From a bacterium UBA6025 (GTDB taxonomy: Bacteria; Patescibacteriota; Saccharimonadia; Saccharimonadales; Saccharimonadaceae), in contig DIZP01000036.1 in the NCBI GenBank assembly GCA_002429375.1, positions 1 to 33,174 on the forward strand: a DNA stretch of 33,174 nucleotides, written 5' to 3'. Positions 1-33,174 of the stretch are shown piece by piece; position 1 is the stretch's first letter; each line of letters opens with the position of its first letter. The notes beneath the pieces were generated by a model. That model was not told where the DNA came from and ran no database searches. It saw only the letters and a list, made by a program, of their open reading frames with translations. The position numbers and the translations under genes were made by a program.

Positions 1-186
1 TCTTTGCTCCACAGCGTCAAATCTGGCGTGACCGGCATCTGGCAAGTCTCAGGCCGCAGCGAATTATCGTTTGAAGAGCGGATCGAACTCGAGCTCTTCT
101 ATGCCCAAAACTGGACCTTCTGGTTGGATATCAAAATCCTGTTCAAGACCATCGGCGTCGTTTTACGTAAGCGGGGAGCTAAATAA
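1..186 (+). CDS. C-terminal fragment of a polyprenyl-phosphate glycosyl-phosphotransferase (bacterial sugar transferase family, WbaP/EpsL-like initiating enzyme). The 5' end lies outside the window.
   Basis: The frame is open from the window edge. The translation GVTGIWQVSGRSELSFEERIELELFYAQNWTFWLDIKILFKTIGVVLRKRGA matches the conserved C-terminal signature of bacterial sugar transferases. Stop TAA at 184-186. Confidence 0.8.
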   Translation, partial: SLLHSVKSGVTGIWQVSGRSELSFEERIELELFYAQNWTFWLDIKILFKTIGVVLRKRGAK

Positions 187-226
187 ATTTGGAATTAATT
201 AACGCATTAATAGTGGGGTTATCAAA

Positions 227-1387
227 ATGAACTTGCCATCTGCCAAAAGCCATCTTCCAAAAGCCAAACAATCACCCCGCGTGGCGATTGTCGCCGATTG
301 GCTCACCAATATGGGTGGTGCCGAAAATGTCGTGCTGGCGCTGCACGAAGCGTTCCCCGATGCGCCAATCTATACCAGCGTCTATACGCCCGAAACGATG
401 CCGGCGTTCGAAGACCTCGACGTTCGGACGACCCACCTGCAGAACTTATCAGCGCCACTCAGAAAGTTTCACAAGTTTTTTCCAATGTTACGAGTGCGTG
501 CCTTTCGGAAGCTCGACTTATCCGAGTTCGACATCATCATCAGCAGCTCCAGTGCCGAGGCCAAACAGGTACGCAAGACTCGTCCTGACCAGGTTCATAT
601 CTGTTACTGCCACACCCCCATCCGCTATTATTGGAGCCACTACGCCGAATATAAAAAAGATCCCGGCTTTGGTAAACTCAATTGGCTGGTTCGCCTGATA
701 ATGCCTTTAATGATACCGAGCCTCAAAAAAGCCGATTACGCCGCCGCGCAAAAAGTCGATATCTTCATCGCCAACAGTTCCGAAGTTCAAAAACGAATCA
801 AGCAGTACTACAAACGAGCCTCGACGGTCATTCACCCGCCAGTTGACGTCAACCGATTCGAACCCGCCCGCGCCCGTGGCGAATACTACGTGGCCTTAGG
901 CCGTCAGGTACCGTACAAGCGCATCGACCTGGCAGTTGCCGCCGCAACCCAACTGGGCATTCAACTGCGCGTCTATGGCAACGGCAGCGAACACAAACAC
1001 CTGGTGGCTATGGCTGGCCCCACCGTACGATTTTTTACCGATCGTTTTGGTGACGCCTCCGACATCGCCGTGGCCACCGCCCTCAGCCGGGCCAAGGGTT
1101 ATCTCTTTCCAGCCGAAGAAGACTTTGGCATCGTTCAGGTCGAGGCACTGGCGGCCGGCGCTCCCGTTATCGCCTACGCCAAGGGCGGCACGCTCGATAT
1201 CATCCAAGACGACGAAAGCGGGGTGTTGTTCAGGCACCAAACCGTCGCCTCACTGGTGGCGGCGATTAAAAAAGCCGAGGCGGCAACGTTCCTGCCCGGA
1301 ACGTTGCGCCGCAAGGCCAAACGGTTCGACAAAGGCCTGTTCATTACCAAAATCCATAAGATTGTCAGCGATCAACTGACCGACTAA
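227..1387 (+). CDS. Glycosyltransferase, GT-B fold, family 4-like (retaining)
   Basis: 386-aa ORF. The C-terminal EDFGIVQVEALAAGAPVIAYAKGG matches the E-x7-E motif region typical of GT4 enzymes. Confidence 0.8.
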   Translation: MNLPSAKSHLPKAKQSPRVAIVADWLTNMGGAENVVLALHEAFPDAPIYTSVYTPETMPAFEDLDVRTTHLQNLSAPLRKFHKFFPMLRVRAFRKLDLSEFDIIISSSSAEAKQVRKTRPDQVHICYCHTPIRYYWSHYAEYKKDPGFGKLNWLVRLIMPLMIPSLKKADYAAAQKVDIFIANSSEVQKRIKQYYKRASTVIHPPVDVNRFEPARARGEYYVALGRQVPYKRIDLAVAAATQLGIQLRVYGNGSEHKHLVAMAGPTVRFFTDRFGDASDIAVATALSRAKGYLFPAEEDFGIVQVEALAAGAPVIAYAKGGTLDIIQDDESGVLFRHQTVASLVAAIKKAEAATFLPGTLRRKAKRFDKGLFITKIHKIVSDQLTD

Positions 1388-1454
1388 CCGGCCGACAGCA
1401 CCCTACTCTACTCAACTTAACTTAAGGAATCACGTTTACACTGAGACAAAGTTT

Positions 1455-2957
1455 ATGACCAATAAAATTACACAGCGGATATCTAGCATCCTAGGCTCCA
1501 AGAAATTCTTCGCAGCCTTCATAATTCTGTTTGCCGTCCAGGCCCTCTGGATGGCCATCAACGTCCAGTATCCGATGGCCTTTGACGAGAGCTACCACTT
1601 CGGCATCATCCAGATCTATTCTCACCAATGGTCGCCGTTCATCTCGACGCTTTCCGAGCACTACTCCAGCGGTTACGGTGATCTGACCCGCTACGACTCC
1701 TACCTGTACCATTACCTGATGAGCTTTCCGCTTCGTTTGATCGCTCTGTTTACCGATGTCCAGGTCGTTCAGATTATTTTACTTCGCCTGGTCAACATTG
1801 CCATATTTATCACTGGCCTGTTCATGTTCCGGCGCCTGTTTCGCCAAGTCCACATCTCCGATCGCCTGACCAATTTCGCACTGCTGGCGCTGACCCTGAT
1901 TCCAACTGTCCCGTTTCTGGCGGCTACCATCAACTACGATAACTTGGTCTTTTTGATGGTAGCGGTAGTCACGAGCCTGGCGATTACCTGTAGTAACGCC
2001 ATAACTAAACACAGACGACTCCCGGCCACCAGTTTCCTGCTGTTACTGACTCTCGGCAGCCTGGCCACCCTGGTCAAGTACGCCTTTGCACCCGTTATTG
2101 CCGCCATCATGATATATCTTCTAGTTCTCGTTATTCGAACGCCTTCCAAAGCCGGCCTGTGGCTCAGCCTAGTCGGCTCTTTCAAGTCGCTAGACCGCGG
2201 CCTCCAGGTAGGCCTAGTAGTCGCAGTCCTGCTGGGCGGAGGTCTGTTCGTCGAACGATATGGTGTCAATCTGGTCCAATACCACAGCCTGGCGCCAGAT
2301 TGCAGCGACGTCCAAGAGCTACCAAGCTGCCTCCAGTATGGCCCATGGGGGCGGAACTACCAGCTGGCAACCAACGTCAAAGCCAATAACCCGCCACTTG
2401 ACCCTCCCATCGCCAAATTCCCGCAGGTCTGGACGGGTGACATGTTATACCGGCTGTATTTTGCCATCGATCGAAATTTTAAGGAGTACCCGCCTCTTCT
2501 GATCCCGGTCCTAGTGGCTGGGGTGGTCGGACTGAGTGGTGTCGTGCTTAGTCTGGTATATTGGCGCTCCATCCTGGCTACCGACCGGCACCTGTTGCTG
2601 TTCATGGCCATCGCCGGACTATACCTGCTCAGCCTCCTCTATGACAACTTTTCTGAGTACCTCCAATACCATACCTTGGTGGCCGTCAACGGCCGCTACG
2701 CCATAGTCATTCTACCGCTGGTTTTAGTCTGGCTGGGTCTGGCCTACCGGCGGTTTTTTACCACCATCTTCAAAGTCCAGACCAAAGTGGCCGTACCGCT
2801 GGCCTCGGCGCTACTGATTTTGCTACTTCTCCAAGGCGGCGGCGTGGCCGACTTCCTAGTCAACAGCCAGACCAGTGATTATTGGGACAATCAGACGGTG
2901 GTCGATATTAACCTAGGACTCCAAAAAGCGGCCACGCCATTCGTACTGGGCCGGTAG
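1455..2957 (+). CDS. Polytopic membrane protein, GT-C-like (ArnT/PMT-type) glycosyltransferase candidate
   Basis: 500-aa ORF with many hydrophobic helices. An acidic motif (PMAFDESYHF) follows the first helix, where GT-C enzymes carry their DE/DxD motif. It sits next to a GT2 and a flippase-like gene. Confidence 0.55.
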   Translation: MTNKITQRISSILGSKKFFAAFIILFAVQALWMAINVQYPMAFDESYHFGIIQIYSHQWSPFISTLSEHYSSGYGDLTRYDSYLYHYLMSFPLRLIALFTDVQVVQIILLRLVNIAIFITGLFMFRRLFRQVHISDRLTNFALLALTLIPTVPFLAATINYDNLVFLMVAVVTSLAITCSNAITKHRRLPATSFLLLLTLGSLATLVKYAFAPVIAAIMIYLLVLVIRTPSKAGLWLSLVGSFKSLDRGLQVGLVVAVLLGGGLFVERYGVNLVQYHSLAPDCSDVQELPSCLQYGPWGRNYQLATNVKANNPPLDPPIAKFPQVWTGDMLYRLYFAIDRNFKEYPPLLIPVLVAGVVGLSGVVLSLVYWRSILATDRHLLLFMAIAGLYLLSLLYDNFSEYLQYHTLVAVNGRYAIVILPLVLVWLGLAYRRFFTTIFKVQTKVAVPLASALLILLLLQGGGVADFLVNSQTSDYWDNQTVVDINLGLQKAATPFVLGR

Positions 2958-2984
2958 CCATGGCGCCGACCTATAACCTCGAGG

Positions 2985-2993
2985 TGTTATACT
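2985..2993 (+). promoter_or_regulatory. Extended -10 promoter element TGTTATACT upstream of the GT2 gene
   Basis: TGnTATACT lies 14 nt upstream of the ATG at 3008. The same 9-mer family recurs at 27726 and 30218. Confidence 0.35.
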
Positions 2994-3007
2994 AGAAACC
3001 AGATTTT

Positions 3008-3949
3008 ATGAAAGTATTTGTCCAAATCCCCTGCCTAAATGAAGAAGACACCCTGGAGTCAGTTGTTAAGTCGATTCCAGCCAAGATCAAACACGTCGAT
3101 GAGGTCGTAATCTTGATAATCGACGACGGCTCGAGCGATGGCACCCTCAAGGTCGCTAAGCGGCTGGGTGTCAAGGATTTCGTGATCCATACCCGTAACA
3201 TGGGGCTGGCCCGGTCATTTCGCGACGGCGTCGACTACGCCCTGTCCCACGGTGCCGATATCGTCGTCAACACCGACGGCGACAACCAATACCCCCAAGC
3301 CCGCATCGCCGACCTAGTCCAGCCGATTATCGCCGGCCAAGCCGATATTGTCATCGGCGATCGGCAAGTCTACCAAATCGCCCATTTTTCACCATTTAAA
3401 AAACTGATGCAACGGTTCGGTAGCTTCATCGTTAACAAAGCCGCCGGTACCAACGTGCCCGATGCCGCCAGCGGCTTCCGGGCCTACTCCCGCCAATCGC
3501 TGTATCGCCTGAATATCGTCACCCAGTTCAGTTATTGCATGGAGACGATTATTCAAGCTGGCAACAAGGGCCTACGATTGTCGAGCGTGGCGATTGAAAC
3601 CAATCCCAAAACCCGTGAATCGCGCCTATTTAAAAATACCGCCCAACACATTATGAAGTCAGCCGAAGCCATTATCCGCAGCTATCTGATGTACAAACCT
3701 TACATCGCTTTCAATGCCCTCGGTATTTTGTTCGCCATTGCCGGTGTCATCCCGTTTATTAACTTCGGTTTAGCTGTGCTGCGCGGTGACTCTGATGGCC
3801 ACGTCCAGTCGCTGGTGTTCGGCTCGGCCATGCTGGTCGGCGCGCTGCTGTCGTTCGCCCTGCTCATCATCTCTGACCTGCTCCGCATCAACCGTACCTT
3901 AATCGAAGATCAGACCGAGCGCCTAAGGGAAATCCAATATAAAAAGTAA
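3008..3949 (+). CDS. GT2 glycosyltransferase, polyprenyl-phosphate sugar synthase type (DPM1/GtrB/ArnC-like) with C-terminal transmembrane helices
   Basis: 313 aa. VFVQIPCLNEE...IIDDGSSDGT...NTDGDNQY match GT2 N-terminal and DxD motifs. The C-terminus is hydrophobic (FNALGILFAIAGVIPF..., LVGALLSFALLIISDLL). Confidence 0.8.
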   Translation: MKVFVQIPCLNEEDTLESVVKSIPAKIKHVDEVVILIIDDGSSDGTLKVAKRLGVKDFVIHTRNMGLARSFRDGVDYALSHGADIVVNTDGDNQYPQARIADLVQPIIAGQADIVIGDRQVYQIAHFSPFKKLMQRFGSFIVNKAAGTNVPDAASGFRAYSRQSLYRLNIVTQFSYCMETIIQAGNKGLRLSSVAIETNPKTRESRLFKNTAQHIMKSAEAIIRSYLMYKPYIAFNALGILFAIAGVIPFINFGLAVLRGDSDGHVQSLVFGSAMLVGALLSFALLIISDLLRINRTLIEDQTERLREIQYKK

Positions 3950-3959
3950 GCGATAATCT

Positions 3960-4883
3960 ATGTCACAAACTTTTTTACCAAAACTTACCACCGTCGCCCA
4001 AACCGTATCGCGCTCACCGCTAGTTCGATTAGTGCGACGCCATAAACGCTTGTTGGCCAGCTTAATTATTTTGGCCTTTTTTATATTTATTGGCTACTAC
4101 TTGATAGCCAACCCCCAAATTATCCAAAACATCCTCCATATCGGCTACGCCAATACTATATCAATCATCGGTGGATACACAGCGGTTTTGCTAACCAACG
4201 TCGGTATTATGTACGCCACCATCCGCTTATGTAAGAAAAAATTGCCACTTAAAAGCGGCACCCTCTTGATGATCTATTCCAGCGTCATCAATTTCTTCGG
4301 ACCGCTCCAAAGTGGGCCAGGTGTGCGAGCAGTTTATTTAAAGGCCAAGACCGGCTTGCGGATCCGTGATTTTACCTATGCTATGTTGTTTTACTACTTC
4401 TCGTTTGCAGCCCTTAACACCTCGCTATTATTTGTTAATACTATGCCGTGGCTGAGCCTACTTGGCGTTGTCCTGGCGATTGCCATGCTGGCAGCTGGGA
4501 CTTATAAATTCGCCTCTAGTTTTCTTAAAAAATATATCATCTATATCTTTGCGCTGTCGGCTGTTCAAATTGTATTTCTGATTGGTATCTACGCGGTCGA
4601 GCTAGGCGCCGTTAACCCAGCGGTCCACTATAGCCTAGCCCAAATAGCGGCTTTCACGGCCAGCGCCAACCTGTCGTTGTTTGTCTCGCTCACACCGGGG
4701 GCAATTGGTATTCGTGAAGCTTTCCTGATTTTCTCACAGTCGCTCCACCACATACCGCTCAGTGCCATCGTAGCCGTCGGTATCGTCGATCGGGCAATCT
4801 ATGTGGTCTTTTTGGCTCTGCTGTTCGTGCTGTCTAGCAGCCTCCATCTACGCGATATGTTTATTGGTAAGCAACAGCTCTAG
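3960..4883 (+). CDS. Flippase-like integral membrane protein (UPF0104 / LPG_synthase_TM family-like)
   Basis: 307 aa, multi-pass hydrophobic. The C-terminal TPGAIGIREA motif is characteristic of this family. It is placed between a GT2 and other glycosyltransferases. Confidence 0.5.
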   Translation: MSQTFLPKLTTVAQTVSRSPLVRLVRRHKRLLASLIILAFFIFIGYYLIANPQIIQNILHIGYANTISIIGGYTAVLLTNVGIMYATIRLCKKKLPLKSGTLLMIYSSVINFFGPLQSGPGVRAVYLKAKTGLRIRDFTYAMLFYYFSFAALNTSLLFVNTMPWLSLLGVVLAIAMLAAGTYKFASSFLKKYIIYIFALSAVQIVFLIGIYAVELGAVNPAVHYSLAQIAAFTASANLSLFVSLTPGAIGIREAFLIFSQSLHHIPLSAIVAVGIVDRAIYVVFLALLFVLSSSLHLRDMFIGKQQL

Positions 4884-5927
4884 CTGCTCTACTAAAACTT
4901 TATTTGAAAGTTTATCTTGGTATAGTTGTTCGCCAGCCTGGCCAATCTTGGCAAGCTCAGCTGGGTGCTGTTGGGCCCATATAACGGCGTCCGCCAAGGC
5001 TTGCGGATTGGCCCGTTCGACAATCAGGGCATCCTGTTTGTCTGTCCACAGGCCAGATTCTAAATTGTGCCCTATAATAACTGGTCGGCCCATCCGCATA
5101 TACTGATAGGTTTTGCCGCCAATCACAAACTGGGCCTGGACACTGTCGCCAAACGGACCGGCCAAACAGACGTCGGATACCTGCATATAATCTCGCAGTT
5201 CTTCGATTGGGACCCACTTTTTGTGCACGATTGCGACCCCATCGTGTTGGGCTTGCTCGATAATAGATTTTGCCTTGTCTTTTCCACCGACCAAGGTCAG
5301 CCTGATGTCCTGGTCTTTCAACAGGCGCATCGCCGCGATGATGGTATCCAGTCCCTGGAGCGGTGTCATCATGAGGCCGTAATAAAAAACGTTAAATGGC
5401 CGCGATGTTCGCGTTTTTAGCGCAGGCGACAGACCGAATGTTTTCTCGTCGGTACTGACAATTAACGGAACGTACTTATCGAGCGGCAACCTCATCAGTT
5501 CGGCCGAATATCGAGCGTGTGAAGCCGAATCGGTGACAATCAGATTGGTTGATTTAAGCCAAAATCGATAGATATTGTGCAAGATTTTAGCCGCCATATT
5601 GTCAGGATTCAATTTGTGATGTTCGTACACCACCCATTCAATCAGGTTAATAAACTCGTCAAAAATAAGCGGCTTACCCAACGTTGCCAAGCGGACGAAC
5701 GGCAGCATCTCGTAGCCCCGAAAGGTCAAAAAGTATAGATCTGGACGCTGCCGAATACGAGCGACCAGCAGCTTCCACATTACCTCCGGATAGCGCAATA
5801 GTCCCTTGTGCCGATTCTTGATAATGATCAACTCGACCCCATCAATGGCTCCAAAGGCCGTCCGCAGCGTCTTAGCCCGAATGTAATCAGGTTGGTTGTA
5901 GCAGGTTATTAAACAGATTTTTTTCAC
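4848..5927 (-). CDS. Glycosyltransferase, GT-B fold (GT1/GT4-like)
   Basis: 359-aa ORF. The C-terminal half has the GT-B pattern (VCLAGPFGDS...GGKTYQYMRMGRPVIIGHN). Its 3' end overlaps the convergent 3960-4883 gene by 36 bp. Confidence 0.6.
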   Translation of the reverse strand: MKKICLITCYNQPDYIRAKTLRTAFGAIDGVELIIIKNRHKGLLRYPEVMWKLLVARIRQRPDLYFLTFRGYEMLPFVRLATLGKPLIFDEFINLIEWVVYEHHKLNPDNMAAKILHNIYRFWLKSTNLIVTDSASHARYSAELMRLPLDKYVPLIVSTDEKTFGLSPALKTRTSRPFNVFYYGLMMTPLQGLDTIIAAMRLLKDQDIRLTLVGGKDKAKSIIEQAQHDGVAIVHKKWVPIEELRDYMQVSDVCLAGPFGDSVQAQFVIGGKTYQYMRMGRPVIIGHNLESGLWTDKQDALIVERANPQALADAVIWAQQHPAELAKIGQAGEQLYQDKLSNKVLVEQLELLLTNKHIA

Positions 5928-6005
5928 TTAAAACTATTATACTTTATCTCCACATTACACCTACTATCTACCCTCTACTACTTTCCACCTACCAAATCCC
6001 ACTCA

Positions 6006-6014
6006 TGCTATAAT
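6006..6014 (+). promoter_or_regulatory. Extended -10 element TGCTATAAT giving a near-leaderless pilin transcript
   Basis: The TATAAT hexamer is at 6009-6014, so the predicted +1 is about 6021, only 3 nt before the ATG at 6024. No Shine-Dalgarno sequence is present. Confidence 0.45.
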
Positions 6015-6023
6015 TTAATAACT

Positions 6024-6770
6024 ATGTGGGCGAAACAAAAAGGATTTACGATTGTCGAACTTCTAATTGTTATTGTCGTGATTGGCATCTTGGCGGCAAT
6101 CAGTATCGTCGCCTACAACGGCATCCAGCAGCGTGCTCAAACAGCGACGCTCATGTCGGATCTCGACAACGCCGCAAAGCAGCTTAAAATTGACCAGACG
6201 ATTAACATGATCTACCCGGCAACCGTTGCCGCCGCTAATAGCGGTCAGGGTCTCAAGGCAAGCCAGGGTGTTACTTACCGTTACAGTGTCGATAACATCA
6301 GCACGCCACACACCTTTTGTCTGGCGGCGCTCTACGGGTCTTCGATCATCTATTCGATTACAGAATCGGGTGCCCCTAACCCGGGCAGTTGTGTTAATCT
6401 CGCCTATGGTGCCAGCTCGCCAAGCGCTCTCCTCACCGACGGTAACACCGCAACGAATCCATACTACAGCCTAGGTGTTGGGCTTCAATCAGTCACCGTT
6501 GACCTTGGCTCGATCCAAGACGTCTCTATGATTAAGATTTGGCACTACTATTCAGATGGCCGCACCTACTTCGCCACCAAAACTGAAGTCAGTACCGATA
6601 ATATTAGCTGGTCGACGGTTTATGACAGCGCGGTATCTGGCACCTACGCAGAAAACTCGACTGGAAAAACCCACAACTTCTCAATGACAAAAGTTCGCTA
6701 CGTCCGTGACTGGTTAAATGGCTCGACTAGTAATACCGGCAATCACTGGGTTGAAATTCAAGCCTACTAA
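6024..6770 (+). CDS. Type IV pilin-like protein (prepilin N-terminal cleavage/methylation motif) fused to a C-terminal discoidin / F5-8 type C-like carbohydrate-binding domain
   Basis: The N-terminus KGFTIVELLIVIVVIGILAAISIVAYNG is the class III signal G/FTxxE plus hydrophobic helix. The C-terminus (ASSPSALLTDGNTAT...VTVDLGSIQDVSMIKIWHYYSDGRTY...VSTDNISWSTVY...VRYVRDW...NHWVEIQAY) follows the discoidin-domain pattern. Confidence 0.8.
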   Translation: MWAKQKGFTIVELLIVIVVIGILAAISIVAYNGIQQRAQTATLMSDLDNAAKQLKIDQTINMIYPATVAAANSGQGLKASQGVTYRYSVDNISTPHTFCLAALYGSSIIYSITESGAPNPGSCVNLAYGASSPSALLTDGNTATNPYYSLGVGLQSVTVDLGSIQDVSMIKIWHYYSDGRTYFATKTEVSTDNISWSTVYDSAVSGTYAENSTGKTHNFSMTKVRYVRDWLNGSTSNTGNHWVEIQAY

Positions 6771-6829
6771 CTACTCTGCGCCGCACAACCGGCCTACTTC
6801 CACAATATTCCACCTACCAACTCTGTAAT

Positions 6830-8650
6830 TTATTCGACCGTCACGCTCTTGGCAAGATTCCGTGGCTGATCAACGTCGTTACCCCGATTCACGGCTACGT
6901 AGTAGGCAAACAGCTGCTGGACGACGTTAATGACGATTGGCGCCAAAAGGATCAGCTTGGTATCGATCCGCAGGACCGACTCGGCCTCGATATCCTTGCC
7001 ACTATTGGTAATAGCCAGGACGTGACCGCCACGGGCATTGACCTCGGATAGGGCACTCAGGCTTTTGTCGAACAACCAGTTATCCAGTAATAAGGCAACT
7101 TCAAAGAAGCTGTCGTCAACCAGCGCAATTGGACCATGCTTCAGTTCACCGGCGGCATAGCCTTCAGCTTGGATATACGAGATTTCCTTTAGCTTCAATG
7201 CGCCTTCGAGCGCGACAGGAAAGAGTGTGTCACGTCCAAAGTAAAGGGCATGGTTGTAATGGGCGTACTTCTTGGCAACTTCTGCAATTTGGTCTTTATA
7301 GTTGGCAATCACCGCTTCAATTTCATCGGGCAGTTGGTCTAATTCTTCGATGTAGCTGGCGGTGTCTTGCACTCCTACTCCCTTTGCCTGAGCTACCTGA
7401 ATACCAAACATGACCATGGCCGCCACTTGTGAGGTAAAGGCCTTAGTAGAGGCGACAGATATCTCTGGACCGGCATGAACGTAGACTCCACCATCGACTT
7501 CACGGGCGATTGTCGAACCAACGGCGTTAATGATACCCAGCGTCTTGACACCGCGCCGCTTAATCTCACGCAGACAAGCCAAGGTATCGGCCGTTTCACC
7601 GGACTGAGAAACTACCAAGACGACGGTATTTTTAGGCAGATGGAATGAACGGTAGCGAAGTTCCGAAGCCGTGGCGACGTCAATCGTTAGTCCGTCAACC
7701 AGTTGCTCTAGGTAGTACGAGCTCAGAAGCCCGGCGTAATAAGCCGTGCCACAGCCAATGATTGTGACGTGTTCGATTTCTCTAAGTTCCTCGGTACTTA
7801 AATTCAAACCGCCCAATTTGATCAGTTTATCCTTTACGTTAACCCGCCCGCTAAGGGTTGAACGTAATGTTTGGGGTTGTTCGCTAATTTCTTTCAACAA
7901 GAAATGGTCGTAACCTTGTTTTTGAATGGCTTGCATGTCGACTTCAATTGTTTCGACACGGGCCGAAATCGGTTGGGCGCTCATATCCTGCAGCTCAACA
8001 CCGTCGCGTCGGCAAACGGCAATTTCACCATCGTTCAAGTAAATCGCCTGGTCAGTATGACCGACTAGCGCCGAGGCGTCACTGGCAATAATCGTCTCGT
8101 CGTCATTGACGCCGATAATCAGCGGGCTACCCATACGGGCCACGATAATTACGTCCGGCTCACGGGTTGATACGACCGCGATCCCATAAGTGCCGACGAC
8201 AAGCTTGAGGGCCTGGGTGACCGCATCAACTAACAACGTGTCCTTGTCGTACAGAGAATCGACCAAGGCCGCCAAGACCTCAGTGTCGGTTTGACTAATA
8301 AAACTATGGTCCTTCAGCTCGGCCTTTAACTCTTTATAATTCTCGATAATACCGTTGTGAACCAGGTATATATCGCCTGCTTTATGAGGATGGGCATTCG
8401 TCTCAGATGGCTCACCGTGTGTCGCCCATCTGGTATGACCAATACCAACCGTGTCTTTATTCTCGTGCGATGAAACCAATTTGTCTAATTCATTGACTTT
8501 GCCTTTTGCCCGCAACAACGTTGCCTGGTTATTATCCCCTAGCGTCACGATGCCAGCCGAGTCATAGCCGCGATACTCCAACCGTCGCAGACCACTCGTT
8601 AAAACACTTTGCGCTTCACGTTCACCGATGTATCCGACGATTCCACACAC
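6830..8650 (-). CDS. glmS: Glutamine--fructose-6-phosphate aminotransferase (isomerizing)
   Basis: 606 aa. GTG start gives MCGIVGYIG (catalytic Cys2). SIS-domain motifs are present and the protein ends ...LAKSVTVE. An AGGGAG Shine-Dalgarno lies upstream. Confidence 0.95.
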   Translation of the reverse strand: MCGIVGYIGEREAQSVLTSGLRRLEYRGYDSAGIVTLGDNNQATLLRAKGKVNELDKLVSSHENKDTVGIGHTRWATHGEPSETNAHPHKAGDIYLVHNGIIENYKELKAELKDHSFISQTDTEVLAALVDSLYDKDTLLVDAVTQALKLVVGTYGIAVVSTREPDVIIVARMGSPLIIGVNDDETIIASDASALVGHTDQAIYLNDGEIAVCRRDGVELQDMSAQPISARVETIEVDMQAIQKQGYDHFLLKEISEQPQTLRSTLSGRVNVKDKLIKLGGLNLSTEELREIEHVTIIGCGTAYYAGLLSSYYLEQLVDGLTIDVATASELRYRSFHLPKNTVVLVVSQSGETADTLACLREIKRRGVKTLGIINAVGSTIAREVDGGVYVHAGPEISVASTKAFTSQVAAMVMFGIQVAQAKGVGVQDTASYIEELDQLPDEIEAVIANYKDQIAEVAKKYAHYNHALYFGRDTLFPVALEGALKLKEISYIQAEGYAAGELKHGPIALVDDSFFEVALLLDNWLFDKSLSALSEVNARGGHVLAITNSGKDIEAESVLRIDTKLILLAPIVINVVQQLFAYYVAVNRGNDVDQPRNLAKSVTVE

Positions 8651-8684
8651 ACTGCACTCCCTAAACTGTTATGTTAGTAAAAAT

Positions 8685-9134
8685 TTATTTCTTATGACCG
8701 AGCGCTTGATTGATTCGAGTTGACGAGTCGGCCTTTACGATACCACGAATGTCAGTGCCAACTCCGAAAACCATCTTGATATTATATTCTTTACATACCT
8801 CAGTTTCCGGTATCGCTTTCTCCGAGTCCCTGTCTCCACCATTGGCAAATATAAGTTCTTCGTCTGGATATTTTTTAGCAATCAGCTTTAGTGTTTCTAT
8901 AACCGGAGGATCCTGATCCACTGCTATCATGACTTCGTCAACATATTTCAGGGCAGTTACTAGTCGGGCTCGGTTCTGCTGGCTCAAAATGATTTTGTCT
9001 TTTTTCAAGACCTGCTGAACGTCATTATTAACCACCACGATTAGTCGATTGCCAAGTTTGGCGGCGGCTTCAACCATATCCAGATGACCGCCATGCAGTG
9101 GATTGAAGAAGCCACTAATTATTACTGTTTTCAT
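8685..9134 (-). CDS. Cytidylyltransferase-fold nucleotidyltransferase (TagD / RfaE domain II-like sugar- or glycerol-phosphate nucleotidyltransferase)
   Basis: 149 aa. The N-terminal GFFNPLHGGHLDM is the HxGH motif of the cytidylyltransferase family. An AGGAG Shine-Dalgarno precedes the ATG. Confidence 0.65.
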   Translation of the reverse strand: MKTVIISGFFNPLHGGHLDMVEAAAKLGNRLIVVVNNDVQQVLKKDKIILSQQNRARLVTALKYVDEVMIAVDQDPPVIETLKLIAKKYPDEELIFANGGDRDSEKAIPETEVCKEYNIKMVFGVGTDIRGIVKADSSTRINQALGHKK

Positions 9135-9319
9135 CGAAAGCTCCTATATTATTTATCTAATCTACACAACGGCATACAGGATAGCGACGGACCGTCGGAC
9201 ACTCTAGGGTCAAAAGTGGCCAGAGACGAGTTCCAGACCCGCCAGCAATAATTACTGTAATCATTGTTCCATTATACGGTACATACCCAGCCCTCGGCTA
9301 CTTATGGTTAAATAAGGCT

Positions 9320-10897
<1,578 letters not shown>

Positions 10898-10898
<1 letters not shown>

Positions 10899-12328
10899 TG
10901 GGTAAGTCACCGATTGAATTCGGCAAACAACTCACCTCCCACACTACGCCAATCCCGGGTCTGATCGTCTACCACCTGCCCGTTCACGGTGATAGCCGTG
11001 GCTGGTTCAAAGAAAACTGGCAGCATGAAAAAATGACCTCTATCGGCCTGCCCGACCTTGGTCCGGTTCAAAATAACATCAGTTTTAACGAGCAGCGCGG
11101 TGTCACCCGCGGCATTCACGCCGAGCCGTGGGATAAATATATCTCTATCGCCACCGGGCGTATCTTTGGCGCCTGGGTTGACCTGCGCGAAGGCGATAGC
11201 TTCGGGACTGTGTTTACGACCGAGCTTGACCCGTCAAAGGCCATCTTTGTGCCTCGTGGCGTCGGCAACTCCTACCAGGCGCTCGAAGATAACACCGCCT
11301 ACACCTATTTGGTGAATGAGCACTGGAGCGCCGAAGCGCAATCCCAGTACACTTTCCTGAACCTAGCCGACAAAACGGCTAATATCCAATGGCCAATTCC
11401 ACTTGATCAAGCCGAGTTATCCGAAAAAGACAAACTGCATGCCAGCCTGGACGACGTCGTGCCGATGAAACCCAAAAAGACACTCATCGTCGGCGCCTAC
11501 GGCCAACTTGGGCGGGCGCTGCAGCTGGAATTTCCCGATGCTGAATGCGTTGACCGCGACACCTTTGACCTCAGCGACCCGGCGATTATCATTGCCCGCA
11601 ACTGGCGTCAATATGGATTGATCCTCAATGCCGCCGCCTACACAGCCGTTGATTTGGCCGAGACCGATGATGGCCGAAAAGACGCCTGGGAAAGCAACGC
11701 TAGCGCTCTGACCAATTTAGCCCACATCTCGAATAACTTCGGCGTGACCTTGGTCCATATTTCAAGCGATTACGTCTTTGACGGCACGATAGCCAATCAC
11801 CTCGAGACAGAGCGGTTTAGCCCACTTGGTGTCTACGGCCAAACCAAAGCGGCCGGTGATCTTGTCATTACTTCTTCCAAGCGGAGTTATATCGTCCGCA
11901 CCTCGTGGGTAATTGGCGACGGCAACAACTTTGTCCGCACCATGCGCTCGCTGGCCGAGAAAGGTGTCAAGCCCAGTGTCGTCAACGACCAGATCGGTCG
12001 CCTGACCTTCACTAGTGACCTGGCTAGGGCTGTTAAACACCTGGTAGATACGGATGTCGAATATGGCACCTACAATCTCACCGGTGGTGGCCCCAGCGCT
12101 AGCTGGGCGGACGTCGCCGCTGACGTCTACGAGCTGACCGGCCACGATAGGAACGACGTGATGGGCGTAACCACGGCCGACTATTACGCCGGCAAAACAG
12201 GAATCGCCCCACGCCCCTTACAAAGTACTTTGAATCTTGATAAGATAAAAGCCACAGGTTTCGTTCCAACAGATTGGCGCGAGGCATTACAAGAATATTT
12301 ATCGGGTGGCGATAAGGAGAACTCGTGA
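10898..12328 (+). CDS. rmlCD: Fused dTDP-4-dehydrorhamnose 3,5-epimerase (RmlC-like, N-terminal) / dTDP-4-dehydrorhamnose reductase (RmlD, C-terminal)
   Basis: 476 aa. The N-terminal ~190 aa ([23 protein letters not shown]...) are cupin/epimerase-like. The C-terminal ~285 aa ([14 protein letters not shown]..., [18 protein letters not shown]) are RmlD-like. The start ATG overlaps the rmlB stop (TAATG). Confidence 0.85.
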
Positions 12329-13173
12329 AGGGAATTATTTTAGCAGGCGGTTCAGGTTCACGACTGTGGCCGATTACCAAGGGTATTAGCAAGCAGCTGA
12401 TGCCGATTTATGACAAGCCGATGATCTACTACCCGCTCACCACCCTGATGCTGGCGGGTATCAAAGACATCCTGATTATCACGACACCCGAAGACCAGTC
12501 CCAGTTCCAACGCCTACTAGGCGATGGCTCGCAATGGGGTATCCACTTGCAGTATACCGTCCAGCCCTCACCAGACGGCCTGGCCCAAGCCTTTATCATT
12601 GGCGAGGAGTTCATCGGCAGCGATAGCGTCGCGCTGGTACTGGGTGACAATATTTTCCATGGCTCAGATCTTGGCACGTCACTTAAAACTTGTATTGATC
12701 CAAACGGTGGTACGGTCTTTGCTTACCGCGTCTCCGACCCGGAACGTTATGGTGTAGTTGAGTTTGACGAAAATAATCAGGCGATCTCAATCGAAGAAAA
12801 ACCCAGCCAACCAAAGTCAGACTTTGCCGTGGTTGGCCTGTATTTTTACGACAATGACGTTGTCGAGATTGCTAAAAACGTCCAACCCAGCGAACGTGGC
12901 GAACTCGAGATAACTAGTATTAACGCGGAATACCTGAAACGCGGTAAACTGACCGTCACGACACTCGATCGCGGCGATGTCTGGCTCGACACCGGTACGA
13001 TTGATTCCATGACCGACGCGGCCGACTATATCCGAGTCGTCCAAACTCGTACCGGCCTGATTATCGGCAGCCCCGAAGAGGTTGCTTATCGCGAAGGATT
13101 TATAAATGCCGAGCAACTGGCCGTACAAGCAGCTCCACTTAAAAAATCAGGGTATGGTGACTATCTAAAATAA
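12325..13173 (+). CDS. rmlA: Glucose-1-phosphate thymidylyltransferase
   Basis: GTG start overlaps the rmlCD stop (GTGA). [17 protein letters not shown]...LGDNIF... is the canonical RmlA signature. Confidence 0.9.
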
Positions 13174-13235
13174 TGCCAAATAGGCTCAGCAAATGGAAAA
13201 TCTTGTTACGGCAAGTCTTTGGAGTGTAGCTAACT

Positions 13236-13649
13236 TTAGTTGTCTCGAGTTTGATTGTATATAAACCTATTGGATGTAAAATAGTTTACGATCATACCTA
13301 CCAAGCTGCCTATTCCTACACATATAAAAACTGCGTAGGTTAAATCTTTAAGAAATGTTATTGAAATAGCATACACGACGTAATTAACAACAGCCCCAAA
13401 AATCATAAGACTTAGATAGTGCGTATATTCTTTCCATAATTTATTATGCAGAGATTTTTTATTCCTAAAAGTTAGGTTGCGGTTAATTAGCCATGTGACT
13501 GTGGCGGCCGTAGCAAACGCAGGTATACGGGAAACATAAGCCCCAAGCAATGGTATTAGAAAAAAAGTAATTGTTGCGTCAACTAAGTAGCCCGCTACTC
13601 CAGAAATTCCAAACAAGAATAATTGTCTTACGATTGTCTTATTTATCAC
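13236..13649 (-). CDS. GtrA-family membrane protein (putative polyprenyl-phosphate-sugar flippase)
   Basis: 137 aa with four hydrophobic helices. The N-terminal RQLFLFGISGVAGYLVDATITF matches the GtrA pattern. It overlaps the upstream GT2 by 11 bp. Low-GC sequence. Confidence 0.75.
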   Translation of the reverse strand: MINKTIVRQLFLFGISGVAGYLVDATITFFLIPLLGAYVSRIPAFATAATVTWLINRNLTFRNKKSLHNKLWKEYTHYLSLMIFGAVVNYVVYAISITFLKDLTYAVFICVGIGSLVGMIVNYFTSNRFIYNQTRDN

Positions 13650-14592
13650 TCTGTAGCAAACCTCTGATCGACGGTATGCTTAAATACTTCATATGCTTTG
13701 CTTCGCGTCGGCCCTGGGTTACGGTTCGCAGGACGATACCAATAGTAATTGACAGAAATCCGCAAATTGCCAATGAGACAGCGAAGACAAATGTTGGTAT
13801 TTTTGGCACAAGGTGAATCTGAGTAAATTCAATCAATAACGGAATAATTAATATGAGGGCTACGAGCTCAAGAACAGCACCGATTATTCCCCAAAACTCT
13901 CGCGGTTTCTCTGTTGAGTAGAGCCGAAAAATCATTCTTAAGATTTTTACACCATCTTTGTATGTCGACAGCTTACTTACGGAGCCTTCTGGGCGCTCTG
14001 AGTATGGCGTGCTGACTTCCCCATACGGCAAACGCATCTCAAGTGCGTGTACAGATAGTTCAGTTTCCGTCTCAAAACCATATGAGTCAGCCGTAAATGA
14101 CTTAACGAAGCGACGCGAAAATACCCTATAGCCAGAAAGCATGTCGGTGAAGTTACCGTCAAAAATTCTCTGCACCGAACCAGTCAATAGCTTATTGCCA
14201 AGTCGATGTCCTGGGCGATAATTTTCATTATCAGTCGACTCTTCAGCTCGACAACCCACTACCATATCAAGGTCTTCGTCAATCAATTTCTGTACCATAC
14301 CCGAAGCAGATGCAGCGTCATAGGTTGCATCGCCATCAACCATAATATAGATATCAGCATCGACATCAGCAAACATACGACGAACGACATTACCTTTTCC
14401 TGCCAATTTAACAAACTTAACTATTGCGCCGGCCTTTGATGCAACTTTTGAAGTGTTATCTTGTGAATTATTATCAAAGACATAAACACTAGCCTGTGGT
14501 AGTGTTTTTTTGAAATCCTCAACGACTGTAGCAATAGCTGCTTCTTCGTTGTAGCATGGAATAATTACTGCGGTTCGTGGTCGATTACTCAT
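13639..14592 (-). CDS. GT2 glycosyltransferase, GtrB/DPM1-like polyprenyl-phosphate sugar synthase with C-terminal transmembrane helices
   Basis: 317 aa. AVIIPCYNEE, VFDNNSQDNT and MVDGDATY motifs, with a hydrophobic C-terminus. Confidence 0.8.
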   Translation of the reverse strand: MSNRPRTAVIIPCYNEEAAIATVVEDFKKTLPQASVYVFDNNSQDNTSKVASKAGAIVKFVKLAGKGNVVRRMFADVDADIYIMVDGDATYDAASASGMVQKLIDEDLDMVVGCRAEESTDNENYRPGHRLGNKLLTGSVQRIFDGNFTDMLSGYRVFSRRFVKSFTADSYGFETETELSVHALEMRLPYGEVSTPYSERPEGSVSKLSTYKDGVKILRMIFRLYSTEKPREFWGIIGAVLELVALILIIPLLIEFTQIHLVPKIPTFVFAVSLAICGFLSITIGIVLRTVTQGRREAKHMKYLSIPSIRGLLQSDK

Positions 14593-14803
14593 TGTGTTAA
14601 CTAACTCCTGTGATGTTATTGTAACATGGCGGTTAAGCGTTTATCTGAATTCAAAACTACGAGAACCTACCGTAATACATAGCTCTATATGCTTTTAGCG
14701 CATTAATATTGACTAATCTAGAGCTACTGATAATTGTCAAAGATACAATAGTATAATGCTTGTAATTATAGTATAATAAAACAAAAGGCGTTTAAAATAA
14801 ACA

Positions 14804-15361
14804 ATGAAATATGTAACCAAAAAAACATTTCCAAAAAAAATAATCATCGCTAGCGCCGTGATCATATTACTGGTTGCGGGGGCACTGACGTATGTATATG
14901 CTTTTAACGGCAACCTATTCGGCTGGAAAGCGTCCAATAACGTGCCCAGTGGCAATAACAAAATTGATTATGGTCCAGCGACATCTGAGCAGCAAAAAGC
15001 CGGAACTAATACTAAAACCAGCTCAGCCGACACTCCGCCCGCTCCTACACCAATTCCAAGCAGTACAAAGAAAAACGTTCAAGTTACTATTACGGCCGCA
15101 AATCAAAATGGATCAATCCTCCAGATTAGAGCCCTTATCGGTGCTGTCGAAAATACAGGTACATGTACCCTCGTCCTTACGCGTGCAGGACAATCTTCTG
15201 TTACAAAAACCGCTGGTACGCAAGCACTTTCGAGTACCTCAACCTGCCAGGGCTTCGACGTACCGACCTCTGAATTGTCCACCGGAACATGGCAAGCGCT
15301 TATTACCTATGACAGCCACACACTCACCGGATCTGCAACAAAAAGCATAACGGTACAGTAA
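14804..15361 (+). CDS. Signal-anchored secreted/surface protein of unknown function (Pro/Thr/Ser linker plus a Cys-containing beta-rich domain)
   Basis: 185 aa. N-terminal KK-rich segment followed by the hydrophobic helix IIIASAVIILLVAGALTYVYAF, then a low-complexity TSSADTPPAPTPIPSS linker. No recognisable catalytic motif. Confidence 0.5.
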   Translation: MKYVTKKTFPKKIIIASAVIILLVAGALTYVYAFNGNLFGWKASNNVPSGNNKIDYGPATSEQQKAGTNTKTSSADTPPAPTPIPSSTKKNVQVTITAANQNGSILQIRALIGAVENTGTCTLVLTRAGQSSVTKTAGTQALSSTSTCQGFDVPTSELSTGTWQALITYDSHTLTGSATKSITVQ

Positions 15362-15367
15362 CCCATT

Positions 15368-17533
15368 ATGAATGAGGCCATACTAAACACCCTGACAAAA
15401 CATCAACGCCCCTCATCTATGTCGACTGGCACCCGTTACGCCATATATTTAGCATTATTCCTCGGGACTCTCTTCATTATGGCATCGAGCGTAACCTTTA
15501 ATACCGCCCACGCAAGTCCAGTGGTCGGATTTAACGCCGGGCGTATTATCGACGACGGTGTATTTACAAACAGCAGTTCGATGAATGTCAGTCAGATTCA
15601 AGCTTTTCTAAGTAGCAAAGTGGCTACGTGCGACACCAACGGGACTCAAATAGCATCCGAGTACGGCTCAAGCCTCACGCACGCACAATATGCCGCTTCA
15701 AAAGGCTGGGCCGCGCCCCCTTATACATGTCTTAAGGATTATAGTGAAAATGGTATTAGCTCCGCTCAGATTATCTACAACCTTTCCCAGCAATACCAAA
15801 TCAATCCGCAAGTTTTTATTGTGTTATTACAAAAGGAGCAGGGGCTTGTTACCGACACCTGGCCACTATCTACACAATACCGTACCGCGACGGGTTACGG
15901 CTGTCCTGACACCGCAGCCTGTGACACAACTTACTACGGTTTTACCAATCAAGTAACCTGGTCAGCTAAGATGTTCCGAGCGGTCATAAACAACAGCCCC
16001 ACTTGGTATTCCCCCTATATACTTGGCAACAACAATATCCAATGGAACCCAAGTAGCTCATGCGGTAGCTCTACAGTAAACATCCAGAACCGTTCAACTC
16101 AGGCATTGTACGACTACACTCCATATCAACCAAATCAAGCCGCCCTTGACGCCGGCTATGGAATGGGTAATAGCTGTAGTGCTTACGGAAACCGCAATTT
16201 CTATCTGTACTTTACAGATTGGTTCGGGTCGACCTATTTCACACCGGTCACAAAATGTGACAGCAAAATTACAGGAGTTGTTTGCGTATGGAGCGTAAGA
16301 AAAAGTGATGGCTCACAATTCCTCACGTCGTCCGAGACCGAGCTAAGCAGCGCAATGTATAGTTACGGTTGGATCGATGAGGGTATCGATTTTTATGCGT
16401 CAAGTACACAAAAATCGGGAACAGTGCCCATTCATCGTTTACTCAATAACAACACGCACTATTACACTGCAGACCAGTCAGAATATAGTAGCCTGCTAAG
16501 TGCTGGTGGCTGGATAGATGAAGGCGTTCCGTTCTACGTCTACCCCTCGACCACTTCAACCAACGCATCGCACGGGATTTATCGGCTATATAACTCCAGT
16601 CTGAATCAGCATTATTGGACTCTTGATGAAAACATGAAGACCTATCTCATCAATACGGGCTATTCGCTGGAATCGAGCCCCTTCAACACCTTTAGTGGCC
16701 TGGTAGATCTGCCAATACCGGCGACCGGACGAATAAATATTTATGGGCTTAAGGAAAATGTTGGCCATTTCTACACGACGAGTTTACCTGAACTGGAATC
16801 TGTAGTTAAGCGGGGCTACCCGTATGATGGCGTGCTGACTACGGCGAGCGAAGCCAACGCTGGTACGGCAATATATCGGCTACAGTCTGCCGGTCGGCAC
16901 TTCTACACTGCCAATGCCTCTGAACGAGATCTCGCCGTATCTAAGTATGGGTACACGTATGAAGGAATCGGATTCTATCTCGATGACAGCAGTGCTCAAA
17001 TTTATCGACTAGACAACACAGAGAACGGTGGCTATCTATACACCAGCAATATTGACGATGTCATGGCACTCGCAAACGCTAACGGATGGGCCTACGAAGA
17101 TGTGCTTGTCGACAAAAATAGTAACCCTTCCCCCGTGTATAGATTCCTGAATATATTGAATAACAGACACTTTTATACAATTGACATAAACGAAGGTGCA
17201 CGAATAGCCAACAAGGGCTGGAAGTATGAGACGGTTGCATTCTACGCAGACACAAGCACCGGCCTACCCGTTTACCGACTACTCTCGTACGATAAGCATT
17301 TCTACACCACTAATGCTTCTGAGCGAGATCTCGCCGTAAGCAAGTATGGGTACGTGTATGAAGGGATAGCTTTTTACGTCAGTCAAACCGTAACGGGCCA
17401 GCCAGCCTACCGACTACAGGGAGGGAATGACGAGTACTTTTACACCGCCAGCAGCTCAGAAAAAGATCTCGCCGTAAGCAAGTATGGGTACGTGTATGAG
17501 GGTGAGGGATTCTATCTCCCGCCGGGTAACTAG
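15368..17533 (+). CDS. Secreted protein with an N-terminal Cys-rich domain (possible cell-wall hydrolase-like) and nine C-terminal ~45-55-aa repeats (YRL..x..HFYT..x..E...GW/Y.YEG..FY, DUF5648-like)
   Basis: 721 aa. The signal peptide ends ...NTAHA/SP. Nine tandem repeat modules run from about residue 305 to the C-terminus. The N-terminal domain motif INPQVFIVLLQKEQGLV resembles peptidoglycan-hydrolase-associated domains, but that assignment is tentative. Confidence 0.6.
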   Translation: MNEAILNTLTKHQRPSSMSTGTRYAIYLALFLGTLFIMASSVTFNTAHASPVVGFNAGRIIDDGVFTNSSSMNVSQIQAFLSSKVATCDTNGTQIASEYGSSLTHAQYAASKGWAAPPYTCLKDYSENGISSAQIIYNLSQQYQINPQVFIVLLQKEQGLVTDTWPLSTQYRTATGYGCPDTAACDTTYYGFTNQVTWSAKMFRAVINNSPTWYSPYILGNNNIQWNPSSSCGSSTVNIQNRSTQALYDYTPYQPNQAALDAGYGMGNSCSAYGNRNFYLYFTDWFGSTYFTPVTKCDSKITGVVCVWSVRKSDGSQFLTSSETELSSAMYSYGWIDEGIDFYASSTQKSGTVPIHRLLNNNTHYYTADQSEYSSLLSAGGWIDEGVPFYVYPSTTSTNASHGIYRLYNSSLNQHYWTLDENMKTYLINTGYSLESSPFNTFSGLVDLPIPATGRINIYGLKENVGHFYTTSLPELESVVKRGYPYDGVLTTASEANAGTAIYRLQSAGRHFYTANASERDLAVSKYGYTYEGIGFYLDDSSAQIYRLDNTENGGYLYTSNIDDVMALANANGWAYEDVLVDKNSNPSPVYRFLNILNNRHFYTIDINEGARIANKGWKYETVAFYADTSTGLPVYRLLSYDKHFYTTNASERDLAVSKYGYVYEGIAFYVSQTVTGQPAYRLQGGNDEYFYTASSSEKDLAVSKYGYVYEGEGFYLPPGN
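16280..17530 (+). repeat. Intragenic tandem repeat region (nine protein-level modules) including a 35-bp perfect DNA repeat at 17327-17361 and 17465-17499
   Basis: GATCTCGCCGTAAGCAAGTATGGGTACGTGTATGA occurs twice exactly. A diverged third copy lies near 16928-16962. Confidence 0.85.
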
Positions 17534-17619
17534 TTTGGAGCTACGCGACACTTCTTATTCTCCCTGTTGTAGTGTATTATTTGTCATAGCGCACCAACCA
17601 ACAATGGCTATAAGTTAGT

Positions 17620-19254
17620 ATGAAAATAGTTACGTTACCTTCTATAAAAACTGCTCTGAGATTATCCTATATAGGTAAGGCCGAGATGTTATTCTCTGCT
17701 ATTTTTACTGTAATCCTAGTGTCTGGCTACCTCCTATCGACATATGGAAGTCTAGACGCCGCCCCCCTAGGCGCAGGATCAATCTTGGTATACCTTTGTG
17801 GATCGGTAGTTATTTGGGCCATATTACTCTTTTGTTTCGCAGCTACCAAGCAATCACTGTTACGAAAATACGAAACCACTCGAGTCGCCTTACTGGAAAA
17901 CTTCTCGGACAAAAAATTATGGCTCCTGACTTCCCTCGCAATATTTATCTGTTATCTTCCAATAATCTTACTATCCCTCTCCGTCTTGACCCCCGACTCT
18001 TGGAGTAGTATTGCCCAATCAACCGGTGGAGCGCCCCTAAGCAATGCTCATCCTATAATTTTTACGACATTTGTGAGTATCTTTATCCATATCGGCTTGT
18101 TGTTTGGAAGCGTGGAGGTTGGCGCCCTACTCTTTTCGCTCGTTCAGTCGGCAATTTTGGCGATGATTTTTGCTCAAATTATCGTGTGGATGCGCAAAGA
18201 AAAAATCAGCAGAGGTGTGATCATTGCAACATTTCTTTTTTATGCAATTCTGCCGATCAACGCCATCGCTGGGATTATCATGTGGAAGGATGTCTTATTT
18301 GCAGGCTTCGGTCTTTTATTCTTAATGCTACTACGGCAACTATACATAGAGAAGGATGCGTTCTTCACTAAGAAAAATGTTATATATTTTATCTTACTTG
18401 CGTTTTTATTTTGTACTTGGAGAAATAACGGTTTCTATGCATATCTTCTTTTCTTGATCTTAGCTATTATTATAAATCGAAAAACATTCTTCAATAAGAA
18501 GTATTTGTCCCTATTACTCTCGCCAATCTTTATGTTCGTTGGTTACTCGGTTTTAGTCACGTTAATAACAAGCCCGGCTCCAGGTACAGTAATGATGACA
18601 GTGCCCCTACAGCAAATTGCCCGAACAGTTAAATATCATAGCAACTCTATTTCCGAAGAAGATAGGCATACAATAGGCGAGATACTCTCTTACGAACAAC
18701 TGGGCAAAGTTTATAACCCAAACCTAGCAGATCCCGTATTATATACCTTCAATGAAAAGGTGTTCAAGGAAAATGAAGGTAAATACATAAAATTATGGTT
18801 TAAACTTTTTATGGAACATAAGAAAACGTATATAGCCGCATCTCTATATAACACCTACGGATATGTCTATCCATTTAGCTCGTCCTCTACAATAACTGAT
18901 ATCACAATGGATAACGCAAGCCATTTTAACGCCCTGAAAGGATACTCTGACATCGCCTATAGCGATGGTGGCAAGCTGGCAGTAGGAAAGTACCGGGATC
19001 TTATTATGAGCATAGTTCCTCTCTTTCGTAATATAGGCTTCTACACTTGTATCATTCTACTCGGAGCATACATCGCGGTTATTAGAAGAAGACGGGAGCT
19101 TACAGGAGTATTTGTCATTCTGTCGTGTTTGTTCCTTACCACTATACTAGGCCCCGTCAACGGAGAGTTTAGGTACCTATACTTGTTTGTCATAGCTGCT
19201 CCATTTGTCATCGGGGCGGTCAATTCTGGTCATAATCTTAAGAGGAGTAAGTAA
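17620..19254 (+). CDS. Large polytopic membrane protein, GT-C-like glycosyltransferase/polymerase candidate
   Basis: 544 aa with more than 10 hydrophobic helices and a soluble loop of about 110 aa (residues ~330-440). It is located inside the polysaccharide island near a gtrA/gtrB-like pair. Confidence 0.5.
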   Translation: MKIVTLPSIKTALRLSYIGKAEMLFSAIFTVILVSGYLLSTYGSLDAAPLGAGSILVYLCGSVVIWAILLFCFAATKQSLLRKYETTRVALLENFSDKKLWLLTSLAIFICYLPIILLSLSVLTPDSWSSIAQSTGGAPLSNAHPIIFTTFVSIFIHIGLLFGSVEVGALLFSLVQSAILAMIFAQIIVWMRKEKISRGVIIATFLFYAILPINAIAGIIMWKDVLFAGFGLLFLMLLRQLYIEKDAFFTKKNVIYFILLAFLFCTWRNNGFYAYLLFLILAIIINRKTFFNKKYLSLLLSPIFMFVGYSVLVTLITSPAPGTVMMTVPLQQIARTVKYHSNSISEEDRHTIGEILSYEQLGKVYNPNLADPVLYTFNEKVFKENEGKYIKLWFKLFMEHKKTYIAASLYNTYGYVYPFSSSSTITDITMDNASHFNALKGYSDIAYSDGGKLAVGKYRDLIMSIVPLFRNIGFYTCIILLGAYIAVIRRRRELTGVFVILSCLFLTTILGPVNGEFRYLYLFVIAAPFVIGAVNSGHNLKRSK

Positions 19255-19258
19255 AGTC

Positions 19259-20548
19259 ATGGTTAAAAAATTATTTATTAAAGATTACTTACGGAAATCT
19301 ACATTATTAGTTAAGACCTACAGAAAAACCAAGAATCTATCTCCGGCAACAAGGCAACGGCTGCTTCGAATATCGCGCATTAAGAATATCCCAAAATGGA
19401 GACGTTACCAGAACTATGTACTAAACCAACAGCTTAATAAGCAGGACTTCGTACCTATAACCGAAAAAAAGTATTCTGGTAAAGCACCGAAGAAATTAAT
19501 CGCCTATTATCTGCCACAGTACTATCAAATCCCTCAAAACGACGAGTGGTTTGGTCGAGGCTTTACCGAGTGGAGCAACTGTGCAAAAGCAGTGCCTCAA
19601 TTTGAAGGGCACTGGCAGCCACATCTACCTATAGATGTAGGCTTCTACAATCTTGAAACGACCCACGCAATGCACCGCCAGATGGAACTCGCAAAAATGT
19701 ATGGTATTCAAGGGTTCTGTTTCTACTATTATTGGTTTTCTGGTGGCAACAAAATTATGGAAAAACCGATTAACAATTGGCTAAACGATAAAACATTAGA
19801 TTTCCCTTTCATGTTGTTTTGGGCAAATGAAGACTGGACAAATACGTGGGGCGAGCAGGCCCATATTGGCACTATGACCTATAGCGCAAAGATGAAGCCG
19901 AGCGACGTAGAAAAGTTTGTTAACGACATTCTGCCATTCTTTAAAGATAACCGGTACATAACTGTCGATGGCAGGCCTCATGTAATTATCTATCAATCCA
20001 AAAAAGACCCCTATCTTCCGGAGTTTATCAAAAAAATCGGTGAGTTGCTTGAAAAAGATGATATAAAAAAGCCCTATATTTCATTAGTGTTCCCGGATGA
20101 TTTTGATAAAGATTTTGATCCAAGAGATTTCGGTGCTGATGCGGCGGTCGAATTTGGTGCACATCTAAAAACTATGCCGAAGAATATTCCGATTCTGGCA
20201 ACAAATAAAAAACTCATGAATCCGTTAGCAAAGGTTACTGAGTACGATATGGATTCGTATATCAAAGAAGATACATTCTTATATAAAACGAGTTACCCAG
20301 TTTTCAAGGGAGCTATGACACACTTCGACAGCACTGCTCGGAAAATCTACACGGGCGCGCAAATATTTTCGACTCCACCCGAACTTTATCAAAAATGGCT
20401 GACAAAAATAATTAAAGAATCGCAAACAGACCAGGTTTTTATAACTGCATGGAATGAATGGGCTGAAGGAATGCATCTTGAACCCGATCAGAAATATGGA
20501 TATGCCTATCTTCAGGCGACAAAAAATGCGCTCGAAGATGCTTCATAA
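19259..20548 (+). CDS. Glycosyl transferase WbsX-family protein
   Basis: KLIAYYLPQYYQIPQNDEWFGRGFTEWSN is the hallmark N-terminal motif of the WbsX family. I set the start at ATG 19259, which has an AGGAG about 10 nt upstream, rather than the 19205 extension that overlaps the previous gene. Confidence 0.75.
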   Translation: MVKKLFIKDYLRKSTLLVKTYRKTKNLSPATRQRLLRISRIKNIPKWRRYQNYVLNQQLNKQDFVPITEKKYSGKAPKKLIAYYLPQYYQIPQNDEWFGRGFTEWSNCAKAVPQFEGHWQPHLPIDVGFYNLETTHAMHRQMELAKMYGIQGFCFYYYWFSGGNKIMEKPINNWLNDKTLDFPFMLFWANEDWTNTWGEQAHIGTMTYSAKMKPSDVEKFVNDILPFFKDNRYITVDGRPHVIIYQSKKDPYLPEFIKKIGELLEKDDIKKPYISLVFPDDFDKDFDPRDFGADAAVEFGAHLKTMPKNIPILATNKKLMNPLAKVTEYDMDSYIKEDTFLYKTSYPVFKGAMTHFDSTARKIYTGAQIFSTPPELYQKWLTKIIKESQTDQVFITAWNEWAEGMHLEPDQKYGYAYLQATKNALEDAS

Positions 20549-20566
20549 GCTTAATTAAATAAACAG

Positions 20567-22282
20567 CTAGCCAACGTGCTTATAGCTTGATCTGTATGAT
20601 TTTTCAGGAAGCTCACTCACTACAGAATTTTCTACTACAAACATCTTCTTATGAGTCACTTCATGTAATATCTTTCCGAAGACACGCTCTAGTGCATGTG
20701 CCGTAGTCCCATCTACTTGCCCCCTCTCTGTATCAAAATTGGCAGGGGATAGATTTGATTGTAGTAGTGGAGAGAGGAAATCGACTCGACACCAAAACAT
20801 TGTCCCGCCAAAAAAGGGATATTTACTCGAAGAACCTAGAATCCTAAGGATTGTCTTGTCGTCAGTTAGTGGCGCTATTATTGTTGCGATACGTTGTCTA
20901 TTATCGCCCATATATTTACTAAGAGAGACTACGTGACCGGCAGGTCCGATTGCCCCAGTATCTGGGTTTTTGAGTGTTTTTATTATTTTAGATATGTCGG
21001 ATGGAATGAGTTCGCCCAGTAGACTGTTTAGCCACTCACCTCCGTCTTTACGGTGTAAACTTTTTTTACTGTGGAGTTTTAGTATGTATTTATATTGATT
21101 TTCTTGTCTAATCCTCTCCGAGATTAGAAGGAAAGGAAGTACATCTCTTCCGCGATTTGGGAAAGATGCAATGTTCGTTACCTTATGGTATTTACTCACC
21201 TTGTCTAATACTAATTCTTTATCCTTTGTCTGGACTGACACGAATAAATCAAATGGTACGTTGATTCGAGCTAGTTTCTTACTTATTACTGGCCACAGTG
21301 AAGGATAATAAAGATGCAAAACAACCGCCAGCTTAGTTTCCGGTGAGGTTTCTAGATATAAAGATTCGGTAAGTTTATGATATTTCGCATTTCTTGTGTC
21401 CCCTAACACTTTCCACACAATTTTATTGCGTGACAGTATTTTTCTAAGTGCTTTTCTTGTAGTGGCGTGTGTACCATCCTTTTTAATAGATTTTATTATC
21501 ACGCGGGGATAGCGCATTCCAAATACCCTCATCACAATATTGGGGTGTCTTACTCTAACTAGCCTATTGGGGTCAATTACCTTGCTGCCATATTTATTTT
21601 TATATTTCGTTAAAATTTCAACAAAATGCTTCGTATCCTCTTTCGGATCATTTCTTGACCCGCGTGTACCTTGGCGGATGCGATAGTTGATACAGTTATC
21701 TTTTGCGAGCTTAAACTTAGCGCCATCAAGCGATAGTCCGATAAAAAAGTCCCAGTCTTCGGCCACTTTCTCAACCTCGAATCGGTGGTCTTTTATTGCC
21801 TGCTTTTTAATTAATGACGCAGGCGTACAGTGTAGTTTTTGAAGTTGTAGTAGTTCTGATTTAAATTCTGGAAAGTCAGTGTCTGGGCGGCCAAGCCATT
21901 CGCCAACGAAGTGCCAGTTTGGATAAACAACATCAGCATCGTGCTCTTTTGCGATTTTATAGCTCTTACTTATGTAATTGCGATTAAAGTAGTCGTCGGC
22001 ATCCAAATAACAAATGAATTCGCCCTTTGCAAGTTCTATGCCTTCATTACGCGTATAGACAACGCCTTTATTTTTACGACTAACATACTTAATATTTCGC
22101 CCTTGGTTCTTACTAACGAGTTCTTTTATGATTTCATCGCTATTGTCTGTAGATCCATCATTAATAATGATTAGTTCGATATTTCGGTAAGTCTGAGCTA
22201 ACACACTCTCAATTGCTTTAGTAATATATTGATCGTAATTATAGTTGGTAATAATGACTGAAATTAGAGGTTTGTTTTTCAT
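20567..22282 (-). CDS. Bifunctional-looking glycosyltransferase: N-terminal GT2 domain fused to a C-terminal rhamnan-synthesis protein F (RgpF)-like domain
   Basis: 571 aa. The N-terminus has ISVIITNYNYDQYI...IINDGSTDNS...YLDADDY (GT2). The C-terminal half has LAVVLHLYYPSLWPVISKKL...VPFDLFVSV...GRDVLPFLL, an RgpF-type pattern. Confidence 0.75.
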   Translation of the reverse strand: MKNKPLISVIITNYNYDQYITKAIESVLAQTYRNIELIIINDGSTDNSDEIIKELVSKNQGRNIKYVSRKNKGVVYTRNEGIELAKGEFICYLDADDYFNRNYISKSYKIAKEHDADVVYPNWHFVGEWLGRPDTDFPEFKSELLQLQKLHCTPASLIKKQAIKDHRFEVEKVAEDWDFFIGLSLDGAKFKLAKDNCINYRIRQGTRGSRNDPKEDTKHFVEILTKYKNKYGSKVIDPNRLVRVRHPNIVMRVFGMRYPRVIIKSIKKDGTHATTRKALRKILSRNKIVWKVLGDTRNAKYHKLTESLYLETSPETKLAVVLHLYYPSLWPVISKKLARINVPFDLFVSVQTKDKELVLDKVSKYHKVTNIASFPNRGRDVLPFLLISERIRQENQYKYILKLHSKKSLHRKDGGEWLNSLLGELIPSDISKIIKTLKNPDTGAIGPAGHVVSLSKYMGDNRQRIATIIAPLTDDKTILRILGSSSKYPFFGGTMFWCRVDFLSPLLQSNLSPANFDTERGQVDGTTAHALERVFGKILHEVTHKKMFVVENSVVSELPEKSYRSSYKHVG

Positions 22283-23238
22283 TATTTTCTCAAAAAAGTA
22301 TTTGCTAGACGGTGTTTCACACTTCGCGCAGCAGTATATATCCTGTAAGCCTTGGATTGCTTTATGCTACTGAGCTCCACCTCACTGCCTACTAGGCGGT
22401 CACGGGTCTCTACTAGGCGGTCACGGGTCTCTACTAGGTTATCGTTTAGTTTTTCGATTTCAATCGAAGAATTAGATAATCTTTCTTCATAGCTCATATC
22501 CTTTGTCTGTAATTGTCTATCGCTATAATGTTCACCAATTGCCGCAATATGACTAACTTTTTCGGCTATCTTCCTATTACTACATAAAAAGTAAAAATAG
22601 AGATGCTGATCGCGAACTTTCTTCGTTAGATTCAGAACCGTTCCGTTGGTATCGTGACTAAGTTCATTTTCGGTTCCAATTGCTACGTACTTCCAGGTAG
22701 ACTGAAAGTACGAATCTATATTCTTATAATACTTTCGTAGGAGTGTGACTAACTCGTCATACTTAAATTCATGTAGATGGAAATGGTTTCCCTCAGCAAA
22801 CTCCACATCATTTGGTGTTGAAATCACTAACAGACCGTCAGTTTTCAAGACGCGGTTAACCTCATCTAAAAACTTTCTGTAATCCTTAATGTGCTCAATA
22901 GTTTCAAATGTGACCACTACATCAACACTATTATCGTCTAACGGAATAGATTCTCCGTCACCCACCAAGTATTCTATGTTTTTGCCACCATAATTCTTTC
23001 GTGAGTAGTTTATTGCAACTTCGTTAACATCTACACCATAAACAAACTTTGCAGATTCAGCCAGTATCTTTGTGCCGTACCCCGAACCACTTGCTATATC
23101 GAGAACTATTTTATTTTTTATAATAGGCTTAGCCGCTAGGTATCGCGTAACATGTTCAGAGTATATAAGACGGTCTTTATGGAATTCAGGCACCATTCGT
23201 TCATAATCGTTCTCGAGTGTTGCTTTCTTTGTTGTCAT
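22282..23238 (-). CDS. Class I SAM-dependent methyltransferase with a C-terminal coiled-coil tail
   Basis: 318 aa. [12 protein letters not shown] is SAM motif I. The C-terminal ~70 aa are heptad-like ([36 protein letters not shown]). The stop overlaps the downstream start (TAATG). Confidence 0.8.
22389..22438. repeat. 21-bp perfect tandem duplication (2.4 copies) inside the methyltransferase coiled-coil region
   Basis: CTACTAGGCGGTCACGGGTCT occurs at 22389-22409 and 22410-22430, followed by the partial copy CTACTAGG. It encodes LVETRDR twice, which is exactly one heptad per unit. Confidence 0.95.
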
Positions 23239-23247
23239 ATAATTCCT

Positions 23248-24072
23248 TTATGTAGTCATTTTCTTCGTTATAAATACTCCAGAGGTGTCGGAAAGGTTCA
23301 CAAGGTTCATCTTAAATACCGTTGTTTCGAAACCTATTTTTTCGATTTGTGCAATGATATCGTACCCGAACTCAGTGAATACTAGGTAGTCTGGCTGTCC
23401 CACACCATGATAGGAGGCTTCCAATATATTGTCCACGCCTGATTCTCGTAATACTGCCCTTTTCCTAGTTTTGCGCGACCACACTACCGGTATCGTAAAC
23501 ACATGAAGTCCACCTGGTTTTAGCACTCTTAGTATCTCTGACATCGCGACATCAAAATTAGGTACATGTTCTAATGTATCTGAAGTTAAAATCAGATCCA
23601 GACTATTGTCTTCATAGCTTAAGGCTTCAAGATTCTCGGATGGAATGCTTGGATCTTTCGAGCCGAATTCGGAATACCGTAATGCTGGAAGTTCTTGAAG
23701 AAATTGATGAAGCTTACCGCAAGAATTAATCTCAGCTACTTTTATCTTCTTCAAATCACTTTCAACTAGCTCTTTGAGTGATACATTGCCATACTCATTA
23801 ACGAGCGCTTCGGATAATAATCGGAGACGAAATGAACAACCACATACAGTACAGAACATTGATTCACGCGCATCGAAGGAGTTTCGCAGCGATTCGGTTA
23901 GATCCCACGTGGTTGCCAGTTCGCTATTTATAATCGTCGTAAACTTCCAGATTTGATCCTGTGCGCCACACGCATAACATTTCCCGTTTTCATTCAGTAC
24001 ATTCTTGTTTAGAGAAAATTTTGGCTTCTGGACGTTTTTCATTATTTGTAAACCAATTGCACAATTAATCAT
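23248..24072 (-). CDS. SAM-dependent methyltransferase (Methyltransf_11-like) with an N-terminal Cys4 zinc-ribbon-like motif
   Basis: CYACG...CTVCGC forms a Cys cluster. LDLILTSDTLEHVPN and VLKPGGLHVFTIP match methyltransferase motifs. The start is ambiguous: ATG 24072 overlaps wzt by 8 bp, and ATG 24042 is the alternative. Confidence 0.7.
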   Translation of the reverse strand: MINCAIGLQIMKNVQKPKFSLNKNVLNENGKCYACGAQDQIWKFTTIINSELATTWDLTESLRNSFDARESMFCTVCGCSFRLRLLSEALVNEYGNVSLKELVESDLKKIKVAEINSCGKLHQFLQELPALRYSEFGSKDPSIPSENLEALSYEDNSLDLILTSDTLEHVPNFDVAMSEILRVLKPGGLHVFTIPVVWSRKTRKRAVLRESGVDNILEASYHGVGQPDYLVFTEFGYDIIAQIEKIGFETTVFKMNLVNLSDTSGVFITKKMTT

Positions 24073-25285
24073 TTTTTATATCCATTCGAAAATTGAGGTT
24101 TGTATAGGCGCTACTTAGCTGCCTCTTACTGACTTTAAAAATAGCAGCGTTCTCTATCCCATCCAGCACCTCACTACCGCCACTGGCGGCAAGTCCAGGA
24201 CTAAGAGAGAAGGTACCAGTAGCAAATACATTCGGGATCTGCCAGTTGATCTCCACGGATTTTCCTTTTTTTAATGTCGGAAACTCACGACGAGCCCAGA
24301 GGTTATTGCCAGCAAAAATTCTCTGACCAGATGCGTCATAAATAGTGAGGCCATATATAGGTTGTTTGATGTCTTCGTTAGCTTCGACTTTCATCTTGAT
24401 TAATACTTCTGTTTGCTCCTCAGTATAAAGGGCTATGGTATCACCGGCATGAGCAGGGACGGCTTCAATAGAGGTAATTTTAGCTCGACCTGAGCCACTA
24501 CTCTCAATTACCTGAGCGTCAGTGGTCGTATGGGCTTCTTGTTTATTGAGAATCCCAATATACCTATTGACAACTTTGTTGATCTTGCCCTCATACACGA
24601 TACTGCCCTTTTCAATCAAAATACCCCGATCGCAGTACTCCAAAAGGGCGTTTGTATCATGGCTAACAAATATCACTGTTTGTTTATTATTTTTAAGCTG
24701 CTTGAAGTATTCGTAGCATTTCTTTTGAAACATTGCATCACCTACAGCAAGAACTTCGTCAAGCAACAGGATGTCGCTTTGTGCTCGAATCGCAATTGAA
24801 AAAGCGAGTCGCACTTGCATACCAGAAGAGTAATTCTTAAGTTTTTGATCCATAAACTTTGGTAGCTCAGCGAAATCAACGATATCATCATACATTAATT
24901 CCATCTCTTTATGACTAAATCCAAGCATAGCGCCATTCATAAAGATATTTTCTCGGCCAGTAAGCTCTGGATTAAATCCAACCCCTAATTCAATAAATGG
25001 GGTGAGGCTACCATTAACCTGGACTAGCCCTTTGTCTGGAACATATATACCAGCTATAAGCTTAAGAAGGGTGCTCTTACCGGAACCGTTACGCCCAACA
25101 ATACCAAAGAACTCGCCTTTTTTAATTTCAAAAGATATATCGTTTAGAACATGCTGAAGTTCATAGCCTTTTTTCCGTTTCGTAAAATTTACGATAAGCT
25201 GTTTAATGCCGCTATGCTGCTCGTGAGGAAGCTTAAAAGTTTTGTAGAGATCTTTGACTATAACTGCTGGTTGCTCGTCGGACAT
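24065..25285 (-). CDS. wzt: Polysaccharide ABC exporter ATP-binding protein (Wzt/TagH type) with a ~160-aa C-terminal extension
   Basis: Walker A GRNGSGKST, signature YSSGMQVRLAF, Walker B ILLLDEVLAVGD. The C-terminal beta-rich extension lies at about 24065-24535. I chose the start MSDEQPAVIVKDLYKTF at 25285, 1 nt after the wzm stop. Confidence 0.85.
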   Translation of the reverse strand: MSDEQPAVIVKDLYKTFKLPHEQHSGIKQLIVNFTKRKKGYELQHVLNDISFEIKKGEFFGIVGRNGSGKSTLLKLIAGIYVPDKGLVQVNGSLTPFIELGVGFNPELTGRENIFMNGAMLGFSHKEMELMYDDIVDFAELPKFMDQKLKNYSSGMQVRLAFSIAIRAQSDILLLDEVLAVGDAMFQKKCYEYFKQLKNNKQTVIFVSHDTNALLEYCDRGILIEKGSIVYEGKINKVVNRYIGILNKQEAHTTTDAQVIESSGSGRAKITSIEAVPAHAGDTIALYTEEQTEVLIKMKVEANEDIKQPIYGLTIYDASGQRIFAGNNLWARREFPTLKKGKSVEINWQIPNVFATGTFSLSPGLAASGGSEVLDGIENAAIFKVSKRQLSSAYTNLNFRMDIKND

Positions 25286-25286
25286 A

Positions 25287-26099
25287 CTACACGTTCTCCG
25301 CAAAATATTTTTGACTTTTCTTAAAGTACCAACTAGCCAATATGATAGACAAAATAACCAACACGTACGGTATTGCGGCAATAAATGGATTGTCTATAAG
25401 GCTATTCACTGTAACCGCCTGGTGTGTTACGACATTATACCTAGCGTCCTGGATTATCTGTGCGACAGGATTTAACATCAATACCTTCGCTATGACCGGA
25501 CTGGCAGCAACTACAAGGCCGACTGGGTAAAGGATTGGGGTTGCATAGAACGCGCCCTGCAATACAACCTCCCATATATGAGATACGTCACGAAATTTAA
25601 CAAACATTGCTGATAACAAAAATGCTATTGCCAATGAAAAAATATAAAGTTCAGCGATATTGATAGGGAGAAGTAACAGGCTCCAATGTATATCAACCCC
25701 GTTGATGATTAAGAACACAAAGACAATAATGAGGTTAAGTAGAAGATTGATGAGTGCAGAGATAGTACCCGAGACAACGATAATGTATTTAGGAAAATTA
25801 ATCTTGCGTATCAAATCGCCGCGTGCAACGATTGCAGACATACCTTGAGCGGTTGCCTCTGTAAAAAATGTCCACATAACAATACCAAGTAACAGATAGA
25901 CAGGGTAGTGTTCGATTGCTTTTCCGAGTTTAAAGAATTGTACAAATACAATATAAAGGATAGCGAAAAGCATCAAAGGCTTCAGTAAAGACCACAAATA
26001 CCCAAGTACAGATCCCTGATATCGGAGTTTGAAATCGGTTATAACTAGTTCGCGCAAAAGAATGCGATTACGCCTGCTTAAAATATTAGAAAGTTTCAT
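25287..26099 (-). CDS. wzm: Polysaccharide ABC exporter permease (ABC-2 type, Wzm/TagG)
   Basis: MKLSNILSRRNRILLRELVITDFKLRYQGSVLGYLWSLLKPL is a typical ABC-2 N-terminus, followed by six hydrophobic helices. I chose the start at 26099 rather than the 26228 extension. Confidence 0.85.
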   Translation of the reverse strand: MKLSNILSRRNRILLRELVITDFKLRYQGSVLGYLWSLLKPLMLFAILYIVFVQFFKLGKAIEHYPVYLLLGIVMWTFFTEATAQGMSAIVARGDLIRKINFPKYIIVVSGTISALINLLLNLIIVFVFLIINGVDIHWSLLLLPINIAELYIFSLAIAFLLSAMFVKFRDVSHIWEVVLQGAFYATPILYPVGLVVAASPVIAKVLMLNPVAQIIQDARYNVVTHQAVTVNSLIDNPFIAAIPYVLVILSIILASWYFKKSQKYFAENV

Positions 26100-26112
26100 A
26101 AGTCTGCGATTA

Positions 26113-26121
26113 ATTATACCA
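26113..26121 (-). promoter_or_regulatory. Extended -10 (TGGTATAAT on the minus strand) for the wzm-wzt-methyltransferase-GT operon
   Basis: The reverse complement of 26113-26121 reads TGGTATAAT, and the hexamer ends 13 nt upstream of the wzm ATG. It lies in the divergent 26100-26212 intergenic region. Confidence 0.4.
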
Positions 26122-26212
26122 GATTGATATAACAATGCGCCGCTCGGAATAAAAATAAACAGGTATCTTTTTATCCGCTCACCGGCTTTTGTTATAAGAT
26201 AGATGCACATAT

Positions 26213-27223
26213 ATGAACAGAGTTGCAATTGTCGTATTAAACTGGAACGGAATTGAAGACACTTTATTGTGCCTTGAGTCCCTATTGTCGCAAAGCTATA
26301 AACAGTTCCATATTGTGGTTATCGACAATGGATCAATCGATAATTCAAAAGAGTTATTAGAATCGTACCGCACGAAGCACAGCGATAAAATCGAGGTAAT
26401 CTATAACCCTATCAACTTCGGATTCGCCGGCGGAGTCAACACCGGTATTGAGTGGGCCCTTAATGAAGATTTTGAATACGTGGCGCTGTTTAACAATGAT
26501 GCCATCGCTGATAAAGACTGGCTAAAGAGCCTGGTCGAAGCTGCTCGGCCCAAAGAAGTTGGTATTACTACCGGGTTGCTGCTTCACGAAAACGGCAAAA
26601 CAATCGACAGTAGCGGTGACTGGTTGTCATCATGGGGGCTCGCCTTTCCGAGGAATCGGGGAGACAACACCGCAAAAGCATTCAAGGCCGGACCGGTTTT
26701 TGGCGCCACCGGTGGCGCTAGCCTGTATAAAACCGCCTTATTCAAAGACATCGGTCTATTTGACGAGGACTTTTTTGCCTACTACGAAGACGCTGATATT
26801 AGCTTCCGGGCGCAGCTGGCTGGCTGGAAAGTTGCCTATACGCCAAAGGCAATCGCTTATCACAAACAAGGAGCAACCAGTAGAAAAATCCCTGGTTTTA
26901 CCACTTATCATACCTTTAAGAACCTACCGTTATTGTTTCTGAAGGATGTTCCTCGCGGCCTATTATTCTCTGTTGGTATTCGATTTTATTTCGCCTACTG
27001 GCTCATCTTGCTTAATGCCATAGCCAAAGGCAACGGTATACCGGCGATAAAAGGGGCTGGGATGAGTTTTATCCTGGGATTCAAAAAACTCGGTGAGCGT
27101 AGAGCGATACAAAAAAACAAACGCGTCACGACAAGCTATATCAAAAGTATCCTGTGGAATGATCTGCCCCCCGATCAGACAGGTGTACGAAAATTGCGAA
27201 AGCTTTTCACTAGCAAGGATTAG
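26213..27223 (+). CDS. GT2 glycosyltransferase (WbbL/rhamnosyltransferase-like subgroup)
   Basis: 336 aa. VAIVVLNWNGIEDTLLCLESLLSQ...VVIDNGSIDNS...FNNDA...YYEDADISFR is the pattern of the GT2 'N-terminal NWNG' subgroup. Confidence 0.75.
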   Translation: MNRVAIVVLNWNGIEDTLLCLESLLSQSYKQFHIVVIDNGSIDNSKELLESYRTKHSDKIEVIYNPINFGFAGGVNTGIEWALNEDFEYVALFNNDAIADKDWLKSLVEAARPKEVGITTGLLLHENGKTIDSSGDWLSSWGLAFPRNRGDNTAKAFKAGPVFGATGGASLYKTALFKDIGLFDEDFFAYYEDADISFRAQLAGWKVAYTPKAIAYHKQGATSRKIPGFTTYHTFKNLPLLFLKDVPRGLLFSVGIRFYFAYWLILLNAIAKGNGIPAIKGAGMSFILGFKKLGERRAIQKNKRVTTSYIKSILWNDLPPDQTGVRKLRKLFTSKD

Positions 27224-27296
27224 TTTCTAATTTTTATTGGACAATAAACAATCCTTACTTTTTGGCCTAAAAGTAACAAAAGGCCTTCTTTTGGCT

Positions 27297-27312
27297 GCAA
27301 AAGAATCAAAAC
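27297..27312. repeat. Left core-flanking inverted repeat of element 1 (GCAAAAGAATCAAAAC)
   Basis: Its reverse complement matches 27621-27636 (GTTTTGCTTCTTTTGC) at 15 of 16 positions. It marks the exact boundary at which the core flips relative to element 2. Confidence 0.85.
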
Positions 27313-27620
27313 TGCTGGGGTTGATGGATTATCGCGGCTAAAGATATCACAATCACTCTTAGTATTCTGCGTAACTCGCTTTCAGCTCAAACATACTCGA
27401 ATAGCTAGGAGTGTATTGCGATATTTTTACCGGATAATTCAGAGACCCAAGACCCCACGAGCTACGAGGGAGCTCAGTCGGCATCTGCAGCTGCCCGAGG
27501 CGAGCGGGTGGTTCAAGACTGATTAAGCGCGAGGATGTTTGAACCGCTGGTAAGCGGTGAGTTCCGCAGCGCCAGTCTTGAACCGCCCGGTAGTCCCGGT
27601 GCAGTGAAGCCGCCGAAAAT

Positions 27621-27636
27621 GTTTTGCTTCTTTTGC
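27621..27636. repeat. Right core-flanking inverted repeat of element 1 (GTTTTGCTTCTTTTGC)
   Basis: Partner of 27297-27312. Confidence 0.85.
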
Positions 27637-27725
27637 ACACCAAAAGAAGCTCGTTTGATTACTTTCCGAGTCGAAAGTAAGGATTAGAGATTATTGAAAG
27701 CTAAATTCCACCAACAACCCCTCGA

Positions 27726-27734
27726 TGTTATAAT
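27726..27734 (+). promoter_or_regulatory. Extended -10 TGTTATAAT predicting a leaderless sucC mRNA
   Basis: The TATAAT hexamer is at 27729-27734, so the predicted +1 at 27741 is the A of the sucC ATG. No Shine-Dalgarno is present. Confidence 0.5.
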
Positions 27735-27740
27735 TTATAA

Positions 27741-28829
27741 ATGAAACTGCTTGAATACGAAGCGAAAAATATATTATCTCTTTCAGGGATTGTTACTCCC
27801 CGCTCGTCGATAATTCATCAAAATGATTCAGCCCAGCTCACCTTTCCTGTGGTTCTAAAATCACAAGTGCCAACTGGTGGGCGCGGGAAGGCGGGGGGTA
27901 TACGAATTGTTAACGATAAAGATAGTTTGCAGCAGACAATCAATGAATTGTTTGAGCTCTCAATTAAAGACTACCGTCCACAAATCCTTCTGGCGGAAGA
28001 GAAGTTAGCTATTTCCCACGAGTATTACCTGTCGCTGGTTATCGACAAGCCAACCGCCGAGATTCGCTTGATGGCACACATAAACGGTGGGGTTGAGGTC
28101 GAGGAGAATCCCCAGGACAGCTTCCTGGGGATGGTAGTTAGTAGTGAGTATATGGTAGGTAGTAATAATAACTTCGAGGCGGCCGGCGAACGATTAGCCG
28201 AGTACTTAAATCTGCCTGGGCGGAGTTTTGTCTTGCAAGATTTGGTGGAGAATTTATACAAATGTTTTGTGACAAATGACGCCACGTTGCTCGAGATTAA
28301 CCCTTTGGTTTTTACCGATAACGAAAAATTCGTGGCTGGTGACTGCAAGATGGAACTTGATGACAGTGCGGCCTTCCGCCACGACTGGAAGTTTGAAGAT
28401 AAGGCGACTGAAGCCAATTTTGTCACCCTGGATCCTGGCGGCACCGTGGCGACGATTGCCAATGGTGCCGGGCTGGCCATGGCGACCGTTGACGCCGTGT
28501 CAGACTTCGGCATGGTACCGGCTAACTTCCTCGACATTGGTGGCGGCTCCAACACCGAGACTCTAGTAGCTGCTTTTCGGCGCATTACCGAATACCCAAA
28601 CATCCAGGCGATTGTGATCAACGTTTTCGCTGGCATCAGCCGCTGCGACGAGGTAGCTCGAGCGATTATTGCTGCTAAAAAACAGATTACGAATCTTCCC
28701 CCGCTATTTATTCGACTGGCGGGCACGAATTTCGAGGCAGCCGCCGATTTACTCTCACAAGAAAACATCCCTATCCTCGCCACTCTCGAGGAATGCCTGG
28801 CAGCCGCCAAACAAGAGGTGCCGTCGTGA
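27741..28829 (+). CDS. sucC: Succinate--CoA ligase (ADP/GDP-forming) beta subunit
   Basis: 362 aa. MKLLEYEAKNIL... and PTGGRGKAGGIRIV parallel the E. coli SucC motif GGRGKAGGV. ATP-grasp N-terminus and CoA-ligase C-terminus. Confidence 0.85.
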   Translation: MKLLEYEAKNILSLSGIVTPRSSIIHQNDSAQLTFPVVLKSQVPTGGRGKAGGIRIVNDKDSLQQTINELFELSIKDYRPQILLAEEKLAISHEYYLSLVIDKPTAEIRLMAHINGGVEVEENPQDSFLGMVVSSEYMVGSNNNFEAAGERLAEYLNLPGRSFVLQDLVENLYKCFVTNDATLLEINPLVFTDNEKFVAGDCKMELDDSAAFRHDWKFEDKATEANFVTLDPGGTVATIANGAGLAMATVDAVSDFGMVPANFLDIGGGSNTETLVAAFRRITEYPNIQAIVINVFAGISRCDEVARAIIAAKKQITNLPPLFIRLAGTNFEAAADLLSQENIPILATLEECLAAAKQEVPS

Positions 28830-29695
28830 AAAATACGCTCTTTTCGGCCCAGAACGTCATCGTCCAAGGAATTACCGGTGGCCACGGCCACTTCCAAACC
28901 AAAGCCATGTTAGCTGCAGGGACGACTGTTGTTGCTGGTACAACACCAGGCAAGGCTGGTCAGGTCGTCGAAGGAGTACCAGTTTATGACTCAATTGCCG
29001 ACATTCAAAAAAACCACACGGTTGATACGACGGTCGTTTTTGTCCCTGCTCCGTTTGCCAAATCCGCTATCATGGAGGCGATTACCGCCCACATCCCCTT
29101 GATTGTGTGTATTACCGAAGGCGTGCCGATTCACGACATGCTTCAGATTAAAAAAAGGCTAGCTGGTTCGGGTAGCACCCTGATTGGACCAAACTCGCCA
29201 GGCGTTATCGTTCCGGGTGTGAATAAGCTGGGGATAATTCCCGCCAACATGTCCCTGCCGGGCCACACAGCCATCGTCAGCCGCTCTGGCACCCTGACCT
29301 ATGAAACAATGGCGGGCTTGAGCGCAAAGGGCATAGGCCAGCGCTACGTCATCGGGACTGGCGGCGATCGCATCCGTGGCACTGGCTTTATTGACTGCCT
29401 GGAATTATTTGAAAATGACCCCGAAGTTGATCAAATCGTGCTGATTGGTGAAATCGGGGGTGCCGACGAACAATTGGCGGCCGACTACATCGCCACATCC
29501 GTCACCAAGCCGGTCTTTGCCTATGTTGCCGGTCATCACGCGCCGGTTGGCGTTCAGCTCGGTCACGCCGGCGCCATCCTGGGGAGCGCCGATGAATCCG
29601 CCGCCAGTAAGACTGAGGCTTTGGCAAAAGCCGGTGCACAGGTGGCGACAAGTATTACGGGATTGATTGAGTTGATAATAAATAATTTCTGTTAG
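28826..29695 (+). CDS. sucD: Succinate--CoA ligase alpha subunit
   Basis: QGITGGHGHF, GTTPGKAG, SRSGTLTYE and the phosphohistidine loop GHAGAI are present. GTG start at 28826 overlaps the sucC stop (GTGA), with an AAGAGG Shine-Dalgarno at about 28812. Confidence 0.9.
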   Translation: MKNTLFSAQNVIVQGITGGHGHFQTKAMLAAGTTVVAGTTPGKAGQVVEGVPVYDSIADIQKNHTVDTTVVFVPAPFAKSAIMEAITAHIPLIVCITEGVPIHDMLQIKKRLAGSGSTLIGPNSPGVIVPGVNKLGIIPANMSLPGHTAIVSRSGTLTYETMAGLSAKGIGQRYVIGTGGDRIRGTGFIDCLELFENDPEVDQIVLIGEIGGADEQLAADYIATSVTKPVFAYVAGHHAPVGVQLGHAGAILGSADESAASKTEALAKAGAQVATSITGLIELIINNFC

Positions 29696-29785
29696 TTAAC
29701 AGGGATAATCCTTGCTTTTTTTAGCTGGAGAGCTAAGAGTCCTTACTTTTTGGCCACAAAGTAACAAAAGGCCTTCTTTTGGGTA

Positions 29786-29801
29786 GCAAAAGAAGCAAAA
29801 C
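29786..29801. repeat. Left core-flanking inverted repeat of element 2 (GCAAAAGAAGCAAAAC)
   Basis: Perfect 16/16 reverse complement of 30104-30119. Confidence 0.9.
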
Positions 29802-29851
29802 ATTTTCGGCGGCTTCACTGCACCGGGACTATCCGTCGGCCCAAGACTGGC

Positions 29852-29884
29852 GCTGCGGAACTCGCTGCGCTCAAACATCCTCGC
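29852..29884. repeat. Inner 33-bp perfect inverted repeat, left copy (GCTGCGGAACTCGCTGCGCTCAAACATCCTCGC)
   Basis: Exact reverse complement of 30018-30050. The two copies enclose a 133-bp centre. Confidence 0.9.
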
Positions 29885-30017
29885 GCTTAATCAGTCTTGA
29901 ACCAACAGCTCGTCTCGGGCAGCTGCAGATGCCGATTTGGCTACGGAGCTCAAGGAGCCAACGGGGTCTGGGGTCTCTGTAAAGGCCGGATAAAATCGGC
30001 TATTGCTACCTGGATTG

Positions 30018-30050
30018 GCGAGGATGTTTGAGCGCAGCGAGTTCCGCAGC
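30018..30050. repeat. Inner 33-bp perfect inverted repeat, right copy
   Basis: GCGAGGATGTTTGAGCGCAGCGAGTTCCGCAGC is the reverse complement of 29852-29884. Confidence 0.9.
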
Positions 30051-30103
30051 CAACCAAGAAGTAATTGATGGTTTTATGCCGCGGCTTTTCATCAACCCCA
30101 GCA

Positions 30104-30119
30104 GTTTTGCTTCTTTTGC
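30104..30119. repeat. Right core-flanking inverted repeat of element 2 (GTTTTGCTTCTTTTGC)
   Basis: Partner of 29786-29801. Confidence 0.9.
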
Positions 30120-30217
30120 AGCCCAAAAGAAGCGCGTTTGATTACTTTCCGCGTCGAAAGTAAGGATTAAAAAAATAACTCCTCCCTATTAGCTAAATTC
30201 CCTTAGCTCACCCCGAG

Positions 30218-30226
30218 TGTTATACT
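30218..30226 (+). promoter_or_regulatory. Extended -10 TGTTATACT predicting a near-leaderless GT2 operon mRNA
   Basis: The TATACT hexamer is at 30221-30226, so the predicted +1 is about 30233, 2 nt before the ATG at 30235. The surrounding sequence (AGCTAAATTCC...CCCC..G.TGTTATA.T) is homologous to the sucC promoter region. Confidence 0.45.
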
Positions 30227-30234
30227 GATATCAC

Positions 30235-31185
30235 ATGAAAAAAATCAGCATTCTGGTTCCCGCTTACAACGAAGAAGAAGTTTTAGAGGCGCTGTACCAA
30301 CGTCTTGGCAAGCTAGCCAACGACAACAAATCATACGACTTTGAGTTTTTATTCGTCAACGATGGTAGCCGCGACAAAACACTCGAAATCATCCAGGATT
30401 ACGCCGAAAAAGACCAACGCATCGCCTATGTCAACCTGTCGCGCAACTTCGGCAAAGAAATCGCCATGATCGCCGGTCTGGACCACGTGACGGGTGACGC
30501 CACGGTGATTATCGATGCCGACTTGCAGGATCCACCAGAGTTAATCCCTCAAATGATCAAGTTTTGGGAAGACGGTTACGACGACGTTTATGCCAAACGT
30601 AATAGCCGTGCCGGTGAAACATGGCTGAAAAAAATAACCGCCAAAACGTACTACTGGTTACTTCAAAAAACGACCCGGATCACCCTTCAGCCCAATACCG
30701 GCGATTTTAGGCTACTCGATCGACGTTGCGTCGAGGCACTGAAGCAAATTCGCGAGTCGCAACGCTACACCAAAGGGATGTTCAGCTGGATCGGCTACAA
30801 AAAGAAAGAGGTCACCTACGACCGCGACCCCCGATTAGCCGGCGACATCAAACAGAACTATTCAATTCTGATTGACTTGGCGATTGACGGCCTGACCTCG
30901 TTTACCACCGCGCCGCTGCGCCTATCGTCGCTCCTGGGCGGGGTCGTCTCGGTGGCAGCCTTTGTCTACATCATCTACCTCGTCGCCCGGACTATTATTT
31001 TCGGCATCGACCTGGCGGGTTATCCTTCGACAATGGCCGTCATCCTATTCCTGGGTGGCGTCCAGCTGTTGTCGCTGGGCATCATTGGCGAATACATCGG
31101 CCGAATTTTTAACGAAACCAAGCAACGACCGTTATATTTTGTAGAAGAGTACCACCATGGAAAAATTGATAAAAAAACACGCTGA
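30235..31185 (+). CDS. GT2 glycosyltransferase, GtrB/ArnC-like polyprenyl-phosphate sugar synthase
   Basis: 316 aa. ISILVPAYNEE, FVNDGSRDKT, IIDADLQDPPELIP and GDFRLLDRR motifs, with two C-terminal transmembrane helices. Confidence 0.85.
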   Translation: MKKISILVPAYNEEEVLEALYQRLGKLANDNKSYDFEFLFVNDGSRDKTLEIIQDYAEKDQRIAYVNLSRNFGKEIAMIAGLDHVTGDATVIIDADLQDPPELIPQMIKFWEDGYDDVYAKRNSRAGETWLKKITAKTYYWLLQKTTRITLQPNTGDFRLLDRRCVEALKQIRESQRYTKGMFSWIGYKKKEVTYDRDPRLAGDIKQNYSILIDLAIDGLTSFTTAPLRLSSLLGGVVSVAAFVYIIYLVARTIIFGIDLAGYPSTMAVILFLGGVQLLSLGIIGEYIGRIFNETKQRPLYFVEEYHHGKIDKKTR

Positions 31186-31579
31186 GAAACTACGCTTCGG
31201 GGTGGTTGGTGGCGCCAATACGGCAATTGATTTTGGTATTTTGTTTACTCTGGTGTTCCTTGGTTTTGATAGAATTGCCAGTAACTTCGTTTCAACGACA
31301 ATCGCCTTTGTGTTTAGCTTCTTCGTTAACCGCTCCTTTACCTTTAAGTCAAAAGCCGGCAACACCAAGAAGCAATTCGGTCTCTTCCTGGTCATTACCC
31401 TGTTTGGATTGTGGGTTATTCAGCCGATTATTATCACCGGGGTTGCCTGGATGATAAGTAATCTAGGTATTCCGAACTCTATCGTGCTGTTTATCGGTAA
31501 ACTGCTAGCCACCCTCGTGACGCTGGTTTGGAATTACGTGCTGTACGCCAAATATGTTTTCAAGAAAGATGAGGTCTAA
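31157..31579 (+). CDS. GtrA-family membrane protein
   Basis: 140 aa. LRFGVVGGANTAIDFGILF matches the GtrA N-terminal motif, and there are four helices. It overlaps the upstream GT2 by 29 bp. Confidence 0.75.
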   Translation: MEKLIKKHAEKLRFGVVGGANTAIDFGILFTLVFLGFDRIASNFVSTTIAFVFSFFVNRSFTFKSKAGNTKKQFGLFLVITLFGLWVIQPIIITGVAWMISNLGIPNSIVLFIGKLLATLVTLVWNYVLYAKYVFKKDEV

Positions 31580-32673
31580 TGCATATTGTCATCGATGCCC
31601 GCATCATCAACTCCTCAACCGGGCGCTACGTCGAACGCCTGCTTCATTACCTGCAAGAGGTCGATGACCTCAACACCTACACCGTCCTAGTACCGTCCAA
31701 AGATAAAGAGTTCTGGACCCCAACGGCCGACAACTTCACCGTCAAAACAGCCGATTTTGCCAACTATTCGTTCGCCGAGCAAATCGGTTTCAAAAAGTTC
31801 CTCGACCAGCTGGAGCCGGACTTGGTGCACTTTTGTATGCCCCAGCAACCAATCTTTTACCGCGGCACTAAAGTCACCACTTTTCATGACTTAAGTCTAC
31901 TTAACACCTATAATTCAGACAAAAACTGGCTCATCTTCCACGCCAAACAACTAGTGGGCAAATTTGTCTTTAAACGGGTCGCGAAAACAAGTAATCAGAT
32001 TATTACCCCCAGTGAATTTACTAAAAAAGAACTGCTTGAGTTTAGTGGTGTTTGGCCAAATAAGGTGACGGTGACGTACGAAGCGGCCGATGTCTCGATT
32101 GACACGTTAGAGCCATACACACATCCGTTTAAACACTTTATCTTGTACGTTGGGCAACAGAGTGATTACAAGAATATCCGGCGACTGGGCGATGCTCACC
32201 AACGCCTGATTAAGAAATATCCTGACTTAGGACTAATTTTAGTGGGTAGCAAGAACGCCAGCGCCCTCAAAAATGAAGCTTATTTTACCGAGCGTCACTA
32301 CAAAAATATCCTCTTCACCGGTTTTGTCGAAGATTCGCAGCGCGACTGGCTCTACACCAAGGCTGCTGCCTACGTCTTTCCGTCACTGATGGAAGGTTTC
32401 GGCCTCCCGGGCTTGGAAGCGATGGGTTACGGCGCGCCGGTCGTCAGTAGCAACGCCACTTGCCTGCCCGAAGTCTACGGTCATGCCGCCCACTATTTCA
32501 ACCCGAACGACACCACCGATATGGCGCGGGCGATCGACGAAATCCTGTCTAACGACCTGTTGAGAAACGAAATGATCAAAGAAGGTTATGCCCAGCTCAA
32601 AAAATATTCATGGTTACGCATGGCGCAGCAGACACACGAGGTCTATGTGAAGGCTTTAAAAACTAAGAACTAG
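31579..32673 (+). CDS. Glycosyltransferase family 4 (GT-B)
   Basis: 364 aa. FPSLMEGFGLPGLEAMGYGAPVVSSN is the E-x7-E motif region. The start overlaps the gtrA-like stop (TAATG). Confidence 0.8.
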   Translation: MHIVIDARIINSSTGRYVERLLHYLQEVDDLNTYTVLVPSKDKEFWTPTADNFTVKTADFANYSFAEQIGFKKFLDQLEPDLVHFCMPQQPIFYRGTKVTTFHDLSLLNTYNSDKNWLIFHAKQLVGKFVFKRVAKTSNQIITPSEFTKKELLEFSGVWPNKVTVTYEAADVSIDTLEPYTHPFKHFILYVGQQSDYKNIRRLGDAHQRLIKKYPDLGLILVGSKNASALKNEAYFTERHYKNILFTGFVEDSQRDWLYTKAAAYVFPSLMEGFGLPGLEAMGYGAPVVSSNATCLPEVYGHAAHYFNPNDTTDMARAIDEILSNDLLRNEMIKEGYAQLKKYSWLRMAQQTHEVYVKALKTKN

Positions 32674-33124
32674 CTTGGGCGATGGTGATCTTTCGGTCGC
32701 GGCCTTCACCCTCGGAGAACGTCATAATATCGCTATACTCGCTGGCGACGTGGTGGACGATTCGCCGATCGGCGGCATTCAGGCTGGCAACGTAGGAATC
32801 ACCGGTGCGACGGACTTCGGCTATCCACAGACGGGCTTGCTCGGCAACGCGTTCAGCGCGCTGTTTTTTGTAATCGGCGATGTCGATATTCACCCGGGTC
32901 AAGCCGGCTTCTTGGTTGCGGAGGACGGTCGAGACGATGTATTGCAGGCTACGGAGGGTTTCGGCGTTACGGCCAATCAATAGGCTGTTCAGTTCGCTTG
33001 ACGGCACCGAGAGTTCGATGACATCTTCGTCACAGGTGGAATGAACGGTCAGGTTCGCCCCAAAGAATGATAAGAGATCCTCTAAGTACTTTTGCGCGAA
33101 TTGAATTGATTGTTCTTTGTCCAT
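32663..33124 (-). CDS. khpB: Jag/KhpB-type RNA-binding protein (Jag_N, KH and R3H domains)
   Basis: 153 aa. The N-terminus is AQKYLEDLLSFFG, the KH-like segment is LIGRNAETLRSLQYIV, and the R3H segment is ADRRIVHHVASEY...TFSEGEGRDRKITI. It lies immediately downstream of a yidC-like tail. Confidence 0.8.
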   Translation of the reverse strand: MDKEQSIQFAQKYLEDLLSFFGANLTVHSTCDEDVIELSVPSSELNSLLIGRNAETLRSLQYIVSTVLRNQEAGLTRVNIDIADYKKQRAERVAEQARLWIAEVRRTGDSYVASLNAADRRIVHHVASEYSDIMTFSEGEGRDRKITIAQASS

Positions 33125-33126
33125 AC

Positions 33127-33174
33127 CTACTCCTTCTTCTTTGATTTTTTAGGAGCCCCGTCTTTGGCGGTAAT
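33127..33174 (-). CDS. 3' fragment of an upstream ORF with a Lys-rich tail, consistent with the membrane insertase YidC (truncated by the window edge)
   Basis: The reverse strand reads ...ITAKDGAPKKSKKKE-stop (TAG at 33127-33129), 2 nt before the jag ATG. The yidC-jag order is a conserved synteny, but with only 15 codons visible the call is weak. Confidence 0.35.
   Translation of the reverse strand: MTAKDGAPKKSKKKE

Follow-up and report, generated by a model that had tools for sequence, protein, structure and literature searches.

Two ~430-bp palindromic elements in a Saccharibacteria contig are divergent pairs of homologous folded units and probably belong to one dispersed repeat family

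Two palindromic elements were found in the window (the whole stretch of DNA that was analysed, 33,174 nt), one upstream of sucC and one upstream of a GT2-GtrA-GT4 operon. Each element is a divergent, 5'-to-5' pair of homologous units of ~215–230 nt, here named A and B. Both elements are probably copies of a composite ~430-bp palindromic repeat family of Saccharibacteria in which two folded units stand back to back, and this repeat is apparently undescribed. The unit has a conserved multi-helix secondary structure with compensatory substitutions, and the elements are dispersed and vary in presence and absence at orthologous sites. In element 1, the inner ~365 bp, comprising both bodies and both hp1 hairpins, are inverted relative to the tails and flanks. 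The features are listed below in window coordinates.

27250..27686, no strand: element 1, a head-to-head dimer of unit A (minus) and unit B (plus), isomer alpha-A|B-beta, from nhmmer and covariance-model matches
27244..27460, minus: unit A1 (body, hp1 and alpha tail), nhmmer E = 1.9e-35
27250..27284, minus: alpha tail of A1, X (GCC) and the hp2 hairpin (TTACTTTT/AAAAGTAA) with GGC in the hp2 loop; the X/loop complementarity is seen
27285..27312, minus: hp1 of A1, GTTTTGATTCTTTTGCAGCCAAAAGAAG, matching the hp1 pattern and 28/28 identical to the A-unit hp1 of locus L094
27475..27694, plus: unit B1 (body, hp1 and beta tail), nhmmer E = 9.2e-52
27621..27649, plus: hp1 of B1, GTTTTGCTTCTTTTGCACACCAAAAGAAG, 29/29 identical to hp1 of L034B
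27650..27685, plus: beta tail of B1, X = CTCG, pairing with CGAG of the hp2 loop
27699..27743, plus: flank common to both loci, AGCTAAATTCC ... TGTTATAAT, then the sucC ATG at 27741
29738..30168, no strand: element 2, a head-to-head dimer of unit B (minus) and unit A (plus), isomer alpha-B|A-beta, the common configuration
29734..29943, minus: unit B2, nhmmer E = 7.8e-52, covariance model 104.8 bits; alpha tail 29738–29772, hp1 29773–29801, body 29802–29939
29961..30174, plus: unit A2, nhmmer E = 2.7e-41, covariance model 95.3 bits; body 29966–30103, hp1 30104–30132, beta tail 30133–30168
29852..30050, no strand: perfect 33-nt inverted repeat in element 2 (29852–29884 / 30018–30050), repeat I4, 100% complementary
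30191..30237, plus: flank AGCTAAATTCC ... TGTTATACT, then the ATG at 30235 of the GT2-GtrA-GT4 operon

The first-pass annotation had described two elements with co-oriented outer arms and reverse-complemented interiors, and alignment confirmed this layout. In global alignments, the left arms match at 58/64 positions and the right arms at 62/66, whereas a left arm matches the reverse complement of a right arm at merely 53–54/67. Core 1 matches the reverse complement of core 2 at 246/322 positions, compared with 192/352 in direct orientation. The same families (D1, D2 and I1–I3) were recovered by a repeat finder. The terminal inverted repeats of the elements are AATCCTTAC...GTAAGGATT (repeat I9) and AATCCTTACTTT...AAAGTAAGGATT. 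The 33-nt repeat of element 2 corresponds to one conserved junction motif, GCGAGGATGTTTGAGC..GAGTTCCGCAGC, which the alignments place in both B2 and A2. The 16-mer GTTTTGCTTCTTTTGC has four sites in the window at ≤1 mismatch (0.56 expected; four reached in 0/100 shuffles).

A profile HMM trained on both solitary and paired units matched the four window units as minus/plus pairs. In other Saccharibacteria loci it matched 9 more divergent pairs and 6 solitary units. Further units were matched in JGI metagenomes. The most-sampled MAG carries at least 6 units when only units with an exact hp1 are counted. The A1 body scores 84.9 bits with covariance model R1 over 27312–27453 and is identical to L034A at 120/132 positions; B1 scores 109.4 bits over 27474–27621, and its body is identical to L034B at 121/140. 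The whole of element 1 folds with −203 kcal/mol (z = −12.6).

In the unit, the closing helix P1 adjoins a conserved CATCTGCA / GTGAAGCC internal loop, and helices P2 to P5 surround the conserved junction GCGAGGA(C)TGTTTGAGC ... GAGTTCCGCAGC. The 3' module, called the arm in the first-pass annotation, consists of GTTTTG, the hairpin hp1 and a tail, in which 3–4 nt (X) pair with the loop of hp2 in a pseudoknot-like manner before a final GGATT. A total of 38 pairs were predicted from the unit alignment. Standard pairs fill 88.9% of the cells, compared with 69.4% for shuffled columns and 39–52% for slid partners, and 27 of the 38 pairs show two-sided, compensatory changes. The covariation score reaches 0.537, compared with 0.181 in shuffles, and none of 500 shuffles attained the observed value. 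X/hp2-loop complementarity of at least 4 bp is present in 10 of 26 units and in 3% of cross-unit controls, with at least 10 distinct X sequences. For example, the tails of the right arms R1 and R2 differ by a compensatory pair change (CTCG/CGAG versus CGCG/CGCG).

We favour, at somewhat better than even chances, the reading that the units are small structured RNAs, which would be transcribed outward from the centre of the dimer and end at hp1 and a U-rich stretch acting as terminator. The hp1 of B1 and the T-rich stretch after it form a computed terminator-like site. Some lineages have -10-like boxes in front of their units, which compact window-type dimers lack. Alternatively, at about one chance in three, a MITE-like mobile element may use the structure in the form of single-stranded DNA. 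Of 26 units, 18 are more stable as the forward strand. By alifold energy the forward strand is preferred in just one of two alignments, and G-U exceeds A-C by 44 to 13 only on a structure predicted from the forward strand itself. This strand asymmetry is weak and does not decide between RNA and DNA.

At gathering threshold, no family of Rfam 15 (4227 families) matched the window or 18 + 8 related loci, and there was no match even at E ≤ 10 in the window region or at E ≤ 1 in the other loci. The sole sub-threshold match was to a plant miRNA model and reflects a generic long hairpin. The units resemble multi-copy structured non-coding RNAs (HEARO / omega RNA of IscB, IS605-orfB motifs, raiA and ROOL) in their length of ~200 nt or more, compensated helices, conserved internal loops, several copies per genome, -10-like boxes in front of some copies and a terminator-like hairpin end. 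Unlike these RNAs, the window units match no Rfam family and have no associated ORF, such as IscB, TnpB or reverse transcriptase, near the copies examined, and we only infer that they are transcribed.

The hp1 hairpin follows the pattern GTTTTGCTTCTTTTGC-loop-CAAAAGAAG, with two fixed inverted half-sites of 8–9 bp and a variable spacer of 4 to 8 nt. Its sequence is identical across many phyla. The hairpin was absent from the viral contigs and the plasmid and phage collections searched. Its conservation is equal in single units. Since units often occur singly, without an inverted partner, and the hairpin is present in many phyla, its conservation needs no inversion function. It is quite unlikely that the units are a new structured RNA class (or single-stranded DNA module) whose hp1 docks a shared host factor and whose dimers are true flip-flop cassettes with phase variation. 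If so, the host factor would be common to Saccharibacteria, other CPR bacteria, Bacteroidota, Gemmatimonadota-like lineages and Clostridia. Inversion at the nested repeats would then alter the pairing of RNA bodies with 3' pseudoknots, as well as the unit that is turned towards the downstream operon, giving phase variation in ultra-small episymbiotic bacteria.

The alpha tail of A1 (27250–27284) is identical at 32/35 positions to the tail of the B unit in element 2, and at just 25–27/36–49 to A-unit tails elsewhere. The beta tail of B1 (27650–27685) shares 34/36 positions with the tails of the A units in element 2 and L016. An A body with a beta (CGCG) tail is found in 11 other copies, and the combination of A+alpha with B+beta is found in element 1 only. 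The co-orientation attributed to the arms holds only for the outer ~35-nt tails (27250–27284, 27650–27685, 29738–29772 and 30133–30168) and not for the inner 28–29-nt hairpin, which is palindromic and moves with the core. Because hp1 follows the core in the outgroup comparison, the points of exchange fall between hp1 and tail, outside the hairpin, and not at the 16-bp repeats where the switch point had been placed. These repeats had also been taken as recombination sites; the 16-mer is instead where the hairpin begins, within the 3' module that is conserved in a repeated structured unit.

An assembly artefact, in which the assembler switched paths inside the palindromic repeats and created a chimeric element 1, is extremely unlikely, even though the sequence was assembled from a short-read metagenome and inverted stretches are common to both elements. 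Between the two elements, the longest run of identity observed is 46 nt (27591–27636 versus 29786–29831), well below the final k of 119 given in the contig name, which makes misassembly unlikely. The identical sequence lies within a 66-kb ENA assembly contig. The bodies, hp1 and tails of element 1 have their own substitutions, including the compensatory beta-tail pair, and element 1 is therefore no mosaic of element-2 sequence.

Orthologous loci are not always fixed in orientation. The locus upstream of sucC has three isomers: alpha-B|A-beta in L133, beta-A|B-alpha in L128 and alpha-A|B-beta in the window. Opposite orientations were found at two more orthologous loci (L034 versus L114 and L094 versus L101), with orthologous dus-like and '...ELLVLTKI' genes upstream. 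At locus 2, the orthologous L016 has the same arrangement and orientation as element 2, and locus 1 has the same orientation in both P0009-lineage samples. Differing orientations are seen only between lineages ~16% or more apart in sucC; L128 and L133 differ by 16%, so their difference could reflect independent insertions or gene conversion instead of in-situ inversion.

Inversion recurs, most simply through recombination between inverted homologous units. Since the units of one dimer are inverted homologues along their full length, intramolecular recombination or template switching at equivalent positions would flip the segment in between. A crossover at the hp1/tail border would give element 1 of the window, and one at the outer hairpins would flip the whole dimer, as in L128 versus L133. 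The arrangements are evolutionary isomers of the repeat, and none of the evidence shows a regulated switch. Repeats with only 9–30 identical bp recombine inefficiently, and the existence of three isomers at a single locus could therefore be the sign of a dedicated mechanism.

A dedicated mechanism is part of the view that the elements are active invertons: a site-specific recombinase whose gene lies outside the window would bind the conserved hairpins or inverted repeats and turn round the interior or the whole dimer, with phase-variable read-through or RNA output to sucCD and the GT2-GtrA-GT4 glycan operon. We regard this as unlikely. Like invertons (fimS, hin and Mpi-dependent Bacteroides promoters), the elements have a segment bounded by inverted repeats (hp1/hp1' and tail/tail') that occurs in both orientations against fixed flanks, here with the interior of element 1 reversed relative to tails common with element 2. 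They adjoin genes for surface glycans, a class that phase variation typically targets, and hp1 is laid out like a recombinase core site with inverted half-sites and a variable spacer. The orientations differing among relatives described above fit as well. However, a spacer of 4 to 8 nt is awkward for a dimer site in duplex DNA, and the hp1 loops move with the bodies, therefore the crossover is not in the spacer. The inverted repeats of the window, unlike those of invertons, are functional parts of a unit also found singly, and hp1 is equally conserved in such non-invertible units and in other phyla. The assembly also runs through both elements in a single orientation, the strain's contigs are identical, and two samples of the P0009 lineage agree in orientation.

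The promoters bear on the same question. As annotated in the first pass, a near-leaderless TGnTATAAT-type promoter lies directly downstream of each element. The -10 boxes (27726–27734 for sucC and 30218–30226 for the GT2 operon) are outside the elements and the flipped segment, the two ends of an element are alike, and the same ...AAAGTAAGGATT junction faces both promoters. A consensus scan found no sigma-70-like promoter within either element, and the flipped part, unlike that of invertons, has no promoter or gene fragment to switch. Of the proposal of paired invertible switches, the inverted interior of one copy and the variable orthologous state among relatives stand; reciprocal control is not supported. 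A Pfam scan of 30 larger ORFs distributed over the 33-kb window found polysaccharide-synthesis families, sucCD and one KH/R3H-domain protein, and no recombinase or transposase family, in agreement with the earlier reading of the window.

Alternatively, a non-autonomous MITE or foldback element (the dimer or its interior) may insert either way into hairpin targets, or the interior may have been replaced, in either orientation, by gene conversion from other copies. In that case element 1 would combine a locus-2-like shell of tails and promoter flank with a reversed type-I interior. This is rather unlikely, although the interior of element 1 is nearest to L034/L094-type copies while its tails and AGCTAAATTCC flank resemble those of element 2. 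This flank piece is absent upstream of sucC in L119, L016, L121 and L122. The search for further copies in relatives, suggested in the first-pass annotation, found copies scattered over unrelated loci (sucC upstream, sucD downstream, the dus 3' end and tRNA neighbourhoods), and close relatives differ in presence at identical sites. The terminal inverted repeats of the elements also fit a mobile element. Element 1 is absent in L119, L120 and L016, and also in L121 and L122 (SucC 88% and 85% identical), where 3 nt separate the GT2 stop from the sucC start. Element 2 is absent in L122, whose 67-nt sucD-GT2 spacer holds one solitary alpha hairpin. The body covariance model found nothing in L119, L121 and L122. 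Against insertion, no target-site duplication was visible in the filled-versus-empty comparison at either locus, locus 1, where empty, lacks a hairpin target, and no IS elements were seen in any locus examined; a nearby transposase is lacking, as is the hairpin in the viral contigs and the plasmid and phage collections. Copies within a genome are strongly diverged with compensatory changes and not near-identical, and distant Saccharibacteria keep dimers at orthologous loci. Mean column identity in the alignments of the dispersed copies is 53–59%. Both alternatives of the first-pass annotation, a MITE-like element and a structured RNA locus, are closer to the data than its switch reading.

Among known palindromic repeats, Correia/NEMIS elements of Neisseria lie between genes, do not code for protein and can form strong hairpins; their subtypes follow from the terminal-repeat variant at each end. 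They adjoin or contribute to promoters, may be co-transcribed with neighbours and vary in presence by strain. The window elements share with them the nested palindrome, the combinations of alpha and beta ends and the position just upstream of -10 boxes. Unlike Correia/NEMIS (100–155 bp), they are ~430 bp long with halves that are 215-nt units with a covariation-supported multi-helix fold, show no TA or other target duplication, consist of diverged copies retained at orthologous loci, and belong to another phylum.

REPs are ~35 nt long and species-specific with hundreds of copies, and RAYT transposases are linked to REP/BIME/REPIN. In these repeats, as in the window, intergenic mosaics of palindromic modules alternate in orientation and inverted doublets are common. 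Unlike in REPs, the window hairpin is embedded in a 215–230-nt unit with a complex fold and is identical across phyla. The elements were not assigned to REP/BIME, the repeated unit being 215–230 nt and not a ~35-nt palindrome. A short fixed 5' motif precedes the hairpin in both cases, GTAG in REP and GTTTTG in the window units.

The first-pass annotation described element 1 (27250-27686, upstream of sucC) and element 2 (29738-30168, upstream of a GT2-GtrA-GT4 operon) as having co-oriented arms and reverse-complemented cores. The window sequence reads as described, and global alignments agree. The left arms L1 (27250-27312) and L2 (29738-29801) are identical at 58 of 64 positions, the right arms R1 (27621-27686) and R2 (30104-30169) at 62 of 66, and a left arm and the reverse complement of a right arm at 53-54 of 67. 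Core 1 shares 246 of 322 positions with the reverse complement of core 2, compared to 192 of 352 in direct orientation. The same repeat families were returned by a repeat finder. The elements end in AATCCTTAC, and the 16-mer GTTTTGCTTCTTTTGC occurs four times in the window with at most one mismatch (0.56 expected by chance). The predicted fold of each whole element is a giant hairpin (-203 and -211 kcal/mol, z approximately -12). An identical sequence is contained in a 66-kb ENA contig.

Copies read from Saccharibacteria have a basic repeat of approximately 215-230 nt, here called the unit, which consists of a body, a conserved hairpin (hp1) and a tail of alpha or beta type.

Parts of the unit, 5' to 3'
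5' part: GGGGTCTGGGG or a variant, then CATCTGCAG
Middle: nested helices around the conserved junction GCGAGGA(C)TGTTTGAGC ... GAGTTCCGCAGC
After the junction: GTGAAGCCGCC, then the 3' strand of the closing helix
3' module: GTTTTG and hairpin hp1, then a 3-4-nt segment (X), then TTTG
3' end: hairpin hp2, with the complement of X in its loop, then GGATT

Positions of hp1 (28-29 nt) in the window
27285-27312, minus strand
27621-27649, plus strand
29773-29801, minus strand
30104-30132, plus strand

A profile search (nhmmer, built from 17 units) identified two minus/plus pairs in the window, four units in all, and elsewhere in Saccharibacteria a further nine divergent pairs and six units standing alone. 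Each core therefore consists of two unit bodies that meet at their 5' ends, and the 3' modules of these units (A1 and B1 in element 1, A2 and B2 in element 2) form the arms. The internal symmetry of such a dimeric repeat can itself produce co-oriented arms around flipped cores, and this pattern alone is not evidence of a switch. The 16-bp repeats, previously taken as recombination sites, are instead conserved parts of a unit that also exists singly.

The fold of the unit is supported by covariation. RNAalifold predicted 38 pairs, 27 of which show changes on both sides. Standard pairs occupy 88.9% of cells, compared to 69.4% after shuffling and 39-52% with slid partners, and the covariation score of 0.537 (0.181 when shuffled) was reached by 0 of 500 shuffles. 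Complementarity of at least 4 bp between X and the hp2 loop was found in 10 of 26 units, against 3% of cross-unit controls, with X taking forms that include GCC, CTGC, GCT, CCC, CTCG, TTGG, GAC, CGCG, GCG and ACT. Between R1 (27650-27653/27667-27670, CTCG/CGAG) and R2 (30133-30136/30150-30153, CGCG/CGCG), a compensatory double substitution keeps the pairing of the segment after hp1 with the hp2 loop, a pseudoknot-like contact. The structured-RNA alternative raised earlier is compatible with this fold, but the unit may fold as RNA or as single-stranded DNA, and on either strand. Read outward, the hp1 hairpin and its T-rich tail have a terminator-like score. Boxes resembling a -10 element lie upstream of units in some lineages only, with none before compact window-type dimers. 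Neither in the whole window nor at 18 other loci did any Rfam family reach the gathering score, and at relaxed cutoffs (E <= 10 for the window region, E <= 1 for 8 further loci) the sole match was MIR8622, a spurious long-hairpin hit. A coding role was rejected: Pfam has no match for the 94-aa ORF (27359-27643, minus strand), and the two cores are separated by many indels whose lengths are not divisible by three.

The two elements had been proposed as invertible switches. Inversion of the DNA is real on an evolutionary scale, but several hallmarks of an inverton are lacking. The promoter scan found no consensus promoter inside either element, including the flipped part. The sucC and GT2 promoters are situated downstream of the elements and are not part of them, and the two element ends are alike. 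The window encodes no recombinase, as had been stated: 30 of its larger ORFs, searched against Pfam, include no recombinase or transposase family. They comprise cell-envelope polysaccharide families (GT2, GT4, GtrA, ABC-2/Wzt and the rhamnose pathway), sucCD and one KH/R3H-domain protein. For the P0009 lineage, 24 contigs were covered, with places that share neighbouring proteins collapsed into one, and the orientation is identical at the two places read.

Three isomers were found upstream of sucC (locus 1) in different lineages. L133 and L128 were both recovered from metagenome Ga0326734, and their sucC genes are 84% identical.

Order of parts, left to right toward sucC
L133: alpha-B, then A-beta
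L128: beta-A, then B-alpha, with the dimer inverted as a whole
Window element 1: alpha-A, then B-beta

Opposite dimer orientations between lineages were also found at two other loci, downstream of a dus-like gene and of a gene ending in ...ELLVLTKI. Since each unit of a dimer is, from end to end, an inverted homologue of the other, recombination or template switching at equivalent positions of the two would invert the segment between them. This one putative mechanism could explain all isomer states.

When body, hp1 and tail of each unit were matched separately, the tails of element 1 were found to be exchanged.

Best matches of the parts of element 1
Body of A1: L034A, 120/132
hp1 of A1: L094A, 28/28
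Tail of A1 (alpha type): tail of B2, 32/35 (25-27/36-49 to A-unit tails)
Body of B1: L034B, also B2 (W2B), 121/140
hp1 of B1: L034B, 29/29
Tail of B1 (beta type): tails of A2 and L016A, 34/36

The beta (CGCG) tail is found on an A-type body in 11 other copies (W2A, L016A, L034A, L094A, L125, two in L128, L132, L133, L134 and L135), with element 1 as the exception. Variant beta tails are the diverged CGTG in one of the two L128 copies and CTCG in L135. The exchange points in element 1 fall between hp1 and tail, and not at the 16-bp repeat where the switch point had been placed. Element 2 contains a 33-nt perfect inverted repeat (29852-29884/30018-30050), which is the same junction motif of B2 and A2 and points to homogenisation of the units within a dimer. 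Its counterparts in element 1 are diverged.

The hp1 pattern, GTTTTG(C/A)TTCTTTTGC-N3-5-CAAAAGAAG, was searched in one genome per GTDB species, and sequence-identical hp1 was found at no fewer than 117 loci. The matches listed include many Saccharibacteria, Daviesbacteria, Bacteroides, other Bacteroidota (the isolate Pedobacter paludis among them), Saprospiraceae, Clostridia, Gemmatimonadales, Glassbacteria and an "archaeon"-labelled MAG in which hp1 recurs dozens of times. The stem is fixed in sequence, while the loop is free in sequence and length. In each lineage, hp1 lies in a lineage-specific non-coding repeat of 130-400 nt; those of other phyla are intergenic, with a weak bias to positions upstream of a co-oriented gene. 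A body-only covariance model (R1) found units in Saccharibacteria only, so the bodies around hp1 in other phyla are not detectably homologous, in agreement with nhmmer. The hairpin thus appears to be the only part common to Saccharibacteria units and other phyla. In JGI metagenomes, the B-junction pattern had no match and a shorter hp1 pattern matched 11 loci. Plasmid or phage origin was rejected: in BLAST searches of PLSDB and INPHARED the arm had either no match or chance-level matches only, and the hp1 pattern had 0 matches in the 2.9 million viral contigs of IMG/VR. Identity from Saccharibacteria to Bacteroidota and Clostridia, with absence from viral contigs, points to a shared cellular partner. 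A CRISPR array was likewise rejected, as loci carry one hairpin, rarely two that are hundreds of bases to kilobases apart, without spacer periodicity. Literature searches on the hairpin sequence and on repeats or MITEs of Saccharibacteria turned up no relevant work.

MAGs that carry the label Candidatus Saccharibacteria are the closest relatives; L016 shares 80% nucleotide identity over 3.8 kb.

Locus 1 and locus 2 (sucD to GT2) in relatives, with SucC identity to the window
L121 (88%): locus 1, GT2 stop and sucC start 3 nt apart, without element; locus 2, contig ends in sucD
L122 (85%): locus 1, GT2 stop and sucC start 3 nt apart, without element; locus 2, 67-nt spacer with one alpha-type hairpin
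L119 and L120 (91%): locus 1, other upstream gene, without element; locus 2, contig ends in sucD
L016 (83%): locus 1, other upstream gene, without element; locus 2, element arranged as in the window

More distant relatives (L128, L133 and L135/L136) have units between GT2 and sucC. Compared to L121/L122 (3950-4010), the window (27224-27741) carries an insertion of approximately 517 bp between these genes. It rewrites the last GT2 codons (...FTSKD-stop, against ...FTGK(G/P)-stop in L121/L122) and supplies an ATG and its own TGTTATAAT box to sucC, which starts with GTG in L121/L122. The MITE-like alternative, a mobile insertion, agrees with such gain and loss between relatives, but no target-site duplication is visible at loci 1 and 2 in these comparisons. 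Dimers downstream of orthologous genes in distant Saccharibacteria (dus-like in L034 and L114; the ...ELLVLTKI gene in L094 and L101) indicate long-term retention.

Saccharibacteria genomes are tiny, with little non-coding DNA, and we know of almost no regulatory RNA in this phylum. The 215-nt units are present in several copies per genome and are gained, lost and flipped between close relatives. Multicopy units kept folded by compensatory changes in such genomes are therefore unlikely to be junk. If they are RNAs, they represent an unrecognised RNA class in that phylum; if DNA elements, they form mosaic palindromic repeats of a new kind and reshape operons, with element 1 having split a translationally coupled GT2-sucC pair and given sucC its own promoter. 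More interest attaches to the hairpin shared across phyla, and to whether the units are RNA or DNA, than to the switch.

In L122, the otherwise empty sucD-GT2 spacer (5940-5975) holds the solitary alpha-type hairpin AATCCTTACTTTTAGGCCAAAAAGTAA directly before a -10 box, exactly at the position of the left arm of element 2 in the window. It may have been left behind when an element was lost, or be a resident hairpin that served as target. Locus 2 of L128 (2394-2625) holds an A unit alone, before which about 15 nt remain of a truncated B unit, so deletion gives rise to half-elements. At both window loci the left arm is preceded, at a distance of roughly 20-30 nt, by a tail-end-like motif, GCAAGGATTA (27213-27222 and 29707-29716, in opposite orientation), and its locus 2 copy forms the stem of the sucD terminator (CAGGGATAATCCTTG, then a T run). 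Some units directly adjoin tRNA genes (L074, 480-1310; L108, 3600-4090), and in L074 the tRNA gene is flanked by two divergent units.
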